A stretch of DNA of 64,000 bases from contig CP064968.1 of NCBI GenBank assembly GCA_016699245.1, positions 219,386 through 283,385 on the forward strand, read 5' to 3'. The position numbers were made by a program, and so were the translations under genes. Shown piece after piece: positions 1 through 64,000 of the stretch. The notes beneath the pieces are model-generated. The model saw only the letters and a list, made by a program, of their open reading frames with translations, made no database searches and had not been told where the DNA came from. Within the stretch, counting starts at the first letter, position 1, and each line of letters opens with the position of its first letter. This DNA comes from Candidatus Kaiserbacteria bacterium. GTDB lineage: Bacteria; Patescibacteriota; Minisyncoccia; Phycocordibacterales; UBA918.

Positions 1-150
1 CTTACTGGGGAAGATATACGTTCTCGTTGTGCCAAAAACCCAGCATATTTACCGAAGGGAAGTACGGTGGAAAATGCCATATGCGAATCTCCTCACGCAT
101 CCCACATACTCGACAACTTTGTCTATCTCATCATGTACGGCGATAAATAA
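1..150 (+). CDS. 3' end of an unidentified CDS running in from upstream (frame 1, ends ...YLIMYGDK*)
   Basis: Open frame from base 1 to the TAA at 148-150; no recognisable motif. Confidence 0.25.
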   Translation, partial: LTGEDIRSRCAKNPAYLPKGSTVENAICESPHASHILDNFVYLIMYGDK

Positions 151-837
151 TCACCACACTATTGGTGTTTTCTTGTTTTGTTTTAGATAGGTGTTTGTCA
201 TACTAAAGTGCTTTGAGCCGAAGAAACCTGAGCGCGCAGAAAAAGGGGAGGGGTGTGGTGCGGTGAGTATGAGATGTTTGGTGGTGTCAATAAACACACT
301 TTTCTTTTGCGCATTATTACCCCAAAGCAAAAACACGACATGTTCTTTTTCATTAGAAATTTTTTGAATGACCGCATTGGTAAAAGTTTCCCAACCAATG
401 TCCTTGTGTGAGTTTGGTGCGCCATCACGTACGGTGAGAGTAGTATTGAAAAGAAATACCCCCTGTTCCGCCCAGTGTGTAAGATTACCATGCGTGCGAA
501 GCGGAATCCCCAAATCATTTTGGAGTTCTTTAAATATATTTTTAAGTGAAGGTGGTATGCGAACTTCGTCTGGCACTGAAAAACAAAGTCCATGTGCTTG
601 GCCTTCACCATGGTAGGGGTCTTGACCGAGAATGACTACTTTGATTGCATCAAAGGGGCAAACTGAAAAAGCATTAAAAACAAATGGTAGAGGAGGGTAC
701 ACAGGCTTATGCGTACGGTACTCTTTGCGCACCGTGCGCATGAGATCAGCAAAATACGGCTTCTGGAACTCCTCCTTAAGGACTTCTTTCCACGATGATT
801 CAAAATCCGTATGCATTCTGCATAGTATAGCGCACAT
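151..837 (-). CDS. ung: Uracil-DNA glycosylase (family 1)
   Basis: Motifs VVILGQDPYHG...QAHGLCFS, HPSPFSA, typical UNG length. Confidence 0.9.
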   Translation of the reverse strand: MCAILCRMHTDFESSWKEVLKEEFQKPYFADLMRTVRKEYRTHKPVYPPLPFVFNAFSVCPFDAIKVVILGQDPYHGEGQAHGLCFSVPDEVRIPPSLKNIFKELQNDLGIPLRTHGNLTHWAEQGVFLFNTTLTVRDGAPNSHKDIGWETFTNAVIQKISNEKEHVVFLLWGNNAQKKSVFIDTTKHLILTAPHPSPFSARSGFFGSKHFSMTNTYLKQNKKTPIVW

Positions 838-886
838 TAATTATATTGAGATAAACTGCACAAAATGAATATGGTATGCTATTTCT

Positions 887-1480
887 ATGATAGTTATAGA
901 CATCGAGGCGTCGGGGACCGAGTGGGCAAAACATTCTATTGTTTCAATTGGTGCATTAGATTTTGATCATCCAGAAAATCGGTTTTATGAGGAATGTTGT
1001 ATTTGGCATGGTGCACACATAATGGAAGGTGCTCTTGAGGTAAATGGATTCACGGAAGCAGAAATTACTGACCCCACTAAAAAAAGTGAAGCGGAAATTG
1101 CGCGTATGTTTCTCGAATGGTCGGAGCACATGAGTGACAGAACACTCGCAGGTCAAAATGTGTCGTTTGATAGAGATTTCCTTCGGGCAGCGTGTGATCG
1201 GGCAGACTTACCGTGGAATATAGCGCACCGCACCATTGATACGCACTCTCTTTGCTATATGCACATGGTGACGCACGGTATTACGCCGCCTATCGACCCT
1301 CAGCATCGCCGTACTGCACTCAATCTCGACGCTGTCATGAACTATTGCGGCATTCCAGACGAGCCAGAACCTCATAATGCACTCACTGGCGCCCTTTCGC
1401 ATGCTGAGGTTATTTCACGTCTATTAAATGGCAAAAAACTTCTCCCCGAGTTTGAACAGTATGCAATTCCATGGCTCTAG
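887..1480 (+). CDS. DEDDh 3'-5' exonuclease (DnaQ/epsilon-like)
   Basis: N-terminal IVIDIEASG (Exo I), C-terminal HNALTGALSHAE (Exo III with His). Confidence 0.7.
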   Translation: MIVIDIEASGTEWAKHSIVSIGALDFDHPENRFYEECCIWHGAHIMEGALEVNGFTEAEITDPTKKSEAEIARMFLEWSEHMSDRTLAGQNVSFDRDFLRAACDRADLPWNIAHRTIDTHSLCYMHMVTHGITPPIDPQHRRTALNLDAVMNYCGIPDEPEPHNALTGALSHAEVISRLLNGKKLLPEFEQYAIPWL

Positions 1481-1500
1481 GTACATGATATAATCTCCAC

Positions 1501-2247
1501 ATGGCATTAAGAAAAAAAAGCACAGTTGCTTCGAAAAAGTTTGATATTAAAACCGACAAACGCGACATGCATTGTCGTATACTGACCGACCTTTTTGAGG
1601 CGGATGGTGCAGTGCAGTCATGGCGCATTTTTCGCATTATGTCCGAGTTTGTTAATGGATTTGATATTCTCCGCAAGTACAGCACGGCAGCCACTTTCTT
1701 TGGAAGCGCACGTCTTTCACCACAAGAACCAGCATATAAAGCTGCGGAACTTCTTGCTGCAAAGCTCGCAAAAAAGGGGTTCGCTATCATTACTGGTGGT
1801 GGCCCTGGTATTATGGAAGCCGCAAATGTCGGTGCTTTTAAAGTGGGAGGAAAGTCGGTTGGCCTCAATATTCAATTGCCTATGGAACAGAAGCTCAATC
1901 CCTATGTTACTGAGTCAGAGAGTTTCCACTTTTTCTTTTCGCGGAAAGTGATGCTTTCATTTGCTTCTGAAGTGTATGTCTACTTTCCCGGAGGATTTGG
2001 TACACTCGATGAGCTTTTAGAGATAATCACCCTCATTCAAACAGAGAAAATTACAAAAATTCCTGTTGTGCTCTATGGCAGAGACTTTTGGGAACCTCTC
2101 ATATCATATTTTGAGAAAGTGCTTCTCAAAGAGTACAAGACCATAAGTAAAGATGACCTTTCTCTTATTCATGTTGTTGATACAGTTGATGAAGCATATG
2201 AGTACATCATTGCTCATGTCGATCCCAAAGCACCTCGTCAGGTATAA
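1501..2247 (+). CDS. LOG-family protein (TIGR00730; cytokinin riboside 5'-monophosphate phosphoribohydrolase-like)
   Basis: GGGPGIMEA and PGGFGTLDEL motifs. Confidence 0.8.
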   Translation: MALRKKSTVASKKFDIKTDKRDMHCRILTDLFEADGAVQSWRIFRIMSEFVNGFDILRKYSTAATFFGSARLSPQEPAYKAAELLAAKLAKKGFAIITGGGPGIMEAANVGAFKVGGKSVGLNIQLPMEQKLNPYVTESESFHFFFSRKVMLSFASEVYVYFPGGFGTLDELLEIITLIQTEKITKIPVVLYGRDFWEPLISYFEKVLLKEYKTISKDDLSLIHVVDTVDEAYEYIIAHVDPKAPRQV

Positions 2248-2258
2248 TTTGTTTTTGT

Positions 2259-3518
2259 ATGCAGTCCACATTTCACAACAGTACATTTCCCAAAGACTTA
2301 GTTAAAGAAGTGAGTAAAAAAGCCCATGCATACAGACTAAAAATAGAAAAAGTGCAGGAAAGTGGTATTTTTGAACGTTCTGAGTCCTCACTCTGTATCG
2401 CGGGCGATGGAGCGTACCAGAAAGACATCAAGAAACGTCTCGCTCCATTCACAGGCACAAAACACGTTATTTTGGTTGCTATTGGCGGCTCAATGCAGGG
2501 TGTGCAAGCTGTATATGATGCATGTGTCAGTAAAGAAATTCCTCGATTGAGTATTGTTGACAGTATCGAAGAGAAGTACATAGAAGATATGCGCCGCATC
2601 ATTAGTGTTACCAAAGATGCACGTGACATTGTGCTTGTCGTAGTGAGTAAGTCAGGAACAACGACAGAGACTATGCTCAATGCACTTCACATCATTGGAC
2701 TTTGGGAAAAAAAGTTTGGTGAGGCATTTTTAAAACAAATTATTTTCATTGGCAATGAAGGCACACCGTTTCTCGAAGCAGGAGCAAAAAAAAATATACT
2801 GAGCTTTACGCTTCCACATTCTATTGGGGGAAGGTTTTCCGTTTTTTCTGCTGTAGGCGTTGTACCGCTCACTCTTCTGGGAATAAATATACCGCAGTTA
2901 CTGAAAGGTGCACTTGATGCGGTCAAAAGTGAGGCACTCACTCACGTTGAAGAAAGTGCAGTTACGCTTGCACTCCATGCATATTCTGGAGTGCACACAG
3001 TCAACTTTTTTTCTTTTAACCGACGACTTCGTTCTTGTGGTTTATGGTACCGTCAGCTACTCGCCGAAAGTACTGGTAAAAGCACTACAAAAGCAGGGAC
3101 CCCCTTCATGCATCAGTTGCTTCCTATTGTATCAACAAGTGCAGATTTACACTCTAGTGCAGAACTGTATTTAGGAGGCTATACGGGTATCTATACACAC
3201 TTTGTGTACTACACTGAACGCACGAGCGCACGAATGCCTCAGGTTCATTGGTTACTCGAACACCTTCCGTTTCTTAAAAACAGAAAATCGTCAGTCATAA
3301 AAGATATTATTACCGAAGGTGTGCTTCATGCATATAATGACCAAATGCTTCCGTATCGCTACACAAAGTTAGAAAAATGCACCGAGTACGAAGTGGGTTT
3401 TCTCCTTGCGTCACTCATGGCAGAAGTAATGTATATTGGATATCTCTTCAACATCGACACCTTCGACCAACCCAGTGTGGAATTTTATAAAAAGTATGTA
3501 AGAGCAGAATTGAGTTAG
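2259..3518 (+). CDS. pgi: Glucose-6-phosphate isomerase (short form)
   Basis: IGGSMQG, SKSGTTTET, GGRFSVFSAVG motifs. Confidence 0.85.
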   Translation: MQSTFHNSTFPKDLVKEVSKKAHAYRLKIEKVQESGIFERSESSLCIAGDGAYQKDIKKRLAPFTGTKHVILVAIGGSMQGVQAVYDACVSKEIPRLSIVDSIEEKYIEDMRRIISVTKDARDIVLVVVSKSGTTTETMLNALHIIGLWEKKFGEAFLKQIIFIGNEGTPFLEAGAKKNILSFTLPHSIGGRFSVFSAVGVVPLTLLGINIPQLLKGALDAVKSEALTHVEESAVTLALHAYSGVHTVNFFSFNRRLRSCGLWYRQLLAESTGKSTTKAGTPFMHQLLPIVSTSADLHSSAELYLGGYTGIYTHFVYYTERTSARMPQVHWLLEHLPFLKNRKSSVIKDIITEGVLHAYNDQMLPYRYTKLEKCTEYEVGFLLASLMAEVMYIGYLFNIDTFDQPSVEFYKKYVRAELS

Positions 3519-3519
3519 T

Positions 3520-4371
3520 ATGTATATTCTTTTTGACATCGGCGGCACCAAAACCCGAGTAGCATCAACAAACGACCTAGAGACAATTCTTCGCGTAGAA
3601 AAATTTAATACTCCACTCTCGTATGCCGAAGGTCTTGCGGCTATTGTGGCAGCCATAGAAACAGTGCGTGGAGGTGAGAGTGTGACCGCGATGGCGGGAG
3701 GTATTCGAGGACCTCTCAATCACGAAAAGACTGGAATTGTGAGCGAAAAAGTTTTGATGGACTGGGTTGGGCGCTCGATTACTGGCGACCTCAACCAAAA
3801 ATATCATGCACCCGTGTTTCTCGAAAACGATACCGCCATAGTTGGTCTTGGAGAGGTGCATTACGGTGCAGGGAAGGGAGCAGACATAGTGGCGTACCAC
3901 ACGGTGAGTACTGGGGTAGGGGGTGCACGATATGTGCATGGGCACATTGATGCAGTAAGTGTCGGATTTGAGCCTGGCCAACAGATTTTGGATATTGATA
4001 GAACTATACTTGGCAGTCATGTGTCTCCAACTCTGGAAAATATGGTGTCAGGCACTGCGCTCGAAAAACGAAAGGGAATGAAGCCATATGAAATATCTCA
4101 GGAAGATCATGTATGGGACGAGCTCGCGGGAATATTGGCATTTGGACTTAAAAACACCATTGTGTACTGGTCTCCAGACGTTATTGTACTCGGTGGTTCT
4201 ATGGTAATTGGTGACCCCCGTATTCTCCTCCCCGACATCATTCGTCATACTGAAGAGGCCCTGGGCGGGCTTCTTCTATGCCCTAAGATAGTCGATGCAA
4301 CCTTGAAAGATGAGGGTGGACTCTATGGTGCGATGGCACTCATCAAAGAAAAACAAGGCAACATAAAATAA
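3520..4371 (+). CDS. ROK-family sugar kinase (glucokinase-like)
   Basis: FDIGGTKTR N-terminus, LENDTAIVGLGE, ROK signature spacing. Confidence 0.7.
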   Translation: MYILFDIGGTKTRVASTNDLETILRVEKFNTPLSYAEGLAAIVAAIETVRGGESVTAMAGGIRGPLNHEKTGIVSEKVLMDWVGRSITGDLNQKYHAPVFLENDTAIVGLGEVHYGAGKGADIVAYHTVSTGVGGARYVHGHIDAVSVGFEPGQQILDIDRTILGSHVSPTLENMVSGTALEKRKGMKPYEISQEDHVWDELAGILAFGLKNTIVYWSPDVIVLGGSMVIGDPRILLPDIIRHTEEALGGLLLCPKIVDATLKDEGGLYGAMALIKEKQGNIK

Positions 4372-4402
4372 AGTTTGTCAATGTTCTTCACCTAGAAAAC
4401 GG

Positions 4403-4430
4403 CTATAAATATAGACTGTCAAATAGTTGA
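4403..4430. terminator. Perfect 12-bp-arm inverted repeat (ATAGACTGTCAA-ATA-TTGACAGTCTAT) after the ROK gene; terminator or operator
   Basis: Read directly; followed by an AT-rich tract. Confidence 0.4.
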
Positions 4431-4608
4431 CAGTCTATATTTATAGTTATGTAATTTGATTTTTTCATTCAAAATGGTATACTTTTTATGGACGGCTTGT
4501 GGCTGTCTTTTTGTTTGGTTCGCCTCGGCGGGACATACAAAATGTATTCGTTAAGACTAATGGCTTATATTATCTAGTTTACTTACAGCAATAATTGCTG
4601 TATCGAAC

Positions 4609-5004
4609 ATGGGAGTAGTATCGGTAGCCGATACTGCATATGGGCACATTGCAACAAAAGAAGATCAAGTCACTGAAGTCCGGCTGGTTGGTGCGAACAC
4701 AGAAACGGCAGTTCGTTCCTACTTCAGTGATATACCCGTCATGATACAAATAGCGCGGTGTGAATCACAATTCAGACAAACGCTCGCTGACGGTACTGTT
4801 CTTAGAGGAAAGGTGGATCCCGCTGACACTGGGGTAATGCAAATCAATATGCGTTATCACGGAGAAGAAGCGAGGGAACTTGGCCTGAATCTCGAGGACA
4901 TGTACGACAATATGGCGTATGCTCGTGATCTCTATGAACGGCAAGGTACGCGACCATGGACTGCATCTGCAGCCTGTTGGTCACATACTATTGCAATGCG
5001 TTAA
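4609..5004 (+). CDS. Small SLT-domain lytic transglycosylase-like protein (no signal peptide)
   Basis: IARCESQF...GVMQIN resembles the SLT catalytic ES...GLMQ motif. Isolated between two hairpins. Confidence 0.5.
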   Translation: MGVVSVADTAYGHIATKEDQVTEVRLVGANTETAVRSYFSDIPVMIQIARCESQFRQTLADGTVLRGKVDPADTGVMQINMRYHGEEARELGLNLEDMYDNMAYARDLYERQGTRPWTASAACWSHTIAMR

Positions 5005-5007
5005 CAG

Positions 5008-5036
5008 AAAATCTCCCCATTTGGGGAGATTTTCTT
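5008..5036. terminator. Intrinsic terminator hairpin (AAAATCTCCCCA-TT-TGGGGAGATTTT), bidirectional-looking
   Basis: GC-rich stem flanked by A-run and T-run. Confidence 0.6.
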
Positions 5037-5043
5037 ATGACCA

Positions 5044-5068
5044 ATGTTCGACGTACGACGTCGAACAT
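5044..5068. promoter_or_regulatory. Perfect 25-bp palindrome ATGTTCGACGT-ACG-ACGTCGAACAT upstream of the EVE-domain gene; candidate operator
   Basis: Read directly. A TATAAT -10-like box at 5109-5114 lies between it and the ATG at 5125. Confidence 0.45.
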
Positions 5069-5124
5069 GTGATGTTGTTCTAGGTCGTTTACCTACTTTG
5101 CCTTGGGGCGTATAATAAAAGGGT

Positions 5125-5601
5125 ATGCAGTACTGGCTCATGAAAAGTGAACCCTCGTGTTACTCTATTGACGATCTTAAACGCGATAGAATAGGTAGGT
5201 GGGATGATGTGCGCAACTACCAAGCGCGCAATTTTATGCGGAATATGGAGAAGGGTGATATGGTGCTTTTTTATCACTCGAGCACAAAGCCCGTGGGTGT
5301 GGTAGGGCTTGCGCGGGTGCACAGAGAAGCGTATCCCGACCCCACGCAGTTTGATGCACAATCATACAAATACGATGCAAAATCTTTGGAAGAAAATCCG
5401 CGCTGGTCTGCAGTCGATCTTTCATTTATTGAAAAGTTTTCTGAGGCTATGACACTTGCTGAACTCAAAAATGACCCATATTTCAAAAATATGCTCGTCG
5501 TGAGAACGGGTATGCGACTATCCGTACAACCAGTGGAAAAGAAACACTTTATGCGTATTTGTAACATGTACTCAACTGCTTTTGTGCCTATTGCCACATA
5601 A
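5125..5601 (+). CDS. EVE (PUA-like) domain protein
   Basis: N-terminus MQYWLMKSEP... typical of EVE/thymocyte-nuclear-protein-like domains; ~155 aa. Confidence 0.7.
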   Translation: MQYWLMKSEPSCYSIDDLKRDRIGRWDDVRNYQARNFMRNMEKGDMVLFYHSSTKPVGVVGLARVHREAYPDPTQFDAQSYKYDAKSLEENPRWSAVDLSFIEKFSEAMTLAELKNDPYFKNMLVVRTGMRLSVQPVEKKHFMRICNMYSTAFVPIAT

Positions 5602-5602
5602 T

Positions 5603-6370
5603 ATGAAAATTGGTTTCTTTGATTCGGGGATGGGTGGACTCACTATTCTACGTGCGGTGCGTGCATACATGCCGGAGTACGATTATATTTTTTTTGGTGA
5701 TACCGCCAATGTACCCTATGGGAGTAAATCTGAAGAGGAGATACATACGCTTACGTATGCAGGCATCAAACGTCTTTTTGATGCGGGGGCAGTGATTGTC
5801 ATTGTGGCATGCAATACCGCTTCAGCGCGCTCAGTGCGTATCCATCAAGATGAAATGCTTGCACGTGAGTATCCTGATAGAAAACTTCTTGGGGTGATTA
5901 TTCCTACAGTAGAGACACTTCTCGCGACACCGGCTAAGAATGTATTACTCATTGGCACCGAGCGTACTATTCGCTCCGAGAAGTATCTTATTGAACTCAA
6001 AAAAGGTGATGCAGACTTTACACTCTATACGCATGCCACACCGTCACTCGTGCCACTCATAGAATCGGGCGATTTGGAGGGTGCATGCACTGAAGTACGA
6101 CACGTTCTTTGTGAACCGAAATATGCAAACATCGATACTGTAGTACTCGGTTGTACGCACTACACACTTCTCAAAGAGTGTATTCGTTGTAATCGCACCT
6201 GCACTATCATTTCTCAAGATGAGATTATTCCTGAAAAATTTAAAGAGTACCTGACTCGGCATCCAGAGATTGAATCAAGACTCACGAGAGAGGGAAGTGT
6301 AGAGATAGACTTGAGTGTCGAAAATGAGCACTATGACACCATCAAGAAAACTCTCCTTAGAGCACACTAA
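5603..6370 (+). CDS. murI: Glutamate racemase
   Basis: MKIGFFDSGMGGLT, ACNTAS, GCTHY motifs; start chosen at MKIG to abut the EVE gene. Confidence 0.85.
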   Translation: MKIGFFDSGMGGLTILRAVRAYMPEYDYIFFGDTANVPYGSKSEEEIHTLTYAGIKRLFDAGAVIVIVACNTASARSVRIHQDEMLAREYPDRKLLGVIIPTVETLLATPAKNVLLIGTERTIRSEKYLIELKKGDADFTLYTHATPSLVPLIESGDLEGACTEVRHVLCEPKYANIDTVVLGCTHYTLLKECIRCNRTCTIISQDEIIPEKFKEYLTRHPEIESRLTREGSVEIDLSVENEHYDTIKKTLLRAH

Positions 6371-6738
6371 TATTTTCGGAAATCATTCCGGAGATTTCTT
6401 ATAGTTGTGGGGTAGGGCATAGAACAGAATCTCAAAGATATAACTTTTAATTGCTGGATACCAAAGCACATAGGGAATACCTTGTTCTAGGATATGGTAA
6501 GCGTCGCACAATATATCTTTTACGACGTATAGTATATATACGTGGTGTTGTATATACACATACGCCCATAATGCGTTTTGAGGCGTTTTGTGCATTGTGC
6601 ATGGTATTTCCTGTTGTACTCAATGGTGTTGCTCTCTACCTCGTTCTATACAGCACTCACTCTTCCCTTGTGACTGAGAAAATAAAACGAAACATGATGT
6701 TGCTATCATGTGTCGCAATTATTTCCACAAAAAGTATT

Positions 6739-7218
6739 TTAAAAGGTGTTGGTCGAATACTGATTCCCGTCCCATACCATGGTTCCATCAGTGCTCCCAT
6801 TAAGTCGTATGTCATGCATGCCACTGGTGACACTCTCAAGAACCTCGATTTCTTTTACAGCGTATGCAAATGGTATAGGTGTAAGGAGACCATCTTCAGA
6901 GCGTATAAAGAGTGTTGTGATACAACCGCCACCACCACAGGTAGCGTCGGACTCTATGCGTGCAATAACATCCAGGTCGCGGTCACTGTTGAGATGTACC
7001 GGTGTAAGGACAAACTGTGCATCTTCGGGCAGCACAAAATCATTAATCGCAATATGTTCGTTGTAATGCGCACGCACCACATCATGTATGGTAGCGGTGC
7101 TCATTCCACTCAATAGTACGGATGCTCCCTCTGAATAGGTTTCGATGCCAGATGTCACCATTTGTCCGAGTACGTAGATGACTCCTATGAGAATAAAGGT
7201 GAGCAGTAATCTCTTCAT
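6739..7218 (-). CDS. Hypothetical secreted protein (signal peptide MKRLLLTFILIG...)
   Basis: ORF with N-terminal hydrophobic segment; GGGGC motif; no recognisable family. Confidence 0.4.
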   Translation of the reverse strand: MKRLLLTFILIGVIYVLGQMVTSGIETYSEGASVLLSGMSTATIHDVVRAHYNEHIAINDFVLPEDAQFVLTPVHLNSDRDLDVIARIESDATCGGGGCITTLFIRSEDGLLTPIPFAYAVKEIEVLESVTSGMHDIRLNGSTDGTMVWDGNQYSTNTF

Positions 7219-7290
7219 ATATAGTAATGTAATCACAATAACCAGCACAGCACAAACGTCATACACGCAAAACTTGACAAAGTACGTAAT

Positions 7291-8610
7291 CTATTGCGGA
7301 AGGTATACCATTGGATCTATGTACGCATCGGATGCTGCCACTGGCGTTGTTGCAGCACCACAGCTCGTGACTGCTTTTATTTCATTAAATTTGCGTACAG
7401 AAACTCCGGCCTTTGCATATACGGTGAAGTGTAAGTGGGGTCCAGTGGAGTAGCCGGTGTTGCCCGAGTAGCCAATAATCTCCCCTGTCGCAACTTGTTG
7501 CCCAGGAACAACGCTTATAACGCTCTGGTGTGCGTAGAGTGTTGATAGCCCGTTGGCATGATCGACGAGTGTCCACTTGCCCCATGAGTAACAGCCCGGG
7601 ACTGCATCAGTGTTGCCAGTTGCGCGCACCGTACCCGAAAGTGGTGCCATAATTTTTGATCCTGTTGGTACACCAAAGTCAACGCCTGGATGGTATGCGC
7701 GTCCACCGTAGACTGACGCGTTTTGCTTTGCAAATTCAGTACCACCAAAAAGTTGAGTGATTACTACGTTCGACACTGGCCAATTGAATACCTGTGTCCC
7801 ACGCGCAGGAATGGTGTTGGGGTCAAGAATAAATTGAAGTTTTGATTCAAAGTCACGCATCTCTTTCAGTACAGCGTCATACTCAGTCTTCTTAGCTTTA
7901 AGAAGTTTTTGATATTCAACTTCTTTGTTTTTAGTAGCAGACAGTAGCCTCGATTTTTGAGTTGAGTTGTCAACAAGCACTTCATTTTGATCACTATATT
8001 GCTCTTTAAGGCCAAGAAGCTGCTCGCGCTTGTGTGTTTGTGTTGCAAATTGTCCGCTCAGTAATTCTTTTTCAGCACTCAGGTCAGTAAGTTTTTCGCG
8101 CATGACAAGTCGCATTTGTTCGAGCTCATCGATGCGTCCCCAAAACTCTGAAACATTGTCATATTCTAGAAGTACTTCTATAAAAGATCGGTCGTCCGTC
8201 TCACTGAGCATTTGAATTGTTTCGCTTACGGCTCTTTGATTGAGTGTGATACTTGCCTCGGTGACATCTATCTCGAGAGCAAGTTTGTCAATTTCCAAAT
8301 CAGTAGCGCCGATTTTGTTTTGGGTGTACTTAATATCAGACTGTACTTTTTTTCGTTCAAGCTCGAGAGACGAAATTGCTTTTTGAAGAGTATTTTTTGT
8401 ACCGCCCACTTTTTTAAGCTCGGTTTGATACCCGGCAATTTCCTGCTCGATTTCTTTTAGACGAGAGTTACGCTCGTTGATTTCAGTTTGGAGCACCTCC
8501 GCCTCAGTAGCCGCATGTGTAATAGGAAGACTCACAGAAAAGAGTACACTTACCATGAGTAGGTGTACACAGACAGAATTAAAAAAAGCAATGAATGAGG
8601 GTTTTCGCAT
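7291..8610 (-). CDS. M23 family metallopeptidase with N-terminal coiled-coil (EnvC-like murein hydrolase activator/peptidase)
   Basis: Long heptad-rich N-terminal half; C-terminal HPGVDF...HLHF M23 zinc-site motifs intact. Confidence 0.8.
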   Translation of the reverse strand: MRKPSFIAFFNSVCVHLLMVSVLFSVSLPITHAATEAEVLQTEINERNSRLKEIEQEIAGYQTELKKVGGTKNTLQKAISSLELERKKVQSDIKYTQNKIGATDLEIDKLALEIDVTEASITLNQRAVSETIQMLSETDDRSFIEVLLEYDNVSEFWGRIDELEQMRLVMREKLTDLSAEKELLSGQFATQTHKREQLLGLKEQYSDQNEVLVDNSTQKSRLLSATKNKEVEYQKLLKAKKTEYDAVLKEMRDFESKLQFILDPNTIPARGTQVFNWPVSNVVITQLFGGTEFAKQNASVYGGRAYHPGVDFGVPTGSKIMAPLSGTVRATGNTDAVPGCYSWGKWTLVDHANGLSTLYAHQSVISVVPGQQVATGEIIGYSGNTGYSTGPHLHFTVYAKAGVSVRKFNEIKAVTSCGAATTPVAASDAYIDPMVYLPQ

Positions 8611-8634
8611 AGATTCTACTGCACCAAAGGAAGT

Positions 8635-9999
8635 CTATGATGCTCTAAGAATTGTATCACACGCGGTAATGACTCTTTTGTATGACTCTGCAGAACCGAT
8701 AATATGTATCACACAGAATGGGTCAGGAGATCGCTCACGACCAGTAAGAGCAACACGAAGTGGCCATAGTACTTCTCCCTTCCCTGTGTCTACTGCATAA
8801 TCCCAAATAAAAGATCGTGCCTCATCAGATGAAAGTTCTTCAGGCATTTGAGCAATAAGTTCTGCAAGTTTTTGAAGACGAGAGAGTGATTCTCGTGGGC
8901 TTGCATCGTTTTTCCACGCTATAAGTTTCGGATTGTGTTCGGGGGGTTTAAAAGCAAAATCGTACTCCCCTGCTTCGAAGTCACTAAAAACCTCATCACG
9001 GGTACTACTGCGTTCTTTGATAAGTGGTATTACTTTGCGAAGCCGATCCGGACTAAACTGCGGCAATGCAAAAAGAGCATCAGGAAGAATAGTCTCAATA
9101 TATGCACCGAACTCTTCAACTGAATAGTTCGTAAGATACTCTTTGTTAAACCATTTGAGTTTATCAATATTGAAGACCGCACCGCTCTTTTGGATACCAG
9201 AAATATCGAAAGCCTGAGTAAGTTCTTCGAGTGTGTACTTCTCTAGATCAGTGCCAGGATTCCAACCGAGAAGTGCCAGGTAATTAATGATGGACTCTTT
9301 GATAAAGCCTTGGCGTTCGTATTCGCTGAGCATTACTGCACCGTGACGCTTCGAAAGTTTCGACCTATCGGGAGCAAGGATAAGCGGAAGGTGAGCGTAG
9401 ATAGGACGCTCAGCCCCTATGGCTTCTTGAATAAGAATCTGACGTGGTGTATTCGAGATATGATCTTCACCACGAATTACATGAGTAACACCCATCTCGT
9501 GATCGTCGACGACAACGGTAAAATGATACAGGGCATCATCGATAGAGCGTGCAATTACAAAGTCACCAAGTTCAGTAGTATCAAAAGTAATTTCACCACG
9601 AACTTCATCTTCAAAAGTAATAGTGGTGTTAGGATTTTTAAGGCGCACTACATCAACGTATTCACCAGGGCGCATCTTACTTTCCTCGTGACTTACGTAT
9701 GCGCGGCCTTTTGAAATGGCTAGCTCAAGGTATCCACGATAAATGGCGGTACGTTCTGATTGACGGTACAGGGCGTCCCAGGACATCCCGAGCCATTCGA
9801 GTCCCTCAAGAATTTCCTCCTCATATTCTTTCTTACTGCGCTCTTTGTCGGTATCTTCGATGCGCATAATAAAGGTACCATTATACTTTTTCGCATACAG
9901 GTAGTTAAAAAGAGCCGTACGTGCAGTGCCGATATGCAAATGCCCTGTGGGGCTTGGCGCCATGCGCGTAACCACAGCCGTATTCTGAAATTTTGACAT
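8635..9999 (-). CDS. gltX: Glutamyl-tRNA synthetase
   Basis: RMAPSPTGHLHIGTARTALFNYL (HIGH), KLSKR (KMSKS). Confidence 0.9.
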   Translation of the reverse strand: MSKFQNTAVVTRMAPSPTGHLHIGTARTALFNYLYAKKYNGTFIMRIEDTDKERSKKEYEEEILEGLEWLGMSWDALYRQSERTAIYRGYLELAISKGRAYVSHEESKMRPGEYVDVVRLKNPNTTITFEDEVRGEITFDTTELGDFVIARSIDDALYHFTVVVDDHEMGVTHVIRGEDHISNTPRQILIQEAIGAERPIYAHLPLILAPDRSKLSKRHGAVMLSEYERQGFIKESIINYLALLGWNPGTDLEKYTLEELTQAFDISGIQKSGAVFNIDKLKWFNKEYLTNYSVEEFGAYIETILPDALFALPQFSPDRLRKVIPLIKERSSTRDEVFSDFEAGEYDFAFKPPEHNPKLIAWKNDASPRESLSRLQKLAELIAQMPEELSSDEARSFIWDYAVDTGKGEVLWPLRVALTGRERSPDPFCVIHIIGSAESYKRVITACDTILRAS

Positions 10000-10007
10000 A
10001 ATTGAGT

Positions 10008-11147
10008 TTAGTGTTCTATTGAAACTTTAGTGATGAGGTTGGTGATGTGGAGCGCTGCGTCCTTTTTAGCAAACGCGCGTGCTGCTCCTGCCATCGTGTC
10101 GTAAATTTCACCATTTTGCATAATACGTTCTATTTCTGCGCGAAGCAAGTTGTCCGAAAGGTTTTTTTCTTCCATGACGAGAGCTGCCCCAAAACGAGCG
10201 TATGCATACGCATTAGAGCGTTGGTCGTGACTGATATCTTCAGGAATAGGAATAATGATAGAGGGCTTACCATGGAGTGCAATTTCATATATGGAAGTAC
10301 TACCCGCACGTGAAATGACAAGAGAAGCAAGATGATATGCGTCATTTAACATGACCGAGTTTAAAAATGCGATGGGGTGATAGTGCTTGCGAGACTCTTG
10401 ATCAGGGATAAGAGCGTCTGCTGTCGCCGTGCACATATTGAAATGAAGCTCGCCTGTCTGGTGGATAACAGTGCAGTCGGGGAGAAGTTCGTCAAGTGAG
10501 TCGAGTACCATAGCATTAATGCGCTCTGCTCCTTGCGAACCTCCGATAATGAGGATGACGGGACGTTCTGCATCAATACCAAGAGTTGAAAATGCATTTT
10601 GTGTGGGAGGAGTGAGAAAAACTTGACGAATAGGAATACCAAGTAGGTGTTGTTCTGCTTTTGTTGGAGGAAGTGGTACATTGTCGTATGAAGTTATCAC
10701 ATGGCGTGCAAAACGGAGTCCAAGACGATTCGCCTTCCCCACTACTGCATCTGATTCATGGACAATAAGAGGAATACGAAGTATGGCAGCGGCGATAACT
10801 ATGGGCACACTGGTGTAACCTCCCTTACTTACCACAACATCGGGGTACAGGATGAAAAGCTTAATAAGCGCAGTGAATGAGCCGAAAAAAGTCTTGAAAA
10901 CATCAAAATAATTGAGAATTGATGCATAGCGTCGTCGCTTCCCTGCATTCACCTTGATGAACTCAATACCTTCATTGCGTAGTGTTTCGGAATCGTATTC
11001 GTTTGGACCAGCATAGTAGAGTTCAGGTCGGCTTCCGGCTAAATTAAATTGTTCTGCAATAGCAATAAGTGGGTAAAAATGACCACCAGTACCACCGCCG
11101 ACAAATAATACTTTGCGATGGGAATCAATGTTGGTGCCTTTGAACAT
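10008..11147 (-). CDS. murG: Undecaprenyldiphospho-muramoylpentapeptide beta-N-acetylglucosaminyltransferase
   Basis: VGGGTGGHFYP hallmark, GT28 length. Confidence 0.9.
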   Translation of the reverse strand: MFKGTNIDSHRKVLFVGGGTGGHFYPLIAIAEQFNLAGSRPELYYAGPNEYDSETLRNEGIEFIKVNAGKRRRYASILNYFDVFKTFFGSFTALIKLFILYPDVVVSKGGYTSVPIVIAAAILRIPLIVHESDAVVGKANRLGLRFARHVITSYDNVPLPPTKAEQHLLGIPIRQVFLTPPTQNAFSTLGIDAERPVILIIGGSQGAERINAMVLDSLDELLPDCTVIHQTGELHFNMCTATADALIPDQESRKHYHPIAFLNSVMLNDAYHLASLVISRAGSTSIYEIALHGKPSIIIPIPEDISHDQRSNAYAYARFGAALVMEEKNLSDNLLRAEIERIMQNGEIYDTMAGAARAFAKKDAALHITNLITKVSIEH

Positions 11148-11173
11148 AGTAATATACTGAAGATTATATCATG

Positions 11174-12277
11174 CTACCCTTGCGATGGACGGCGATATTT
11201 AGACACACTGAGTACAATCCCTACAGCACCAAGAGTCACGAGCAGTGCCGTACCACCGTGGCTAATAAACGGTAAAGGTAGTCCCGAAAGTGGTGCGAGG
11301 GCCACCATAGCAGCAATATTGAGAAAAACCTGTGCGAGAATGATAGTAATAATACCAACGACAAGAAGCATCCCAAAAAGATCTGATGCGTGAGTGGCAA
11401 TCCGATATCCACGTAGTGCAAAGCCTGAAAAAAGTATCACAAGTATCATTGAGCCAATGAAGCCAAACTCTTCAGCGTAGACCGCAAAGATAGAGTCACC
11501 AATAGGCTCAGGAAGATACTCAAATTTCTGAATACTCTGTCCAAACCCACGTCCCATAAGTCCGCCTGAGCCCACCGCAATAAGGGACTGCTTGATTTGA
11601 TATCCAGAACCCTGTGGGTCGAGCGAAGGATTTAAAAATATTTCGATACGATCCTTGATGTACGGACGTGTGAGAACGAGGACTGCAATGAGAAGTACTC
11701 CTCCCATAATCATGAAAAAAACATCTCGGTATCGACCTCCAGCAGTGATAAACATTGCAAGTGCTGCCGCTATCATCATGAGGAAGGTATCGGTATCGGG
11801 CTGCATGAGGAGTGGAATACCCGCTATTGCAATGAGGCCAAGAAATGGCATGGTGCCCCTGGTAAAACTCTTCATCTGCGACTTCATTCCGGAGAGCCAG
11901 GTGGCGATATATATCACGAAACCAATCTTCAAAAGCTCTCCAGGCTGCATGCTGAATCCGCCTATCTCGAGCCAGCGAGTAGCACCGCCGTGTGATGAGC
12001 CAAGACCAGGTACAAAAACAAGCGCTGTAAGAAAAAGAGTTACAAGAAAAATATAAAATGCATATTGACGCCACCAGCGGTAATGAACGATACTCGCAAG
12101 AAAAAGTGCAGCACTTCCTCCAATAATACCAAACACAATTTGCCCGAGTGCGACAGAAGAAAAACTTGCACCATCGCGGGCAAGAAGACCAAGTGACGCA
12201 GAAGAGAAAATAGAGAATCCAATCACCACGAGTACGTAGGTAAGCACGAGGAGTGTTCTGTCGAGTGTATGGTGCAT
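11174..12277 (-). CDS. ftsW: SEDS family peptidoglycan polymerase/lipid II flippase (FtsW/RodA)
   Basis: 10-TM profile, conserved loop motifs; start trimmed to abut the mraY stop. Confidence 0.8.
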   Translation of the reverse strand: MHHTLDRTLLVLTYVLVVIGFSIFSSASLGLLARDGASFSSVALGQIVFGIIGGSAALFLASIVHYRWWRQYAFYIFLVTLFLTALVFVPGLGSSHGGATRWLEIGGFSMQPGELLKIGFVIYIATWLSGMKSQMKSFTRGTMPFLGLIAIAGIPLLMQPDTDTFLMMIAAALAMFITAGGRYRDVFFMIMGGVLLIAVLVLTRPYIKDRIEIFLNPSLDPQGSGYQIKQSLIAVGSGGLMGRGFGQSIQKFEYLPEPIGDSIFAVYAEEFGFIGSMILVILFSGFALRGYRIATHASDLFGMLLVVGIITIILAQVFLNIAAMVALAPLSGLPLPFISHGGTALLVTLGAVGIVLSVSKYRRPSQG

Positions 12278-12278
12278 G

Positions 12279-13352
12279 TCAAAATGCAATAGCAAGCAAA
12301 GTGCCAATAATCGCGAACACAAAACCAAGTATCCAATAGCGCATCGTCACCTTCTCTGCAGGCCAGCCCGTTGCCTCAAAGTGGTGATGGAGAGGTGCAA
12401 TAAGAAAGAGTTTTTTCTTACGAATTTTTTTTGAAAGTAATTGAAGTACATCCGAGAGCACGGTGAGTACAAGGAGAATCCCGATGATGGGAAGTATAGA
12501 TACACCTTCCCCACCTCCAATGGAGTCAGTCATAAATGCAACAATGGTGAGTGACATCGTGAGTGCCATGATGCCTGTTTCAGTCATGTAAAAACGTGCA
12601 GGAGGCACATTAAACCAAAGAAATGCGAGAATTCCTCCCACAATGGTCGCACAATACGCGGCTATGTCTATTTGGTTTTGATAGACCGCAATACCTGCAT
12701 ATGCGGTAAAAATAAACATGAACGTCCCGCCCGAAAGTCCATCAATACCATCGATGACGCTTGATGCATAAATAGCAATAGCAACAATTACAAAGAAAGG
12801 AATGAAGAACATACCGAGGTCGAGAGGTCCGTAGCCAATGAGTTGTATCGAGTGTACATCAAGTCTTTCATAGAACCACCAGCCGGCAAAAAGTGCCGTA
12901 AGGCTCACAACCATGAGTCTTTGTGAAAGGGGTAAACCGCCAGCAAAGTGTGTACCCGTGCCACGTACAACAAGAAAGTCGTCAAGAAACCCAACTGCTG
13001 CACCTACAAGGAGTGCAGAAAGCGGTAACCATGTTTGAGATCGACTGAGGAAATCGAGTGAGCCAAAAATTGAATCCGGGCAAATAAACTGCAAAATCCA
13101 AATAGAGAAAATAGTAAGGAGAACACTCGCCCAAATGACAATGCCGCCCATGCGTGGAGTGTTGGTATCACGCTTTTGGTGGAGCGCATCAAAAAGTGGT
13201 GTTTCTCCGCCACCATAGCCAGCACCTTTTCCTGGTTTTTTCTTCCACATTTCAAATTTGTACAAAAAGTGCGTGATGAGTGGCGTAATGAGAATACCAA
13301 AAATGAAAGCAATTGCTGTAGGTGCGAGGACTTTGATGATTGTAGTTTCCAT
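12279..13352 (-). CDS. mraY: Phospho-N-acetylmuramoyl-pentapeptide transferase
   Basis: VIDGIDGLSGG motif, polytopic. Confidence 0.9.
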   Translation of the reverse strand: METTIIKVLAPTAIAFIFGILITPLITHFLYKFEMWKKKPGKGAGYGGGETPLFDALHQKRDTNTPRMGGIVIWASVLLTIFSIWILQFICPDSIFGSLDFLSRSQTWLPLSALLVGAAVGFLDDFLVVRGTGTHFAGGLPLSQRLMVVSLTALFAGWWFYERLDVHSIQLIGYGPLDLGMFFIPFFVIVAIAIYASSVIDGIDGLSGGTFMFIFTAYAGIAVYQNQIDIAAYCATIVGGILAFLWFNVPPARFYMTETGIMALTMSLTIVAFMTDSIGGGEGVSILPIIGILLVLTVLSDVLQLLSKKIRKKKLFLIAPLHHHFEATGWPAEKVTMRYWILGFVFAIIGTLLAIAF

Positions 13353-13360
13353 ATAAGAAT

Positions 13361-14419
13361 TTATTCTGCTTGATTAGAAACATGAACCCGAGCTCGTTCA
13401 ATGAGATCAAGAGTATCTTTGAATCTTCCCTCCTGTGAAGAGCCAAGTACAACAACAACTACAGGGTGATTCAGTCCCACATTCACTGCAACGACCAAAT
13501 TACCGCCTGAAAGGCTGGTGTAACCAGTTTTGGAAGCGATGAGACCGTCAATGTCACCGGTGTAGGTGTTGGTATTCTTAGTGGTGTGACTTTCGCCATT
13601 TACGTTACGCACTGTGGTGAGATCAAGCGTCGTGAGCGCGACTGCATCAGTAATGTGAGTTACCACATATTCCATGAGCATTGCAATGTCACGAGCGCTT
13701 CCGTATGCACCCGCTTCTGTCGCACTCACATCAAGTCCAGAGGTGTTCTCAAAACGAGTTTTGGACATGCCGAGTTCTTTAGCCTTTACATTCATTGCAT
13801 GAACGAAGATTGCATTTGGGTCTTCATGTGCATCTATTGTTTGTCCCGCACGTGCACCAAGTGCTGCCGCACCATCATTTGAAGAAGAAATGAGAGTGAG
13901 ATCAACGAGATTTTCAACAGTAAAGCTCTCACCTTCTTTTAGACCACTGTCTCCCTCTACTCGGATTGCATTTTTCGTGATTGAGACACGGTCTGAGGGG
14001 TCAAGAAGTTCGTACGTAACGAGTGCAGTCATGAGCTTGGTGATCGATGCAAGTGGGCGGACATCATCGCCATTTTTGTTGAAAAGAATGCGTTGTGCCG
14101 ATACGTCCCACACAAAGGCACTGCGCGCTTCAAGTGAAGTATCAGCAAATGCATTAACCTTTCGAGCCATTGCCTTTTCTTGCACAGAGGGTATGGTGCT
14201 TACCTTGACATCAATCGTCTTCTCTTTAGTAAGTGCGCTTGACGCTCCTAAGTAGGTGACACCAAACACAAACACAAGTAAACCAAGCGCTACTCCAAGT
14301 TGAGGTACAACAGGAATCGGTGATACTTCCTTTTCATCATTTTGCACTTCTAAGTCATGCAAAAAAACTTCAGGGTCTTCGAGTATCGACGTGGTGTGAT
14401 TTTTCTCGAAATTAGACAT
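13361..14419 (-). CDS. Serine-type D-Ala-D-Ala carboxypeptidase (PBP5/6-like, S11)
   Basis: SITK (SxxK), SGLD (SxN-like), KTGYT (KTG) motifs; N-terminal TM. Confidence 0.75.
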   Translation of the reverse strand: MSNFEKNHTTSILEDPEVFLHDLEVQNDEKEVSPIPVVPQLGVALGLLVFVFGVTYLGASSALTKEKTIDVKVSTIPSVQEKAMARKVNAFADTSLEARSAFVWDVSAQRILFNKNGDDVRPLASITKLMTALVTYELLDPSDRVSITKNAIRVEGDSGLKEGESFTVENLVDLTLISSSNDGAAALGARAGQTIDAHEDPNAIFVHAMNVKAKELGMSKTRFENTSGLDVSATEAGAYGSARDIAMLMEYVVTHITDAVALTTLDLTTVRNVNGESHTTKNTNTYTGDIDGLIASKTGYTSLSGGNLVVAVNVGLNHPVVVVVLGSSQEGRFKDTLDLIERARVHVSNQAE

Positions 14420-14421
14420 GA

Positions 14422-14985
14422 TTACTCTGTAATTGGATTAGAAGTTTGCTCTTCTGCAATAGATTGTTCTTCAAAGACATCAATAGCGTTCATCACTTCA
14501 GCAAAATCTTGCATTTCTTCCCGAGCGGTGATACCGAGATGTTGTAAGAGAGACGGTGTTACTGCATAGATAAAAGAACGAGAGTCAGTAGGATGTGCAC
14601 GTCGCTCCACAAGACCACGAATGAGTAAGTTACGTAGGATGAATGCCGAGTTCACCCCACGTACACGATCAATCTCCACACGTGAAAGAGGACCACGATA
14701 TAGCACAATAGCAAGCGTCTCTGCACCAGCTTTGCCGATGTCAGTGCTTAGTTCGTCCTTGCGGAGTTGTTCGATGAGCTCACTCGCTTCCGGTGCAGTG
14801 ATGAGTTGCACACTGGTGTCAGTAGTAAGAAGACGTATGCCGCGATTCTGAAGTACGTTGGCGAGTGTAGCGAGCCCTCCCGTCACTTCCTCAATGGATA
14901 CGCTCAAAAAAACAGCAAGTGCCTTCAAAGACATAGGCTCAGTTTTGTAAAACAAAATCGCCTCAATGCGTGCATTAAGTTCCAT
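14422..14985 (-). CDS. scpB: Segregation and condensation protein B
   Basis: IEAILFY... winged-helix ScpB N-terminus, size. Confidence 0.8.
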   Translation of the reverse strand: MELNARIEAILFYKTEPMSLKALAVFLSVSIEEVTGGLATLANVLQNRGIRLLTTDTSVQLITAPEASELIEQLRKDELSTDIGKAGAETLAIVLYRGPLSRVEIDRVRGVNSAFILRNLLIRGLVERRAHPTDSRSFIYAVTPSLLQHLGITAREEMQDFAEVMNAIDVFEEQSIAEEQTSNPITE

Positions 14986-15061
14986 TGCGAGTAGTATACC
15001 AATTTTTACACAGATTTTTAGCTCTTACGAAGTACATCTGGGCATAAAAATGGGTTGCAAT

Positions 15062-15814
15062 CTACTGATATCGTGGTGTAGTGCTTCGTTCTTGTTCTAT
15101 TTCTATTTCGAGAAAGTGTGCACTCTGCCGTACCATCACTTTTCCCTGCTTCACCATTTCAAGAACAGCAAGAAAACCAACAATAATAGTAGAGCGCTCT
15201 TTTGTATTTCCCGTAAAATCTCTAAACTTGCACGTGAATTGGCGCTCGATACGATGAGTGAGTTTGTCTATCATTGATTCAAGAGAGACTACCGTGCGTA
15301 CCTGTACTTTTGGCTTTTCGACTTTCTTTGGAAGATTACGAAGAACGTCACCCATGGCGGTATGAAGGGTGGTCACTGATGCGTACTTGTCGGGAAGAAA
15401 TAGTGGATTTTTATCGGGGACAAATGGACGCTCATACAGGACTCTTTTCCCAAAGGTAGATTCGATTAATTTTCCTGCAGTTCTAAATATTTGATAGTAC
15501 CGTAGACGCTTTTCAAGTGACTCGATTGTTTCCTCTTCTGTTTCCGTGAGTTCAAGCACAGGAAGAAGAGATTTTGATTTGAGAAGGAGGAGCGTTGCAG
15601 CAAGTACAATGAAGTCTGCCATTTCTCGAAGTGGATTTTTTTCAAACTGCGCTACGTATGCCATGTAGTCGTCAGTGACAGCAGCAAGTGAAATATCGTT
15701 CACGAGAAACTTTCGTTTTTCAATGAGATCAATAAGTAAATCCAAAGGCCCCGAATACGCATCGGTCTGGATACTGAAACGACTTGTCGTTTGTGGTGTT
15801 TGTTCTACGTTCAT
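15062..15814 (-). CDS. scpA: Segregation and condensation protein A (kleisin)
   Basis: YSGPLDLLIDLIEKRK motif. Confidence 0.8.
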   Translation of the reverse strand: MNVEQTPQTTSRFSIQTDAYSGPLDLLIDLIEKRKFLVNDISLAAVTDDYMAYVAQFEKNPLREMADFIVLAATLLLLKSKSLLPVLELTETEEETIESLEKRLRYYQIFRTAGKLIESTFGKRVLYERPFVPDKNPLFLPDKYASVTTLHTAMGDVLRNLPKKVEKPKVQVRTVVSLESMIDKLTHRIERQFTCKFRDFTGNTKERSTIIVGFLAVLEMVKQGKVMVRQSAHFLEIEIEQERSTTPRYQ

Positions 15815-15893
15815 TATGATATTTTAGCACTAAAAACAATCAAAATATAAAGTCAGACAATCAATTGTATGTATAAGGGTGTCTTCCAGAATG

Positions 15894-16799
15894 TTAATGA
15901 ACAACGTTACATGACATATCCTTTTTAGCCCCGTCTATGGTTATGGGGACACGTTCACCCTTAAATATTCCATCTGCTGTAAAAGTAACTCCCCAAGTAA
16001 AACGCGAGTGCTCAGCAGGACAAATTCCAAAAGATGGATCAATTCCTGAAACTCTAAATTGGCTCGCACCACCTTTTGGAAAGATCACCTCATCAACTAA
16101 AGGTTTTGCATTCTTATAAAAAACAAACGAATCACCGTCCCAAATATCAACTTGGTATTCTTTTCCGAGTGCACTAATATCCCAAATAGGAATTCTCACA
16201 CTATTAAACTTCGGGCTTCCATCAAAGGCTCGCCAGATGTAGCCAACAGTAATATTTGATCCGAGTTGCCTCTCGCTTATAACTAATTCATTAATAGAAT
16301 TCTGAACTGTTTCATCAAAAATTATAGTGGATGTAGATATTGCCTCTGTTTCATTTTGTTCTTTCGAAATTGTAGATTCCTTTTTTTGAACAACGGGTTT
16401 ATCCATCGGTAACTCTGTTACAACTTTTTTCGATATAGAATTTTGAACTGTTTCATCAGTAACTATTGTTGATGTAGATACTGCCTCTGTTCTATTTTGT
16501 TCTTTTGTAATTGTAGATTCTCTCGTTTGAACAATGGGTTCATCCATTGGTAACTTTTCTACAACTTTTTCTGATGTTGTCTCATTAGAGTCATCTTGTC
16601 CTGAAAAATTTTGCTGTGTATTCGGTGTTACCGTGATTTCTGTTTGTGTATCCTTAGTGAAGATAAAATATATTAAAATCACTCCAAAAATTATTGCAGT
16701 AAGAAGGATTATCTGAACTAGATTTTTCATTTGATCCAATTTTACCACGAGCACGGCAATCAGAGTGCGCATCTTTCCCCATCGTATTGCATAGGTCAT
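15894..16799 (-). CDS. Hypothetical membrane-anchored/secreted protein with ~48-aa internal tandem repeat
   Basis: N-terminal TM; two ~144-bp DNA repeats (about 16287-16575) encode a repeated T/S/E-rich module. Confidence 0.45.
   Translation of the reverse strand: MTYAIRWGKMRTLIAVLVVKLDQMKNLVQIILLTAIIFGVILIYFIFTKDTQTEITVTPNTQQNFSGQDDSNETTSEKVVEKLPMDEPIVQTRESTITKEQNRTEAVSTSTIVTDETVQNSISKKVVTELPMDKPVVQKKESTISKEQNETEAISTSTIIFDETVQNSINELVISERQLGSNITVGYIWRAFDGSPKFNSVRIPIWDISALGKEYQVDIWDGDSFVFYKNAKPLVDEVIFPKGGASQFRVSGIDPSFGICPAEHSRFTWGVTFTADGIFKGERVPITIDGAKKDMSCNVVH
16287..16575. repeat. Intragenic tandem repeat, 2 x ~144 bp, ~80% identical
   Basis: Read directly in DNA and in the repeated peptide VVEKLPMDEPIVQ.../VVTELPMDKPVVQ... 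Confidence 0.55.
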
Positions 16800-16874
16800 C
16801 CCTATGAGAACACATACTTATGAAATGTTTTATACACAGGGTTACCCTGTGTTGACACAGATATGTAAGTTTGT

Positions 16875-18257
16875 CTAGAATTTTTCAGCGATTTTTACAA
16901 GCAATCTCATTGGCTCCCCCGTGGCGCCTTTGGCGAGTTTGTCGCTGGCTACGGACGTCATACGTGGTGCCATATCTATGTGAACCCATTTCATTTTCTT
17001 GGTGAAGTGCGAAAGGAATGCACCTGCAGTAATGGTGCCTCCGTAGCGTGTATCGCCAGAATGAATATTGGAAATATCACCGTGTACTCCCTTTGTGTAC
17101 TGTGTGTATTCGTCCCAGAGTGGTAGTGGGAAGGTGTAGTCGCCACTCTCTTCGCCGAGGTCACGAAAGGCGTCTTCAAGCTTTCTGCTCTTTGTCATAA
17201 TCACATGTGCATGTTGTCCTACTGCCACGAGTGATGCTCCAGTGAGTGTCGCAATATCGACCACCAACTTCGGCTCATACTTTCGTGCGTAGTGGAGTGC
17301 GTCCGCAAGAATGAGTCGCCCCTCTGCATCGGTATGGAGAACATCAACGGTCTTTCCCGACATCATAGTGAGTACATCACCAGGACGAATGGCATCATCG
17401 CCGACGTTGTTTTCAACTGCAGGAATAAGCCCAATACAATTTTTCTTTAGCCCCAGTTTTGCAATCGCCGCAAGAGCAGCAATAACTGCTGCGCCACCCG
17501 ACATATCCATATGCATTTCGTACATGGCCATACCTGGCTTAATTTGGAGTCCTCCAGTATCGAAGGTAACTCCCTTCCCGACTAATACAATTGGTTTCTC
17601 AGTCTTCTTTCCGCCAAAGTATTCAATAATAATAAATCGCGGCTTATGCTTCGATCCTTTCCCTACCCCAATAACGCCACCCATACCGAGTTTTGTAATT
17701 TGCTTTTCGTCGAGAACAGTTACCTTTGCTTTGGTACCCATGAGAATTTCTTTTGCCTTCGATGCAAGTATTGTGGGGGTCATATCGCTTCCGGGGGTGT
17801 TTGCTATGTCTCGGCACATATTGGTATAGGTGGCGAGGGTGATACCGTGCGCGACGAAGTCGCGCACGGTCTTCACGTCGTCTACAAGCAAAGCCACTTC
17901 TTTGAGAGCGTATTTTGGCTGTTTGCTCTTGTATGTGGTGTATTCGTAATTAGCAAGGATAAGATTTTCTGCAATGGTACTCCAGAACCACGCTTCATCA
18001 TACTGAGCGCATTTTGGAAAAGTGGTGTACGAAAACGTCAATGCAATTTTTTCTATCTTATGACGTTTTGCCGTTTGTATTACATTACGCACAAGTGTGC
18101 GGAGGGTACGGGGTGTTACTTTTGCTAACTTCCCAATATTGATTTCGAGTATTTCACTTTTTCCCTCACGAATGATTCGCTCGATGCCCTTTTCTGTAAA
18201 TACCACCTGAGTGTGACCTCTCGTTGACTTTCCCGTTTTTTCAACGTTAATCTGCAT
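16875..18257 (-). CDS. pepA: Leucyl aminopeptidase (M17)
   Basis: NTDAEGRLILADAL motif, length. Confidence 0.85.
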   Translation of the reverse strand: MQINVEKTGKSTRGHTQVVFTEKGIERIIREGKSEILEINIGKLAKVTPRTLRTLVRNVIQTAKRHKIEKIALTFSYTTFPKCAQYDEAWFWSTIAENLILANYEYTTYKSKQPKYALKEVALLVDDVKTVRDFVAHGITLATYTNMCRDIANTPGSDMTPTILASKAKEILMGTKAKVTVLDEKQITKLGMGGVIGVGKGSKHKPRFIIIEYFGGKKTEKPIVLVGKGVTFDTGGLQIKPGMAMYEMHMDMSGGAAVIAALAAIAKLGLKKNCIGLIPAVENNVGDDAIRPGDVLTMMSGKTVDVLHTDAEGRLILADALHYARKYEPKLVVDIATLTGASLVAVGQHAHVIMTKSRKLEDAFRDLGEESGDYTFPLPLWDEYTQYTKGVHGDISNIHSGDTRYGGTITAGAFLSHFTKKMKWVHIDMAPRMTSVASDKLAKGATGEPMRLLVKIAEKF

Positions 18258-19593
18258 TGTCTTGTGGCTTAGAGAGGAGTGTGTCGATGCGGTTGATATC
18301 GCGCGGGAAAAGTGTTGCTTCTTTTACGTTTGAGAGCCCACAAAACTTTGCAGTGAGACGCTCGAGCCCAAGTCCAATACCTCCATGTGGTGGAATGCCA
18401 TACTTAAAGGCCTGAAGATAAAATTCAAATTTTTCCGGATCAAGCCCTTTTTCCTTGATGCGTTCAATGAGGGTGTTGTAGTCATGCACACGCTGTCCAC
18501 CTGAGCACATTTCAAGCCCACGGAAGAGCATGTCGAAACTACGGGTGAACTCTGGATTCTCTGGCTCTACATGTGTATAGAATGGGCGTTTCTTTGTGGG
18601 AAAATGGGTAACAAACACAAAGTCTGAACCGAGGTGCTCGTGTGCATAGTCACAAAGGAAACGTTCGTCTTCAGGTTCGAGGTCTGGTTCTTTAGTTTTA
18701 TCCACACCCGTTTCTTTTTTGATAAGTTCTTGTGCTTCACGAAGGGTCATTACAGGAAAGGCTTCAGGTGCAAGTGGTACAGGCATACCGAGAAGTGCAA
18801 GTTCCGCAGAACACTTTGTTGCAACTGCTTCCGTGATTGCGCGTGATAATCCGGTCACCATTTTTATCACATCAGTATGGTCCTTGATGAATCCCATTTC
18901 GAAGTCGAGCATTGAGATTTCACTCAGATGACGTGTCGTTGCGCTTTTTTCTGCACGGAACATGGTACCTGAAGTAAAGACACGCTCAAAGACACCCACC
19001 ATCATTTGCTTATAAAGTTGAGGGCTGGTTGCAAGGTACGCGCGTTGATTGTTGAAGTAATCTACTTGGAATACTTCTGCGCCACCTTCTGCATCTCCAC
19101 CCACAAGTTTTGGTGCTTGAAATTCTACGAAGCCTTGGCTTATGAGGTATGCACGGTAGGCGTTGATGATGGTGTGTTGCACGGTAAATACCGCACGTTC
19201 GCGTGGGCGGCGAAGCGTGATGGGGCGATTATCGAGAAGGGTGTCGAGGTTGAGTTCTGAATCGAGGTCAAACGGAAGTGCTTGTGCAACACCGAGGACT
19301 GTGACTCCCGAAATTTCGAGTTCAATGTCACCGTTTTGCACTTTTGCATTTACCATCTTTTCTTGGCGCGCATGTACAAGGCCAGTTAATTCAAGTGTGT
19401 AGCCCGGCTTTACCTCCTGTACCGACGCGAGCAACTCTGGTTTACCAAAGATGATTCCCTGAATAATACCCGTGCGGTCACGAAAATCAAAAAATGCTAC
19501 CTTTCCTTGGTTACGAATAACACTCACCGAGGCTTGGATAGTTACATTTTGCTCAAGGTAATCCTTAAGGTCTTTAATTAAAATTCTTTCCAT
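18247..19593 (-). CDS. aspS: Aspartyl-tRNA synthetase, archaeal/eukaryotic short type (possibly non-discriminating)
   Basis: Class IIb core FRAE...RH, SPQLYKQ (AspRS-type QSPQ motif), GLGLERL..FPRD C-terminus; ~448 aa without the bacterial GAD insertion. Confidence 0.75.
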   Translation of the reverse strand: MERILIKDLKDYLEQNVTIQASVSVIRNQGKVAFFDFRDRTGIIQGIIFGKPELLASVQEVKPGYTLELTGLVHARQEKMVNAKVQNGDIELEISGVTVLGVAQALPFDLDSELNLDTLLDNRPITLRRPRERAVFTVQHTIINAYRAYLISQGFVEFQAPKLVGGDAEGGAEVFQVDYFNNQRAYLATSPQLYKQMMVGVFERVFTSGTMFRAEKSATTRHLSEISMLDFEMGFIKDHTDVIKMVTGLSRAITEAVATKCSAELALLGMPVPLAPEAFPVMTLREAQELIKKETGVDKTKEPDLEPEDERFLCDYAHEHLGSDFVFVTHFPTKKRPFYTHVEPENPEFTRSFDMLFRGLEMCSGGQRVHDYNTLIERIKEKGLDPEKFEFYLQAFKYGIPPHGGIGLGLERLTAKFCGLSNVKEATLFPRDINRIDTLLSKPQDNAD

Positions 19594-19599
19594 ATCGTT

Positions 19600-19860
19600 T
19601 ATGTGTCAGCAGAGGAAATTAAAATACCGCCCCCACAGATATATTAAGGAATAATGTATCGATAGGGGCGGTTTCTAAATGTTGGGTTTCGTAAACCCAA
19701 CATGAGAGATTCCGCGGTGCCACCCTACTTCCCTTTCTCTTGCAAACCATTCGGTTTTGCAAGAGAAAAAGCTCATTTATGCGCTATACGGGCGCACCCG
19801 GTACCTCGGCAAGTGTCAATTGCGTCAGTGGTAATGTCATTACTATATAAGCCAAGAACG
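19600..19860 (-). promoter_or_regulatory. T-box riboswitch leader preceding aspS
   Basis: Minus-strand sequence contains AAGTAGGGTGGCACCGCGG (T-box consensus AGGGUGGNACCGCG). It is preceded by a 10-bp Stem III-like hairpin (CTCTTGCAAA...TTTGCAAGAG) and followed by a terminator hairpin ACCGCCCC...GGGGCGGTATTTT just before the aspS ATG. Confidence 0.65.
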
Positions 19861-19862
19861 TA

Positions 19863-20807
19863 TTAGTCAACGATACCTACCTTGGAACGGACTATACGCA
19901 TCTTTGACTCAGCATGGTCACGAGCACGCTTTGCTCCGTCCAGTAGCACTTGGCGCACCACTTCATCAGTAATAGCTTCTCGTTTTTCACGCATAGGTGC
20001 AACCAGTGTTTCAATGTCTTCAATAAGTGCTTCTTTGAGGTTTTTATACTTCCCTGCATGCTCGGTGTACAGTGCCTCAAGTTCTTCAGCTGTTCTAAAA
20101 AGTGAGTGAATGGCGTACACATGCTGTGGGCGTTCACCCGATGAATCAGTCACAATGCTCATGACTGCCTTTGCAATTTCGTCCCTTGTCCCAAAGAGTG
20201 GAATGGTGTTTTTGTAACTCTTACTCATCTTTTGACCATCAGTGCCAGGCACAACGCCGACACTTTCCAATATCATCTCCGCTGGTGCAATGAAGGTCTC
20301 TCCATATGCATTATTAAACTTCGTCACTGCTTCGCGTGCATACTCAATGTGCTGACGCTGGTCCTCCCCTACCGGCACGATATCAGCATCGTAGAGAAGA
20401 ATATCTGCCGCCATGAGCATAGGGTAGTTGAAGAGCCCCGCACTCGCCTCCATGCCTTTTGCAACTTTGTCTTTATAAGCATGCGCCTGCATGAGAAAAG
20501 GTACCGTTACGAGACATTCAAACATCCATGCAAGTTCGGTGTGTTCAGGTATATCGGATTGCTTAAAAATAACAACATCATCAGGACTCACTCCTGCCGC
20601 AAGGTAGTCACGTACGATATCAAGCGTGTTTTGACGCAGCAGTTGTGCGTCACGTACACTTGTGAGCGCATGAAGGTCGGCAATCATGAGATAACTCTCG
20701 TACTCACCACACACATCCTTAAAAGGCTTAAGTGCACCAAAATAATTACCAATATGGAGTGTCCCTGAAGGCTGTAGCCCCGTGAAGAGTCGTTTTTTGT
20801 TGCTCAT
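19863..20807 (-). CDS. trpS: Tryptophanyl-tRNA synthetase
   Basis: QPSGTLHIGNY (HIGH), KMSKS present. Confidence 0.9.
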   Translation of the reverse strand: MSNKKRLFTGLQPSGTLHIGNYFGALKPFKDVCGEYESYLMIADLHALTSVRDAQLLRQNTLDIVRDYLAAGVSPDDVVIFKQSDIPEHTELAWMFECLVTVPFLMQAHAYKDKVAKGMEASAGLFNYPMLMAADILLYDADIVPVGEDQRQHIEYAREAVTKFNNAYGETFIAPAEMILESVGVVPGTDGQKMSKSYKNTIPLFGTRDEIAKAVMSIVTDSSGERPQHVYAIHSLFRTAEELEALYTEHAGKYKNLKEALIEDIETLVAPMREKREAITDEVVRQVLLDGAKRARDHAESKMRIVRSKVGIVD

Positions 20808-20891
20808 ATCTCAAAATAGTACCAAATTATGAGTAACTATGAAAGGTAATAATAGAAAAAAGAGGCAAACGCATGAGCGCCTGCCTCCCTT

Positions 20892-21656
20892 CTACTCAGT
20901 GCTTATTTTCATTCCGATGAGTACTCTCATCCGCCCATCATCCGGTAGATGTACCACCGGTACCGTCACAAAGAATTTGATTTTCGATGACACCTTCCAT
21001 GTCACAAGTGGTCCAGTTCCAAAATCTTTTTCAGCGTAGACACCAAACTGAAAATCACCAAACTTTTTTTCAATTGATGCCTTATAAATATAAGGCTCAC
21101 TTCTATCCTTCAAATAGCGTTCGAAGAGGATTGAAGCTTCGTACTCATCTGACCCATAATACATCCAGGGTGCAATGACTGTTTTTCGACTTCCATCGCT
21201 CCATGCACTACCAAAACCAAGTCCAAACTGCCAGTTGCCAAATTTCTTGGCAAGACCAGCGTATACTTCCTGGAATTCACGGTCGTAGTATCCAACTGCA
21301 AAAACCGAGAGATCTTCCCCCAAAGGGATGGGAGTTTCGATGTACAATGAACTAGATGTAGAGCTGTCACGCTTTGCCTTACCAATTCGATGTACAACGC
21401 TTAACTCAGCGTACACAGCACTTTTTTCCATCGTGTCTGGCATTACTTGACCATGGTCGCTTGCATACGCAACCCGTGTTGTATTCCAGTTTTCTGGAAG
21501 TAATTCTTCTTCAGCTTCAGAAATTTCTGTTGATGTAAGTGTTGGGGGGAGCGAAAGGTTGGTGTTCCAAGGTGATTCATATGCATGTGCACTACTTCCG
21601 AAAGCAGTGGCAAACGCAAGAAAAGCAAGCATGCAAAGTGCAAAAATCCTTTTCAT
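20892..21656 (-). CDS. Hypothetical secreted protein (signal peptide; KFGxxQFG repeats; beta-rich)
   Basis: N-terminal signal peptide ...AHA; no family recognised. Confidence 0.45.
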   Translation of the reverse strand: MKRIFALCMLAFLAFATAFGSSAHAYESPWNTNLSLPPTLTSTEISEAEEELLPENWNTTRVAYASDHGQVMPDTMEKSAVYAELSVVHRIGKAKRDSSTSSSLYIETPIPLGEDLSVFAVGYYDREFQEVYAGLAKKFGNWQFGLGFGSAWSDGSRKTVIAPWMYYGSDEYEASILFERYLKDRSEPYIYKASIEKKFGDFQFGVYAEKDFGTGPLVTWKVSSKIKFFVTVPVVHLPDDGRMRVLIGMKISTE

Positions 21657-21760
21657 TTTGTAGCCTTTCTCCTGATACTACAGGGAATAATCTAAAAATT
21701 GAGGAAAACTAAACTTTCTGCATTATACTACATTTTACCTTTAATTCAAGTCCCCTATTA

Positions 21761-23428
21761 TTATTTCCCTGCAATAAGCGGAAACTCAATGTGGAAGGTG
21801 CTCCCTTTCCCGTCACCTTCGCTTTCTGCCCACACCTTACCCTTCATCTCAGTAACCATTTTCTTTGCTACATAGAGGCCAAGGCCAGTGCCAGTTACAT
21901 TAACGCTATTTGCATTTTTTGCCCGTATAAATTTATCAAACACTTCTGCTTGTGTTTCTTTGTTCATACCGATGCCCGTATCTTGAACAGTAATTGTAAT
22001 TTTTTTCTTTTTGAGATCATCATGTACAAGTATCTTGATGGTACCTGAAGGTGTGTACTTCATGGAGTTGTCGAGAATATTTTGAATGACTTGACGAGTT
22101 TTCCCGACATCAGCATAAATCATCCCTGAACTACTACAGTCTGTGCGGAATATAAGTATAAGACCTTTTTTGAGTGCGACAGAACGCATCTCGTCCACAA
22201 TTTTCTCTGCAGTATCTTTGAAACTGAAATCACTCATCTCATACTTCATATTCCCCGCTTCGATGCGTGAGACATTGAGGTAGTCCTCCACTGAGCGCAC
22301 CATAAACATGCTTGAATCAGCAATATTCTGCACCGCTTCCTCTGCCTTTGCAGGAAGTTTGCCATAAGAACCCTCAGCAAGCATCGATGCATAGCCACGA
22401 ATAGAAGTGAGTGGGCTTCTGAGTTGATGCGATGCAATAGAGACAAACTCCGACTTCATCTTGTCAAGGATTTTGAGTCGGTCATTTGCCTTCCCGAGTT
22501 GCTCGGTAAGGACTTCAAGTTGCTCCCGCTGCTTCGCCTCTCTCTGTATGCTTTGAATAAGGAAGTATCCCGCAATAGTGATAAAAATGAGGGTGATGAT
22601 TGCAACAATCTGTGTGAATACTGATTCCGAAACAAAAATGAGTGACCCTATAAGGAACCAAAGTACAAATACAAGTGCTTTGGCTCCGAGAAGCCTAATT
22701 TCAAATGCTTGGAATTTGACAATCATGTATGTAAGAATGCACATGAAAAAACTCATTCCGAAAAGACCGTAAAACTCAAGCACAAAGAAATTATCTGTTA
22801 AAAGACTTGGAATATATCCAGTCAAAAAGAAAGAGAAAAGAAAAAATTCAATACCAATTCCAAAAATCAATATCTCACGCTTTAGCAAACCTGACGCTGC
22901 TTTGTATCTCAACACCAAAACAATCAGTGCCCAAATGGAAATAAAAAATCCATATATATAATAATAATTGGTGTAGAGTAAGCCTTCATCAGCTACACCA
23001 CATAATGGAATATTAAAAACTGTTAAGTGGGCATTAGTCGGTGCAAATAGGACTATCGGTATAAATAACAGTCCTAAAATCAAATTTACTGAAGTTGATG
23101 GACTACTTTTATCAATAAAAGCGTAGATAAAATAAAGAGACAAGACACAGATGAGCGCATATAGAATTCCAAAAAATGACCAGAAAAAAATAATTATGTC
23201 ACTAGCGTTGTTTGTCCATGTTATTAAATTTATAAACGTCCAGGTTGAAAAGCAGATTGAAAGCAACAAAAGTACACGAGAAGCATAAAGGTTACTATTC
23301 TTTAAATAGACAAATACTCCTAAAAAAAGTGAAATAGCAATGGCAGTTGAGTGAGAATAGTATAATAGACTAGGCACTCCTTCTGTTAAAATCAAAAAAG
23401 TTGGTTGAAGATAATCAGGACAAATCAT
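21761..23428 (-). CDS. Sensor histidine kinase with large polytopic N-terminal domain (orphan; no response regulator adjacent)
   Basis: HisKA H-box SIASHQLRSPL, HATPase G-boxes DTGIGM / GTGLGL; ~8-10 TM helices N-terminally. Confidence 0.8.
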   Translation of the reverse strand: MICPDYLQPTFLILTEGVPSLLYYSHSTAIAISLFLGVFVYLKNSNLYASRVLLLLSICFSTWTFINLITWTNNASDIIIFFWSFFGILYALICVLSLYFIYAFIDKSSPSTSVNLILGLLFIPIVLFAPTNAHLTVFNIPLCGVADEGLLYTNYYYIYGFFISIWALIVLVLRYKAASGLLKREILIFGIGIEFFLFSFFLTGYIPSLLTDNFFVLEFYGLFGMSFFMCILTYMIVKFQAFEIRLLGAKALVFVLWFLIGSLIFVSESVFTQIVAIITLIFITIAGYFLIQSIQREAKQREQLEVLTEQLGKANDRLKILDKMKSEFVSIASHQLRSPLTSIRGYASMLAEGSYGKLPAKAEEAVQNIADSSMFMVRSVEDYLNVSRIEAGNMKYEMSDFSFKDTAEKIVDEMRSVALKKGLILIFRTDCSSSGMIYADVGKTRQVIQNILDNSMKYTPSGTIKILVHDDLKKKKITITVQDTGIGMNKETQAEVFDKFIRAKNANSVNVTGTGLGLYVAKKMVTEMKGKVWAESEGDGKGSTFHIEFPLIAGK

Positions 23429-23472
23429 TTATTTTAAAATTAAGGTTCAATCATATTCTAACATAATAGTCT

Positions 23473-24027
23473 TCATATATTCCATTCAATATACTCATAT
23501 GGTTCTCCTGAAGCATGCACCCAAGAGCTTATAGGTCGAACAAGAGTGATTTTTTCTTTGAAAAGAGACTTGATTGTCTCGTGTAATCGATTGTTTGTAC
23601 GTGCGTGAATTGAAAACTGAGTAACTCCTCTTTTTTTTGCTTCATCACAAACAGCGACAATAAGTGTATTGCCACCGCCTTTACCCTGTTCGTCTGGAAC
23701 TATTTGGATTGTCTCAATATAATAACGGTCACCGATACTTCTAGTGAGAAGAGGATCGTCGTCAATGAGTTCTTCAAATGCTAAATGGTGTGGACGTGCA
23801 AGTATATAACCTATTACGTCATTTTCATTTTGTAAAAAAAGATTTATGCTTTGAGGATCACTGAGAGCATCTGCAAAATATTCTTCACCATCAACGTATT
23901 GCCACTCTGCGGGAAAGCATAATTTTTCAAGTCTCAAAATGTTTGCAAGTGAAGTTTCGTTATCCGGCACGGCTTCTATAGAGAGTGGTGGCTCAGTAAT
24001 ATTTTTATTAAAAATTTCTTCATTCAT
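23473..24027 (-). CDS. GNAT family N-acetyltransferase
   Basis: QIVPDEQGKGGGNTL acetyl-CoA-binding motif A. Confidence 0.55.
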   Translation of the reverse strand: MNEEIFNKNITEPPLSIEAVPDNETSLANILRLEKLCFPAEWQYVDGEEYFADALSDPQSINLFLQNENDVIGYILARPHHLAFEELIDDDPLLTRSIGDRYYIETIQIVPDEQGKGGGNTLIVAVCDEAKKRGVTQFSIHARTNNRLHETIKSLFKEKITLVRPISSWVHASGEPYEYIEWNI

Positions 24028-24073
24028 ATTTAAATAATATCATACGATACTATAAAAAAAGGGTAGCATGTTG

Positions 24074-24607
24074 CTACCCTCCAGAAATTACGTCATAGCC
24101 AGTTCTCCACAAAAACATCCAGATTACTGTTTGAATTGCTGTTAAGACTAGGAGTGCCACCCACCTTTTCCAACCAGGTAATTCTTTTTGAAAGAAAATG
24201 ACAATTTGTTCTGGCCCAGACCAAAATATTGCTTGAATACTTACTATTAAAATTGCAAAATATCCGGCAGTTTTTGATTCAGTATGAATCTTGTCGACAG
24301 CACGACGAAGATCAACTCCAAGGCTAAGATCAACACCTGTTTTTTCGTATGTCATCACAAACACAATACATATGGTCATATTGAGAAGTAGCATCGCCAT
24401 AAAAGCAAGCACAATATCTACTTCATATGCCTTAAGAAAAAGATTTGCAGCAGCAGTTATTCCTGCAAGCCAGTAGTCAAGAATAACGTACATAAACCTT
24501 TTAAACCCCACAAAGACGATTTTTCTACACACTTTCTTGTAGTCGTCTCCATTCTCTATACCAAAGAACGCCCTAATAGAATTCAGGGCAATTGAGAATG
24601 CACGCAT
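24074..24607 (-). CDS. Hypothetical integral membrane protein
   Basis: 4-5 hydrophobic helices; no motif. Confidence 0.4.
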   Translation of the reverse strand: MRAFSIALNSIRAFFGIENGDDYKKVCRKIVFVGFKRFMYVILDYWLAGITAAANLFLKAYEVDIVLAFMAMLLLNMTICIVFVMTYEKTGVDLSLGVDLRRAVDKIHTESKTAGYFAILIVSIQAIFWSGPEQIVIFFQKELPGWKRWVALLVLTAIQTVIWMFLWRTGYDVISGG

Positions 24608-25014
24608 TTCCTACCCCCTTCATTCAGAATTTTAACTATACATATTTAAACATATATAACATCATAAGTCAATTATTCATCCCTAAATTTGCGCATCGGC
24701 AAATTGCTGTAGCGGGTAAGTAGTTTGTTTGTAAAAGTAAGAAAATTCTAGTTTTCTATATATCCATTTAGTATTCACTTATAAACCCATACATGAATTT
24801 TCAAGCCCTGTTAAAAATCATGCCAACGACTATACCGAGAATAAGTATGAGTCCAGGAATGACAAAAAGACCCACTACCATCTCCTTTTTACCCGAACCA
24901 TACACTCGACAAGTTTCTCGATTGCTGGCATTAGTTTTGACATATAAAATTCACTATAACAGGAAAACAAGGGAATAAATCTGGATTTGTCAGATTACAG
25001 AAATGTGTTTGGAA

Positions 25015-25539
25015 TTAAATTTCTATGTTGACTTGATTATCAGCTGGTATTTCATCAGTAGTACTTTCTTCAATTATTATAGTTTTCTCTGAGGGTATTT
25101 CAGCATCAAACATTACATTTTCCTCAGACTCCTCAATTATAAGTTCATTAGCAAAATTTTCAGGTAAAGTACACGCTTGGTCTATGTTGTGCTCCTCGAG
25201 AGTTGCAGGCGTACAGAGTACTTCATTACATTCGGCCTCGCCGCCTTCTGGGCAGGTGAATTGATCACATGCTTCTTCTCCTGCATCACACGCAGGAATA
25301 TTTTTCGCATTGCGGTAGGCTATTTTGTAATACCAAATATCTTCATCGGGATTGCCGGTACACTCCTCCACATCCGAGTCACACTCCCATACGAAACAAC
25401 TTTCATACGTTGGGTCACAGTCAACTTCGTTTTGTATGATGTAGTCGTGGAGCACCATGAAGCGATAGTATGATGCAGAAACAGAGAGCATTATTAACGC
25501 ACAAAATATTCCATAGAAAACTTTTGTTTTTATTCTCAT
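25015..25539 (-). CDS. Hypothetical Cys-rich secreted protein with acidic C-terminal tail
   Basis: Signal peptide, ~12 Cys in CxxxC / CD..EC patterns, E/D/I-rich C-terminus. Confidence 0.4.
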   Translation of the reverse strand: MRIKTKVFYGIFCALIMLSVSASYYRFMVLHDYIIQNEVDCDPTYESCFVWECDSDVEECTGNPDEDIWYYKIAYRNAKNIPACDAGEEACDQFTCPEGGEAECNEVLCTPATLEEHNIDQACTLPENFANELIIEESEENVMFDAEIPSEKTIIIEESTTDEIPADNQVNIEI

Positions 25540-25660
25540 TATGAAAATTATATCACTTGTTACGAACTATTCGTTGTCTCTATTCACAATATTTAGTCAA
25601 GTGTAATAAATAGTGTTTTCATGAAGAAGCATTCAAACAATCTTTTAATAGAGTTAATTA

Positions 25661-26959
25661 TCAAAGCCAGCCCCATTGTTTGAGAAGTTTGTGATTTTTC
25701 TCAAGGAATGAGAGCCCAATATCTTTACGGTAAAACTTCTGTGGGAGTACTACTTTTTCAATGAGTGTGTATGCACTATGGCGTGCCTCCTCTACGGTAC
25801 TTCCCGTTCCACTTACATGCATTACAAATCCATTTTCACTTGAAATGCGCATTGTTCCTTCGGTATCCATATACACATCTTCCAAGTGGATGCGCGATTG
25901 TTCCTCAGGTGTGAGGGGTGCACTATACGTGATTGGTGTGTCTATACATGAACCATTTTCAAGCGGTGTGCTGTATGGGAAGGGTGGTACTGCAACAAGT
26001 ACGGTAACTCCATATCCTTCAGAATACTCAAAATCGCATTGTTTCCCACGCGCCACATCATACAGAAAATCAGTAAAAGATGATGTAACAAGTACACGCT
26101 GAAGTTGCAGTGCAGGAAAACCAAAACGAGCAGTCCATTCAAGCGGAAAGACACCATGCTCGTTAATGATGCAGTTGATGTCTACGTCACCATGAAACTT
26201 GGCCAGTGCAAGAAATGGCTTGAGACGAGCGAGTGTGTCATTGAAAAGTTTATTGGATTCATCACGGTCAAACCACATGAGCGTACCCATCTCCCACGTT
26301 GTTGGGCCAGTGTCACCATCTTCAAGGCGTTTGTGCTCAATATTGTATTCAATCGGCCCCACCCAGTCGGTGCCATTGAAATACCGCGCAATACCAATTT
26401 CAACACCATGTACGCGTTCTTGTAGAATGATAGTGTTGCCGTTCACATCAGCCTCATTTAAAAGTGCGTCGATTACGTCCTGGCCATCATGTGCATTTCC
26501 GATATGTGTCGCGGTCATTTCGACATGGCCATTATGTTTTAGTACCCACTCTTTGGGATGATCTTCAATAAAACGAATAGCATTATTTTTGTTATTGAAA
26601 TGATGTGTTGGAAGAATTGTGAGTCCTGCGTCCCGAAGTACCTGTTGACCGTACTCACGGTCTTCTTCGCATCGTTCGGCCTCCTTACTCCCCCCAATGA
26701 CGGTATAGCCGTTCAGGCGAAGCTCATCCTGCTCATTACCAAAACCTGTGGTATCAAACACAATAAGTCCGTCCTTCCCTACCCACGCAAGTTCATCCTG
26801 CCAATTATCGATGAGTGTGAATCTTCCCTCGGCACTTTTTTTGTATTCCGGGTCATCGAGATATACTTTTAGCGTATGCCCTTCACGCATAAAAAAATCG
26901 CACATATCTACGATTGAAAAATCTCCAGATACTGCGAGTATGTTCATCTCTTTACTCAA
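25661..26959 (-). CDS. ATP-grasp ligase, PurD (phosphoribosylamine-glycine ligase)-like fold
   Basis: N-terminal pre-ATP-grasp domain followed by ATP-grasp-like blocks similar in order to PurD (YTVIGGSKEAERCEEDREYGQQVLRDAGLTILP...); overlaps the speH stop by 8 bp. Identity with PurD proper is not established. Confidence 0.5.
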   Translation of the reverse strand: MSKEMNILAVSGDFSIVDMCDFFMREGHTLKVYLDDPEYKKSAEGRFTLIDNWQDELAWVGKDGLIVFDTTGFGNEQDELRLNGYTVIGGSKEAERCEEDREYGQQVLRDAGLTILPTHHFNNKNNAIRFIEDHPKEWVLKHNGHVEMTATHIGNAHDGQDVIDALLNEADVNGNTIILQERVHGVEIGIARYFNGTDWVGPIEYNIEHKRLEDGDTGPTTWEMGTLMWFDRDESNKLFNDTLARLKPFLALAKFHGDVDINCIINEHGVFPLEWTARFGFPALQLQRVLVTSSFTDFLYDVARGKQCDFEYSEGYGVTVLVAVPPFPYSTPLENGSCIDTPITYSAPLTPEEQSRIHLEDVYMDTEGTMRISSENGFVMHVSGTGSTVEEARHSAYTLIEKVVLPQKFYRKDIGLSFLEKNHKLLKQWGWL

Positions 26960-27248
26960 CTTCCTTCACCCCATATTTTTTCATGTCTTCTACAAAAATC
27001 GCATGTTTTGCAGAATTGCATGACGAAAGTTCACAGTAGGTGGTTTTTTGCTCTGGAAACGTGTGGATAGCAAAATGGCTTTCGGCAATGAGCCATAAAG
27101 CTGTGTAGCCATAGGGATAAAAATGGTGCTCACTGAATCCAATCATCATAAACTCAGCCTTTTCTAATGCTGACTTACCGAATTCAAACACCTTTTTAGG
27201 GTCTGTCTCGTCAATGTAAAAACGAAAATTCCAAATTGTGGCTTTCAT
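26952..27248 (-). CDS. speH: S-adenosylmethionine decarboxylase proenzyme, small pyruvoyl-dependent class
   Basis: LIAESHFAIHTFPE self-processing ES site motif; ~100 aa. Confidence 0.7.
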   Translation of the reverse strand: MKATIWNFRFYIDETDPKKVFEFGKSALEKAEFMMIGFSEHHFYPYGYTALWLIAESHFAIHTFPEQKTTYCELSSCNSAKHAIFVEDMKKYGVKEVE

Positions 27249-27336
27249 GTTTTTAGATTATAACACAATAGTTGTTAAAATCAAATCACTTGTGGACAAT
27301 CTTTCCTCATACATATAGCTTATTGTGTATGCGATG

Positions 27337-28179
27337 TTATGGTATCACCTGTGAAAGCATGTGTACTCGCTGAGACTCCGAATACCAATTGGCTTGAATC
27401 AAGTTTGCATTTTTATGACCCGACGTAAGTGGTGCATTTTTCCCTGCTATCACAAGCGAGAAAGGGCCGCCATAGTACGTTGCAGCTCCACAGAATGTGA
27501 CATTGAGTACATTATCATTTCCAAATACTCGTATTGTATCCCGGGATACTGCTTGTAGTTCATTTGCTTGAAGGAGTCTTGATCCTCCAAGTCGCATGAG
27601 AATACCGTTTGTCGTAAGAAGTGAGTATATCTTGTCGGTGAATGCTCCCTGGAACAACGGTACTGCGTTACCAGTATTATCTGTAGTATCCATGAGGATT
27701 ATATCGAATGTGTTTTGTTCGGATAATGTATCAATGTGAGATGCATCTTCGTGAAGAATGGTAAGTCGCGAATCATTGAGTGCAGCATGAGATGCTGATG
27801 GAAAATGTAGTTTTGAAATTTCTGTAACGTGTGGGTCGATATCAACTATCGTGACTTTTTCAACAGTATGATGCTTGAGTACTTCGCGTGCGACTCCACA
27901 GTCTCCCCCGCCTATTATGAGCACATTTTGAGGGTTTTCATGAGAAAAAAGTGCGGTATGAGCCATACTCTCGTGATAAAAATATTCATCAAATTCCGCA
28001 AATTGCACGACATTGTCGAGCACAAGCACTTTTCCGAATCGAGGCGTATTAAGGACCATTAGTTTTTGAAAGCCAGTATTGTACTCAGGAACGAGCACGT
28101 CGCTAACTTCAAAACCAAAAGTATGGTCGGAATATAATTCTTCAAAAAACCATTGTTTCCCTCTGAATTCAGTAAGCAT
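27337..28179 (-). CDS. speE: Spermidine synthase (polyamine aminopropyltransferase)
   Basis: VLIIGGGDCGVAREVLKH, VDIDPHV motifs. Confidence 0.85.
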   Translation of the reverse strand: MLTEFRGKQWFFEELYSDHTFGFEVSDVLVPEYNTGFQKLMVLNTPRFGKVLVLDNVVQFAEFDEYFYHESMAHTALFSHENPQNVLIIGGGDCGVAREVLKHHTVEKVTIVDIDPHVTEISKLHFPSASHAALNDSRLTILHEDASHIDTLSEQNTFDIILMDTTDNTGNAVPLFQGAFTDKIYSLLTTNGILMRLGGSRLLQANELQAVSRDTIRVFGNDNVLNVTFCGAATYYGGPFSLVIAGKNAPLTSGHKNANLIQANWYSESQRVHMLSQVIP

Positions 28180-28228
28180 AAAATAAGTGTACGTTGTTTA
28201 TTTTAAATTACAATGATCGAATCAAACG

Positions 28229-28333
28229 TTACACAAAAAACAGAGCAACAAGCGGGAGGATGAGCCACCAGAAGAAGTTTTCTGTGGGGGCAAAGAGAGA
28301 CTGAATAGGAGTGCCTGGGGTAATGATTTCGGT
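28229..28333. repeat. Direct repeat copy 1 (105 bp, ~97% identical to 28881-28985): a displaced duplicate of the 3' end of the membrane-protein gene
   Basis: Read directly: ACACAAAAAACAGAGCAACAAG[C/T]GGGAGGATGAGCCACCAGAAGAAGTTTTCTGTGGGGGC[A/G]AAGAGAGACTGAATAGGAGTGCCTGGGGTAATGATTTCGGT. Confidence 0.8.
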
Positions 28334-28410
28334 CATGGCATTCACAAGCCTATATTACATTTTGACATACAGCCCTTCTCTGGTATTATATACATACATT
28401 TGGCATTAGC

Positions 28411-28430
28411 CACGTCCCCCGCCCGCAAGG
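28411..28430. terminator. GC hairpin CCCCGCCC-GCAA-GGGCGGGG immediately past the toxin-like gene stop
   Basis: Read directly; followed by ATTTAT on the plus strand. Confidence 0.45.
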
Positions 28431-28443
28431 GCGGGGATTTATG

Positions 28444-28842
28444 TTATATACCCAGTACTTTCCCTAGCTGGTCTTGAACTTTTTTAAAATCGATTGAATC
28501 AAGAGTCCCGATCCTTTTATCAAGTCTTCTATAATCGATATATCGAACTTGCGCAACATTTGCAGTGTTTTTTAACCCATCACTATGAGTTACATCAACA
28601 TACCATGATCCAGAATTTGATTTTGTAGAAAGTGGTACTCCTATAAATGATGTCTGTGAAAGTTTTTTTATAACCAAAACAGGACGTCTAAAAAATAGAT
28701 TTTTACCACACTCTTCAGAACCAACATTTACTCCAAACGTACACCACCATATTTCTCTGTCCTTAAAGAGCGGAGGTTTGTGCGAGTAGGTGTCAACATT
28801 CTTCTTGATAGTATTCCATTCATTAAATTGCTTTTTGTACAT
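28444..28842 (-). CDS. MazF/PemK-like (CcdB/MazF fold) toxin-like protein, orphan (no antitoxin ORF seen)
   Basis: EIWWCTFGVNVGSEECGKNLFFRRPVLVIKK...IGVPLSTKS matches the PemK/MazF pattern (W.v.F.p..GsE...RP.lVis...vvP.Ts). Confidence 0.5.
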   Translation of the reverse strand: MYKKQFNEWNTIKKNVDTYSHKPPLFKDREIWWCTFGVNVGSEECGKNLFFRRPVLVIKKLSQTSFIGVPLSTKSNSGSWYVDVTHSDGLKNTANVAQVRYIDYRRLDKRIGTLDSIDFKKVQDQLGKVLGI

Positions 28843-28880
28843 ATGAAAATATTATTTGCTTGAGTGAATATTTTTAATCA

Positions 28881-29360
28881 TTACACAAAAAACAGAGCAA
28901 CAAGTGGGAGGATGAGCCACCAGAAGAAGTTTTCTGTGGGGGCGAAGAGAGACTGAATAGGAGTGCCTGGGGTAATGATTTCGGTTACGGGGAGCGCGTG
29001 AAAACTAAATATCATGACAAGTATGGTACCCATGGCCGCGAGGAGTAGTTTTTTACCAAAGCGATGAAAGGCAGGCTCATAATCGTCGCCCGGAATATGG
29101 CGACGAAAAAGAAGTGTACCTACGACTACAAATGCAAGAAAGATGAGAATTTTTGCTATAGCGGCGCCGTCCCCCTCCCCCTGTGCTACTTGCTCATAGT
29201 ATGGAAATTTTATGGAGATAAGAAGTGCGAGGTAGAGAGCAAGAATTACATTAATGAGTGCATAACGCCCTCTTGCCATGGCATAAAAAAGAAGTACACC
29301 AAAAACCGAAATCATAAATACAGATTCCTTGAGTAGTGTGATGATGTCTTCAGGATTCAC
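28881..29360 (-). CDS. Hypothetical integral membrane protein
   Basis: 4 TM helices; its last ~35 codons form direct repeat copy 2 (28881-28985). Confidence 0.45.
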   Translation of the reverse strand: MNPEDIITLLKESVFMISVFGVLLFYAMARGRYALINVILALYLALLISIKFPYYEQVAQGEGDGAAIAKILIFLAFVVVGTLLFRRHIPGDDYEPAFHRFGKKLLLAAMGTILVMIFSFHALPVTEIITPGTPIQSLFAPTENFFWWLILPLVALFFV

Positions 29361-29446
29361 TTGTTATATTATACTCACTAATGAGTACTTTTGGGCTTGG
29401 GGTGTTTAGAACGTGTGGTATTTTTTCAAATGTATGTGTAAACAAA

Positions 29447-29483
29447 ACACCGCAAACCTTTTGGGTCTGCGGTGTTTTGTTAA
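29447..29483 (-). terminator. Intrinsic terminator downstream of dnaJ
   Basis: Hairpin AAAACACCGCAAACC/GGGTCTGCGGTGTTTT with a T-rich tail on the minus strand. Confidence 0.5.
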
Positions 29484-29489
29484 TGTGTT

Positions 29490-30563
29490 TTATATATTCT
29501 CCTTCCTCAATTCCTCGACAAGTCTTCGTGCATTTCTTGAAAGTTTCTCGGGGATGTCGATAGAAATCTTTGCATGGAAGTCGCCACGGGATGAGCCCAC
29601 GGGAACTCCCTTTCCTTTTATCCTCAGAATCTCACCGTGCTTCACCCCTTCAGGGATTTTAATTTGAATGATGCCATCGAGTGTCTCAACACCGTACGTC
29701 GCACCAAGGAGTGCATCGGTGAGTTTAACCTTAAGGGTCGTCTCAAGGGTGCTATCGCTCCTGTGGATGCTCTGGTGACGTTGTACATGCACCTTTATGT
29801 ATAAGTCACCAGAGGTACCGCCTTTTACTCCCTCTCCTCTGCCTGTCATACGAATCATCTCACCCGGTTCGATACCAGGAGGAACATTGATGTCGATAAT
29901 GTCCTCAGAACGTCGCACCCCGCCTCCTGCGCAATCGGCACATTTCTCCTTTGACATCTTTCCCGTCCCATTACAATCACTACATTCACGCACGGTTGCA
30001 AATTGTCCTAAGATACTTTGGCGCGTCTCGCGGATACGACCGTTACCATTACACGTAGCACAGGTAACCATCTCGCTCTTTGGCTTTGCACCCGTACCAT
30101 TACAGGTGTTGCAGGCATTATTCTTGGTGAGTTTGAGTGTTCGCTTGGTACCAAAAATTGATTCTTTGAAAGAGAGTTCGATGTCCACAGAGATGTCATT
30201 TCCACGTGCACGACGCTGTCCACCACCTCCACCGCCACCAAACATGTCGCCAAAGTTTTGGAAGATATCATTGATATCAAATTCTACTCCTGCACCACCA
30301 AAGCCACTTTGGAAACCACCCCACTGACCACCCTGTTGTGCTCCCGCACCGCCTCCTGTATACGAGCGACCAAAGGTGTCATACTCAGCACGCTTCTTCT
30401 CATCACTGAGTGTTGCGTATGCTTCGCTTATTTCCTTAAACTTTGCTTCGTCGCCCGTCTTCTTGTCGGGATGATACTTTGCAGCTAGTTTACGAAATGC
30501 CTTTTTCACCTCGTCTTTTGAGGCGCTTTTTTCGATACCGAGGATTTCGTAATAGTTTTTCAT
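29490..30563 (-). CDS. dnaJ: Chaperone DnaJ
   Basis: J domain YYEILGI...HPD, G/F region, four CxxCxGxG repeats. Confidence 0.9.
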   Translation of the reverse strand: MKNYYEILGIEKSASKDEVKKAFRKLAAKYHPDKKTGDEAKFKEISEAYATLSDEKKRAEYDTFGRSYTGGGAGAQQGGQWGGFQSGFGGAGVEFDINDIFQNFGDMFGGGGGGGQRRARGNDISVDIELSFKESIFGTKRTLKLTKNNACNTCNGTGAKPKSEMVTCATCNGNGRIRETRQSILGQFATVRECSDCNGTGKMSKEKCADCAGGGVRRSEDIIDINVPPGIEPGEMIRMTGRGEGVKGGTSGDLYIKVHVQRHQSIHRSDSTLETTLKVKLTDALLGATYGVETLDGIIQIKIPEGVKHGEILRIKGKGVPVGSSRGDFHAKISIDIPEKLSRNARRLVEELRKENI

Positions 30564-30569
30564 ACGATG

Positions 30570-32459
30570 TTAGTTAGTTGGCTTTTCTCCAGATTCAGCA
30601 TCGCGAATATTGCCTTCGTCGGGTTTTTGTTCTGGTTGCGCAGCACTTTCCTGTGGTGGTTGTTTTTGCATTGCTTCACCAATCTTCTGCATTTCTGAGG
30701 AAAGTTCTTGCGTTTTTGTTTTGATTGCCTCGTTGTCGTCTTTATCCTTGACCTCACGGAGCGCCTTCACTTTCTCTTCGACGCCTGCTTTGAGTTCTGG
30801 AGTAATAGCATCTTTGTGGTCGATAAGCGATTTTTCTGCAGTGTATATCATTTGATCAGCCAAGTTGCGTGATTCAATGAGTTGCTTCTTTTTCTCGTCC
30901 TCACCAGCGTGTGCTTCTGCCTCTTGTTTCATACGCTCGATGTCAGAAGGGGTGAGACCAGAGTTTGCCTCAATACGAATTTTCTGTTCTTTGCCGGTTG
31001 ACTTGTCTTTTGCAATTACATTAAGTACACCATTGGCGTCAACATCAAAGATAACCTCTACCTGCGGCATGCCACGAGGCGCAGGTGGGATACCATCGAG
31101 GATAAAGCGACCGAGTGATTTGTTGTCCCCTGCCATTGGGCGTTCTCCTTGTGTAATGTGAATCTCTACTGATGTTTGATTGTCAGCAGCAGTAGAAAAA
31201 ATTTGTTCTCGCTTGGTGGGAATGTGCGTGTTTTTCTCTACCAATTTTGTGGACACACCACCCATAGTTTCGATACCGAGTGAAAGTGGAATCACATCCA
31301 CGAGCGTGATGTCGTGCACATCGCCTTGCAGGATACCTGCTTGGATAGCCGCACCGAGCGCTACTACCTCGTCTGGATTTACCGTTTTGTTTGGCTCCTT
31401 TCCAAAGAGTTCTTTTACACGCTCGACGATACGGGGCATACGTGTCTGCCCTCCCACAAGAATGATTTCATCAATCTCTTCTTTTTTAAGTCCGGATGCT
31501 TCGAGTGCGCGCTTTGTAATCTCGATTGAGCGATCGATGTATTCGTGTGCAATTTCTTCGAGTTTTGCACGAGTGAGCTTCAAGAGAAGGTGTTTAGGAC
31601 CATTGGCGTCTGAGGTGATGAAGGGGATATTTATTTCCGCTTCGCCTGTTGAAGAAAGTTCATGTTTTGCTTTTTCTGCTGCTTCATCAAGACGCTGGAG
31701 TGCGAGCGCATCTTTGCCAAGGTCGATGCCTTCAAGACTCTTAAACTCAGCAATAAAATGACGAACAATTTTTTGATCGATGTCGCGGCCGCCCATGTGC
31801 GCATCACCATCAGTCGACTGTACCTCAATCACGTCATCACCTACTTCAAGTACGGTAACGTCAAAGGTACCGCCTCCAAAGTCAAATACCACAATTTTCT
31901 CCTCTTTCTTTTTATTAAAACCGTATGCGAGGGCTGCTGCAGTTGGCTCGTTAATGATGCGTTTTACGTCGAGACCAGCAATCTTTCCTGCATCCTGCGT
32001 TGCCTTTCTTTGTGCGTCGTTAAAGTAGGCAGGCACCGTTATAACTGCCTCAGTAATTTTTTCACCAAGTTTCGCCTCTGCATCTGCTTTCATTTTTGAA
32101 AGGATCATTGCAGAAACTTCTTCAGGGCGGTAGTCTTTCTCTCCCATGTGCACCACGACACCTTTGTCACTTCCCTCTCTTACTTCATATGGGACAATTC
32201 CTTTGTCGCTCTGAACTACCTTCTCGTCAAAGTTGTGACCCATAAAGCGCTTAATACCGTAGATGGTATTTTTTGGGTTGGTGACCGCCTGTCGTTTTGC
32301 AATTTGTCCCACAAGACGCTCTCCAGTTTTGGAAATAGCAACAATGGATGGTGTGGTGCGATTACCCTCCGCGTTTTCGATTATCGTCGGCTCGCTGCCT
32401 TCAATAATCGCCATTGCTGAGTTGGTTGTGCCAAGGTCAATACCAAGAATTTTTGCCAT
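30570..32459 (-). CDS. dnaK: Chaperone DnaK (Hsp70)
   Basis: [17 protein letters not shown] and other Hsp70 signatures. Confidence 0.95.
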
Positions 32460-32500
32460 AATGATTTTTTTTAAAACTATCTAATAGTGAATGCGAGTAA

Positions 32501-33082
32501 TTATTCAGTGCCGACAACGACACGTGCGGGTCTGATGATGTGGTCGCCGCGCTTGTATCCCTTCTGCAGTACTGCGATGACGGTATCTATCTGTGTCTCA
32601 TCGGTGACCGGTGTATTCAAGACCGCTTCATGCTCTTCGGGATTAAAGGATGAGCCAACGGGGTCTTGTGATGCCACCTGGTATTGTCTGAGGAGTGATG
32701 CGAGTGTGGCCTGGATGGCCTCTACACCTGACCGCCATTTGGCGTCGACAGAAGCCCATTCCTTATCGTTCATCGCTATGTCGAAACTGTCCGCAAGGAT
32801 AAGTAACTCCACGAGTATCTTGTCGGTTGCGCGTTCTTTGTCGCGCACCACCTGTTCCTCGAGACGACGTCTGCTGTTGAGGAAATCGGCGCGTGTTCTT
32901 TGCAATTCTTCTAGATGCTTCTGCTTCTCTGCTTCACATACGGCAAGTTTTCTGCGCAGGTTATTTAACTTATCACTGAGTTGCTCTTCCTCATCTTCTA
33001 AATCCATTTCGGAATCTTGAGGTATAGTGTCATCCTCCGTAACAATCTCTTCCTCCTCGTCTTTATCATGTGTATGTACCAT
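32501..33082 (-). CDS. grpE: Nucleotide exchange factor GrpE
   Basis: Acidic N-terminus, coiled-coil, C-terminal ...RPARVVVG. Confidence 0.85.
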   Translation of the reverse strand: MVHTHDKDEEEEIVTEDDTIPQDSEMDLEDEEEQLSDKLNNLRRKLAVCEAEKQKHLEELQRTRADFLNSRRRLEEQVVRDKERATDKILVELLILADSFDIAMNDKEWASVDAKWRSGVEAIQATLASLLRQYQVASQDPVGSSFNPEEHEAVLNTPVTDETQIDTVIAVLQKGYKRGDHIIRPARVVVGTE

Positions 33083-33196
33083 AGTGCGTGCATTATAACT
33101 GCGATTTATGGTACTGTCAAAAAAGTATTTTCTCGAAAATTAAATAGGATCGCCACATAAATATATCAAGGCGTCGCATTGATACTTGATACATTT

Positions 33197-33235
33197 CAAA
33201 AATGAAAAGGACCTGCTGAATGAATCAACAGGTCC
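33197..33235 (-). terminator. Intrinsic terminator after hypothetical gene 33256-33651
   Basis: Hairpin GGACCTG...CAGGTCC followed (minus strand) by TTTTCATTTTTG. Confidence 0.5.
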
Positions 33236-33255
33236 GTGGGCAGTTTGGGTTGTGT

Positions 33256-33651
33256 TTAGGCGGGTTGGCCTTCTTGGATGAATGTTTGCATCCTCTTATT
33301 CAATAGATCATAGATGATCGCGAGCATTCCAAGATGGTCCTCTGTGACATCACCTTGCTTGTTTAACGCTTTGACCGATTCCAGAAAATCAAAAATCTCT
33401 GGCGCGGAATGACTCCACTTTGATGCCATTTCGCGAACTTCGGCGTCGTAAGGAGAACTTGTCACTGATGCATTATGACTTTCGTCGAGTTCACACACCA
33501 AGTCCTCGATGACATAAATGAACTTTGCAACAGTGAGCGTACCGCTTTTCATCTCCTCGATACGATGGTGTAACGACAAAGATGGTGAACCAGCAGCTTC
33601 TGCAAATGAAGCAAAGAAATCTACATCAACAGGGGTTAAAGAGTTGGCCAT
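33256..33651 (-). CDS. Hypothetical protein
   Basis: ORF with start at MANSL; no motif recognised. Confidence 0.35.
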   Translation of the reverse strand: MANSLTPVDVDFFASFAEAAGSPSLSLHHRIEEMKSGTLTVAKFIYVIEDLVCELDESHNASVTSSPYDAEVREMASKWSHSAPEIFDFLESVKALNKQGDVTEDHLGMLAIIYDLLNKRMQTFIQEGQPA

Positions 33652-33760
33652 GAGTACCTCCAAAATATGGTTGAAGTGAAAGTGTTTGAATTGAATCAGG
33701 AACTGAAGCAAATTTTATTTAATCACGATAATGGCGGAGCGTCAAGGTGCCCAAAAAATA

Positions 33761-34037
33761 ATGAGCGTGAGCGACTATATTTTTTGAGGCCTTCACTTTT
33801 TTATCTCCCCAGAGAAAAAAGTTAAGAAGCGACTGAACTTTGCAGAATCCAGAATATCTCCCATACCAATGACTCATACTCAGATGAGCGTGAGCGACTA
33901 TATTTTTTGAGGCCTTCACTTTTTTATCTCCCCAGAGAAAAAAGTTAAGAAGCGACTGAACTTTGCAGAATCCAGAATATCTCCCATACCAATGACTCAT
34001 ACTCAGATGAGCGTGAGCGACTATATTTTTTGAGGCC
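33761..34037. repeat. Perfect tandem duplication of a 123-bp unit (2.25 copies), intergenic
   Basis: Unit ATGAGCGTGAGCGACTATATTTTTTGAGGCCTTCAC...CAATGACTCATACTCAG repeated at 33761, 33884 and partially at 34007 with 100% identity. Confidence 0.85.
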
Positions 34038-34068
34038 ATGGGGCAGAAAAATATCGCTCCGGTCGTCG

Positions 34069-34099
34069 AAAAGAACAAATGCCCCGAAGGGGGCATTTG
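34069..34099 (-). terminator. Intrinsic terminator after rpsI
   Basis: Hairpin AAATGCCCC-GAAG-GGGGCATTT with T-run on the minus strand. Confidence 0.55.
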
Positions 34100-34101
34100 T
34101 T

Positions 34102-34509
34102 TTATCTTTTCGACCACTGTGGGCTTTTGCGGGCTTTTTTTAGACCGAACTTCTTTCGTTCTACGGCGCGAGGGTCGCGCTTGAGGAAGCCAGCTTTCTT
34201 GAGTGGGATGCGGCGCTCTGCCTTCTCTTTCAAGAGTGCACGTGCGATTCCTAGTCTAATGGCATCTGATTGTGAACTGAGTCCACCTCCTTGCACGTGT
34301 GCACTGATTTCGTAGTTCTCGATTCCTGCATCTGCAGTTTCAAGTACGGAGAGCAAATTTTTCTGGAGTGTTGCCGCGGTGAAGTACTCAGCAAGTGCCT
34401 TTTCATTCACGATTACTCGAGTCTCATTTGCTTTAGTGACACGAACACGTGCGGTTGCAGTTTTGCGTCGTCCAATTCCTTCAATATATTGTTTCGTTGC
34501 CATAGTCAT
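34102..34509 (-). CDS. rpsI: 30S ribosomal protein S9
   Basis: C-terminal ...KKARKSPQWSKR. Confidence 0.9.
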   Translation of the reverse strand: MTMATKQYIEGIGRRKTATARVRVTKANETRVIVNEKALAEYFTAATLQKNLLSVLETADAGIENYEISAHVQGGGLSSQSDAIRLGIARALLKEKAERRIPLKKAGFLKRDPRAVERKKFGLKKARKSPQWSKR

Positions 34510-34859
34510 TATTCAGTTACTTCGAGATTATGGAGACGTGGTGTCTGTAGTTTGTTCTTAGGGAGCATACCCTTTACCACACGCGTTACCACTTCTGCGT
34601 AGCCAAGTCGCTTGCCAAGGTGATCGAGTGTCTCCACACGACGACCTCCTGGGTATCCAGAGTAACTCTGAAACTCCTCCTTTCCACGCTTCTCAGAAAT
34701 ATCGAGTTTAGAAGCGTTGGTTACCTTTACGGTGACAGGCTCGACGAGGTTCTTGGCGACATGTGTCGTATTCTTTCCAAGCAAAATTGACGCAACTTCT
34801 GTTGCTACGCGACCGAGTCGCTTTCCTGTTGCATCAATGATAAATTCTTTCTTTTCCAT
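34509..34859 (-). CDS. rplM: 50S ribosomal protein L13
   Basis: IIDATGKRLGRVATEVASIL; start trimmed to MEKKEF to clear rplQ. Confidence 0.85.
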   Translation of the reverse strand: MEKKEFIIDATGKRLGRVATEVASILLGKNTTHVAKNLVEPVTVKVTNASKLDISEKRGKEEFQSYSGYPGGRRVETLDHLGKRLGYAEVVTRVVKGMLPKNKLQTPRLHNLEVTE

Positions 34860-34863
34860 ATCG

Positions 34864-35217
34864 TTATACAAGTTCAATGTACGCTTCTGTGCGCCCTGCC
34901 TTTGTTTCACCTAATTTAATAATGCGTGTATATCCCCCGTTACGCTCTGTGTATCTTTTTGCCACATCACTAAACAGCTTTGAGACCACATTGGTGTGTG
35001 GTTCTCCCAAAATACTCATCACGAGACGGCGAGATGCGACAGTGTCGTTTTTACCCTTTGTGATAAGTTTCTCGACATACGGGCGAAGTTCTTTCGCTTT
35101 TGCCTCAGTGGTGTGTATCTTTCCGTGTTCAATGAGGGAAAGTGCGAGACCACGAAGAAGCGCGGTGCGCTGACTGCGTGATCGTCCGAATGTTCTGTTT
35201 TGGCTGTGGTGTCGCAT
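34864..35217 (-). CDS. rplQ: 50S ribosomal protein L17
   Basis: MRHHSQNRTFGRSRSQRTALLRGL. Confidence 0.9.
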   Translation of the reverse strand: MRHHSQNRTFGRSRSQRTALLRGLALSLIEHGKIHTTEAKAKELRPYVEKLITKGKNDTVASRRLVMSILGEPHTNVVSKLFSDVAKRYTERNGGYTRIIKLGETKAGRTEAYIELV

Positions 35218-35218
35218 G

Positions 35219-36187
35219 TTATTCTTTAAAACCTAAATTCATCTTGGCGAGGATAGCCTCAAGTTCTTCTACCCCTTTTGGACCAATGCCATCGAGCGCT
35301 AGAATATCATCTTTTTTCTTTCGCACAAGCCCACCAAGCGTTCTGATATTTGCATTCTCAAGTGCACCGAGTGTGCGTGTTGAAAAATCAAGTGTTTCGA
35401 TGCGTGTCTTGAGCACATCAGCATCTACTTCTCCTACCTCATCCTCTACTTCTTCTGCGTCGGTACGCACTGCTTCAGTTGGACGTTGTATACTATCTTG
35501 GAAGCCAATGATAGCCTTGAGCTGGTGCACCATAATCTCGATTGAGTTTTCGAGGGCCTGACGTGGAGTCAATGTCCCATCGGTCTCAATAAAGACACGG
35601 AGACGGTTGTAATCAGTACGATCACCAACGCGCATATTCTCCACCTCGTAGTTCACACGACGAATCGGGGTGAATACAGCGTCAAGTGCAATAGTACCAA
35701 TGTCCACCTTCTCTTTTTGGTGTACCTCTCGTGGTACGTATCCAAGTCCGTGTTCAACAGTCACTTCAAGATCGAGCGTTGTTCCCTTCTCAGTAATCTC
35801 AGCAATCTTTTGTTCAGGGTTAAGAATAGTTATCTGACTTGGAGTGCTGATTTGTGCCGCAGTTACCACCTGCGCGCCGCTTGCCTTCAATGAAATGGTG
35901 AGTGGTGTATCGCTGTGCATAAGAAGACGTACACGTTTGAGATTCAAAAGAATCGTCACGACATCCTCTTTTATGCCTGCAATCGTAGAAAACTCATGTT
36001 GTACACCTTCAATTTTGACTTGGGTAATAGCTGCACCAGGGAGTGATGAAAGAATGATGCGACGAAGTGAGTTTCCAAGGGTATGGCCGTACCCAGGGTA
36101 CAGACCATCAATCTCAAAAACACCAGAGAATTCTTCCTCTTTGATTACTCGTGGCTTTGATGGCAATGCGACGTTGGTTTCAAGCAT
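35219..36187 (-). CDS. rpoA: DNA-directed RNA polymerase subunit alpha
   Basis: NTD dimerisation motifs and CTD (...LGPKGVEELE...). Confidence 0.9.
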   Translation of the reverse strand: MLETNVALPSKPRVIKEEEFSGVFEIDGLYPGYGHTLGNSLRRIILSSLPGAAITQVKIEGVQHEFSTIAGIKEDVVTILLNLKRVRLLMHSDTPLTISLKASGAQVVTAAQISTPSQITILNPEQKIAEITEKGTTLDLEVTVEHGLGYVPREVHQKEKVDIGTIALDAVFTPIRRVNYEVENMRVGDRTDYNRLRVFIETDGTLTPRQALENSIEIMVHQLKAIIGFQDSIQRPTEAVRTDAEEVEDEVGEVDADVLKTRIETLDFSTRTLGALENANIRTLGGLVRKKKDDILALDGIGPKGVEELEAILAKMNLGFKE

Positions 36188-36212
36188 AGTACGTTAGTTA
36201 TGGTATTAATTA

Positions 36213-36821
36213 TTAACGACTGTAATACTCAAGGACTTGCTGAGGATCAAACTGTGTTTCAGATGGTTCATAGGTCGGTTCTGCTTTTTTCTCTCCGGAC
36301 AGCTCCTTCGCATTAAGAGTAAGCCAGTGTGGTGCGGTCTGTGTTGCGAGCGCTTCACCAAGGACAACAAACAGTGGAGATTGTTTGCTTTGCTCACGGA
36401 CAGAAATAACGCTTCCAATACTCACCTTATGAGAGGGAATATTGAGGCGTCGGCCATTGACGAGAATATGACCGTGAGAAACAATTTGACGTGCAAGACG
36501 TCTGGTTTTTGCAAAACCAAGACGATAGACTACATTATCAAGACGAGATTCAAGGCGAGCAATGAGCGCACCAATAGGCTGATTGCTTTGTTCTACCGCA
36601 TCATGTACATATCCAGAGAGTTGCTTTTCAGAAATACCGTAACTGAAACGCATTTTTTGCTTTTCAATGAGTTGCTTCTTGTAGTCAGACATCATGCCTG
36701 GGCGACGAGTCTTGTTGCGCGCTGAACGAGCCTCTGAAAGTGCAAACTTTTGAGTCTGTGTCTTTTCGAAGATTGGTGCTCCGAGACGCTTTGCAATTTT
36801 GTATTTAGGTCCAATTATCAT
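36213..36821 (-). CDS. rpsD: 30S ribosomal protein S4
   Basis: MIIGPKYKIAKRLG..., S4 domain. Confidence 0.9.
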   Translation of the reverse strand: MIIGPKYKIAKRLGAPIFEKTQTQKFALSEARSARNKTRRPGMMSDYKKQLIEKQKMRFSYGISEKQLSGYVHDAVEQSNQPIGALIARLESRLDNVVYRLGFAKTRRLARQIVSHGHILVNGRRLNIPSHKVSIGSVISVREQSKQSPLFVVLGEALATQTAPHWLTLNAKELSGEKKAEPTYEPSETQFDPQQVLEYYSR

Positions 36822-36831
36822 ATTCGTTCAA

Positions 36832-37260
36832 TTAGATTCGTCGGGGCTTAGGTGGACGCGGACCGTTGTGCGGTACCGGTGTCTGATCAACGATGCTGGT
36901 AATAGTGATGCCTTTACTTGAGAAACCACGGAGTGCTGACTCACGACCTGCGCCAATCCCGCGGATAATAACATTGGCATCCTTCATGCCCATCTGTGTT
37001 GCTTTCTCGCCAAGAATTTCACCAACCTTTGCAGCTGCGAATGGTGTGCTTTTTCGTGAACCCTTGAAGCCAAGTGCGCCACTTGATGCAGCAATAAGTG
37101 CATTTCCTTTGTTGTCACACAGTGTGAGGAGTGTATTGTTGAACGTTGCAAGAATATTCAGTGTGCCGATAGCCACTTTCTTTTTTGGAATACGAGCAAG
37201 CGCGCGTGATGACGCACTCGAATCGTTTCCTCCTTTTTTGATAATTCTTTTCTTACCCAT
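36832..37260 (-). CDS. rpsK: 30S ribosomal protein S11
   Basis: Conserved S11 core (...NTLLTLCD..GNALIAASSGA...). Confidence 0.9.
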   Translation of the reverse strand: MGKKRIIKKGGNDSSASSRALARIPKKKVAIGTLNILATFNNTLLTLCDNKGNALIAASSGALGFKGSRKSTPFAAAKVGEILGEKATQMGMKDANVIIRGIGAGRESALRGFSSKGITITSIVDQTPVPHNGPRPPKPRRI

Positions 37261-37293
37261 AGGTCAATCGTTAGTATAAATAATCAAATGAAA

Positions 37294-37671
37294 TTAAGTC
37301 TTTTCGAGCTTACGGCGACCAGATCCCATAGTCTTTTTAACACCTTTTAGTGTACGCGCGTTCGTCTTTGTACGCTGTCCACGTGCGGGCAAACGCTTTG
37401 CGTGGCGACTACCGCGGTATGACTGGATGTCCTTGAGACGCTTAATGTTACCGCTCACTTCACGCTTCAGTTCACCTTCAATGGTGAAAGACTCAACCTT
37501 TTCACGGATTGCGTTCTCCTCATCAGTGGTAAGGTCGCCTGTTGTCTTATAGAGATCAATGTGTAATTCCTTGAGTATAGAAATAGCTCGAGAATGACCA
37601 ATGCCATGAACGGCTGTAAGGCCAAACTCAAGATGCTTTGTATCTGGAATTGTAATACCTGAAATTCTCAT
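37294..37671 (-). CDS. rpsM: 30S ribosomal protein S13
   Basis: MRISGITIPDTKHLEFGLTAVHGIG. Confidence 0.9.
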   Translation of the reverse strand: MRISGITIPDTKHLEFGLTAVHGIGHSRAISILKELHIDLYKTTGDLTTDEENAIREKVESFTIEGELKREVSGNIKRLKDIQSYRGSRHAKRLPARGQRTKTNARTLKGVKKTMGSGRRKLEKT

Positions 37672-37673
37672 AT

Positions 37674-37790
37674 TTATCCTTGTCGTTGCTTATTACGAGG
37701 TTTCTTTTTGTTAATAACATACACATGACCGCGACGGCGGACAATCTTGTCGTCTGGACTAATTTTTTTGACTGATGATCGAACTTTCAT
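37674..37790 (-). CDS. rpmJ: 50S ribosomal protein L36 (38 aa; not in ORF track, below size cut-off)
   Basis: Minus-strand translation [38 protein letters not shown]. Confidence 0.8.
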
Positions 37791-37792
37791 AA

Positions 37793-38017
37793 TTAAAGGC
37801 GTTTAGAGATTCGTGCTTTTCCACCGTATGGTTCAGGAACTACTGCTACCCTGTCTCCAACGAGAACACGAATTTTAAATTTTCGCATTTTCCCTGCTAG
37901 GTACGCAATTATCGGTGTCTCAGCTCCATCCAGTAAAACTCGAAAAAGCGCATTAGGGAGCGCCTCCTCTACAGTTCCATAGACGAGTTGTTCTTTGTCT
38001 GATTTTTCTTGCATCAA
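37793..38017 (-). CDS. infA: Translation initiation factor IF-1
   Basis: S1-like fold sequence ...[17 protein letters not shown]....[16 protein letters not shown]. Confidence 0.85.
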
Positions 38018-38089
38018 ACGACCGTGATTTTAACAAACTATACTAAAAGAGTCAACTACCTGTATCCACTTCTGTTTTACACTGTATTT

Positions 38090-39445
38090 CTATTCTCCGA
38101 TTATGGTCGTTATAGTGATATCTTTTGGAGATTTTGGAAATGAATTAGCCCAGAAAGGACGTATTTCTGATTGAGCTTTTGAGATAGAACTACTGTACTT
38201 ACTGAGTACTAAGTCAGCCTCAGACTTTTTCTTGCCGACGAGTTCTCCTTTGAGTACATCTTCGTCGAATTTCCAGACTATCTGTGTATTACCTTTTAAA
38301 GTTATATCGAGTGATTGATTGTTCTTGATATCAGTTGTTCCCGTAGTTGCATCAGTGTAGGAGAAGGTAAGTGTTTGTGGGTCAGAAAGTAAAACGGATT
38401 CGTTGTTATAGTCAGTGACAGACTTCTTTGCTAAATATGCGGCTAATTCTGGCTCCTTGAGAATGGGAACTTGTAAACGAGCCTGCTCCTTGATGGTGGC
38501 GAGTGAATCACCGTACTCTGTGGAAGGAAGCGTTTCGTAGACAAAAGTCACCGCGTCTTTGTAGACTACGAACCCAGCTGGCTTCTCTTCCTCAAGACGT
38601 TTGAGAAGTTTATCGCGGAGCTCTACATGAAGTGCCTGTTGTGCAGTATTGAGTTCTTGTTCGTCTAATATGTACTTTTCTCCCTCAAACCCACCGGTAA
38701 AGGCTACCGTTGACTCACCATAGACATTATCAAACTGGTCACTTCCTTTTAATCCTGGAACAGTGAACTTTGTAGGTTTAATGTTGAACTTCTCACCGGT
38801 GCTGTCAGCAAATACATCGGCAACAACACTACCTGGGACAACAACACCCTTTGCGTCTTTAATTGATGCAGGAACTTCAATGGATTCTTTGATGCGATAC
38901 ACAAAACCGTCGGGGCTTTCAAACCGTGTATTTTTGATGAGTCTTTGAAGGCTTGTGCTCTTGTTGTATACAAAAATCTTGCCTTCCGATCGGAGTGATA
39001 CTTGCTCTTTGCCACTTGCCTTTACCTGACGCTCTCCTGATTCCTCGAGGGAAAGTAACTCATACCCAAGCTCGCCTGTTTGCGGTGCAGTGTATATAAG
39101 GAAGCTCGATTGGACTGCCACGTCTCTAATTTTTGGGTGCACGGTAACATCGGCACCGCCAAGAAAAATGTTGACCACAAAAACAAGCGCAATAATGAAA
39201 ACGGACACAGCAGAGGTCACAATGACTCGGTGACGTTTTTCAGACTTGCCATCAATTATGTCGATAGTAGAGAGGTCTGAGTCGTCAAACTGAGTCTCGA
39301 TTGGTTCTGGTCGTTGGATGCGTGGTGCTATGTCTGTGCGAGGGCGACGCTCTGGTGCTTGTATTTGAACCTCACGCACTAAAGACGCTTTAGGTGCTTT
39401 TCCACCTGCAGGTTTGATATCTTGAAGATTCCATTTTTGAGCCAT
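38090..39445 (-). CDS. Hypothetical protein with one N-terminal TM helix and a large extracytoplasmic domain
   Basis: Hydrophobic segment ~residues 85-105; no family recognised; 18 bp downstream of the actin-like ATPase gene. Confidence 0.4.
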   Translation of the reverse strand: MAQKWNLQDIKPAGGKAPKASLVREVQIQAPERRPRTDIAPRIQRPEPIETQFDDSDLSTIDIIDGKSEKRHRVIVTSAVSVFIIALVFVVNIFLGGADVTVHPKIRDVAVQSSFLIYTAPQTGELGYELLSLEESGERQVKASGKEQVSLRSEGKIFVYNKSTSLQRLIKNTRFESPDGFVYRIKESIEVPASIKDAKGVVVPGSVVADVFADSTGEKFNIKPTKFTVPGLKGSDQFDNVYGESTVAFTGGFEGEKYILDEQELNTAQQALHVELRDKLLKRLEEEKPAGFVVYKDAVTFVYETLPSTEYGDSLATIKEQARLQVPILKEPELAAYLAKKSVTDYNNESVLLSDPQTLTFSYTDATTGTTDIKNNQSLDITLKGNTQIVWKFDEDVLKGELVGKKKSEADLVLSKYSSSISKAQSEIRPFWANSFPKSPKDITITTIIGE

Positions 39446-39463
39446 TGTAATAAGTATATACCT

Positions 39464-40657
39464 TTATTCGTAATGTAGTTCACTGCAACCGTGTAGTTTG
39501 TGGAAAAACCGTGCTCCGAGGGCCAAATACACATCATCTCCTGCCCCATGTGAGATTTCATCGATGATATTTTGGCTAATTGATAGAATACGCGGTTCGT
39601 TTTTGATAGTGTCTTTGAAGACATTCTCAATAATTGGTGCAAAAAATCGCTCGAAAGGTTTGTGAGCAGTAATGACAATATCAGCAGGAATAGAACGATG
39701 CTCGAGAAGTTGGCTGAGTGTTTCAGAAATTTGTTTTTTGTATGATTCTATATGAGGAGTAAATTCAGCTGCATTGAGGTGTGCTTCATTCCCCACAAGA
39801 CTCATGTGAGATTGAATATCAGCAGAGGGTTTTCCAGTGCTTTTCATTATTTCTCTAATAAAAGTATTGCTTCCCACAGGGACGGAGGAATTTTCGATGA
39901 GGAGACCATTCTCCACAATAGCAAATTCAGTTTCTTCTCCCGTAATGTCAACGATACATAATGTATTGAGTCTTGGAAAAATATCACGGAGAACACAATA
40001 CATAATGAGCATGTATGTGTGTGTTCGAAGTTCTGTCTCAGTGAATAATTTTTCTTGTACTTCATTCACCGCATCAAGAATTTCCTGGGGAACCAGTCCT
40101 GTGATATGTGAAAGACCTAAAATAGTACCTTTTAAATTTAACGGGTGAACCACCGGATAATCATTGACGGTTATATCGACAGTAGCGCGTTCGACTATAC
40201 TAAATCCATTACTGGTGACATGTTCTACCCCACGAATATGATTAAGAATTTCTGATTCAGCACTCTGAATGAGGTCATTAATGATTGAATTCGTAATTCT
40301 AAATGGTACATTGTCCTCGAAATGCACAGTGCGAGCTACCGTATAAGACCATGGCGAGGAGCACGTAACATACATTTTCGTTATGACAGCATTCGAATCA
40401 AACTCGTTGAGTACCTGCTTCCCTTCCTGAGAAAGAATGAGCGACGCAGAGAAAAGTGCCTCTCGAACGCGACGGATATTTTCTGACTTTTCAGAGCCGT
40501 GCTCAGTAATGCGCATGGTGTTACGGTGGGTATAGATAAGTTGCGGAAGTTTCGCGCCCTTTGGTGATGCAACAATAGCAATTCCCACGGTTCCAGAACT
40601 GATATCAACGAGCACACCATACACAGTATCGCTGCTGTTGTGGCGAAGATTAAACAT
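39464..40657 (-). CDS. ASKHA-superfamily actin-like ATPase (FtsA/PilM/Ppx-GppA-like)
   Basis: Phosphate-1-like VLVDISSGTVGIAIV and phosphate-2-like VDITGEETEF motifs. Confidence 0.5.
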   Translation of the reverse strand: MFNLRHNSSDTVYGVLVDISSGTVGIAIVASPKGAKLPQLIYTHRNTMRITEHGSEKSENIRRVREALFSASLILSQEGKQVLNEFDSNAVITKMYVTCSSPWSYTVARTVHFEDNVPFRITNSIINDLIQSAESEILNHIRGVEHVTSNGFSIVERATVDITVNDYPVVHPLNLKGTILGLSHITGLVPQEILDAVNEVQEKLFTETELRTHTYMLIMYCVLRDIFPRLNTLCIVDITGEETEFAIVENGLLIENSSVPVGSNTFIREIMKSTGKPSADIQSHMSLVGNEAHLNAAEFTPHIESYKKQISETLSQLLEHRSIPADIVITAHKPFERFFAPIIENVFKDTIKNEPRILSISQNIIDEISHGAGDDVYLALGARFFHKLHGCSELHYE

Positions 40658-40824
40658 GTACCAATAGTATACCGTGAGACGCGTTGCAAAAGTGTGAGTA
40701 ATCTACAGTTTTAAATAATTGAAATCAGATACTCAGTCATGTAGTTTGAATCTTGTTTTCTTTATGGAGTAGTTTCATACAAAAAGGCCGGGTTTCCAAA
40801 AAAATGGAACCCCGGCCTGCACCT

Positions 40825-41169
40825 TTAACGCTCGTGACGTCGATGGCGCCAGTCATGTCTGTCATCCCGGTAGTGTCGGTCATCCCTGTAGTGTCTAGGA
40901 CGAACTTCAAACCTGTAAATGTAAACTTCACGTCTTTGTATTTGCGGTGGAGCATAAAAATACTCTTCACGTTGATACCGACGAGGAGGCATATACTGCC
41001 ATCGTTGCGGTGGAATCACCTCGGTGCCAGGTGCGTAATATGGTTCTGGCGGTATGGGCCGCATTGTTATCGGCCTCTCAACGACATAGTCACCTTCATT
41101 AGCGAGTGCAAAACTTGCACTGAAGACAAACGTAAAAGCAAAAACAAAAAGTGAAAGAACTTTACTCAT
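40825..41169 (-). CDS. Small secreted Pro/Tyr/Arg-rich protein with RHYRDDRHYRDDRHDW repeats
   Basis: Signal peptide ...ALA; low-complexity repeats. Confidence 0.4.
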   Translation of the reverse strand: MSKVLSLFVFAFTFVFSASFALANEGDYVVERPITMRPIPPEPYYAPGTEVIPPQRWQYMPPRRYQREEYFYAPPQIQRREVYIYRFEVRPRHYRDDRHYRDDRHDWRHRRHER

Positions 41170-41286
41170 GATTTCCCCTTTCTAGGAAAAAAGTAACATA
41201 AATATTATACCACATATCCATGTACTAGCAAGTGTCACCAGACGTCACAAAAACACCATAAATCATGGCTTTAATACGTCACTTTA

Positions 41287-43245
41287 TTATTCGAGCACTG
41301 CTTTTATGCGCCTTACACCACGAGAGGAAGACTCTTCTTTTTGAATTTTAAAGGTGCCGGTGATTGCGCCTGTCGTTTCTACGTGTGGGCCACCACAGAG
41401 TTCGCGAGAGTACACGACACCGGTATCGCCTACGATTGAATAGACCTTTACTTGATCGGGATACTTCTCCCAGAAACTTCCTTCGATACTTGGGTCGTTT
41501 TCTGCTTCAGTTTTTGAGAGTGTGTCAACACGTACTTTTGCGTTGTGTGTAATTGCTTCATTCACAAATGCCTCGACACGCGTGAGTACATCTGGAGAAA
41601 CCTTTTCATTATAGGTGAAGTCAAAACGAAGACGTTCACCAGTAATATTAGAGCCCGCCTGATGCACACCCGTCCCGAGTTCATTTCGAAGTCCCGCAAG
41701 AAGAAGATGGGTGGCGGTATGGTACATGACTACAGTATCTGAATGGTCGGCAAGTCCTCCTTTAAACTTTTGCTCTGCACCCGCACGCGAGAGTTCACGA
41801 TGTTCCTCCATGAGTTTTTTGAATTCACCCATCGCAACAGTCATACCCCGCTCTTTTGCAATTTCTATAGTGAGTTCAATCGGGAAGCCGTAGGTAGTAA
41901 AGAGATTAAAAGCATTTTCGCCCGTAATAAACTTTTGAGGGATAATTTTCTTGCTTCTATCCACAACCACCTTTCCTTCTTCACGTTTTATGGGGAGAGT
42001 GACTTTGAGTGCAATTTTATTGAATTCTTTCAACCCATTTTCCAGTGTTTTTCTAAACTGCACTTCTTCTCCATGGATGGTGTCGATAATATCGGCTTCA
42101 TGTTCAGCTATCTTTGTGTAATGCTCCTTGTACGTATCAATAACACTTTTTGCAAGAAGTTTTAATTCACCGTTTGGGACACCTACAATATCTGCATAGC
42201 GTACCGCTCTTCGCAAAAGACGACGTGTAAAGTAACCCTGCTCTGAGTTGGCAGGATAAATTGCCTCGCTTATCATAAAAACTGCTCCGCGAATATGATC
42301 GGTAATGACGCGGAACGCCATCTGATGCTCTGTATACTTTTTACCCGAGAGTTCCTCAATTTTAGTAACTACATTTTGAAGGAGGTCGATGGTGAACACA
42401 TCTCCATTACCATTAGCTGCCGCAGCCATGCGCTCGAGTCCACCACCAAAATCAACATTCTGCTTTGGAAGTTTTTGGAACGTACCGTCTTCGGCTTTGA
42501 TGTATTCGATAAAGACAGAATTACCAATTTCAAGAAAACGTCCGCAATCACAATTGGGATGGCAGTGTGGGCCAAATTTTTCATCGTGGGGTGTCCCAAA
42601 GTCATAAAACATCTCAGTATCAGGACCGCCTATTTCACCAATAGGCATTTTCTCTGGCTTTCCTGCTCTGCTCCACCAATTTTTTGATGCATCGTAATAG
42701 AAAATGCGTTCGCCGTCCTTCATGCCACGTTCCCCACCCTCCCTTTCGGAACCCATGAATGCAACGCCATTGGTGATATTACGCACAGCGAAAAGTCCTT
42801 GCCAGAGTTCAGCAGCCACGGTGTCGCGGGGCACGTTGTTTGTTTCATCGCCTGCAAATACCGACACATAGATATTTTCCGGATTGAGTTTGATTTCCTC
42901 TACAAGAAATCCGTAGATCCAGGGAATTTGCTCGTTTTTGAAGTAGTCACCTAAAGACCAGTTGCCCAACATCTCGAAGAATGTGGTGTGGCGATTGTCA
43001 CCAACTTCCTCGATGTCCTCTGCGCGAAAACACTTTTGTGAATCGGCGAGGCGTGTGCCCATAGGGTGTTCTTCTCCCATAAGAAAAGGCACGAGTGGTT
43101 GCATGCCACTACCGGTAAAAAGCGTGGTTGGGTCATTCTCAGGAATGAGCGCTGAGGATGGGATAATCGCATGCCCCCGCTTTTCCATATACGCAAGATA
43201 TTTTGCTCTAATTTCATTTCCAGACATAGTGAGGACACTATACAA
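41287..43245 (-). CDS. alaS: Alanyl-tRNA synthetase, short form (catalytic + tRNA-recognition + editing domains, no C-terminal C-Ala domain)
   Basis: N-terminal FTGSGMQPLVPF, editing-site MYHTATHLL...C...GGPHV; only 652 aa. Confidence 0.85.
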   Translation of the reverse strand: MYSVLTMSGNEIRAKYLAYMEKRGHAIIPSSALIPENDPTTLFTGSGMQPLVPFLMGEEHPMGTRLADSQKCFRAEDIEEVGDNRHTTFFEMLGNWSLGDYFKNEQIPWIYGFLVEEIKLNPENIYVSVFAGDETNNVPRDTVAAELWQGLFAVRNITNGVAFMGSEREGGERGMKDGERIFYYDASKNWWSRAGKPEKMPIGEIGGPDTEMFYDFGTPHDEKFGPHCHPNCDCGRFLEIGNSVFIEYIKAEDGTFQKLPKQNVDFGGGLERMAAAANGNGDVFTIDLLQNVVTKIEELSGKKYTEHQMAFRVITDHIRGAVFMISEAIYPANSEQGYFTRRLLRRAVRYADIVGVPNGELKLLAKSVIDTYKEHYTKIAEHEADIIDTIHGEEVQFRKTLENGLKEFNKIALKVTLPIKREEGKVVVDRSKKIIPQKFITGENAFNLFTTYGFPIELTIEIAKERGMTVAMGEFKKLMEEHRELSRAGAEQKFKGGLADHSDTVVMYHTATHLLLAGLRNELGTGVHQAGSNITGERLRFDFTYNEKVSPDVLTRVEAFVNEAITHNAKVRVDTLSKTEAENDPSIEGSFWEKYPDQVKVYSIVGDTGVVYSRELCGGPHVETTGAITGTFKIQKEESSSRGVRRIKAVLE

Positions 43246-43303
43246 GATTTGTACAGTTTTTTCTATATCAGCGTGTTTTCAAAGGTTTTTGATTTTCCGA
43301 TGA

Positions 43304-45331
43304 CTATGCACGGTCTTGGCTAATGTACTTTAGAAATGCTTTATTGTTTGGTGCTCTACCAAGAAATTTTTTGATTAAGGTCATTTCATCGATAGAGCCT
43401 CCTTTTTCCAAAATCCATGTGCGGTAGTCATTCCCTGTTTTTGTGTTAAGGATTCCTTCACTTTCAAATCTTGTAAACATATCCTGTGCATACACTTTTG
43501 CCCACGCATACGAATAGTACCCAGCCTCATATCCTCCGACGATATGACCGAATCCTGCTGGAAAAAGTTGAGTTTTAGGTAGAGTATGACCAACTATATC
43601 TTTTACCATTTGACGATAAATTTCTTGTGGAGCACCCGGTGCTCTTTCAAAATGCAATTTCATGTCAAAAAGAGACAAAAGCATTTGTCGCAAGTACATC
43701 GTTGAAATTCTAAATTTTTGTGCACGTAACATGTTTGTAATTAACATCTCTGGTAATCGTGCATTTGTTTTATAATGTCCAGAGATTTTTCTGAGAATAT
43801 CTTTGTTCCACCCCCAGTTCTCGAGCATTTGTGAGGGCATTTCCACGAAATCCCACGCCACATGAAAACCAGCTTGCGACTCGTATCGTGTCTTCGTAAG
43901 TACATCATGCATAATGTGTCCAAATTCGTGAAAAAATGTTTCAACCTCATCATGCGAAAGTAGAGATGGGTTTTCTTTGGATGGTTTTGAAAAATTACAG
44001 ACAAGTGCAGCAAGAGGAGCAATGTAGTGCCCCTCTTTGACTCTGCCGTCAATAAGGTCAAATGCTGCAGCATGTCCGTACTTTCCATCGCGGGGGAAAA
44101 GATCCATAGAAAAATATGCAAGTATCTTTTTGTTCTCAGTAATAGCATAAAGTTCAACATCAGGGTGCCAGAGAGGATAGTCTAAAACTCTTTCAAATTT
44201 TACACTGAAAAGTTTCTGGTATGTTCCAAAAACTCCTTCCCGCACCTTTTCAAAAGGAAAATACTCACGAATTTTCTCTGAATCAACAGAATACTTTTGC
44301 TTTTGTAGTTGATTCACATAATACGAATCGTAGTATTCAATTGAGACACGAGGGTTTTTTGTAAATTCTCGCTTGAACGAAAGTAGTTCGTTCTTGTCAT
44401 TTTGTGCACCTTTTTCAACTTTTTTCACAATACTATTGAGAAACTTCATGACGTTTTCAGGTGTTTTTGCCATACGCTCCTCTATTGCATAGTGTGCAAA
44501 TGTTTTATAGTCCAGCAATTTCGCATTTGCTTGACGTAAAGCTATGATTCGCTTAAGGAGCTTGATGTTTGCTGGTCCCCCCTTTCGTGCATTTTTATCA
44601 ACAATTTCCTTGCGTTTTAAATCATTTGGAGAATTCTCCAAAAATGGTCCAATTTCTGGATACTCAAGTGACACAAGATATCTCCCCCTGCTGTCTTTTT
44701 TGAGACTAGAAAGAAATCTATTCGAAAGGCCGATAGCCTCATCGGCAGTGAGTGTAATATAGTCTTTGTAATCATTGATGTTTTTTCTAAAGGTAATTGA
44801 AAGTCGAGAAAGTTCCTTGAGATTTTTCTTAAGTACTTCTTGTTTTCTCTTCGGTAGACCAAAGCCCATACGACGATACCCACGCATAGTATCGTCAAAA
44901 AGAATTTTGTCTTCGCCGTGAAGTTTTTCTTTTTTTTCAGCGTACTCACACAGTGCTCTATAGATACCCTCGTCGTACACGACATCAACAATCAAGTGCG
45001 AAAATTCTTCAGTAACCTTGTGAGCCATTTCTCGAACTGATTTTTTAGGTGATACTTCAGACAAAAAGCCTACGTAATGAATTTTCTGGCCATATTCACG
45101 ACCACATTGTTCCAACGCACATACAGTATTTTCAAATGTACGTTCAGAAGATGGAATTTTCTTTATAACATCGTAATCATTCTTTAGTTCAGAAATTGCT
45201 TTATTAGGAAAATTTCTAAAATGTTTTGGTTGCCAATCAACCCACGCAAAATCACTTTTGCTCAGTGTTTTTACGGGTAAATCTTTTGGGTCTAATTGTG
45301 CCTTAGTATTCAGTACGCTTTTTTTCGACAT
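43304..45331 (-). CDS. M3 family oligoendopeptidase (thimet/Dcp-like)
   Basis: FFHEFGHIMH zinc HExxH motif in M3 context; start chosen at MSKKSVL. Confidence 0.8.
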   Translation of the reverse strand: MSKKSVLNTKAQLDPKDLPVKTLSKSDFAWVDWQPKHFRNFPNKAISELKNDYDVIKKIPSSERTFENTVCALEQCGREYGQKIHYVGFLSEVSPKKSVREMAHKVTEEFSHLIVDVVYDEGIYRALCEYAEKKEKLHGEDKILFDDTMRGYRRMGFGLPKRKQEVLKKNLKELSRLSITFRKNINDYKDYITLTADEAIGLSNRFLSSLKKDSRGRYLVSLEYPEIGPFLENSPNDLKRKEIVDKNARKGGPANIKLLKRIIALRQANAKLLDYKTFAHYAIEERMAKTPENVMKFLNSIVKKVEKGAQNDKNELLSFKREFTKNPRVSIEYYDSYYVNQLQKQKYSVDSEKIREYFPFEKVREGVFGTYQKLFSVKFERVLDYPLWHPDVELYAITENKKILAYFSMDLFPRDGKYGHAAAFDLIDGRVKEGHYIAPLAALVCNFSKPSKENPSLLSHDEVETFFHEFGHIMHDVLTKTRYESQAGFHVAWDFVEMPSQMLENWGWNKDILRKISGHYKTNARLPEMLITNMLRAQKFRISTMYLRQMLLSLFDMKLHFERAPGAPQEIYRQMVKDIVGHTLPKTQLFPAGFGHIVGGYEAGYYSYAWAKVYAQDMFTRFESEGILNTKTGNDYRTWILEKGGSIDEMTLIKKFLGRAPNNKAFLKYISQDRA

Positions 45332-45899
45332 CGTGTAAGAAGTTTTTGTATTCAGTAAATACGCTGTTAAACTCTGAGAGAATTTGATTTTTGAGACGTC
45401 TGTTGAGCACATTGCTAATTTCTTGGTATACCATGAGCCTATCTTCAATATGTGTACCAAAGTGAGACAAAAATGATGAGTGATCATCGAAATACTCCTC
45501 AACTATAGAACGCATATTGTGGATTTTATCAGCTGCAACCACAATGAGTGCTCGTTCCGATGCGTCTTTAATTTGTTTTAAGTACTCTTTTTTTTGGAAA
45601 AAGATATTTTTTCGATCGTAATCGGAAACAGGGGGTTCAGTGAGTGCTACAACAATATCTCGTACTGCACCACCAAAGTCGTCCTCGAGTTCCTTTTCTG
45701 TGTAGTCAGTATCCTCGAGCGTATCATGGAGAAGTGCAGCCACAATAGTATCCTCATCAGTAGTATAGTCTGCCACAATAGTTGCCACAGCAAAAAGATG
45801 CGTGACATAGGGATACGGCACACTTCCCTTCCGTACCTGGTCTTTGTGAAGCACTGAAGCAGCCTTAATTGCTTGTTCTATTGCGTACGAGTAGGCCAC
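45303..45899 (-). CDS. HD-domain small alarmone ((p)ppGpp) hydrolase-like protein (RelA/SpoT N-terminal HD homologue)
   Basis: VTHLFAVATIV...LLHDTLEDT motifs (H...HD...ED). Confidence 0.6.
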   Translation of the reverse strand: MAYSYAIEQAIKAASVLHKDQVRKGSVPYPYVTHLFAVATIVADYTTDEDTIVAALLHDTLEDTDYTEKELEDDFGGAVRDIVVALTEPPVSDYDRKNIFFQKKEYLKQIKDASERALIVVAADKIHNMRSIVEEYFDDHSSFLSHFGTHIEDRLMVYQEISNVLNRRLKNQILSEFNSVFTEYKNFLHDVEKKRTEY

Positions 45900-45904
45900 A
45901 ATGA

Positions 45905-46201
45905 TTATTTTTTATTCTTTTCGTCTTGTGCTTTTGCCTTTTCATCATCTGCACGCTTTGAGGCATCAGCAAATTTTTGTGCAAGGACTGAATGCTGTGT
46001 TGCAAGTTTTGCATTCTCTGTATGCATCTCTGTCGCCTCACGTTGAATTTTCAAGAGTTCGGCTTCTGCTGTGTTTACTTCTTGTTGTTTTGATTTAAGA
46101 CGAGCTTCAATTTGTTGTAATTTGCTTGCGATTGTTCGTTGAGAAACTTCAAGTTTTTGCTTGTCTTCGTTTATTCGTTTAAGTTCTGTTGCTGCATCCA
46201 T
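45905..46201 (-). CDS. Small coiled-coil protein
   Basis: Heptad-rich K/E/Q sequence; start uncertain. Confidence 0.3.
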   Translation of the reverse strand: MDAATELKRINEDKQKLEVSQRTIASKLQQIEARLKSKQQEVNTAEAELLKIQREATEMHTENAKLATQHSVLAQKFADASKRADDEKAKAQDEKNKK

Positions 46202-46299
46202 GAAATGTATACTTAATAACTCTTTTGATAATTTCTTCTTTGTTATTATACTCAACCAGTACACTATTTGCACAGTTTGTTTTACCCATGTGCGTGAAC

Positions 46300-47085
46300 T
46301 TATTTCTGGGCATTTTTATGAATTTCTTGAAGCTTTCGACCACATGACTCACGGTAGGGGCAAAATTCGCACGCATCTCCAGACTTTGGAAACACCTCAG
46401 AATCTAAACACCCCTTAATCTCTATAAGTGTGGGCGGAAGCCAGTCATTTTCTCCTTTGCATGGTACTACGGTAGTTTCAAAATGAAGTGTATCATGGAA
46501 GCCATCTTTGTTGCTTTGACCATTTGCATACACAAAGTATCCAGTCTCGTCCACTTCAAAACCATTCTTTGTGAAAAGCCATTGATAGACACCTATCTGA
46601 CGTTTGTACTGTGCTTCCCACGAAGAATCAGCAAGTGTCAGAATGGTTCCCTCCTTTGCAGTTGCTTTATAATCGACAACAATAAGTTTACCGTCTCGCC
46701 TAAGCCAAATGTCATCTACTGCACCTGAAATCGTCAGTTTAGTTTCTGGATCAACATATGCAATACCTTCGAAGTTGTCTCGCCATATATCCATATGCTT
46801 ATGGGCAAAGGGTACTGCATCGATGTGGTATTTTTCCATAAGTGGATGAGCCGTCTGTGAAGCACGGTATACATCAAACTCTTTCTTGAAAAGAGCATCT
46901 ACCGCTACATTAAGAGTAAATGCTGGCCCACGCGGACGTGCAGTACCGAGTTTATTGTCAATATAGAAGCATCGTGGACATTCTACAAATAAATCAATTT
47001 TTGAGCGTGAAAGTCGCCACTTTGATCCTCCGTAATTCCAATCTGCATTTCTGTTTGGATTATACTTTTTTACAAATGTTCCCAT
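46300..47085 (-). CDS. Cas4-like PD-(D/E)xK nuclease with 4-Cys Fe-S cluster (stand-alone; no CRISPR nearby)
   Basis: N-terminal ECPRCFY Cys, D...VVDYK nuclease motifs, QIGVYQW (Q..Y motif), C-terminal CEFCPYRESC. Confidence 0.65.
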   Translation of the reverse strand: MGTFVKKYNPNRNADWNYGGSKWRLSRSKIDLFVECPRCFYIDNKLGTARPRGPAFTLNVAVDALFKKEFDVYRASQTAHPLMEKYHIDAVPFAHKHMDIWRDNFEGIAYVDPETKLTISGAVDDIWLRRDGKLIVVDYKATAKEGTILTLADSSWEAQYKRQIGVYQWLFTKNGFEVDETGYFVYANGQSNKDGFHDTLHFETTVVPCKGENDWLPPTLIEIKGCLDSEVFPKSGDACEFCPYRESCGRKLQEIHKNAQK

Positions 47086-47164
47086 AGCTTTCAGTATATC
47101 ATCATGTATCGTAGTACAAAAAATCCTGCATGTGCAGGATTTTTTGTACTACACGTTAATGGTG

Positions 47165-47713
47165 TTAGTTTGCCTTGAATGTAACTTCTCCGCCAACGAT
47201 GACCTTGTCCTCAGTAAGTGAGAATCCAGCGTCACCGGCGTTTGTGAAAAATACCACTTGGTATGAACTGTCCTTAATAGTTCCTCGCATGAGCTCCACC
47301 GATGTAGGTGTAAGTCCCTCTGCTTCGCTGTACCTCGCTGCGCCGAGGACTTTACCTGAGGTACCGTCAACATAATCGCGTACTACTATCCAGCCGTTCT
47401 TTGTCGGAAACTCAACTTTCGAAAGTGTAACTACTTTTCCAGCTGCTTGGTCTTTTACGTCGAGTGCACCTTTGCCAACTACTGTATCAGTTGATGTGAC
47501 ATCTTTCGTCACTTCTTTCGAATCAGCCTTCACCTCTTCTGACTTCTCTTCATCTGCTTTTTCAACTTGTTCAGTATCGGTAGTCTTTTCTTCGGGCACT
47601 TGCTTTGCTTCTGGTGTTGAAGAAAATACCCACACAAGCAGACCTCCAATGAGCAAACCAGTAATGAACGCTACAACGGTCTTCTGACTCTCCTGCTTTT
47701 CAACTTCTGACAT
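47165..47713 (-). CDS. Hypothetical membrane-anchored protein with acidic K/E-rich linker
   Basis: Single N-terminal TM; no motif. Confidence 0.4.
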   Translation of the reverse strand: MSEVEKQESQKTVVAFITGLLIGGLLVWVFSSTPEAKQVPEEKTTDTEQVEKADEEKSEEVKADSKEVTKDVTSTDTVVGKGALDVKDQAAGKVVTLSKVEFPTKNGWIVVRDYVDGTSGKVLGAARYSEAEGLTPTSVELMRGTIKDSSYQVVFFTNAGDAGFSLTEDKVIVGGEVTFKAN

Positions 47714-47828
47714 ATTCGTACGAATGACTATAACGCTTAATAATGATGGTGCTGATTATACCATGTAACAATAATGAGGATGTGAGCCACATTACTCGAC
47801 AAATTGATATACAACTTGTCAAAAAAAC

Positions 47829-48656
47829 TTATTTTGAGCCACAGAGTGATGATGCTTCGTGGAGCACAGCATCAAATTTTTGTTTTGGCAACCCGAGTTC
47901 GTGTAAAACAGAAGGGTTTTTACTAATATCAGAGCACAAGATGAATCCATGCTGAAGCAAGTACTGTTTCTGCCCGGTACTCAAATGTGTGAGCACTGTA
48001 ATTGGATATGTGCCAAGTCGCTCAATTTTTTTGTGGAGTGAATCATGCTTGGGATAATCCCAACTGAGTAATTTGATTCCACTACACTCAGCATACTTTA
48101 TAGCAGCATTTGTGAATTTTGTGTTGGTGATGAGGTACAGGGCAACAATACCATTAGTGTCGTGTTTTCCAATGCGTGCAGATTGTAAATCAAGATAGCG
48201 CGCATATGAGTACATTGCTACCTGCAAATCAGATTTGATACCTGGCTTTGCATGAAATTTTGCTTCTGCAATGAATGTTTCTGAGGGCGAATAAGCAGCA
48301 AGGTCAACTTCATGTACTGCACATTTTCCTCGTAGGACAAGACGACGCTTTGTCGTGTACCCTTCTGCTTCAAAAATTTTTCCAAGAAAATCTTCAAAGG
48401 GGAAACCCGTAGGGCCAAGGCTGAATACTGCACGGCGTAGTGAGTATTTTGCCGCAACAGGATCATCACTTTCACGGAGTAACTGAAATGCTTTTTGATA
48501 AATCAATTGCGTTTTCATGCCTTCCTTAAGTGATGTCTCTACTTCCATCAAAATACGCATGATTTCCTCCGGTCGCGCACCGGCTCTCTTAAGAGAAGAT
48601 ATAAGTTTATGTGACTTAAATTCTTCAGTTGTGCCATCGGCTTTTGTGATTATCAT
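47829..48656 (-). CDS. ATP-cone domain fused to a restriction-endonuclease-like PD-(D/E)xK (Mrr-cat-like) domain
   Basis: N-terminal MIITKADGTTEEF...AAKYSLRRA (ATP-cone); C-terminal VHEVDLAAY...FIAEAKFH (D...E.K); start overlaps the mnmA stop by 4 bp. Confidence 0.6.
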   Translation of the reverse strand: MIITKADGTTEEFKSHKLISSLKRAGARPEEIMRILMEVETSLKEGMKTQLIYQKAFQLLRESDDPVAAKYSLRRAVFSLGPTGFPFEDFLGKIFEAEGYTTKRRLVLRGKCAVHEVDLAAYSPSETFIAEAKFHAKPGIKSDLQVAMYSYARYLDLQSARIGKHDTNGIVALYLITNTKFTNAAIKYAECSGIKLLSWDYPKHDSLHKKIERLGTYPITVLTHLSTGQKQYLLQHGFILCSDISKNPSVLHELGLPKQKFDAVLHEASSLCGSK

Positions 48657-49714
48657 AAAATATCATTAATTATCCCACCTCCAAGACATGCTCTTCCTGC
48701 ATAGAGTACACAGGACTGCCCCACTGATGGCATGTCGACATGTGCATCTTGTACAGTAAGCATAGCATGGCTCTCAGAAGTCATTTCTACACTAACGTTG
48801 AAAGGTTTTTGACGATAACGGAATTGCGCCTCACATGTGGGGGGAAGAGATTCGGTAATGAGATTGATGTCAGACAGCACGACGCGAGCGTTCGCACATG
48901 TCCGCTGTTCTGTAGAAACAGTGATTGTATTTGCACGTGTATCTTTCTCAACAATGTAATACGGACGTGTTACATCCTGTGAGGGGAGGATAGAAAAGCC
49001 ATGGCGTTGCCCTCGTGTGTAGTAGAGTGCACCATCATGTGAGCCTATCACCTGCCCTTCCTCATTAAGTACATTTCCCGGCGCCACGTCGACGTAGTGT
49101 GACAAAAAGTCTTTAATATCGACTGGTCCAAGGAAACAGATACCCTGACTGTCGTGTTTTGCAGATGTGGGCAAAGTTGCTCTTTTCGCCTCAATTCGTA
49201 TTTCTGATTTTTCTGTATCACCTACAGGAAAAAGTGTGTGTGCAAGTTGTTCCTGTGAAAGCGTCCAAAGAAAGTAACTTTGATCTTTATCTGAGTCGAC
49301 TCCGCGAAGCAACGTATACCGCCCATTGTTCATCTGCACTTCTGCATAGTGCCCTGTGGCAATTTTTGTTGCACCGTGCTCGATTGCAAAGCAAAGAAAT
49401 GCTCCGAACTTCACATGCTGGTTACACATCACATCTGGGTTCGGTGTACGGCCGAGCGTGTATTCTCGAATCATATAATCAGCCACCTCATTCTTATATG
49501 CCTCCTCGCCGTCAAAGGTGATAAATGGTACTTCGAGGTGGGCAGCAACGCGCATTGCGTCGAGACGTTCTTTTTCCCAGTTACAGGTTATAAAATCAGG
49601 TTGCCAAGTTTTGATGAAGACCGCTGTGGCACGGTGTCCAGCGCGGAGCACACGTACGAGTGCGACGCTTGAATCTACTCCTCCCGACACCCCAACAAAA
49701 ACGTTTTCTTTCAT
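48653..49714 (-). CDS. mnmA: tRNA 2-thiouridine(34) synthase
   Basis: VGVSGGVDSSVA PP-loop, conserved catalytic Cys positions. Confidence 0.85.
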   Translation of the reverse strand: MKENVFVGVSGGVDSSVALVRVLRAGHRATAVFIKTWQPDFITCNWEKERLDAMRVAAHLEVPFITFDGEEAYKNEVADYMIREYTLGRTPNPDVMCNQHVKFGAFLCFAIEHGATKIATGHYAEVQMNNGRYTLLRGVDSDKDQSYFLWTLSQEQLAHTLFPVGDTEKSEIRIEAKRATLPTSAKHDSQGICFLGPVDIKDFLSHYVDVAPGNVLNEEGQVIGSHDGALYYTRGQRHGFSILPSQDVTRPYYIVEKDTRANTITVSTEQRTCANARVVLSDINLITESLPPTCEAQFRYRQKPFNVSVEMTSESHAMLTVQDAHVDMPSVGQSCVLYAGRACLGGGIINDIL

Positions 49715-49752
49715 AGTATGAGCATCAAAATAGCATAGTGAATCTCAAAATA

Positions 49753-50736
49753 CTATCGCAGATAGCGAGCCTTATTGATCTTGTGTTCTTCAAAGGTTTT
49801 AGCATAATGGAATGTGCCATCTGGTGCGGTGAGGTAATACAGATAGTCTGATTTTTCTGGGTATAGAACGGCTTCAATTGACTCAATTCCGGGATTTGCA
49901 ATCGGTGTTGGTGGGAGGCCGGTGTTGGTATAGGTGTTGTATGGGGATTCAATTGCTAAATCATCGAGCGTGAGTTCACTACTAGTCTTTCCTAAAATGT
50001 AGTTAAAAACTGCGTCTACTTGAAGTGGCATTTCTGCAGCAAGTCTATTTTGTAAAATACCGGAGACCATACGCTTTGAAACATTGTCCTTTGCCTCACG
50101 TTCGATAATAGAGGCAAGAATAATAACCTCATTTTCGGTGAATCCAGACGCAGTGATTGCTTCCGTGTATGCACTCAGCCGTGACGCACTTGTATTTGTA
50201 AGGAGTAGTCTGAGTTCGTCTAGCGTAGTGCTCGTAGAAATAAAATACGTGTCTGGGAAAAGGTACCCTTCGTACGGGAGAAACAGCGCAGTATCGAGGG
50301 TGCCTAAAGCATCAGCGAGATACGTGTCTATATCACTCGCTTTGAATCCCTCAGGAAGTGTGATGCTCACGAGTGGTGAGCGATGTTCCCCTGATGTGAT
50401 TGCCTCAGCCACTTCACGAGTAGAAAGGGGCATCTCAAATGAATACGTTCCTGCTTGTACATAGACTTCCTTATACTCATAGAGCAGTATCATATAGAGA
50501 TACAGAGAAGATCGCACGACATTTTGTGCTTTGAGTTTTTCTGTTATTGCACTCACCGTAAGTCCTTCATCAATGACGATGTCAGTCAGAAGAGGAAATG
50601 TGTGCGGCGGCGTATTGTAGAAACGATATCCAAAGGATAGTCCAGCGAATGCAAGTACAAGAAATGCGGTGGATAGAAAGATGTGTGTAGACAATCGACG
50701 ACGCTTGCGCTCTGTGTAGTATTCCTTAAAATCCAT
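49753..50736 (-). CDS. mltG: Endolytic murein transglycosylase MltG (YceG-like)
   Basis: N-terminal TM, ASIIEREA motif. Confidence 0.75.
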   Translation of the reverse strand: MDFKEYYTERKRRRLSTHIFLSTAFLVLAFAGLSFGYRFYNTPPHTFPLLTDIVIDEGLTVSAITEKLKAQNVVRSSLYLYMILLYEYKEVYVQAGTYSFEMPLSTREVAEAITSGEHRSPLVSITLPEGFKASDIDTYLADALGTLDTALFLPYEGYLFPDTYFISTSTTLDELRLLLTNTSASRLSAYTEAITASGFTENEVIILASIIEREAKDNVSKRMVSGILQNRLAAEMPLQVDAVFNYILGKTSSELTLDDLAIESPYNTYTNTGLPPTPIANPGIESIEAVLYPEKSDYLYYLTAPDGTFHYAKTFEEHKINKARYLR

Positions 50737-50739
50737 ACA

Positions 50740-52119
50740 TTAACCAATAGGCAAGTTTGAAGGTGGTTCTGCACGTTTTGAAGGAATACGAGCGAGTGTT
50801 GGTGTTGAAGCAACCTTTCCAGGAATATGAAACATAGTTGCAAGTTCTTCGGTGGTCATTACTTTCGTCTTGTCATTCTTATTATGATTTGTGTACGTAC
50901 GTCTTTTGTATTCATCAAGTTCCTGTTTCTTGAGTGCATCCTTCTTTCTTCCAGAAGGATCTTGCCACCAATTCCAGTCAAAGTCAGTACGCCACTTAAC
51001 ACCAATGGAATTGCGATTCAGGTCGTCGTATGAACGCCATGCGGTGATGAGCGTCCCGAGTCGTTCACCGGGGTTGAAGTTTTCATTTTTTGCAATATAC
51101 ATCCCGCGGATGGCGACATTGAATGCACTCTTACTGAGACTGCGCTCAATAGCTTTCAAGGTGTCTTTTTCTGTGTCAGTGAGAAGCATCATGACATTGC
51201 CTTTCTTCTCTTCATCCCCACGTTCTTTTACTGCTTTGTCGATGATGCTTTTCATTTCTGCACGCGCGGGACCTTTCCAATCCGGTGCAAGACCTAATGA
51301 ACCTTCTTTTAAAGTCATTTCTCTGTTTGCATCTATAAGTATCTGTACCCACATATGCTCGCCAGGGCCCATACTACCGAGTGCCTCAAGCATTGAAGTG
51401 ATAGGGTCAATTTTCTCTTCCTCTTTGGGCATATTTTGAAGACCATATTCCACGTATGTCTTTATAGGATATGCGTCAGCTTTTTTTGGACCGAAGTGAA
51501 CAGAAAAATATGAAAAACGTGATGGATCCCATGGAATTTCAGCAGTGTAATCAATATCGAGTTCGTGTACTTCGATGCCAGGATGCTGTGCATATAACTG
51601 AGTCTCAACAATATTTTTAAATTTCTTTTTAGGGGTACTGATGTAAAAACGTACGTCACCAGCACGAGATACGAGCTCTAGCCCATAGCGTGGCGGATGC
51701 TTGCCGTCCCAGTATGTTTGCACATGGTTGTCGGGAGCGGCAGATTGATACATTTGCATAAGCACAAGCTCCATTGCTTCAGGTGATTTAAAGATTTCTT
51801 GTGGTAATTTGATTTCAAGAGTTACCCGTCCCTGTGCAACATCAAATTTCTTCTGCACGAAGTACAGCCAATACTCAAACAAGAGTCCAAAGGTAATAAT
51901 TGGAAGCCAGATAGGAAATGAGACCACCATCATTTCGTACACGATATTTGAATTAATATCGAGTTTTTGAAACACAACTATTGCGACAAGAAGTCCTATG
52001 CCCACCAAAAGCCATGCAGCATTTGCACCAAATTTTTCTAGTGTGTTTACCGGACCTTCAATTAAGCCAATCATGTACATTATTGTACAGTAAATCCCCC
52101 ATGAAGACTGCGTCTTCAT
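50740..52119 (-). CDS. Hypothetical membrane protein (two N-terminal TM helices, large cytoplasmic domain)
   Basis: No family recognised; 3 bp from mltG start. Confidence 0.4.
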   Translation of the reverse strand: MKTQSSWGIYCTIMYMIGLIEGPVNTLEKFGANAAWLLVGIGLLVAIVVFQKLDINSNIVYEMMVVSFPIWLPIITFGLLFEYWLYFVQKKFDVAQGRVTLEIKLPQEIFKSPEAMELVLMQMYQSAAPDNHVQTYWDGKHPPRYGLELVSRAGDVRFYISTPKKKFKNIVETQLYAQHPGIEVHELDIDYTAEIPWDPSRFSYFSVHFGPKKADAYPIKTYVEYGLQNMPKEEEKIDPITSMLEALGSMGPGEHMWVQILIDANREMTLKEGSLGLAPDWKGPARAEMKSIIDKAVKERGDEEKKGNVMMLLTDTEKDTLKAIERSLSKSAFNVAIRGMYIAKNENFNPGERLGTLITAWRSYDDLNRNSIGVKWRTDFDWNWWQDPSGRKKDALKKQELDEYKRRTYTNHNKNDKTKVMTTEELATMFHIPGKVASTPTLARIPSKRAEPPSNLPIG

Positions 52120-52139
52120 GGGGGATTCTGTGTATGAGA

Positions 52140-53165
52140 TTATTCAGTGAGGATGTAGTTGCCGTCAGGGAGTTTCTTGAAGAGTGTCGTATCTTGAAGA
52201 TTAACGATAATGGTGTTGTCTTTTACGTAACGCTCTTTACGCACCTTATCAATGATCTCTTCACGAGTAAGTGGACCATGTGTGGTGAGAATGTCACGAA
52301 GCACATCTTTTACAACACCGGTAGAGTATCCCCACTCTGAGAGTGCGTAGAGTCCTCGCCCGACGAGCACAAAACGACGGTCCTTTATGAGTTCGTTGTG
52401 TGTTGTTGCAACGTGTGCGCTTTTATTGAAGAGTTCCTTGATAGCATCAGCAACTTCCTTAAAGTGCATCGGTGATCCATGGCGCTTTACCGCGAGGTAT
52501 GCATAGTCACGAATTCCCTTTGCACGTACATTGGGACTCGTTGCATGTCCCCATTCACCGAGTGGATTGCGGTCGATTTGCTTTGATATTGAGAGCCATC
52601 GCTTGAGAATTTTTTCATCACGATATTGCTCTTCAATTTCTCCAAGATGTTCCTTAAGGCGAGCAATGATTTCATCTTCAGCAATAAGTTCGTCCTCTTC
52701 AAGGGAATTGAAGATACTCACCAGTGCTCCTTCTACCGTGTCAGAAATCTTTTTTTCAACATACCAACGGTGCGAAAAGGCATTGTTTTCCTTGATTCTT
52801 TTGAAAGGGTCGCCAATCACGAGAAGAAAGTAAATATGATTACGAAGTGACTGATCTTTTGAAAGTTCAGTGAGAAGCTCTTGTTCATTAATGACTCCAC
52901 CAAGAGCATGGAGTGCAGTTTGTAACTCATCAAATACTTCCTGAAATTCTTTATATACAGGTGACTTCTGGATAGATTGAATACCATAGTTTTCAATCTG
53001 ACGCACACGTTCGCGGGTAATATTGTATGTCTGACCAATAGACTCAAGAGTGCATGTTTCAGCACTATTCACGAGACCATATCGTTTTTCAAGTACATCA
53101 CGAGCGCGCTCGGGGAGCACTGAAAGAAGCTTTTTTGTTACTTGCTTTGGTTTAAATGATATCAT
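52140..53165 (-). CDS. Hypothetical DNA-binding protein with N-terminal sigma-70 region-4-like HTH
   Basis: LESIGQTYNITRERVRQIE resembles sigma region 4.2; rest unassigned. Confidence 0.5.
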   Translation of the reverse strand: MISFKPKQVTKKLLSVLPERARDVLEKRYGLVNSAETCTLESIGQTYNITRERVRQIENYGIQSIQKSPVYKEFQEVFDELQTALHALGGVINEQELLTELSKDQSLRNHIYFLLVIGDPFKRIKENNAFSHRWYVEKKISDTVEGALVSIFNSLEEDELIAEDEIIARLKEHLGEIEEQYRDEKILKRWLSISKQIDRNPLGEWGHATSPNVRAKGIRDYAYLAVKRHGSPMHFKEVADAIKELFNKSAHVATTHNELIKDRRFVLVGRGLYALSEWGYSTGVVKDVLRDILTTHGPLTREEIIDKVRKERYVKDNTIIVNLQDTTLFKKLPDGNYILTE

Positions 53166-53234
53166 GGTATGGTCTAATTATTGGTTTTTTGCTCAAAAAT
53201 GTGTTCCTATTTTTATCACGATAAAGGGATTGAG

Positions 53235-55616
53235 TCAAGCCTCTCCTATCAGATTAATAATTTTGTTTTGGATATATACCACTCGAGTTATGTTTGCGGG
53301 CAATTTTGATGCGAGAGTTTCATCTGCTTTAAGCACGGCAAGTACCTCGGATTCCGCCGAATCTATGGGGATAATGATGGTTCCGCGCATCTTTCCATTG
53401 ATTTGAACACTCAAAGTAACACTACTTTCGATTAAATATGTAGGGTTTGAGGCAGGCCAGTTAGACATGTGGATAGAACCACTATTCCCCGCTTCATACC
53501 ACAATTCTTCAGTAATGTGTGGTGCAAATGGGGCAAGTAACCGAAGAAAGAGTAAATATGAATTCTTGGTCAAACCTAATTTTTCGGCATGATTGATGAA
53601 AATCATGAGTGCACTGATAGCAGTATTGAACTTATATACTGCTATATCAGCCGACACTTTTTCAATCGTCTTGTGAAGTAGGGATGTTGTCTCATGTGAT
53701 TCAGTCTCACGCACATGCTCAGCAAGGCCATACACACGCTCGAGGAATCGACGAAGCCCCGCAATGCCTCCCATGTCCCAGGGATAGTTGGCGAGTTCGC
53801 CATACGGACCCATGAAGGCAAGATACATCTTCACCGTGTCAGCACCAAGAATTTTAACTTGTTCATCGGGGTCGACCACGTTGCCTTTTGACTTACTCAT
53901 CTTGTTGCCGTCGGGACCGAGGACAAGTCCACGATTGATGCGCATCTTGTACGGCTCAGGTGAGGTCACAAGATCAAGGTCAAAGAGTGCCTTTTGCCAG
54001 AAGCGTGAATAGAGCACGTGCATCGTGGTGTGCTCAGAACCACCAAAGTACACATCGACTGGCATCCAGGTTTTTTGTGCTTCAAGAGATGCGGGGACTT
54101 CAGCATTCTGAGTATCGAGATAGCGCAAAAAGTACCACGAAGAGTCTACAAACGTATCCATAGTCTCGACTTCAGGAGTCCAACCTTCACCAAAGATACG
54201 TGTCACGCGTTCACGAAGTTCAACACTTTTCGCAAGTGGCGGTTCGCCCGTGGGGGTGAAGTCGACATCGGTGGGTAGGTGCCATGGTAGGTGTTCCTTA
54301 GGAATCGGGTGTGGTGTACCTTCTTTGTCATACACAATAGGAATTGGTACCCCCCAATAGCGCTGTCGACCAATAGACCAATCACGAAGGCGATAAGTAT
54401 TCGTAAGTTCCCCACCAACTTTCAGAGTAATAGCACCCTTAGCCTCTTCCGAGTCCATGCCCGTAAATTCTCCAGAGTTGATCAGTGTATCCGAAAGAGT
54501 AAATGGAAGTTCTTCATTACCTTTTATTACCTGCACAATAGGAAGTGTAAATTTCTTTGCAAAGGCAAAGTCTCTCTCGTCGTGTGCGGGTACTGCCATA
54601 ATGGCACCGGTGCCGTAGCCTTTGAGCACATAGTCAGCAATGAATACAGGGATACTTTTGCCCGTAGCGGGATTAGTGGTGGTGATGCCTGTGAGGCACA
54701 CGCCCGTCTTCTCCTTTTCTACTTTTGTACGAAGCATTTCATCCTTCTGCGATGCTTCTTTTATATACGCCTCTACTTCTGCCCAGTTTTGGATGACTTC
54801 TTTGTTCTTGAGGACAAGGTCGTGCTCGGGTGCTAAGACCACGTAGGTGGCACCGTAGAGCGTGTCAGGGCGCGTGGTAAAGATATCGAGTGTGTCTCCG
54901 GTAGAGAGAGTGAAAGGGATTTTGGCACCCTTTGAACGCCCAATCCACTGTCGTTGTGCTTCCTTAATGGGTTCGGGCCACGCAAGCGTATCAAGATCAT
55001 CGATGAGTCTATCAGCATAATCAGTAATTTTGAGCATCCACTGCGTCATGTCTTTTTTTATAATGGTGTTGCCGCAACGCTCACAGGTGTTGCTACTTGT
55101 GACTTGCTCGTTTGCAATCACGGTATTGCATGCAGGACACCAATTCACCACACCCTTACCGCGATACGCAATTCCCTTTTCAAAAAACTGTGTAAACATC
55201 CACTGCGTCATCTTGAAGTATTCTGGGTCAGTAGAACTTACAGAAACGTCCCATGAAAACGCATTACCCATGCTCTCGAGTTGCTTCTTCATGTATGCGA
55301 TATTGGATTCAGTCCATGCTTTTGGGTCAAGTTTGTTTTTAATAGCAGCATTTTCAGCAGGAAGTCCAAACGCATCAAAACCAATTGGGAAAAGCACTTG
55401 CTTTCCCTGCATGCGTCTCGCACGAACGTAGATGTCTACCACCGCAAAAGCAAACCAGTGCCCAACATGAAGATTGCCCGATGGATACGGCCATTCGACG
55501 AGTACATACTCTTTTTCTTTGTTTGTGTCGCGTGCACCGAGGTTGTATATCCCAGATTCTTTCCAGGATTTCTGCCACTTCTGTTCTATTTCCTCGTGAT
55601 TGAACTTTTTATGCAT
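53235..55616 (-). CDS. leuS: Leucyl-tRNA synthetase
   Basis: PYPSGNLHVGH (HIGH), KMSKSKGN (KMSKS), CP1 editing domain. Confidence 0.9.
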   Translation of the reverse strand: MHKKFNHEEIEQKWQKSWKESGIYNLGARDTNKEKEYVLVEWPYPSGNLHVGHWFAFAVVDIYVRARRMQGKQVLFPIGFDAFGLPAENAAIKNKLDPKAWTESNIAYMKKQLESMGNAFSWDVSVSSTDPEYFKMTQWMFTQFFEKGIAYRGKGVVNWCPACNTVIANEQVTSSNTCERCGNTIIKKDMTQWMLKITDYADRLIDDLDTLAWPEPIKEAQRQWIGRSKGAKIPFTLSTGDTLDIFTTRPDTLYGATYVVLAPEHDLVLKNKEVIQNWAEVEAYIKEASQKDEMLRTKVEKEKTGVCLTGITTTNPATGKSIPVFIADYVLKGYGTGAIMAVPAHDERDFAFAKKFTLPIVQVIKGNEELPFTLSDTLINSGEFTGMDSEEAKGAITLKVGGELTNTYRLRDWSIGRQRYWGVPIPIVYDKEGTPHPIPKEHLPWHLPTDVDFTPTGEPPLAKSVELRERVTRIFGEGWTPEVETMDTFVDSSWYFLRYLDTQNAEVPASLEAQKTWMPVDVYFGGSEHTTMHVLYSRFWQKALFDLDLVTSPEPYKMRINRGLVLGPDGNKMSKSKGNVVDPDEQVKILGADTVKMYLAFMGPYGELANYPWDMGGIAGLRRFLERVYGLAEHVRETESHETTSLLHKTIEKVSADIAVYKFNTAISALMIFINHAEKLGLTKNSYLLFLRLLAPFAPHITEELWYEAGNSGSIHMSNWPASNPTYLIESSVTLSVQINGKMRGTIIIPIDSAESEVLAVLKADETLASKLPANITRVVYIQNKIINLIGEA

Positions 55617-55678
55617 ACACAAAACAAGCAACTGTTAATTTGTTTCATTATGCCGTTAAAACGGAATATGTCCAGTTA

Positions 55679-56599
55679 TTACATCAGGGGTTTCGTATCG
55701 AGCGGTGCCACTTTGCGTTCAAAACACCATTCACCTGCTCCGTGAGTCCAATTCATGTTTCCTTTTATGTATGAGTCATCCACATACATAGGCTGTGCAA
55801 ATTGCTGTTGCTCTGCTTTAGTTGATTCGTTTGCAAAGGTGGCACAAAGTTCATATGTTGTGGGACCAGTGACGCGGTATTCGTATGCTGTTCTTCCTTC
55901 AGGGGCTACAGGGATCTCGATACCCTGGAAGGCTTCAGTAAGAGTTTGGGGGAGTGTGTTGTCAGTACTGTAAAACGATTCAATATTTGACTGTATCAGC
56001 GAAAGATCACTTGTCTGTGTCGAATCGAGACGATACTCACGCACTTGATTTGGAGTCTGCGTATTCATAAAACCAAGTACCAGTGCTCCAATTACAATCA
56101 CCGTTGCACCAGCACCATACCATACAGACTCACGCTCGTGAGCCTGCCAATATCCCTTTGCGTCAAAAAGGTAGTACACAAATGCGGTAGTAACCACCAC
56201 AAAGAAAGAAAGTGCTTTGAGGGCAAAGCGAATGGTGAGTTCACCATTAAGGAATCCATTGATAACACTTACAAGGTCACCCAAAATTGCTGCACCCCCC
56301 ACGAGAAGTGAAAGATAGATGAGCCACTTGGTAAGCATGAGGTATGTACCATGTTCATTTCGACGGATGATGTTCACCAGTCGTGTGAGTACCAGATACA
56401 CCGGGAAAAAGACGATGAGCATTGCAATACTAAAACGGAGTGTCGAAGCAGCGCTCTCTACCTCCCAATAACCCTGTGCAGCGTCTGGATAATGTGCAGT
56501 AATAACACTGAACATGAGCATGATAAGACCAACGATAGTTACGTATAAAGAGACGAGTGAGCCCAATTGAAGGGCAAAATTTTTAGCTGTGTTTTCCAT
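55679..56599 (-). CDS. Hypothetical polytopic membrane protein
   Basis: ~6 TM helices; no motif. Confidence 0.4.
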   Translation of the reverse strand: MENTAKNFALQLGSLVSLYVTIVGLIMLMFSVITAHYPDAAQGYWEVESAASTLRFSIAMLIVFFPVYLVLTRLVNIIRRNEHGTYLMLTKWLIYLSLLVGGAAILGDLVSVINGFLNGELTIRFALKALSFFVVVTTAFVYYLFDAKGYWQAHERESVWYGAGATVIVIGALVLGFMNTQTPNQVREYRLDSTQTSDLSLIQSNIESFYSTDNTLPQTLTEAFQGIEIPVAPEGRTAYEYRVTGPTTYELCATFANESTKAEQQQFAQPMYVDDSYIKGNMNWTHGAGEWCFERKVAPLDTKPLM

Positions 56600-56630
56600 A
56601 ATATATAAATTGTGTGCTTATTTTGGGAAA

Positions 56631-56900
56631 AGTAAAGAACCCAACTCCGGAGGAGTTGGACCAGGGGTTCTTTGCTAGCATAGGAATCGGCCACCGCCGA
56701 TGCTATTTTTATGTCGCTAAGCGCGACGGACTAGTAAAGAACCACACTCTGAAAGAGTATGACCAGGGTTCTTTGCTAGCATAGGAATCGGCCACCGCCG
56801 ATGCATTTTTTATGTCGCTAAGCGCGACAGACTAGTAAAGAACCCAACACTCAAAAGTGTAGGACCGGGGGTTCTTTGTTAGTAACTGAAGTCATTTTTA
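56631..56900. repeat. Array of three ~101-bp structured units (A 56631-56732, B 56733-56833, C 56834-~56900): variable hairpin + conserved terminator-like hairpin
   Basis: Each unit = AGTAAAGAACC + variable palindromic ~17 nt + ACCAGGGGTTCTTT, then (A, B) GCTAGCATAGGAATCGGCCACCGCCGATGCTATTTTT and GTCGCTAAGCGCGAC. The variable tips are each self-complementary. Confidence 0.75.
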
Positions 56901-56903
56901 CAC

Positions 56904-56940
56904 TTACCGTATACGTAACAGGTGTTACGTATACGGTAAG
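56904..56940. promoter_or_regulatory. Perfect 18-bp-arm inverted repeat CTTACCGTATACGTAACA-GG-TGTTACGTATACGGTAAG; candidate operator upstream of the plus-strand gene at 57037
   Basis: Read directly; a TATACT -10-like box follows ~70 bp downstream. Confidence 0.6.
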
Positions 56941-57036
56941 GTGGTCCGGGTGAGAATTTGAGGTTAATACTTGTAGAAGACTACACCCAGACAGAATCAA
57001 GGATATGTTATACTCTCAACCTAATCCCCCACATAT

Positions 57037-57306
57037 ATGAAATCAGAAGATATGCAGAAGGCGCCAAAATTGTTTTGTGAAAGCATTAAGGTTGGCTTCA
57101 CCCCAGAGTATTTTGTTATTGGACTTAGCTCTGGCTCACAATCGTCAATTTTTTCACTCACTCCCGGACATACAAAACGTTTGCAGCAGTACCTGACGCA
57201 CGAAATTTCACAATTTGAAAAAGCGCATGGTGAGATTAAATCTGAATGGAACCCTAATGTCGTCAGTCCTGTACAAAATGTGATTCCTCCGAATCAGATG
57301 AGTTAA
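57037..57306 (+). CDS. Small hypothetical protein (89 aa)
   Basis: ORF preceded by a promoter-like TATACT and followed by a strong terminator. Confidence 0.35.
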   Translation: MKSEDMQKAPKLFCESIKVGFTPEYFVIGLSSGSQSSIFSLTPGHTKRLQQYLTHEISQFEKAHGEIKSEWNPNVVSPVQNVIPPNQMS

Positions 57307-57310
57307 AAAA

Positions 57311-57336
57311 TCCCCGCAGCTGCGGGGATTTTTTTA
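57311..57336. terminator. Bidirectional intrinsic terminator (AAAAAATCCCCGCAGCTGCGGGGATTTTTTT)
   Basis: Perfect 8-bp GC stem with A-run and T-run flanks between convergent genes. Confidence 0.75.
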
Positions 57337-57732
57337 TTGCTGTGGTACTGCGCAATTCGTTTTTTCTGCAAGTGTTTCAAATGTCTGTTGTCCAGAAAGT
57401 CGCGAGCCGTCTGTAAAAACCCATGTCGGATATCCAGTGATCTTTGCATCAGTACACACGGGTAATTGTCCTTGACCATTTGGAGTTGAACACTCTATAT
57501 ACGGCAACTTCTTTGAGTTTTTAAAAAGTGCTTTTTGATCTTTGCAATGTGGACACCAGTATGTGCCATAAAACTTTGCTCCTGCATCAGTGATACACTG
57601 TGCAAAAGAATCATAGATTGATACTGCCTCGGCAGTTACAGGGGCTTCTTTTGGTTCAGTATTGTTGCGAACAAACACAAGTCCTACCAAGAGTGCAACC
57701 ACAAGGATTCCATATACATAAGTTATTTTCAT
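57334..57732 (-). CDS. Membrane-anchored thioredoxin-fold thiol:disulfide oxidoreductase (WCPHC active site)
   Basis: N-terminal TM; YWCPHCKDQ CxxC motif. Confidence 0.6.
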   Translation of the reverse strand: MKITYVYGILVVALLVGLVFVRNNTEPKEAPVTAEAVSIYDSFAQCITDAGAKFYGTYWCPHCKDQKALFKNSKKLPYIECSTPNGQGQLPVCTDAKITGYPTWVFTDGSRLSGQQTFETLAEKTNCAVPQQ

Positions 57733-57844
57733 GACAAATAGTATAGCAAGTCATAGAAAAAAAGAAAATTGTACACGGACAGTGTCCTGCGTCGTCCGTT
57801 CCTAAACAAAAATTAGCACGGGGTGCGAATTTTTGTAGTTTTAT

Positions 57845-59638
57845 CTAACGTCGAGATTTTACTCGTTCTGTTTCCCTCAAAACCTGTTTACGCAAACGAG
57901 TTGACTTCGGTGTCACTTCGAGATATTCATCATCAGACATAATTTCAAGGCCGAGTTCAATCGAGAGTTCTCTGTGGGGGACGAGAGTAAGTGCTTCGTC
58001 GGTACCCGAAGAGCGAACATTTGAAAGTTGCTTGCCCTTTGTTGGATTTACCATCATTTCTTCGCCTTTTGAGGTATTACCAATCACCATACCTTCGTAC
58101 ACTTCTACTGAAGGGCCAATATAAAGTTGTCCACGATCCTGCAAGTTCCAGAGTGAGAAGCCGAGTGCCTTTCCTGCAGCCATAGAAACCATCGAGCCAG
58201 CCTGACGCTTTTTAATTTCACCTGCATAGGGGCGGAAACCAATCACTCGTGAACAAAGAATTCCCTCTCCGCGTGTATCAATAATGAATTGTCCTTTGTA
58301 TCCAAGGAGTCCACGTGTTGGGCCTTCGAGAATAAGTCGTACTTGGTTTTCATGCATAATCATGTCCTGCATGATGAATGCACGACGACCGAGCTTTTCA
58401 ATCACTGCCCCCTGATACTCACTCGGGATATCAACCGTCACTTCTTCAAATGGCTCATACTTACCATCTTCACGTTCCTCGATAATAGCCTGTGGTTGTG
58501 ATACTTGAAGTTCGTATCCCTCGCGGCGCATGTTTTCGAGAAGAATCGAAATGTGCATTTCACCACGACCATACACCTTGCATGAGTCGCCACTTCCCTC
58601 AAAATCTACTTTGAGCCCAACATTTATTTCAAGTTCCTTTTCAAGTCGTCCACGAATCTGACGTGTGGTGACATACTTTCCTTCACGTCCAGCAAATGGT
58701 GAGTTGTTAACCACAAAATCAAGTGCAATGGTTGGTTGATCTACTGCAATAGCATCAAGTGGCTGTGCCGCTTCTATATCGCTCAATGTTTCTCCAATAT
58801 TGATATCAGGGAAACCAGCAAGTATCACGATATCTCCAGCATACGCGATATCCGATTCTACACGTTCAATGCCTTTGAATGTAAAAAGCTTTGTCACTTT
58901 TCCTCTTCGAGGCGCTTGGCCGTTGTGGAGAATAAAAACGTTTTGACTACTCTTGATTTCACCTTCGTAAATACGGGCAATAGCGAGACGTCCAAGGAAG
59001 TTGTCGTACCCGAGGTTGAAGACCTGTGCACGGAGTACCTCACCCTCAGAGTATCCTTTTGCTGGTTCAACTTTTTCTATAATAGTATCGAGAAGTGGTG
59101 AAAGGTCTGTAGATTCATCATCAAGCTTGCGCTTTGCAATTCCCTGTCGGCCAATAGCGTATACGGTAGTAAAGTTGGCTTGCTCGTCATTCGCACCGAG
59201 TTCAAGGAAGAGTTCGAGCACTTGTTCCTCTGCTTTGTGTGGGTCTGCAGCAGGCTTATCAATTTTATTGATAATGACTATAGGCTTGAGGCCGAGTTCG
59301 AGAGATTTCTTGAGCACGAAACGAGTCTGCGGCATAGGGCCTTCCTGCGCGTCTACCACGAGAAGTACTGAGTCAATAGAGCGAAGTACGCGCTCTACCT
59401 CAGAACCAAAGTCAGCGTGACCTGGGGTATCCACAATGTTAATTTTGGTACCCTTGTACTCAATAGATGCATTCTTTGCATATATGGTAATACCGCGCTC
59501 CTGCTCAAGTGAGTTGGAGTCCATGGTTACCGTGGTGTCGGTCACGGCACCAGTCTGGCGCATGATAGCGTCAGTGAGCGTAGTTTTGCCATGGTCTACG
59601 TGTGCGATAATCGCTATGTTTCGTGTTTCTTTGCTCAT
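57845..59638 (-). CDS. typA: Translational GTPase TypA/BipA
   Basis: NIAIIAHVDHGKTTL, DTPGHADF, domain order of BipA; start at MSKETRNIAII. Confidence 0.9.
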   Translation of the reverse strand: MSKETRNIAIIAHVDHGKTTLTDAIMRQTGAVTDTTVTMDSNSLEQERGITIYAKNASIEYKGTKINIVDTPGHADFGSEVERVLRSIDSVLLVVDAQEGPMPQTRFVLKKSLELGLKPIVIINKIDKPAADPHKAEEQVLELFLELGANDEQANFTTVYAIGRQGIAKRKLDDESTDLSPLLDTIIEKVEPAKGYSEGEVLRAQVFNLGYDNFLGRLAIARIYEGEIKSSQNVFILHNGQAPRRGKVTKLFTFKGIERVESDIAYAGDIVILAGFPDINIGETLSDIEAAQPLDAIAVDQPTIALDFVVNNSPFAGREGKYVTTRQIRGRLEKELEINVGLKVDFEGSGDSCKVYGRGEMHISILLENMRREGYELQVSQPQAIIEEREDGKYEPFEEVTVDIPSEYQGAVIEKLGRRAFIMQDMIMHENQVRLILEGPTRGLLGYKGQFIIDTRGEGILCSRVIGFRPYAGEIKKRQAGSMVSMAAGKALGFSLWNLQDRGQLYIGPSVEVYEGMVIGNTSKGEEMMVNPTKGKQLSNVRSSGTDEALTLVPHRELSIELGLEIMSDDEYLEVTPKSTRLRKQVLRETERVKSRR

Positions 59639-59743
59639 GAAAATAAAATGCGCCAGCAAAGGCGCGTTATTCCCTATAAAATACGTCATTTTCTGCATTT
59701 AGTCAAATTTTAAAGAAAATATCTGCATTTGCATGCAGATATT

Positions 59744-60001
59744 TTATGAAACCCCTCCTTTGTGCTGCCTTGCGCGCATCTTTAGAATCATTTCCCTTGG
59801 GATGTCTATGACGGTATAGAACCACAGAGCAAATGACCGTTCGATGACATTCTCAAGAACATATTTTTCTAAACCGCCCGCTACATATATTCTTGCCGCA
59901 AGGTACTTTTTCTCCTCAATAAGGTTTTGATACTCAAGCAGTTGTTCTTCGTTTAATACAAATTCAGCCATTAAGCCAACATCGTATACGTTATACATCA
60001 T
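59744..60001 (-). CDS. Small hypothetical protein (85 aa)
   Basis: ORF only. Confidence 0.3.
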   Translation of the reverse strand: MMYNVYDVGLMAEFVLNEEQLLEYQNLIEEKKYLAARIYVAGGLEKYVLENVIERSFALWFYTVIDIPREMILKMRARQHKGGVS

Positions 60002-60041
60002 GCACCTCCTTTCACATTGTTCCTGTGTATAAGTATACTCC

Positions 60042-60335
60042 TCATTTCTTTTTCTTTCTTGCTCCCTGTGATTTCTTTTTCTTTCTTGCTCCCTGTGATT
60101 TCACGAGTGTTTCTTTTTCTTCTTTTTTTAGTTTCTTGAGTTGATGTTCGCGCACCTGTGCCTCGCTCCGCGAGGCACAGGACTCCACATACACCACACT
60201 TATGGGAATTTTAGCCTTCGTATACTTCGCCCCTACCTTCCCCTCTTTGTGCTCTTTAAAGCGACGCTCCACATCAGTCGTCGCTCCCGTATAGAGTGAC
60301 CCATCGCTACAGCGAATCATGTATACCAACCACAT
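60042..60335 (-). CDS. GIY-YIG nuclease-family small protein with duplicated basic C-terminal tail
   Basis: LVYMIRCSDGSLYTGATTDVERRFKEH (GIY-YIG core); C-terminal SQGARKKKK x2 from a 27-bp tandem DNA repeat (60045-60098). Confidence 0.6.
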   Translation of the reverse strand: MWLVYMIRCSDGSLYTGATTDVERRFKEHKEGKVGAKYTKAKIPISVVYVESCASRSEAQVREHQLKKLKKEEKETLVKSQGARKKKKSQGARKKKK

Positions 60336-60425
60336 AGTTAATTTGAAATAAATCTTTAAAGTGTTACTATATTTCTACCTACCTAAAAAAGTGTTAGCCG
60401 CACTTTTGCTTTGGGCAAATGGCTA

Positions 60426-60506
60426 CCACGGGACACTGGATGATGGGTTCTAGTATTGGCGAGAGAACGAACCCGCAAGATTAACCAGTTAATCCCGTGG
60501 TTTTTT
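60426..60506 (+). ncRNA. Candidate small structured RNA / compound terminator
   Basis: 8-bp closing helix CCACGGGA...TCCCGTGG enclosing GGGTTC...GAACCC and TTAA-CCAG-TTAA hairpins, followed by TTTTTT; intergenic between GIY-YIG and ychF. Confidence 0.3.
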
Positions 60507-60507
60507 A

Positions 60508-61609
60508 TTACCCAATCATGAACTCAATTACATCACCATCCTTCACGATGTACTCCTTTCCTTCGGTACGGAGTTTGCCCTGCTCGCGTGCTTTCGCGAG
60601 AGAACCACAGGTGACGAGGTCTTCAAAGGCCACTACCTGTGCGCGTATGTATCGTGTTTTAAAATCAGTATGAATAGCCGCACCTGCCTCCAGGGCCCGT
60701 GGCACCATGACGTACGGTCCACGCATGCGTCTCCTTTTCTCCTGTGGTGAAATACGACATGAGCCCGAGACGGTGATAGCACGCGCGAATGAGTGAGTCG
60801 ATTCCAGAATCAAGGGTCGCATACTCGCGTCTAAATTCTGTCTTTTCATCTTCTTCCAAATCCTTCAATTCATGCTCTACACCCGCGTCAATGAGCACAT
60901 ACTCCGAGCCGGTGCTTTCCATAAAGTCCATGAGTTCTGTCCACCTATCATCATTGGTCTCATCAAAGTTGTATGCGCCATGCATTTTATTGAGCACATA
61001 GAGTATATGCTTCATGGTGAGGAGGTGGAGGTGTTGAATAGCCTGTGCTTCCCCATCAGCAAAATCAAATGAGCGTGCAAGTTGCCCTGCTTCAAGATGC
61101 CTAATGAGTCTTTCAAGCACATCCTTCTCCTTTTGCGCATCTTTGTCTCCACGTCGCGCATCCTTTTCCACATTTCCTAAACGCTTAGAGACCGTCTCGG
61201 TGTCCGCCATCACGAGTTCGAGATTAATCACTTCAATGTCGCTCATGGGGTCCACTGCGCCATTTACATGGATGATGTCCTGATCTTCAAAGATTCGTAC
61301 TACTTCCGCAATCATGTCGGTCTCGCGAATATTGGCAAGGAATTTGTTCCCAAGCCCTTCCCCTGAAGACGCACCTTTTACAAGACCCGCAATATCTACA
61401 AATTCAATAATCGCCGGAATAATTTTCTGTGAACTAGAAATTTTAGAGAGTGTCTCAAGCCGATGGTCGGGCACCGCCACCACACCCACTGATGGATCAA
61501 TAGTACAGAATGGATAGTTTTCTGCGGGGACGGCGTTTTTAGTAAGTGCATTAAAAAGTGTCGATTTTCCGACATTTGGTAACCCAACAATTCCGACTGA
61601 TAACGACAT
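60508..61609 (-). CDS. ychF: Ribosome-binding ATPase YchF (OLA1), apparent frameshift near 60700-60720 separating the G-domain and TGS-domain frames
   Basis: N-terminal [18 protein letters not shown]; C-terminal TGS region (AAIHTDF...GDVIEF) is in the overlapping -1 frame (ORFs 60665-61609 and 60508-60849). Confidence 0.7.
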
Positions 61610-61738
61610 AATATTTTATTTTTGAAGCAAATTAGAAGACAAAGATTCCCTACTGTATATAATAGTGCCTAGAGTACCAGATTTTCAAGTCTTTTCAAAG
61701 AAATGATGTCATCAACACTATGATCCTTACAAAAATTG

Positions 61739-61768
61739 CTTGACATGTAAAGTATCTATGACATAATA
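61739..61768 (+). promoter_or_regulatory. Sigma-70-like promoter (TTGACA-17 bp-ATAATA) for gene 61855-62304
   Basis: Read directly; AAGGAG RBS 8 nt before the ATG. Confidence 0.45.
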
Positions 61769-61854
61769 AATTTGCTGTTCTTCATATAGGTTACTGAGTT
61801 CATCTGGCATGGTGTCAGCGGAATTGAGTAGCAACATTCTAAGGAGTTATTTTC

Positions 61855-62304
61855 ATGAGCGCATTAAAATCGTGCTTAGCGGTAGCCATTGGCACTGCTA
61901 TTGGCTCAGTTGCTGGCTGCGGAGCCGTTGTCTTATTTTTGATTTTCTCCGGTAACTCGTCAGTGATGGTAGAGGAAAATTTTACTGTCATCTCCAACAA
62001 AGTTGCTGGTGCTCCAATCAGCATTAACTGTTCGATCATCTCGCCACTATTTGGCTTACCTCTCGAAAGAAAAGCTCAGTGGGTTGTGAAAGGTAGTGGG
62101 CACCATGGTTCAGTTGACTTCGGCGGTGGTGCTATTGTTTCCATACAGCATCATTGGAGTACTGTTGGAGGCCTGTTTCAATCCTTGTCCAGTGACTACA
62201 TCATTGTGAAAGGCTATTCCGGTTCATACAATCAAATAGTTGACGATGATGAGACAGGTCGCTTAGTAGTCAAGGCGTGTCTATCTAAAGTCAATGTGCT
62301 GTAG
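61855..62304 (+). CDS. Hypothetical secreted/lipoprotein-like protein (149 aa)
   Basis: N-terminal hydrophobic segment with ...AGCGA; G/S-rich; own promoter and terminator. Confidence 0.4.
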   Translation: MSALKSCLAVAIGTAIGSVAGCGAVVLFLIFSGNSSVMVEENFTVISNKVAGAPISINCSIISPLFGLPLERKAQWVVKGSGHHGSVDFGGGAIVSIQHHWSTVGGLFQSLSSDYIIVKGYSGSYNQIVDDDETGRLVVKACLSKVNVL

Positions 62305-62330
62305 TCACTGTCGCACTCCGCCCTGCCCTA

Positions 62331-62365
62331 CCCCACTGAAGAATCTTTCTTCAGTGGGGCTTTTA
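62331..62365 (+). terminator. Intrinsic terminator (CCCCACTGAAG...CTTCAGTGGGGCTTTT)
   Basis: 11-bp stem with T-run. Confidence 0.7.
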
Positions 62366-62413
62366 GATTTTCCGAAATTTGGCAACCCTACAATTCCGAC
62401 TCATAGTGACTCA
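62366..62413. repeat. Degenerate duplicate (~85% identical) of the ychF 5' end/RBS region (compare 61563-61609)
   Basis: GATTTTCCGAAATTTGGCAACCCTACAATTCCGACTCATAGTGACTCAT vs GATTTTCCGACATTTGGTAACCCAACAATTCCGACTGATAACGACAT. Confidence 0.65.
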
Positions 62414-62477
62414 TTTTTATGAGTGAATACGAATTAGAAAAATAGAAATACTCTTGTGGTAGACATAATTTGTTAAT

Positions 62478-63344
62478 TTATGAGCGCTTGTAGTCATCCT
62501 CGTACCGCTTGATATCATCCTCTCCAGTATATTTACCTGACTGCACTTCAATAATGACGAGGGGGTCGGTATGAGCATTTGAGAGGCGGTGGATGTGGTC
62601 TTTTGGGACAAAACAACTTTCATTCTCTCGAATGATTCGGTGTCCGATGTGTGATGGATCCTGCTTTTCACGAATTTCTACACTCGCTACTCCCGAAACA
62701 ACCACCCAATGTTCACTTCGGTGTTCATGACTCTGAAGACTTAGTCGTGCACCAGGGTTTACAATAATCTTTTTTACCTTGAACTGTGGCTTGTCCTCGA
62801 GTACGTAATACACTCCCCATGGTCGTGCGCCGACTTCAATGTACTCTTCCTCGCGATACTCAGCAGGCATTTCTGCAATCTTTTTGGTTATGTCTGCCTC
62901 ATCTGCTTTGTTGGCGATATTTTGAACATATGATGAACTATTGTGAGTCTTTGCGCCGAGACCATCGACAATTTGAACACCATATTTTTCAAGAATAGCG
63001 CGCTCTGGAATCTCGTATGCAAATCTATCACCACCTTTTGTAAATATAATTTCATCAACATCATCACGTTCACGAAGTTCTTTGAGTATTTTTTGCAATG
63101 TATCACAGACACTTGGTGTAGTGTCTATTGAAAGGATGGCGCGGTCAACCATTTTTAATGAATCAACTACTCTAAGACGAAATTGTTCATCTTGAAAACT
63201 TGGGACACCCCGCTTGAGTACTGCCTGATGATCGTTGTTTACAATCACCCACAGTTCATCAGCAAGTTGCTTGGAAAGTTCGAGACAGTCTATATGCCCC
63301 GGATGAAGGGGGTTAGCGTATACCGATGTGATAGCGATTTTCAT
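62478..63344 (-). CDS. Fusion of a cytidylyltransferase-like (HxGH) nucleotidyltransferase domain and a C-terminal cupin domain
   Basis: N-terminal ANPLHPGHIDCL resembles TagD/RfaE-domain-II HxGH; C-terminal GARLSLQSHEHRSEHWVVVSG cupin motif. Confidence 0.55.
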   Translation of the reverse strand: MKIAITSVYANPLHPGHIDCLELSKQLADELWVIVNNDHQAVLKRGVPSFQDEQFRLRVVDSLKMVDRAILSIDTTPSVCDTLQKILKELRERDDVDEIIFTKGGDRFAYEIPERAILEKYGVQIVDGLGAKTHNSSSYVQNIANKADEADITKKIAEMPAEYREEEYIEVGARPWGVYYVLEDKPQFKVKKIIVNPGARLSLQSHEHRSEHWVVVSGVASVEIREKQDPSHIGHRIIRENESCFVPKDHIHRLSNAHTDPLVIIEVQSGKYTGEDDIKRYEDDYKRS

Positions 63345-63558
63345 GAAGAAGACAATTATAGTTGCAACTGTGAAGAGATACGTTTTTTAACATGCATTTG
63401 ATTTTCGTACAAGTTTTGTTTGTAGTATACATTGCACACGGAATACATTTCTTGAAAACTCAGTACTATATTGATTGTGATAGACTGTTTGATTTTAGAA
63501 AAATTATATCTATACTGTATGTGGCGTTTTGCCACACACTACTTACGAGGAGACTATC

Positions 63559-64000
63559 GTGCGCAAGTCCAATGTTCTTCAGTACATTTTGATTTTGTTT
63601 GTTCTTAGTTTCAGCCACGCCACCTCTGCTGTCGAGGAGTCACTGGTATCTGAAGCAAATTCTGTTATCAAAGAAGCTGTTGAGGATTCTACCTCCGCAA
63701 CACATTTTGATGTTGAGACGATACCGGATGGATTCTCAATCTCAGTCGGCAAAGCTCAAAGTATTTGCTACTTCAGAAATGGTGTACCGCTCCACTGTGC
63801 GAAAATCTCTAGTGGGGCGCAGGGCCACAGAACCCCCACTGGGTACTTCAGTATAAAGAGCAAGGAGTTCATGCATTATTCGCGCAGATATAAGGACCAG
63901 AAAGGGAGGCCTGCTCCGATGCCGCGGAGTATGCATTTCCACGAACATTACTTCATCCACGAAGGAAAGTTGCCTGGACATCCAGCCTCGCATGGCTGCA
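63559..64000 (+). CDS. L,D-transpeptidase (YkuD domain), GTG start, 3'-truncated by window end
   Basis: GGAG RBS then GTG; signal peptide; ...HGTP...FHEHYFIHEGKLPGHPASHGC catalytic His/Cys motif. Confidence 0.6.
   Translation, partial: MRKSNVLQYILILFVLSFSHATSAVEESLVSEANSVIKEAVEDSTSATHFDVETIPDGFSISVGKAQSICYFRNGVPLHCAKISSGAQGHRTPTGYFSIKSKEFMHYSRRYKDQKGRPAPMPRSMHFHEHYFIHEGKLPGHPASHGC

What the first reader, a model, noticed from the sequence alone, without database searches (positions are those of the whole stretch)
47829..49714. ATP-cone::PD-(D/E)xK nuclease fusion translationally coupled to mnmA
A 275-aa protein combines an N-terminal ATP-cone (the nucleotide-sensing module of NrdR and ribonucleotide reductases; MIITKADGTTEEF...AAKYSLRRA) with a C-terminal Mrr-catalytic-like restriction-endonuclease fold (HEVDLAAY...FIAEAKFH). 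Its ATG overlaps the stop of the tRNA thiouridylase gene mnmA (ATGA). An (d)ATP-gated nuclease co-transcribed with a tRNA-modification enzyme is not a described system to my knowledge. It could be a nucleotide-pool-sensing defence or abortive-infection nuclease, or a regulatory nuclease.
Basis: partly seen in the sequence, partly recalled or inferred. Interest (0 to 1): 0.65.

Follow-up and report, generated by a model that had tools for sequence, protein, structure and literature searches.

The report
ATP-cone nuclease next to mnmA
This is a real, strongly conserved gene for a nuclease carrying an ATP/dATP-sensing domain; it belongs to a large, catalogued but untested family, looks like a housekeeping or stress enzyme rather than an antiviral system, and is linked to the tRNA gene mnmA only in one bacterial lineage.

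Summary
On the minus strand, mnmA (48653-49714) and a 275-aa ORF (47829-48656) overlap by ATGA. The ORF has three domains: ATP-cone, an Mrr/AF1548-type PD-(D/E)xK nuclease, and an AF1548-like C-terminal helical domain.

The catalytic signature E88, D118, E131-x-K133 is invariant in 37 diverse homologues.

It is not a one-off fusion. More than 4,000 homologues, nearly all 260-290 aa, occur in Patescibacteria, Bacteroidota, Chlorobi, Chlamydiota and many Archaea. The solved structure AF1548 (PDB 1Y88) is an N-terminally truncated member.

mnmA lies directly upstream, usually with stop/start overlap, in essentially all relatives above 50% identity. This is part of a conserved multi-gene housekeeping block. 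The link fades below 50% identity and is absent outside that lineage.

Elsewhere the recurrent partners are Usp and an operon of beta-CASP nuclease, thymidine/AMP-phosphorylase-family enzyme and PRPP synthetase.

The gene is under strong purifying selection and evolves more slowly than mnmA. It has no relatives in phage collections and no defence-system match.

Best reading: an adenine-nucleotide-gated housekeeping or stress nuclease, probably in nucleic-acid turnover, salvage or repair. A defence role is unlikely. The function has not been tested.

The parts
48653..49714 (-). mnmA, tRNA 2-thiouridine(34) synthase, 353 aa, complete
   Evidence: NCBIfam NF001138 MnmA E=8e-110, aa 5-349 over model positions 2-345 of 345. 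Pfam tRNA_Me_trans HUP, PRC-barrel and C-terminal domains.
48653..48656 (-). ATGA stop/start overlap between mnmA and the nuclease gene
   Evidence: Read directly from the sequence. Equivalent 4-nt or 1-nt overlaps occur in most relatives of 50-89% identity.
47829..48656 (-). 275-aa three-domain protein: ATP-cone, AF1548/Mrr-type nuclease, AF1548-like C-terminal domain
48432..48656 (-). ATP-cone domain, aa 1-75
   Evidence: Pfam PF03477 E=4.6e-9, above the gathering score. The model shows a beta-hairpin plus helical bundle. Foldseek aligns this part to NrdA, NrdR and NrdD ATP-cones with probability 1.00. The N-domain profile hits NrdR at 1.2e-3. K5 is invariant; G8, K17, S21, T49 and Y71 are conserved in at least 90% of sequences.
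48063..48407 (-). PD-(D/E)xK nuclease core, aa 84-198, with E88, D118 (codon 48303-48305), E131 and K133
   Evidence: Pfam Mrr_cat 21.8 bits against cutoff 21. 1Y88 E=4.3e-30. E88, D118, E131 and K133 are invariant in 37 sequences, as are C112, E116, R153, D156, T177, N178 and C191. PMC1821046 predicted the equivalent AF1548 residues D38, E51 and K53 as catalytic.
47847..48008 (-). AF1548-like C-terminal helical domain, aa 217-270, possibly helix-hairpin-helix-like
   Evidence: Pfam PF22357 E=1.6e-4 on the whole protein and 1.2e-5 on the isolated domain. AF1548's own C-domain gives sub-threshold HHH_5 (8e-4) and HhH-GPD (2.8e-3) hits. The profile against PDB gives only Rad51 N-domain at E=0.32. 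The HhH assignment is therefore suggestive only.
47165..47713 (-). p182, predicted membrane-anchored protein; conserved downstream neighbour in relatives above 50% identity
   Evidence: Present downstream in 11/11 and 59/59 loci of the two upper identity bands. No Pfam family.
46300..47085 (-). Stand-alone Cas4-like PDDEXK_1 nuclease (261 aa); the most persistent downstream neighbour
   Evidence: Pfam PDDEXK_1 E=3.4e-13. Sub-cutoff Cas4 similarity. Found downstream in 11/11, 59/59 and 20/33 loci by identity band.

Best explanation
The 275-aa ORF is an ordinary member of a widespread, ancient three-domain family. The family combines an N-terminal ATP-cone, a catalytically intact AF1548/Mrr-type PD-(D/E)xK nuclease, and a small helical, possibly HhH-like, nucleic-acid-binding domain. 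Most likely it is a chromosomal housekeeping or stress endonuclease. Its activity would be switched by the cell's adenine-nucleotide state (ATP versus dATP or low ATP) through the ATP-cone, probably by nucleotide-dependent oligomerisation as in RNR and NrdR. This parallels the way CARF domains gate the same nuclease fold in Can2/Card1. Its likely role is nucleic-acid turnover that feeds nucleotide and pentose salvage, or DNA repair; it is unlikely to be antiviral defence. The overlap with mnmA is a conserved operon junction specific to Patescibacteria and ensures co-expression within a long housekeeping gene array. It does not define a two-gene 'system'. Shown here: the architecture, active-site conservation, distribution, synteny statistics and purifying selection. 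Inferred: nucleotide gating, the substrate and the physiological role.
For: Architecture and fold.

Active site and ATP-cone: E88, D118, E131-x-K133 and ATP-cone K5 are invariant across 37 sequences of 33-56% identity.

Fixed architecture: there are 414 clusters (at 50% identity) with E<1e-30, and nearly all of the listed hits are 260-300 aa and full length. Members occur in Bacteroidota, Chlorobi, Chlamydiota and many archaeal phyla.

Core-gene behaviour: over 55 syntenic loci the median identity is 56%, equal to MnmA and above YceG at 44%. dN is 0.067-0.139 against 0.109-0.284 for mnmA, and dN/dS is 0.03-0.06.

Not mobile or defence-associated.

Salvage or stress theme outside Patescibacteria: a beta-CASP nuclease lies directly downstream in 9 distinct loci. 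The tightly coupled operon nuclease / beta-CASP / thymidine-AMP-phosphorylase-family / ribose-phosphate diphosphokinase occurs in 5 loci spanning Flavobacteriia, Cytophagia and Chlamydiota. In Criblamydia that operon is flanked by phosphoketolase, glycogen phosphorylase and acetate kinase. Usp lies directly upstream in Bacteroidota and in an archaeon.

Repair theme in Patescibacteria: a Cas4-like nuclease and MGMT are conserved downstream, UDG is present in more distant loci, and MGMT is directly upstream in a Chlorobi locus.

Background: CPR bacteria and DPANN archaea carry a nucleoside/AMP pathway with form III-type RuBisCO (PMC5113843, PMC6389311).
Against: No biochemical data exist for any member, and the literature searches found none. 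No partner gene is universal, so the physiological role may differ between lineages. The salvage operon is not in this window. The Arg of the canonical ATP-cone K-R-D-G motif is Ala in this protein and in the bacterial consensus, although it is retained in the two Archaeoglobi sequences read (P0391, P0409). Ligand identity is therefore uncertain. DNA versus RNA as substrate is unresolved: the beta-CASP partner resembles RNA-cleaving aCPSF1/Cas14 below cutoffs, whereas the repair neighbours and the HhH hint point to DNA.
Confidence: 0.5

Rival explanations
1. RNA or tRNA-directed nuclease that works with MnmA, for example turnover or quality control of tRNAs carrying or lacking s2U34, expressed stoichiometrically by translational coupling.
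For: mnmA lies directly upstream with stop/start overlap in more than 100 loci down to about 40% identity. The partner outside Patescibacteria is a beta-CASP enzyme closest to the RNA-cleaving aCPSF1/Cas14 types. From my own knowledge, nucleotide-sensing anticodon nucleases exist: PrrC senses GTP/dTTP and cuts tRNA-Lys at mnm5s2U.
Against: The adjacency is embedded in a block where the YceG-mnmA and nuclease-Cas4-like junctions are about as persistent. No mnmA was found near any Bacteroidota, Chlorobi, Chlamydiota or archaeal member examined. Overlaps are common in this genome. The block mixes unrelated housekeeping functions.
Confidence: 0.13
2. Dedicated DNA-repair or recombination endonuclease (structure- or lesion-specific, resembling Hjc or XPF/Mus81 in having a PD-(D/E)xK core plus an HhH module), licensed by ATP/dATP.
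For: A Cas4-like nuclease and MGMT are conserved downstream in Patescibacteria. UDG is nearby in distant loci. MGMT is directly upstream in Chlorobi. A UvrD/PDDEXK helicase-nuclease lies adjacent, on the opposite strand, in a Bacteroidales MAG. The C-domain gives HhH-like hints. JGI names some members 'Holliday junction resolvase-like'.
Against: The HhH assignment is below threshold. Geoglobus has a canonical Hjc two genes away, so the protein would not be the sole resolvase there. The most recurrent cross-phylum operon is catabolic.
Confidence: 0.2
3. Nucleotide-pool-sensing antiviral or abortive-infection nuclease. It would resemble a type IV restriction enzyme or Can2/Card1 and be triggered when infection perturbs ATP/dATP.
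For: After AF1548, the nearest structural matches of the nuclease core are Cdn1/Can2 CARF nucleases and MspJI/AspBHI. One Chlorobi locus sits beside an EcoRV-type R-M remnant. Two members are plasmid-borne.
Against: The gene holds a fixed position in a conserved core block and is under strong purifying selection, evolving more slowly than MnmA. No relatives were found in IMG/VR or in phage genomes. PADLOC gives no match for it and finds no defence system nearby. The two plasmid copies sit in the metabolic four-gene operon.
Confidence: 0.08
4. Non-catalytic, nucleotide-responsive DNA-binding regulator, an analogue of NrdR that uses the nuclease fold for DNA binding.
For: It has the same sensor domain as NrdR. 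One source names a member 'Transcriptional repressor NrdR'.
Against: The full catalytic set E-D-ExK is invariant, which is not expected for a binding-only scaffold. There is no Zn-ribbon: the ATP-cone starts at residue 1.
Confidence: 0.04

Closest known systems
AF1548 of Archaeoglobus fulgidus (PDB 1Y88; Pfam Mrr_cat + AF1548-like_C)
   Same: Same family. Sequence E=4.3e-30 over aa 90-273. Foldseek E=2.6e-15, target TM 0.77. Same D...ExK residues, predicted catalytic in PMC1821046.
   Different: The crystallised 199-aa chain lacks the ATP-cone. A 99%-identical 265-aa protein (P0391) carries a canonical one (MLRVRKRDGRLEEF...), so the PDB construct appears N-terminally truncated. Its function has never been tested.
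ATP-cone of ribonucleotide reductases and NrdR
   Same: Same sensor domain by Pfam, fold and profile. The expected logic is ATP/dATP binding that changes oligomeric state (PMC9110341, PMC11226230).
   Different: The output here is a nuclease rather than an RNR or a Zn-ribbon DNA binder. The Arg after the invariant Lys is Ala in this protein and in the bacterial consensus.
Mrr / MspJI / AspBHI type IV restriction nucleases
   Same: Same catalytic sub-fold and motif.
   Different: No winged-helix or SRA-type modification reader. This is a core gene in conserved synteny under strong constraint, not a sporadic island gene.
CARF-nuclease effectors Can2 / Card1 / Cdn1 / VC1899
   Same: A small-molecule sensor domain fused to an Mrr-like PD-(D/E)xK nuclease; the nuclease cores superpose. 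This is a useful mechanistic analogy for ligand-gated dimeric nucleases.
   Different: The sensor is an ATP-cone, not CARF. There is no CRISPR or CBASS context. It works like them but is not a member.
PrrC / RloC anticodon nucleases (from my own knowledge)
   Same: A nucleotide-sensing nuclease conceptually tied to a tRNA carrying the MnmA product.
   Different: They use a HEPN nuclease and an ABC-type NTPase, and are linked to R-M systems. No sequence or fold relation was found here.

Membership tests
ATP-cone (PF03477) | Profile match above the curated threshold | tested here: met
   37.1 bits against cutoff 25.8, aa 1-75.
ATP-cone (PF03477) | Beta-hairpin cap plus four-helix bundle that superposes on RNR/NrdR cones | tested here: met
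   Model elements E2-4, E10-12, H15-24, H29-41, H49-63 and H65-71, at pLDDT above 94. Foldseek hits to NrdA, NrdR and NrdD at probability 1.00.
ATP-cone (PF03477) | Conserved nucleotide-contacting residues (K-R of VxKRDG, downstream K, T) | tested here: inconclusive
   K5 is invariant; K17 and T49 are conserved in at least 90% of sequences. The Arg position is Ala here and in the bacterial consensus but Arg in the two Archaeoglobi sequences read. The mapping onto E. coli NrdA residues comes from my own knowledge.
ATP-cone (PF03477) | Binds ATP/dATP and changes activity or oligomeric state | not testable with these tools
   Needs ITC or DSF, SEC-MALS and activity assays.
PD-(D/E)xK nuclease, Mrr_cat (PF04471) / AF1548 family | Profile or sequence match | tested here: met
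   Mrr_cat 21.8 bits against cutoff 21, which is marginal. 1Y88 E=4.3e-30. PF04471 is precomputed on most homologues.
PD-(D/E)xK nuclease, Mrr_cat (PF04471) / AF1548 family | Alpha-beta-beta-beta-alpha-beta core with E...D...(E/Q)xK conserved | tested here: met
   Model elements H86-97, E101-109, E114-122, E127-133, H144-157 and E172-177. E88, D118, E131 and K133 are invariant in 37 sequences.
PD-(D/E)xK nuclease, Mrr_cat (PF04471) / AF1548 family | Metal-dependent phosphodiester cleavage | not testable with these tools
Type IV (Mrr-like) restriction enzyme | N-terminal modified-DNA reader domain; sporadic, island-associated distribution | tested here: not met
   The N-terminus is an ATP-cone. 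The gene holds a fixed core position across more than 100 genomes.
Known anti-phage defence systems (PADLOC-DB v2) | Significant match to a defence protein model, with system partners nearby | tested here: not met
   The best hit is AbiEi at E=0.035. Neighbours give only generic domain similarities: stand-alone Cas4-like, PP-loop and coiled coil.
NrdR | N-terminal Zn-ribbon followed by an ATP-cone; about 150 aa | tested here: not met
   The ATP-cone begins at residue 1 with no N-terminal CxxC pairs. NCBIfam gives no NrdR hit.
   mnmA lies within 1.2 kb upstream in 14/14, 74/74, 26/35 and 1/13 loci by identity band. It is embedded in block synteny and absent in the other phyla and in Archaea.

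The most novel reading that the evidence does not exclude
The ATP-cone nuclease is the adenylate-sensing entry gate of a nucleic-acid catabolic and salvage route. The proposed route runs: nuclease, then beta-CASP exonuclease, then nucleoside/NMP phosphorylase, then ribose-phosphate enzymes, then pentose or energy metabolism. The nuclease would switch on when ATP falls or the dATP/ATP ratio shifts. That would make it the first ATP-cone known to control a hydrolytic nuclease. It would also explain why the gene is a core gene in the nucleotide-scavenging CPR bacteria and occurs in several DPANN-type archaeal lineages.
Probability: 0.3. Interest if true: 0.75.

Novelty: new member of a known kind. 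Interest (0 to 1): 0.48.

Why it matters
ATP-cones are known experimentally only as switches of ribonucleotide reductases and of the repressor NrdR. A conserved nuclease carrying the same sensor would be a new output for this allosteric module. The family occurs across Patescibacteria, several archaeal phyla including DPANN-type lineages, Bacteroidota and Chlamydiota. Such a nuclease could be a direct link between cellular energy or dNTP status and nucleic-acid degradation, salvage or repair. For CPR organisms, which depend on scavenged nucleotides, it is a candidate core function that is easy to test in vitro. The work also corrects the picture of PDB 1Y88, which is missing its sensor domain. 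It redirects attention from mnmA to the cross-phylum operon of beta-CASP nuclease, phosphorylase and PRPP synthetase with Usp.

Tried and rejected
- Folding the C-terminal domain alone without an alignment gave pLDDT 54. That was too poor for a fold search, so the HhH idea rests only on sub-threshold profile hits.
- Six literature searches found no paper on this architecture. Their terms were AF1548, and ATP-cone combined with restriction endonuclease, nuclease, Mrr, Holliday junction resolvase or CPR. The only relevant item was the 2007 GOS prediction of AF1548's catalytic residues.
- The original ATP-cone paper (PMID 10939243) is not held.
- The promoter and terminator scan of 45000-53500 gave fewer promoter-like sites than shuffled sequence. 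It found no minus-strand terminator around the two genes, so it was uninformative.
- NCBIfam has no model for the protein.
- I considered and rejected the following: NrdR (no Zn-ribbon), a type IV restriction enzyme (no reader domain, and core-gene behaviour), and a one-off gene fusion or annotation artefact (thousands of full-length homologues).
Full report
**Observation.** On the minus strand the window encodes mnmA (48653-49714, 353 aa) and a 275-aa ORF (47829-48656). The sequence shows the mnmA stop TGA and the downstream ATG sharing ATGA at 48653-48656. MnmA is complete: NCBIfam MnmA gives 8e-110 over the whole model. Pfam finds three domains in the 275-aa protein:
- ATP-cone, aa 1-75, E=4.6e-9, above the gathering score.
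- Mrr_cat, aa 84-198, 21.8 bits against a cutoff of 21.
- AF1548-like_C, aa 217-270, E=1.6e-4.

The only solved relative is AF1548 (PDB 1Y88), at E=4.3e-30 over aa 90-273. An AlphaFold model built on 37 homologues is very confident, with pLDDT 95.5 and pTM 0.90. Foldseek returns 1Y88 first (E=2.6e-15). Next come the nuclease domains of Cdn1/Can2/VC1899 and MspJI/AspBHI. For the N-terminal part it returns the ATP-cones of NrdA, NrdR and NrdD.

**Is the nuclease intact?** I aligned 37 representatives at 33-56% identity to the window protein. E88, D118, E131 and K133 are invariant; this is the helix-Glu plus D...ExK signature. C112, E116, R153, D156, T177, N178, C191, W199, P202 and P218 are also invariant. 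In the ATP-cone, K5 is invariant, and G8, K17, S21, T49 and Y71 are conserved in at least 90% of sequences. The 2007 GOS paper predicted the equivalent AF1548 residues (D38, E51, K53) as catalytic (PMC1821046). One caveat: the Arg of the canonical K-R-D-G motif is Ala here and in the bacterial consensus, while the two Archaeoglobi sequences I read keep it.

**How common is the architecture?** A word-indexed search found 4,356 homologues. The top 120 are nearly all 275 aa and 67-93% identical, from Kaiserbacteria and Paceibacterota. An exhaustive HMMER scan of 50%-identity representatives found 1,117 clusters (414 at E<1e-30). Almost all of the listed hits are 260-300 aa and match end to end. 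A profile search added cultured Bacteroidota (Aequorivita, Arenibacter, Solitalea, Winogradskyella), Chlorobi and Bacteroidales MAGs. Sources name these proteins 'restriction endonuclease', 'ATP cone domain-containing protein', 'ATPase' or 'Holliday junction resolvase-like endonuclease', and once, wrongly, 'NrdR'. A search seeded with AF1548 found the same three-domain proteins in Archaeoglobi, Nanoarchaeota, Aenigmarchaeota, Korarchaeota, Bathyarchaeia and Altiarchaeales. A protein 99% identical to AF1548 is 265 aa long and starts with a textbook ATP-cone. The crystallised 199-aa AF1548 therefore appears to be an N-terminally truncated gene model. This is a catalogued, ancient, fixed architecture and not a novel fusion. 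I found no functional study.

**The mnmA linkage.** I fetched 80 genome loci and 80 metagenome loci and located the window's neighbours by tblastn.
- With at least 1.1 kb of upstream flank, mnmA lies within 300 nt upstream on the same strand in 14/14 loci at 65% identity or more, 70/74 at 50-65%, 17/35 at 40-50% and 1/9 below 40%.
- Allowing up to 1.2 kb, and including the later loci, the counts are 14/14, 74/74, 26/35 and 1/13.
- The junction is usually ATGA, TAATG, TAGTG or TGATG, meaning a 4-nt or 1-nt stop/start overlap.

So the linkage is not unique to this genome. It is, however, one junction of a larger conserved array:
- a Sigma70_r4/HARE-HTH protein (p341)
- a membrane protein (p459)
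- YceG
- MnmA
- the nuclease
- a membrane protein (p182, or MgtC in distant loci)
- a Cas4-like PDDEXK_1 nuclease
- MGMT (in most relatives)
- an HD_4 hydrolase

The Cas4-like gene is downstream in 11/11, 59/59 and 20/33 loci by identity band, and MGMT in 7/11, 46/59 and 18/33. In the window itself, 8 of 57 adjacent same-strand ORF pairs overlap and 13 more are within 20 nt. An overlap alone is therefore weak evidence of partnership.

**Contexts outside Patescibacteria.** None of the Bacteroidota, Chlorobi, Chlamydiota or archaeal loci has mnmA nearby. Other partners recur instead.
- A 457-aa beta-CASP/RMMBL metallo-hydrolase lies directly downstream in nine distinct loci (L077, L081, L084, L163, L166, L167, L168, L174, L175).
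- Five of those loci carry the full, often overlapping, operon: nuclease, beta-CASP, thymidine-phosphorylase-family protein, ribose-phosphate diphosphokinase. They come from Arenibacter, Aequorivita, a metagenome contig, a Pontibacter plasmid and a Criblamydia plasmid.
- NCBIfam places the phosphorylase in the PRK04350 subfamily, with an AMP-phosphorylase score of 507 against a cutoff of 535. It finds the beta-CASP closest, below cutoffs, to aCPSF1 and Cas14.
- In Criblamydia the operon is flanked by phosphoketolase, glycogen phosphorylase and acetate kinase.
- A Usp gene lies directly upstream in six Bacteroidota-type loci. In Geoglobus the upstream gene is a permease-Usp fusion.
- Ferroglobus has CorA overlapping the start.
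- A Chlorobi locus has MGMT 12 nt upstream.

**Defence or housekeeping?** Across 55 fully syntenic loci the nuclease is as conserved as MnmA (median 56% for both) and more conserved than YceG (44%). Against four close orthologues its dN is 0.067-0.139, compared with 0.109-0.284 for mnmA. Synonymous sites are saturated, and dN/dS is 0.03-0.06 in the two pairs where it could be computed. No relative was found in IMG/VR or in 50,697 phage genomes. Only two of 72,556 plasmids carry one, and both copies sit in the metabolic operon. PADLOC gives nothing significant for the protein and finds no defence system among ten neighbours. This is the profile of a core gene. It does not look like a gene caught up in an arms race with phages.

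**Most likely mechanism.** Shown here: a sensor domain of the ATP-cone type, an intact Mrr/AF1548-type active site, a small C-terminal helical domain, and a rigid predicted arrangement of the three. Inferred: adenine nucleotides bound by the cone change the oligomeric or conformational state and thereby license or block cleavage. This is what ATP-cones do in RNR and NrdR (PMC9110341, PMC11226230). It also parallels the way CARF domains gate the same nuclease fold in Can2/Card1, which are the nearest structural neighbours after AF1548. The physiological role is less certain. The cross-phylum operon with a beta-CASP nuclease, a nucleoside/NMP phosphorylase and a PRPP synthetase, next to Usp, points to nucleic-acid breakdown and pentose or nucleotide salvage under energy stress. 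The Patescibacteria neighbourhood (Cas4-like nuclease, MGMT, UDG) points to DNA repair. CPR bacteria and DPANN archaea, where the family is well represented in these searches, are known to run a nucleoside/AMP pathway (PMC5113843, PMC6389311). I give the composite explanation about 0.5: a nucleotide-gated housekeeping or stress nuclease whose mnmA link is lineage synteny. Within that, salvage or turnover is somewhat more likely than dedicated repair.

**Rivals.**
- A MnmA-partnered tRNA or RNA nuclease, about 0.13. The coupling supports it; block synteny and its absence elsewhere count against it.
- A dedicated repair or recombination nuclease, about 0.2.
- An antiviral or abortive-infection nuclease, about 0.08.
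- A non-catalytic NrdR-like regulator, about 0.04. This is contradicted by the invariant catalytic residues and the missing Zn-ribbon.

**Verdict.** The window gene is a typical new member of a known but uncharacterised family. The family itself is interesting because no ATP-cone-controlled nuclease has been studied, and the hypothesis is directly testable in vitro.

Noticed in passing
PDB 1Y88 / P0391: The crystallised AF1548 chain (199 aa) lacks an ATP-cone. A 99%-identical 265-aa protein begins MLRVRKRDGRLEEF..., a canonical ATP-cone. The structural-genomics target therefore appears to rest on an N-terminally truncated gene model.
   Followed up: partly
L081, L166, L168, L174 (Criblamydia plasmid), L175 (Pontibacter plasmid): A recurrent, translationally coupled four-gene operon: ATP-cone nuclease, beta-CASP/RMMBL hydrolase, thymidine/AMP-phosphorylase-family protein, ribose-phosphate diphosphokinase. 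It often lies next to Usp, P-type cation ATPases, archaeal-type GAPDH and class I aldolase. In Criblamydia it lies next to phosphoketolase and acetate kinase. It looks like an undescribed nucleic-acid-to-pentose catabolic module.
   Followed up: partly
window 46300-47085 (-): A stand-alone Cas4-like PDDEXK_1 nuclease with cysteines at both ends of the protein (CPRC near the N-terminus, CEFCPYRESC near the C-terminus) and no other cas genes nearby. It is the most persistent downstream neighbour of the ATP-cone nuclease across Patescibacteria.
   Followed up: partly
window 45900-46300 compared with L001 8354-8545 and others: Most relatives carry a short MGMT-type alkyltransferase (PCHR motif) right after the Cas4-like gene. 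The window has no MGMT homologue anywhere, and only 26 nt separate the flanking genes, so the gene appears to be lost in this genome.
   Followed up: partly
window 52140-53165 (-): A 341-aa protein with an N-terminal Sigma70 region 4 and a HARE-HTH domain. It is the most conserved gene of the block, with median identity 69% over 55 loci. This architecture is unusual for a presumably essential factor.
   Followed up: no
window 45303-45899 (-): A small (198 aa) HD_4 protein resembling only the hydrolase domain of RelA/SpoT. It is conserved at the end of the block.
   Followed up: no
window 47829-48656 (-), residues C112 and C191: Two cysteines are invariant across bacterial and archaeal homologues: C112 just before the H-E-x-D motif, and C191 after the last core helix. 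They could form a disulfide, bind a metal or sense redox state. No coordinates were available to measure their distance.
   Followed up: no
window 48676-48682 (-): A strong Shine-Dalgarno-like GGAGGTG lies inside the 3' end of mnmA (it encodes GGG). It sits 19-25 nt upstream of the nuclease ATG, which is farther than the usual spacing.
   Followed up: no
window 1-64000: 54 of 64 non-overlapping ORFs of at least 90 aa are on the minus strand. GC is 43%, about 89% of the window is coding, and no tRNA genes were found. This is a compact Paceibacteria/Kaiserbacteria-type genome segment, probably on one replichore.
   Followed up: no
window 154-801 (-): A family-1 uracil-DNA glycosylase homologue, 56% identical to the UDG that lies beside the nuclease block in distant relatives. 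Here it is 47 kb away.
   Followed up: no

Follow-up and report, generated by a model that had tools for sequence, protein, structure and literature searches.

The repeats described here occupy a 437-bp spacer between the divergent genes for a DUF5671 membrane protein and a DUF3467 protein, within the 64-kb stretch of DNA that was analysed (referred to as the window). A LeuRS gene lies on the far side of the DUF5671 gene, while a thioredoxin-like gene and typA are found on the minus strand beyond the DUF3467 gene. This gene content, along with how related contigs are labelled, indicates a CPR (Patescibacteria) bacterium. Elsewhere in the window, an MraY-like ORF covers positions 12329-13003. 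Tandem Repeats Finder reported a head-to-tail array at 56631-56882 (period 101, 2.5 copies, 86% matches, score 359), and both this result and the sequence itself agree with the two full units and one partial unit (A, B and C) delineated in an earlier note made from the sequence alone. The array is followed by a linker and a perfect palindrome. It is the only such locus in the window: nhmmer and covariance model searches revealed no further copies in the 64-kb window or in related loci totalling 167 kb, and one weak match (L017:1514-1681) was dismissed as an ordinary terminator.

Table 1 Features of the DUF5671/DUF3467 spacer and its flanks, in window coordinates
Feature	Position	Strand	Description
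LeuRS gene	53235-55631	-	
DUF5671 membrane protein gene	55679-56599	-	
Promoter-like site of DUF5671 (TTCCCA-18-TATATT)	56600-56629	-	Promoter scan; outside the repeat, at the left spacer edge, abutting the array
AGTAAAG	56631-56637	+	Left junction or target of the insertion; doubles as 5' end of the unit A H1 lower stem
Unit A	56631-56732	+	H1, H2 and H3
Unit A H1	56631-56676	+	Lower stem AGTAAAGAACC/GGTTCTTTGCT with one conserved T.G pair; 3' bulge GACCAGG; fold, inverted repeat and covariation
Unit A H2 (ATCGGC-CACC-GCCGAT)	56686-56701	+	Terminator-like by scan; stem covariation
T-rich linker 3' of unit A H2	56702-56712	+	
Unit A H3, short form (GTCGC-TAAGC-GCGAC)	56713-56727	+	Fold
Junction GGACTAGTAAAG after unit A H3	56728-56739	+	
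Unit B	56733-56833	+	H1 56733-56777, H2 56787-56802, H3 56814-56828, junction AGACT
Unit C, H1 alone	56834-56880	+	Tip CAACACT-CAAA-AGTGTAG; lower stem ends GTT
Linker AGTAACTGAAGTCATTTTTACA	56881-56902	+	22 nt, from last H1 to palindrome; counterpart in relatives (A)AGTGAGTTTTGACA
Perfect palindrome CTTACCGTATACGTAACA-GG-TGTTACGTATACGGTAAG	56903-56940		Arms 56903-56920 and 56923-56940; terminal module of the repeat family
Extended -10 TGTTATACT of DUF3467	57006-57014	+	Outside the repeat, at the right edge of the permissive spacer; 65 bp past the palindrome
DUF3467 gene	57037-57306	+	

Each unit is built from hairpins H1, H2 and H3, with conserved unpaired motifs between them. Folding, as proposed in the earlier note, yielded three hairpins for each full unit, with z-scores against shuffled sequences of -3.6 (unit A) and -4.4 (unit B). 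Approximately 85 nt of the unit are constant, while a part of 14-33 nt is variable and self-complementary. H1 comprises a lower stem, (CT)AGTAAAGAACC/GGTTCTTTGCT(AG), interrupted on its 3' side by the 7-nt bulge GACCAGG and capped by a tip that is specific to each unit. The tips of units A, B and C (CAACTCCGGAGGAGTTG, ACACTCTGAAAGAGTAT and CAACACTCAAAAGTGTAG, respectively) are all self-complementary, with one mismatch each in B and C; that of unit A reads CAACTCC-GGA-GGAGTTG. The partial unit C was matched by the covariance model at 56836-56878 with 31.6 bits, and the 11-mer frame (allowing one mismatch) occurs six times in the window, five of these inside the array, against a chance expectation of 1.3. 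The third hairpin had been recognised in the earlier note, although its loop consists of 5 nt (TAAGC) rather than the 4 nt given there. Across the family, H1 is characterised by the constant lower stem, a 3' bulge GGACCRGG and the variable tip, and H2 by a 6-bp stem, a CWCC loop and a T-rich tail, while H3 occurs in a short or a long form. The linker plus perfect palindrome constitutes the fourth module, and units are joined head to tail at the GRACTAGTAAAG junction. The ends of the unit (AGTAAAGAACC... and ...GCGACGGACT) are non-complementary, hence the unit as a whole has no terminal inverted repeats and inverted arms occur in H1 alone.

The array lies in neither 5' untranslated region, as the promoter-like site of the DUF5671 gene borders the array, and both array and palindrome precede the extended -10 of the DUF3467 gene. 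The TATACT box pointed out in the earlier note is present as part of this extended -10, 65 bp rather than approximately 70 bp past the palindrome, and the element is kept as TGnTATAMT in relatives both with and without the array. A promoter scan did not find any plus-strand promoter-like site in front of the array or inside the units. Two candidates were rejected: an internal TTGCTA ... TATATA pair has a spacing of 25-26 bp, and a TTGACA in the linker, considered as a -35, has no -10 at a suitable distance. Likewise, a mini-ORF in H3 (ATG TCG CTA AGC GCG ACG GAC TAG) was discarded, its frame being broken in L007 and units with a long H3 lacking the ATG. A riboswitch or leader of the DUF3467 gene was also rejected, given that the array precedes the extended -10 and is missing in relatives.

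Exact-pattern scans located the H1 frame in five genome contigs and three metagenome contigs (eight beyond the window), and lookups around DUF5671 homologues led to further copies at the orthologous site. Units were thus found at no fewer than five non-homologous intergenic positions within a narrow clade of CPR bacteria: in the orthologous DUF3467/DUF5671 spacer (L007, L014, L015, L017, L018 and L005/L006), upstream of typA (L002), downstream of pheT (L004), upstream of groES (L009) and directly 3' of the stop codon of a 42-aa ORF (L008). L002 and the window share 89% identity in TypA, which places both in one narrow clade despite the differing labels of the metagenome-assembled genomes (MAGs; Kaiserbacteria and Saccharibacteria). 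The MAG CAYRMF01 alone has at least two separate loci (L004 and L005/L006), and its orthologous spacer holds two extra genes, each flanked by repeat modules. Orientation with respect to neighbouring genes is inconsistent, the L002 unit being antisense to both neighbours and L004 being convergent; within every array all units are head to tail on a single strand. Six contigs (L001, L003, L004, L005, L006 and L019) end inside units. Such breaks fit repeats, but strain heterogeneity may also break assemblies. As exact-match scans of very large collections gave eight contigs only, the copy number may be low. No match was obtained by blastn with array and palindrome as queries against phage and plasmid collections, or by pattern scans of viral contigs; a tRNA and tmRNA scan yielded nothing, and in the literature on CPR repeats or MITEs we found no description of comparable repeats.

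A comparison of the orthologous spacers reveals extensive turnover. In L010, where DUF5671 is 85% identical, the spacer measures 81 bp (...GGTAAAAGTAAAG|TGTTAAATATATATGCTATACT...), with one AGTAAAG (AGTAAAG|TGTT), both promoters and the DUF5671-side flank intact and no array. GTAAAG alone is likewise found at the array site in the outgroups L021 and L023. Carriers start at GTAAAG (GTAAAG|AACC...) and finish with ...ACTAGTAAA(G). A single long hairpin module with AGTAAAG at either side is present in L013, and L017 holds one unit between GTAAAG and GTAAAT, immediately 5' of the promoter; the right-end direct repeat is often imperfect (AGTTAAA in L002, AGTAGAC in L008). The unit upstream of typA occurs in L002 only, the window having no unit there. 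The window ORF at 41287-43245, sought as pheT for another empty-site comparison, proved not to be pheT. Among carriers, the content of the spacer varies from 2.5 units plus palindrome in the window, through two units plus a different long hairpin and no palindrome in L007, to one unit, a half H1 (the last H1 having lost half), the palindrome and another palindrome in L014; L015 combines an IS30-like insertion within H1 with 1.5 units and two palindromes, and L018 retains only H1, linker and palindrome. The stems of two copies (L015_2 and L009_2) have decayed and pair poorly. The IS30-like element that interrupts an H1 (L015/L016), the only insertion sequence encountered, has ends unrelated to those of the repeat and is thus not its parent element. 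The data for the orthologous locus are explained by one old insertion with subsequent rearrangement.

Relationships among the copies do not follow the loci. The L005_1 copy, from the orthologous spacer, shares 98% identity with L004_2, located downstream of pheT in the same MAG, and 97% with L003_1, while a pairwise identity matrix gives 62-66% identity between L005_1 and the window units at the orthologous locus. The three subfamilies (short H3, long H3 and long tip) similarly cut across locus orthology. Together with the near-identity across loci, this points to movement or gene conversion among dispersed copies. Among closely related, ultra-small CPR bacteria, the family is gained, lost and reshuffled.

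These comparisons bear directly on the proposal that the array is a multi-site regulatory region for DUF5671 and DUF3467, in which the palindrome would be the operator of a dimeric regulator and the units its binding sites or a leader RNA. In the window, L014, L015, L018 and L005, DUF3467 is indeed preceded by both array and palindrome, and the palindrome arms have conserved inner (GYAACA) and outer (CTTAYC) parts. However, L010, L013, L017 and L007 keep both genes and their promoters without the palindrome, L010 doing so without any part of the repeat, and the position of the array upstream of the DUF3467 extended -10 places it outside the 5' untranslated region. Units also adjoin typA, pheT and groES, and arm sequences differ between strains whose neighbouring protein is 94% identical. 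Nor does the palindrome behave as a stand-alone operator, as in L005 it recurs with H1 and linker beyond the 3' end of an unrelated gene, which encodes an EEP-family nuclease. The differing spacer content of each strain and the decayed stems indicate that the array does not regulate the genes on either side; we consider a cis-regulatory role decidedly improbable, and any effect of the array on these genes is probably incidental.

The hairpin stems themselves are strongly maintained. In a model-fitted alignment, which leans towards structure and takes in weak matches, 91.4% of cells pair compared with 78.7% in shuffles, and both partners change in 16 of 23 pairs, in line with the compensatory pattern described in the earlier note. 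The observed pairing and covariation values were reached by none of 500 shuffles, and no slid register came close. The tips vary yet stay paired in 16 H1 copies from more than 10 loci. The earlier note had envisaged that its structural reading would fail if the unit proved to be a common dispersed repeat with tips that are not self-complementary elsewhere: the unit is indeed dispersed, but self-complementary tips are also seen in copies from other sites. The H2 stem exists in eight distinct versions, Watson-Crick paired throughout save for one mismatch, and long forms of H3 in relatives keep the outer stem and a TTCA/TTTC internal loop. Sequence conservation resides instead in the unpaired parts, namely the GGACCRGG bulge, the purine linker AGC-WRARGA, the CWCC loop of H2, the TTCA/TTTC loop of long H3 and the junction.

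Covariation of this kind could be taken as evidence for tandem genes of a small structured RNA (approximately 75-135 nt), multi-copy and either trans-acting or protein-binding, with H1 as functional body, H2 and its T-tract as weak terminator and processing at an ACUAG junction. Single-stranded motifs are conserved while the stems vary, and a conserved U.G pair (present in 14 of 24 alignment rows) contributes to a preference of H1 for the plus strand that amounts to 42 kcal/mol summed over 16 copies (263 Watson-Crick and 21 G.U pairs). Furthermore, the L008 copy is preceded by a stop codon and followed by a real terminator, and is therefore probably transcribed, judging by its position. However, strand preference is inconsistent across the modules: H2 (65 Watson-Crick pairs, no G.U) favours the minus strand by 19 kcal/mol, while H3 (185 and 12) and the palindrome (112 and 2, both G.U pairs in a degenerate copy) are neutral, and H2 and the palindrome thus have hardly any G.U pairs. 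The terminator-like hairpin and T-run of the earlier note were retrieved by a terminator scan in units A and B, and a T-rich tract follows H2 on the same strand in all copies; the T-run itself is not conserved in related units, and H2 is terminator-like in some copies only, so a true terminator was rejected. No promoter was detected ahead of the arrays or inside units, close relatives have lost copies or retain them in decayed form, and the orientation of units relative to neighbouring genes is inconsistent. Rfam did not provide a family either: the whole window had no match at the gathering threshold, and for 56400-57200, searched at E up to 10, the best hit (E = 4.1) was far below threshold. 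Tandem small RNA genes, one of the three identities suggested by the earlier note, are on balance a possibility we regard as rather unlikely.

Near-perfect stems of free sequence are typical of DNA palindromes whose arms correct each other by template switching, and the flipping of loops is a known behaviour of DNA hairpins. The arms of the palindrome module are complementary over 18 of 18 positions around a 2-nt GG centre, as described in the earlier note save for a start at 56903 instead of 56904, and the palindrome folds with a z-score of -6.0. The window, L014, L015 and L018 all carry H1, linker ((A)AGTGAGTTTTGACA) and palindrome in this order, L005 does so twice (L005a and L005b), and the palindrome is hence a recurrent module of the repeat family. 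Relatives have six other copies; counting that of the window, six of the seven have perfect arms of 16-18 bp. Changes in the arms are compensated, with three between the window and L014 (DUF5671 94% identical) and one between the two L005 copies. The centre is GG in four copies and CC in three, within the same flanks, from which it appears that the palindrome flips; this would occur by hairpin-mediated inversion. It is also possible that the hairpin is needed in single-stranded DNA or in RNA.

The two orientations of this asymmetric 2-bp centre raise the question of recombination sites, integron-like (attC-like) or otherwise site-specific, with H1 and the 18-2-18 palindrome as crossover sites bounding small cassettes. 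The attC core consensus is RYYYAAC ... GTTRRRY with crossover at G|TT, and CALINs are clusters of such sites without intI. H1 resembles a folded attC in combining a conserved paired base, an unpaired spacer on one side and a variable terminal hairpin, with structure conserved above sequence; its arms end in AAC/GTT, and an extrahelical A occurs occasionally. The two extra genes in the CAYRMF01 spacer, bounded by repeat modules, could similarly be read as cassettes. However, the arms AAAGAAC/GTTCTTT do not fit the core consensus, the stretches between H1 copies are 55-80 bp long without an ORF, the window contains no ORF cassettes, and the junction lies on the other arm, the boundary with the empty site falling in the 5' arm (GTAAAG|AACC) and not at G|TT of the 3' arm. 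No integrase or recombinase gene was seen in any locus. We regard this explanation as improbable.

An array of variable hairpins might further suggest guide RNAs, as in CRISPR or TIGR-Tas systems, the tips being the spacers. TIGR-Tas systems occur in CPR bacteria, one type consisting of tandem stem-loops whose palindromic stems vary (Faure et al. 2025, PMC12045711); they are defined by alternating 8-12-nt repeats with 9-nt spacers, or by box C/D stem-loops (PMC12045711). The present units, with a period of 101-135 nt, are about three times larger than the TIGR units of approximately 36 nt, and have neither box C/D motifs (RUGAUGA/CUGA) nor alternating 8-12-nt repeats with 9-nt spacers. CRISPR, already discounted by the earlier note, differs in having 23-50-nt repeats and unique, non-palindromic spacers, in contrast to the constant part of approximately 85 nt and fully self-paired variable part found here. 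No Nop-domain (Tas) or Cas gene is among the neighbours, which encode LeuRS, DUF5671, DUF3467, thioredoxin-like, TypA, GIY-YIG and YchF proteins, and no third copy of any long hairpin arm, as expected for guides or for fold-back copying, was present in the sequence examined. A guide array is thus largely refuted and can be given hardly any weight.

We therefore favour, as the probable reading, that array and palindrome belong to a lineage-specific, non-coding, modular family of REP/BOX/MITE-like hairpin repeats rather than to a conserved regulatory RNA; of the three candidates in the earlier note, REP/BIME-like structured repeats fit best. Pfam scans of the three array neighbours, ten others of the roughly 70 window ORFs and eight ORFs of other loci, together with the called genes of the relatives' loci, did not reveal a transposase, RAYT/HUH, recombinase, integrase, Nop or Cas gene beside any copy, and we consequently infer mobility of the repeats from their distribution only. 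The repeat would be a non-autonomous, structure-recognised element, mobilised by a trans-acting enzyme that would recognise the folded single strand via the conserved unpaired motifs presented on hairpins of free sequence. A unit would insert 3' of GTAAAG, and its own end would restore the GTAAAG target, such that units stack head to tail. Unequal recombination between junctions could then lead to expansion, contraction or clean deletion of the array. The almost purely Watson-Crick stems would be kept either by a need for the hairpin or by arm-to-arm template switching that repairs quasi-palindromes, and the window array would fill the sole dispensable stretch between two divergent core promoters. 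The enzyme, the single-stranded intermediate and the insertion chemistry are all postulated.

Beyond the dispersed-repeat reading, the units may conceivably be recognition modules of an undescribed nucleic-acid-guided or structure-specific CPR system, which we consider unlikely. They could represent a new class of structured RNA, in which a scaffold (GGACCRGG bulge, CWCC loop and UUCA/UUUC internal loop) would bind protein while the free-sequence hairpins diversify. Alternatively, they could be folded single-strand recombination sites mediating gene turnover, a variant suggested by the extra module-flanked genes of CAYRMF01 and the flip-flop palindrome.

CPR bacteria (Patescibacteria) have small, compact genomes, in which repeats and mobile DNA are usually said to be scarce. 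The family reported here is dynamic: it appears to move among intergenic sites, stacks, breaks assemblies, attracts an insertion sequence and marks a spacer with extra genes in one relative, and might serve as a useful marker of genome plasticity and strain variation in CPR bacteria. It also calls for caution in the discovery of non-coding RNA, as stem covariation resembling RNA conservation fits DNA palindromes that evolve in concert. The conserved unpaired motifs offer a direct handle for finding a partner protein, if one exists, and the importance of the family rises only if the scaffold binds a dedicated protein or the units prove to be expressed RNAs.

Among known systems, REP/BIME elements share with these repeats a short hairpin structure, an intergenic location both dispersed and clustered, compensated stems and variability between strains, and are sometimes targets of insertion sequences. 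In contrast, the present units are larger (101-135 bp), combine three different hairpins and are arranged head to tail rather than in alternating orientation. They also lack a GTAG motif, no RAYT gene was seen among their neighbours, and the host belongs to the CPR and not to the proteobacteria. BOX elements of Streptococcus pneumoniae (boxA, boxB(n), boxC) are similarly modular, with a variable number of tandem modules and strong predicted structure, and are likewise intergenic and non-coding without their own transposase. Their sequences we take to be unrelated to the present repeats, whose modules also include a perfect flip-flop palindrome and whose hairpin sequences are hypervariable. The MITEs Correia (Neisseria) and bcr1 (Bacillus cereus group) resemble the family in being small and non-coding, in insertion polymorphism (illustrated here by the 437-bp spacer compared with 81 bp in L010), in the short direct repeat at a preferred target with one target copy in the empty site, and in near-identical intragenomic copies. 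They differ in that the present unit is not spanned by terminal inverted repeats and has no known parent insertion sequence, and tandem stacking at a regenerated junction is unusual for MITEs. The family is hence closest to REP/BIME, BOX and MITEs such as Correia while being a member of none, and is best filed as a new family of a known class, the dispersed hairpin-forming intergenic repeats, found here in hosts of an unusual group.

Of the palindromes elsewhere in the window (see the table), the one ahead of the gene at 4609 reads CTATAAATATAGACTGTCAA-atag-TTGACAGTCTATATTTATAG, carries TTGACA in both arms and shows no sequence relationship to the palindrome at 56903-56940 that follows the hairpin repeat array. 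The palindromes at 5006 and 47111 are bordered by A-runs and T-runs and look like bidirectional terminators; long perfect hairpins serve this genome as terminators. Three tandem repeats were also found in the window. The identical copies of the 123-bp unit either arose by very recent duplication or are an artefact of assembly, and the 141-bp repeat is probably an internal protein repeat. Neither tRNA genes nor Rfam families at gathering score were found in the whole 64 kb (1-64000).

Other palindromes, tandem repeats and repeat-family features in the window and at related loci
Sequence	Coordinates	Feature	Location
Window	4403-4446	Perfect palindrome, 20/20	Spacer ahead of gene at 4609 (+)
Window	5006-5035	Perfect palindrome, 14/14	
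Window	47111-47152	Perfect palindrome, 20/20	
Window	16294-16570	141-bp tandem repeat, 2 copies, 84% identity	Within ORF 15894-16799 (minus)
Window	33761-34037	123-bp repeat, 2.3 copies, 100% identity	Within series of small ORFs, 33256-34910 (minus)
Window	60044-60102	27-bp perfect repeat, 2.2 copies	3' end of GIY-YIG domain gene, 60042-60335 (minus)
L007	430-560	Long hairpin module	
L013	3880-3960	Long hairpin module	
L014	850-885	Additional perfect palindrome	Between main palindrome and DUF3467 promoter
L005	6245-7470	Expanded spacer	MAG CAYRMF01
L006	1-700	Expanded spacer	MAG CAYRMF01
L015 (also in L016)	2890-4000 (L015)	IS30-like element, ~1.08 kb	First H1 (L015)

Further modules were identified at the loci of relatives. 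The related contigs L007 and L013 share a long hairpin module. Its loop, AAAACCCAGACC[AC]AA[AG]CCCAACC, is conserved, and its stems, 25-27 bp in length, have completely different sequences in the two genomes. Because the L013 copy ends in GGAACTAGTAAAG, as does H3 (one of the three hairpins of the repeat unit), this module is probably a long H3 variant. The additional palindrome of the related locus L014 (TGAGTTTTAAAATA/TATTTTAAAACTCA) is not present in the window.

In the genome of the relative MAG CAYRMF01, an expanded version of the spacer that carries the array in the window is found on L005 and L006. Two additional genes lie in this spacer, one for an EEP-family nuclease and the other a 92-aa ORF. 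Both are bounded by repeat modules, and contig breaks fall within the modules.

The related loci L015 and L016 both contain an IS30-like element with an HTH_38 transposase gene. In L015, the point of insertion is located exactly between the 5' arm of the first H1 hairpin, GTAAAGAACC, and its tip, with an apparent duplication of CC. The REP elements of proteobacteria, which are hairpin-forming intergenic repeats, are palindromic repeats known as targets of insertion sequences.

Follow-up and report, generated by a model that had tools for sequence, protein, structure and literature searches.

The window, a stretch of 64,000 nt from a Candidatus Kaiserbacteria genome (contig CP064968.1), carries ychF near one end, followed toward higher coordinates by a complete transcription unit for a 149-aa protein (ORF149), a truncated second copy of the ychF start, a cupin-fusion gene, and the start of a YkuD-like gene (Table 1). 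The YchF protein of the window is 96% identical to P0122. Its gene appears as two open reading frames because of a +1 frameshift near positions 60676 to 60706. Rfam searches returned no RNA family in the window or in the gap between ychF and the neighboring GIY-YIG gene, and no tRNA genes were found in the window.

Table 1. Features at the start of ychF and in its upstream region (positions in the 64,000-nt window)
Feature	Position	Strand	Remarks
ychF (redox-regulated ATPase/GTPase)	60508..61609	-	MMR_HSR1 and YchF-GTPase_C domains, split over ORFs 60665..61609 and 60508..60849
Inverted repeat TGTCG-GAAAAT-CGACA	61559..61574	-	Val-Gly-Lys-Ser-Thr codons; scored as hairpin
Proximal repeat copy	61563..61637	-	Functional ychF nt 1-47 (61609..61563) plus 28 nt of leader
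Spare ychF promoter-like site TTGAAA-18-TATTAT	61657..61688	-	Homologous to ychF upstream region of L083-L086, L084, and L101
ORF149 promoter TTGACA-16-CATAAT (TG-extended)	61740..61767	+	Conserved in L089, L090, and L092
Conserved ORF149-family 5' UTR	61768..61854	+	Hairpin CTGGCA-TGG-TGTCAG (61804-61818); AAGGAG ribosome-binding site
ORF149, 149 aa	61855..62304	+	N-terminal membrane helix, ~110-aa beta-sheet domain, two invariant Cys
ORF149 intrinsic terminator	62331..62359	+	13-bp stem and T tract; T tract abuts stub
Distal repeat copy, dead ychF stub nt 1-47	62366..62414	-	2-nt insertion after ATG, TCA>TGA stop, G37T
Lineage-typical ychF leader beside stub	62415..62477	-	Includes intact upstream ORF
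Upstream ORF MSTTRVFLFF* (10 codons)	62466..62434	-	Intact; starts 11 nt after cupin-fusion stop codon
Cytidylyltransferase/mannose-6-phosphate-isomerase-type cupin fusion	62478..63344	-	Intact to C-terminus; absent upstream of ychF in closest relatives
YkuD-like gene start and upstream region	63489..64000	+	Ortholog directly upstream of ychF in L084; far edge of window-specific 1.77 kb

A repeat search identified a 45-nt repeat at the start of ychF (61563-61607 versus 62366-62410; 87% identity, 39/45; spacing, 803), which local alignment lengthens into the leader (61563-61637 versus 62366-62439; 61/76 identical). The alignment score lies 21 standard deviations over that of shuffled queries. 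A preliminary description of this DNA had reported a duplication of 61563-61609 at 62366-62413, which both analyses reproduce, the local alignment at a greater length. It had also held that the distal copy no longer encodes the YchF N-terminus. Instead, 12 residues of the YchF start are still readable in one frame, with a TGA before them and an ATG (62414-62412) followed by a 2-nt insertion. The distal copy is a decayed relic of the ychF leader and codons 1 to 16 rather than unrelated sequence. Its homology to orthologous ychF leaders reaches approximately position 62452 (81 to 83% identity to L085 and L088). Both copies have GTC at nt 15 and CCA at nt 33, synonymous states that are derived and occur in none of nine relatives, indicating an origin within this lineage. 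Overall identity was uninformative on whether the copies are foreign or native, as both match the nine relatives at 33 to 40 of 44 positions.

Between the two copies, the ORF149 transcription unit is present in full, along with a spare promoter and leader of ychF. The proximal copy has a promoter of its own, homologous to the ychF promoters of relatives; the promoter-like site is 93% identical to that of L101 over 29 nt. For ORF149, the preliminary description had proposed a module of promoter, gene, and terminator encoding a secreted or lipoprotein-like product. The promoter (TTGACA-16-CATAAT), the 149-aa ORF, and the terminator were all found, but the assignment to a lipoprotein or known secreted family was abandoned, since homologues do not conserve the VAGC at residue 22 and no curated family matched. 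In particular, the profile search suggested at the time returned no Pfam or PHROG family, no PDB fold matched at an E value of <0.01, and the contig collection searched holds no record of the exact protein. An AlphaFold model (pLDDT 76) predicts a helix spanning residues 2 to 32 and a beta sheet. The ORF149 family is small, with four members. The unit does behave as a self-contained one, as described previously: the closest relatives do not have it at this position, and its few homologues occupy other loci, including L090/L091, where the gene is bracketed by a 55-nt repeat.

The 10-codon ORF upstream of the stub has an identical counterpart in L101 and similar ones in L107 and L110. In the closest relatives, whose YchF proteins are 94 to 96% identical to that of the window, ORF149, the stub, and the cupin gene are all missing. 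In L084, the nearest relative by YchF, a YkuD-like gene adjoins ychF, and approximately 1.77 kb of the window, including the cupin gene, is missing. An insert-free state in which the cupin-fusion gene borders ychF had been anticipated but was seen in no relative, L084 having the YkuD-like gene in that place. Likewise, no contig is shared between the best 120 matches of each of the two proteins in public data. The nearest homologue of the cupin gene, at 91% identity, is part of another island, one that likewise adjoins a YkuD gene, and is followed downstream by a glycosyltransferase. Upstream of ychF, Kaiserbacteria genomes are hypervariable.

The same architecture, a 5' ychF stub followed by cargo and an intact ychF, is present in four other Patescibacteria lineages. 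In total, ychF stubs occur in five of approximately 44 Patescibacteria lineages, versus none of approximately 43 lineages of other bacteria. In L012, a stub ending at ychF nt 46 and identical to the local ychF at 45 of 46 positions precedes a KilA-N gene and ychF, and the cargo is packed flush against both repeat ends. The L101-L106 group comprises six loci from six different samples, out of ten contigs recorded for the protein; here, the stub ends at nt 46 to 48 and is followed by an AAA_14/DUF4143 gene and then a promoter and ychF. The stubs of L012 and of the L101 type run without a break into their local flanks and differ little from the ychF of the same locus. In L101, the leader and start also form short tandem repeats (unit1/unit2, 57-nt period), and the upstream ORF begins with ATGTC, like ychF. 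In L033 the boundary lies at nt 41 and the insert measures only 80 nt, placing the copies 121 nt apart, whereas in L009 the cargo consists of two ORFs and the boundary is near nt 20. Hence, the stub ends within the P-loop Gly-Lys-Ser codons, at nt 46 to 48, in three of the five cases (nt 47 in the window), two of the other lineages sharing the boundary of the window. The insertion thus lies inside the 5' coding region of ychF at a matching position across hosts, as in 5'-end islands. The cargo is one whole gene unit without fragments of neighboring genes in three cases (the window, L012, and L101), and it is unrelated between lineages.

Gene units bracketed by the end of a neighboring gene are not confined to ychF. 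Elsewhere in the window, a 115-nt repeat with 95% identity (28224-28338 versus 28876-28990) surrounds a PemK/MazF gene, bearing out the toxin cassette at 28.2 to 29.0 kb that had been reported earlier. The recurrence proposed on that basis holds for this MazF cassette, for L090/L091, and for the ychF stubs of L009, L012, L033, and L101-L106. Two other dispersed repeats were set aside, L004 representing two halves of an ABC-F gene and L042 a gene-fragment relic rather than a cassette.

The repeat boundary in the window, at ychF nt 47, coincides with the 3' edge of the 6-nt spacer of an inverted repeat, which for the most part follows from the protein motif and codon usage. A selected hairpin or recombinase core at this place was considered and rejected: complementarity between the third positions of the Val and Ser codons was observed 19 times versus 10 expected in a plain shuffle, but with GC class controlled the expectation rises to 16.9 (P = 0.22), in agreement with an effect of the protein motif and codon usage. 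A GIY-YIG homing nuclease cutting ychF was also discarded, as the gene lies downstream of ychF in Kaiserbacteria only and not in L009, L012, or L033.

No integrase, transposase, or other recombinase is encoded in any of the five inserts, and a phmmer search with two tyrosine integrases found no match in the 64-kb window; the lack of a recombinase counts against site-directed insertion. ORF149 is the only gene between the repeats of the window, where an integrase beside the att site would be expected of a complete element. Beyond the boundary, the stub-side sequence does not resemble the ychF half-site, as the attL core of a classical tyrosine recombinase would. A comparison of seven cassettes gave no common end motif other than the ychF promoter that they share and the leader of the ORF149 family. 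The absence of a transposase and of inverted repeats at the insert ends, together with direct repeats of variable length (41 to 87 nt), led us to reject a transposon or insertion sequence; the inverted repeats in 61300-62600 are limited to the ORF149 terminator stem and one 14-nt pair inside the ORF149 unit. An integron gene cassette was rejected as well, given that ORF149 is served by a conserved promoter and an intrinsic terminator of its own and that there is no attC-like site. No related autonomous element with the same ychF target was found among the approximately 44 Patescibacteria loci. Neither an excised form nor an empty site was found, which also counts against site-directed insertion. 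In gut phage contigs, a tyrosine integrase gene lies 130 to 180 nt upstream of ychF, and some of these contigs break in the ychF 5' end. Within the stored stretches, no stubs were found at the far ends of phage contigs abutting ychF, and short non-ychF matches to the motif in phage contigs approximate the number expected by chance, as estimated from the specificity of the pattern.

The preliminary description attributed the cassettes to an uncharacterised mechanism, which is too strong a statement, as their anatomy is that of dusA- and prfC-type 5'-end islands (PMC4482086) and ychF is a published integration site (PMC11551731, PMC10383233). Similar to dusA islands and prophages and to SXT/R391 in prfC, a conserved housekeeping gene is invaded within its first codons, a new 5' end and promoter arrive with the insert, and imperfect direct repeats lie at a conserved gene position (PMC4482086). 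Islands in dusA replace the 5' end of the gene and keep the original as their outer border (PMC4482086); in the window, the insert likewise supplies a replacement 5' end and promoter and leaves the old 5' end at the outer border, if the event ran in the direction proposed below. The gene ychF is targeted by Actinomycetota pipolins with large serine recombinases and by a pneumococcal satellite prophage that integrates upstream of it with a 26-bp att site (PMC11551731, PMC10383233). These phages, satellites, and pipolins share the target gene with the cassettes described here but belong to different phyla and are full-size elements with recombinases. The dusA and prfC elements measure 10 to more than 100 kb, carry their own tyrosine integrase beside the att site, have repeats of approximately 21 nt, and have been demonstrated to excise. 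In contrast, the inserts reported here, the anatomy of which is read from sequence, span 0.7 to 1.6 kb, have repeats of 45 to 87 nt, and contain one or two cargo genes without a recombinase. The complete lack of a recombinase and the tiny single-gene cargo are what is unusual here.

Two classes of element without a recombinase of their own offer possible parallels. Cis-mobilizable elements (CIMEs) are decayed ICEs or IMEs that have kept attL and attR and lost the genes for integration and transfer. Direct repeats are present here without a recombinase, and the repeats are candidate att sites. However, we know of no autonomous element with the same ychF specificity in Patescibacteria. Moreover, the L012 insert, with its repeat of 45/46 and its cargo flush with both ends, resembles a unit moved whole rather than the leftover of a decayed element. 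Integrative elements exploiting host XerCD at dif (IMEX), such as the CTX phage, have no recombinase of their own and carry a mimic of the chromosomal site. The cassettes similarly lack one, and the position of the ychF boundary at the spacer edge of TGTCG-GAAAAT-CGACA might be seen as analogous. In contrast to IMEX, the site lies in a coding gene instead of dif, and its arms are just 5 bp long and imposed by the protein motif.

We interpret the locus as the product of a site-directed, gene-end-replacing insertion into ychF that is now a recombinase-less cassette of the CIME type, a reading to which we assign a probability of about 0.5. A module of approximately 0.8 kb, consisting of the ORF149 unit (antisense to ychF) together with a spare set of ychF sequences (promoter, leader, and first 47 nt), would have inserted at ychF nt 47, inside the P-loop Gly-Lys-Ser codons, by recombination directed to this site. 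The ychF body would since then read on from the copy supplied by the module and be expressed from its promoter. The distal 45 to 87 nt would be the displaced former ychF start, decayed since and still joined to its leader, the upstream ORF, and the cupin gene. The agent may have been a recombinase acting in trans, supplied either by a related element (its integrase) or by the host (an Xer-type enzyme); alternatively, a circular cassette may have recombined through its ychF segment in the Campbell manner. We infer the direction of the event, the circular intermediate, and the enzyme from this anatomy. As L084 also lacks the cupin gene, site-directed insertion needs a second event. The boundaries are not uniform, with nt 20 and nt 41 besides nt 46 to 48, and the spare promoter and leader resemble the usual upstream region of ychF in Kaiserbacteria and not the DNA of a foreign element; both observations count against site-directed insertion.

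The main rival, somewhat unlikely in our estimation, is homology-anchored illegitimate recombination without any site-specific enzyme. DNA of a related strain, acquired by uptake or used as a repair template, would have carried ORF149 along with its own ychF promoter and start; one end would have recombined homologously inside ychF while the terminator T tract joined the A-run of the Gly-Lys codons, duplicating the stretch from the join to the start. Such an origin accords with a spare promoter, leader, and 5' end that are those of a normal Kaiserbacteria ychF upstream region, with two copies that are each other's closest relatives, and with a junction between the terminator T tract and GGAAAATC, where microhomology is possible. 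It is also consistent with the variation of the left boundaries and some right boundaries, with the absence of a recombinase, and with the hypervariability of the ychF upstream region in Kaiserbacteria. However, three independent lineages with unrelated cargo have the boundary in common within 2 nt, and the cargo is a clean whole unit in three cases, whereas random joins should often leave gene fragments. In addition, events of this kind reportedly tend to delete rather than duplicate recipient DNA, according to the work of de Vries and Wackernagel and of Prudhomme.

It is less probable still that the stub arrived as a passenger, in a 1.77-kb block (63488..61722: cupin gene, leader, stub, and ORF149) that entered between the YkuD-like gene and the ychF promoter from a donor with an already truncated ychF, nothing having been inserted into the ychF of this genome. 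Exactly this block is missing in L084, where its flanks are adjacent, so that a single event suffices, and the 91% homologue of the cupin gene sits in a different island, again next to a YkuD gene. Nevertheless, the stub and the functional copy share the two derived states unique to this genome, the stubs of L012 and the L101 type are continuous with their own surroundings and nearly identical to their own ychF, and the need for a donor with a truncated ychF only moves the question elsewhere. In relatives, the leader and start can occur as short tandem repeats (57-nt period in L101; copies 121 nt apart in L033), which lends something to the idea that slippage or unequal crossing-over produced a local tandem duplication at the 5' end of ychF and that ORF149 was inserted between the copies later. 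We consider this very improbable: the 80 nt between the L033 copies are unlike the sequence upstream of the stub, which argues against a simple tandem duplication, and two events at one spot would be needed in each lineage while the shared boundary is left unexplained. Finally, chance similarity is already disfavored by the alignment score relative to shuffled queries. An assembly artefact might be suspected in a metagenome-assembled contig whose ychF frameshift hints at long-read errors. Yet the stub has substitutions and an indel of its own, unlike a collapsed or duplicated read, and the same architecture was assembled independently in six L101-type contigs from six different samples, making either explanation barely credible.

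A broader proposal, which goes beyond the site-directed insertion favored for the window, is doubtful and offered tentatively: Patescibacteria may harbor a class of minimal recombinase-less cassettes that home to ychF nt 46 to 48 and rebuild the gene with the help of either an enzyme of the host (Xer-like or RecA) or a recombinase in trans. Each cassette would consist of one cargo gene unit and a spare ychF start, and the MazF and L090 cassettes would follow the same principle at other gene ends.

Bacteria of the candidate phyla radiation have tiny genomes, and to our knowledge descriptions of their mobile elements and of the ways in which they acquire genes are scarce. The locus represents a repeatable entry route for single accessory genes beside an essential-type gene, without inactivation of ychF, and the range of cargo includes a membrane protein, a KilA-N regulator, an AAA_14/DUF4143 ATPase, and a MazF toxin. 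The ychF 5' end thereby emerges as a hot spot that phages and pipolins from other phyla also use. Should the cassettes be self-mobile, they would rank with the smallest known mobile units that carry genes and would offer a practical marker of strain-level gene flow in uncultured bacteria. If they are not mobile, the stubs would still serve as scars by which insertion events can be dated and ordered.

The region upstream of ychF carries two copies of the ychF start, one on either side of ORF149, a 149-aa plus-strand gene. A repeat search returned a direct repeat (61563-61607 versus 62366-62410) with 87% identity over 45 nt at a spacing of 803. Gapped alignment lengthens the repeat to 61563-61637 versus 62366-62439 (61/76), and its alignment score lies 21 standard deviations over shuffled queries. 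The preliminary description had proposed an inserted cassette bracketed by a duplicated ychF start; both repeat and cassette are real, and that description is largely right. The distal copy (stub) still encodes the YchF-start peptide, but its Ser-4 codon reads TGA, two extra nucleotides follow the ATG, and a Val has become Phe. Judged from its sequence, it is a dead ychF start, and a chance match is rejected.

Layout of the ychF upstream region and tandem repeats of the window
Feature	Coordinates	Strand	Remarks
YkuD-like gene	start 63559		divergent from minus-strand genes
Cytidylyltransferase/cupin fusion gene	63344..62478	minus	
Short leader with 10-codon upstream ORF	between cupin fusion gene and stub	minus	
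Relic of ychF start (stub)	62414..62366	minus	49 nt
Terminator, ORF149 (61855-62304), ORF149 promoter	between relic and ychF promoter-like site	opposite to ychF	
ychF promoter-like site, then leader	61688..61657	minus	
ychF	61609..60508	minus	
Tandem repeat	16272-16553		141-nt pair, 80%
Tandem repeat	33761-34037		123-nt unit x2.25, 100% identity, within coding sequence
Tandem repeat	56626-56869		101-nt units x3, intergenic
Tandem repeat	60058-60117		30-nt pair, 3' end of GIY-YIG gene

The stub region is homologous to the ychF leaders of orthologous loci as far as approximately position 62452 (81 to 83% to L085 and L088; L-numbers denote ychF or ORF149-family loci fetched from other genomes or contigs). 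In addition, the upstream ORF MSTTRVFLFF* (62466..62434, minus) begins 11 nt past the cupin stop, and its protein is the same in L101 (5944-5976) and near-identical in L107 and L110. The stub is therefore attached to an intact, lineage-typical leader. The functional copy has a promoter and a shorter leader without the upstream ORF. Both copies are equally close to nine relatives (33-40/44) and have in common two derived synonymous states found in 0/9 of these, which points to a duplication that arose within this lineage.

The conserved 10-codon ORF precedes Kaiserbacteria ychF, with the version MTGAEVFLF* in L085. Its ATGTC and the preceding 31 nt repeat the ychF start, with 57-nt tandem units in L101; it could be either a leader peptide or the scar of an older duplication. 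The window ychF is itself broken into ORFs 60665..61609 and 60508..60849 by a +1 frameshift at 60676-60706 (minus), reading GGCCCTGGAGG where relatives imply GGCCCTGAGG; either the long-read assembly is in error here or the gene is a true pseudogene.

Contigs with a 94 to 96% identical YchF carry a YkuD-type gene directly and divergently upstream of ychF, and ORF149, the stub, and the cupin gene are all missing there. The window YkuD-like gene has its orthologue (48% identity) directly upstream of ychF in L084, the closest relative. Window positions 63590-63489 align with L084 306-405. At the other edge, approximately 61722-61657 match the L084 promoter region when the intergenic sequences are compared by eye and not with an alignment tool. 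Given these correspondences on both flanks, approximately 1.77 kb is specific to the window. The cupin gene is complete as far as the conserved C-terminus; the homologue closest to it (91% identity) belongs to a glycosylation island that likewise comes after a YkuD gene.

Self-similarity, peptide, and Smith-Waterman screens over all fetched loci together revealed the stub-cargo-ychF architecture in four more Patescibacteria lineages, and in 0 of approximately 43 loci from other bacteria. In three of the five cases the boundary falls in the Gly-Lys-Ser codons, with agreement to within 2 nt. None of the five inserts contains a recombinase gene, and phmmer with two tyrosine integrase queries found no tyrosine integrase in the window.

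Stub-cargo-ychF loci; the boundary is the ychF nucleotide (ATG = nt 1) at which the stub copy ends
Locus	Repeat	Boundary	Cargo
Window	61/76, core 39/45	nt 47 (after GGAAAATC)	ORF149 unit plus spare promoter and leader
L012	45/46, begins exactly at ATG	nt 46 (after GGCAAAT)	KilA-N gene, tightly fitted from stub ORF stop to ychF ATG
L101-L106 (six loci, six different samples, out of ten contigs recorded for the protein)	nt -9 to +48	nt 46-48	AAA_14/DUF4143 gene with own promoter, then ychF promoter and leader
L033	~80%	nt 41	insert of 80 nt only
L009	66/75 (54 nt leader, ~20 nt coding)	~nt 20	two ORFs

A separate repeat in L042 (7359-7480 versus 8091-8211) is a 122-nt, 82% copy of an internal methyltransferase-gene segment just downstream of the gene; it is the relic of a gene fragment and has no cargo.

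ORF149 forms a genuine gene unit that is movable. The sole match in one database search was IPH92_01335 (locus tag), annotated as a hypothetical protein in a Candidatus Kaiserbacteria MAG, and exhaustive HMMER searches yielded only three relatives, of similar length and 28 to 44% identity. Two cysteines are invariant across the family, and every member has a hydrophobic helix at its N-terminus. The AlphaFold model (pLDDT 76) combines a membrane helix with a beta sheet and a helix at the C-terminus, with no significant fold match in the PDB, and the protein has no match in Pfam or PHROG. Family members also show DNA-level conservation of the promoter, of an 85-nt leader containing a small hairpin, and of the terminator. 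The 5' untranslated region (window 61768-61854; L089 20-101; L090 797-877; L092 137-222) looks better conserved in DNA than the coding region, where protein identity is 25 to 40%; its 6-bp hairpin, CTGGCA-TGG-TGTCAG, shows one G-U to G-C change and zero double compensatory changes.

The homologues occupy differing loci. One adjoins gdh, an M23 peptidase gene, gltX, and murG, in a block syntenic with window 7.3-13.2 kb, and another adjoins a tRNA-Leu gene. The unit in L090/L091 lies between 55-nt direct repeats of 80% identity (L090 632-686 versus 1312-1366) formed by the terminator region of the upstream gene, and provides a third example in which a neighbour's end has been copied beside a gene unit. 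The parallel drawn earlier with a toxin cassette at 28.2-29.0 kb is valid as anatomy: within 28224-28990, a PemK/MazF-like toxin gene (28444..28842, minus) is enclosed by a 115-nt repeat (95%) that corresponds to the 3' end of the gene for a 159-aa membrane protein. No antitoxin ORF adjoins the toxin gene. Antisense to the toxin gene and just beyond its 3' end, the plus strand carries a TTGACA-17-TATTAT site and then a GC hairpin (~28386-28440).

The gap that separates the stop of ychF from the start of GIY-YIG contains a structured element of ~105 nt (60395-60500, plus; minimum free energy -40.8 kcal/mol, z -3.35), which terminates in a T run. L085 2751-2915 is homologous to this element, and the outer helix differs between the two by a compensatory change (CCACGGGA/TCCCGTGG versus CCACAGGA/TCCTGTGG). 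The element has no Rfam match and is missing in L083, L084, L086, L088, and L101, where GIY-YIG directly follows ychF.

Integration at ychF has been reported for pipolins with large serine recombinases and for a pneumococcal satellite prophage upstream of ychF (PMC11551731, PMC10383233). In IMG/VR, several gut phage contigs of 33 to 60 kb carry a tyrosine integrase (PF00589) 130 to 180 nt upstream of the ychF ATG and stop inside the first 72 nt of ychF. By alignment, L121, L145, and L153 stop at nt 72, and L154 likewise ends 25 nt past the repeat motif; two gut phage contigs stop at the Gly-Lys-Ser codons. Phage contigs L121, L145, L147, L153, and L154, oriented towards ychF, have in their last 200 nt a shared direct repeat, ATTGGTAC-N3-ATTGGTAC. 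It is located after the integrase gene and before ychF and resembles arm-type integrase-binding sites. Other Kaiserbacteria have, upstream of ychF, either glycosylation genes or a type I restriction system that includes a Panacea toxin-antitoxin pair. The ychF flank is an accessory-gene hot spot. The type I restriction-modification cluster upstream of ychF in a Kaiserbacteria relative (L107-L109) embeds an HTH-Panacea antitoxin gene with an adjacent 113-aa ORF, and a gut phage contig (L099 99-916) has a Panacea antitoxin gene beside a MazF-like toxin gene at its ychF-proximal end.

The best-supported explanation is a gene-end-replacing insertion at a preferred ychF site. The stub would be the old ychF start, and the cassette would have brought a spare promoter, leader, and the first 47 nt of ychF. 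A classical integrase site is disfavored on three counts: no recombinase is present, the sequence past the boundary shows no half-site similarity, and two boundaries deviate. The shared boundary and clean single-gene cargo disfavor random illegitimate joins. Alternatively, the ~1.77 kb of window-specific DNA could have entered as a block with ychF already truncated in the donor. Relative to L084 a single event would then suffice, but the source of the truncated ychF is left without explanation and the derived states shared by both copies fit poorly, making such an import improbable. Homing by the neighboring GIY-YIG gene, selection for the inverted repeat TGTCG-GAAAAT-CGACA, and shared end motifs among the cassettes were tested and dropped.

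Neither the recombinase-less single-gene form nor its repeated occurrence at the P-loop codons of ychF in Patescibacteria is mentioned in the literature searched. The anatomy of the ychF locus is the same as that of dusA-type 5'-end-targeting islands, which provide the target gene with a new 5' end and displace the original one to the outer border (PMC4482086). The mechanism of gene-end-replacing insertion, previously termed uncharacterised, is not wholly so, because its logic is that of islands targeting the 5' or 3' ends of genes.
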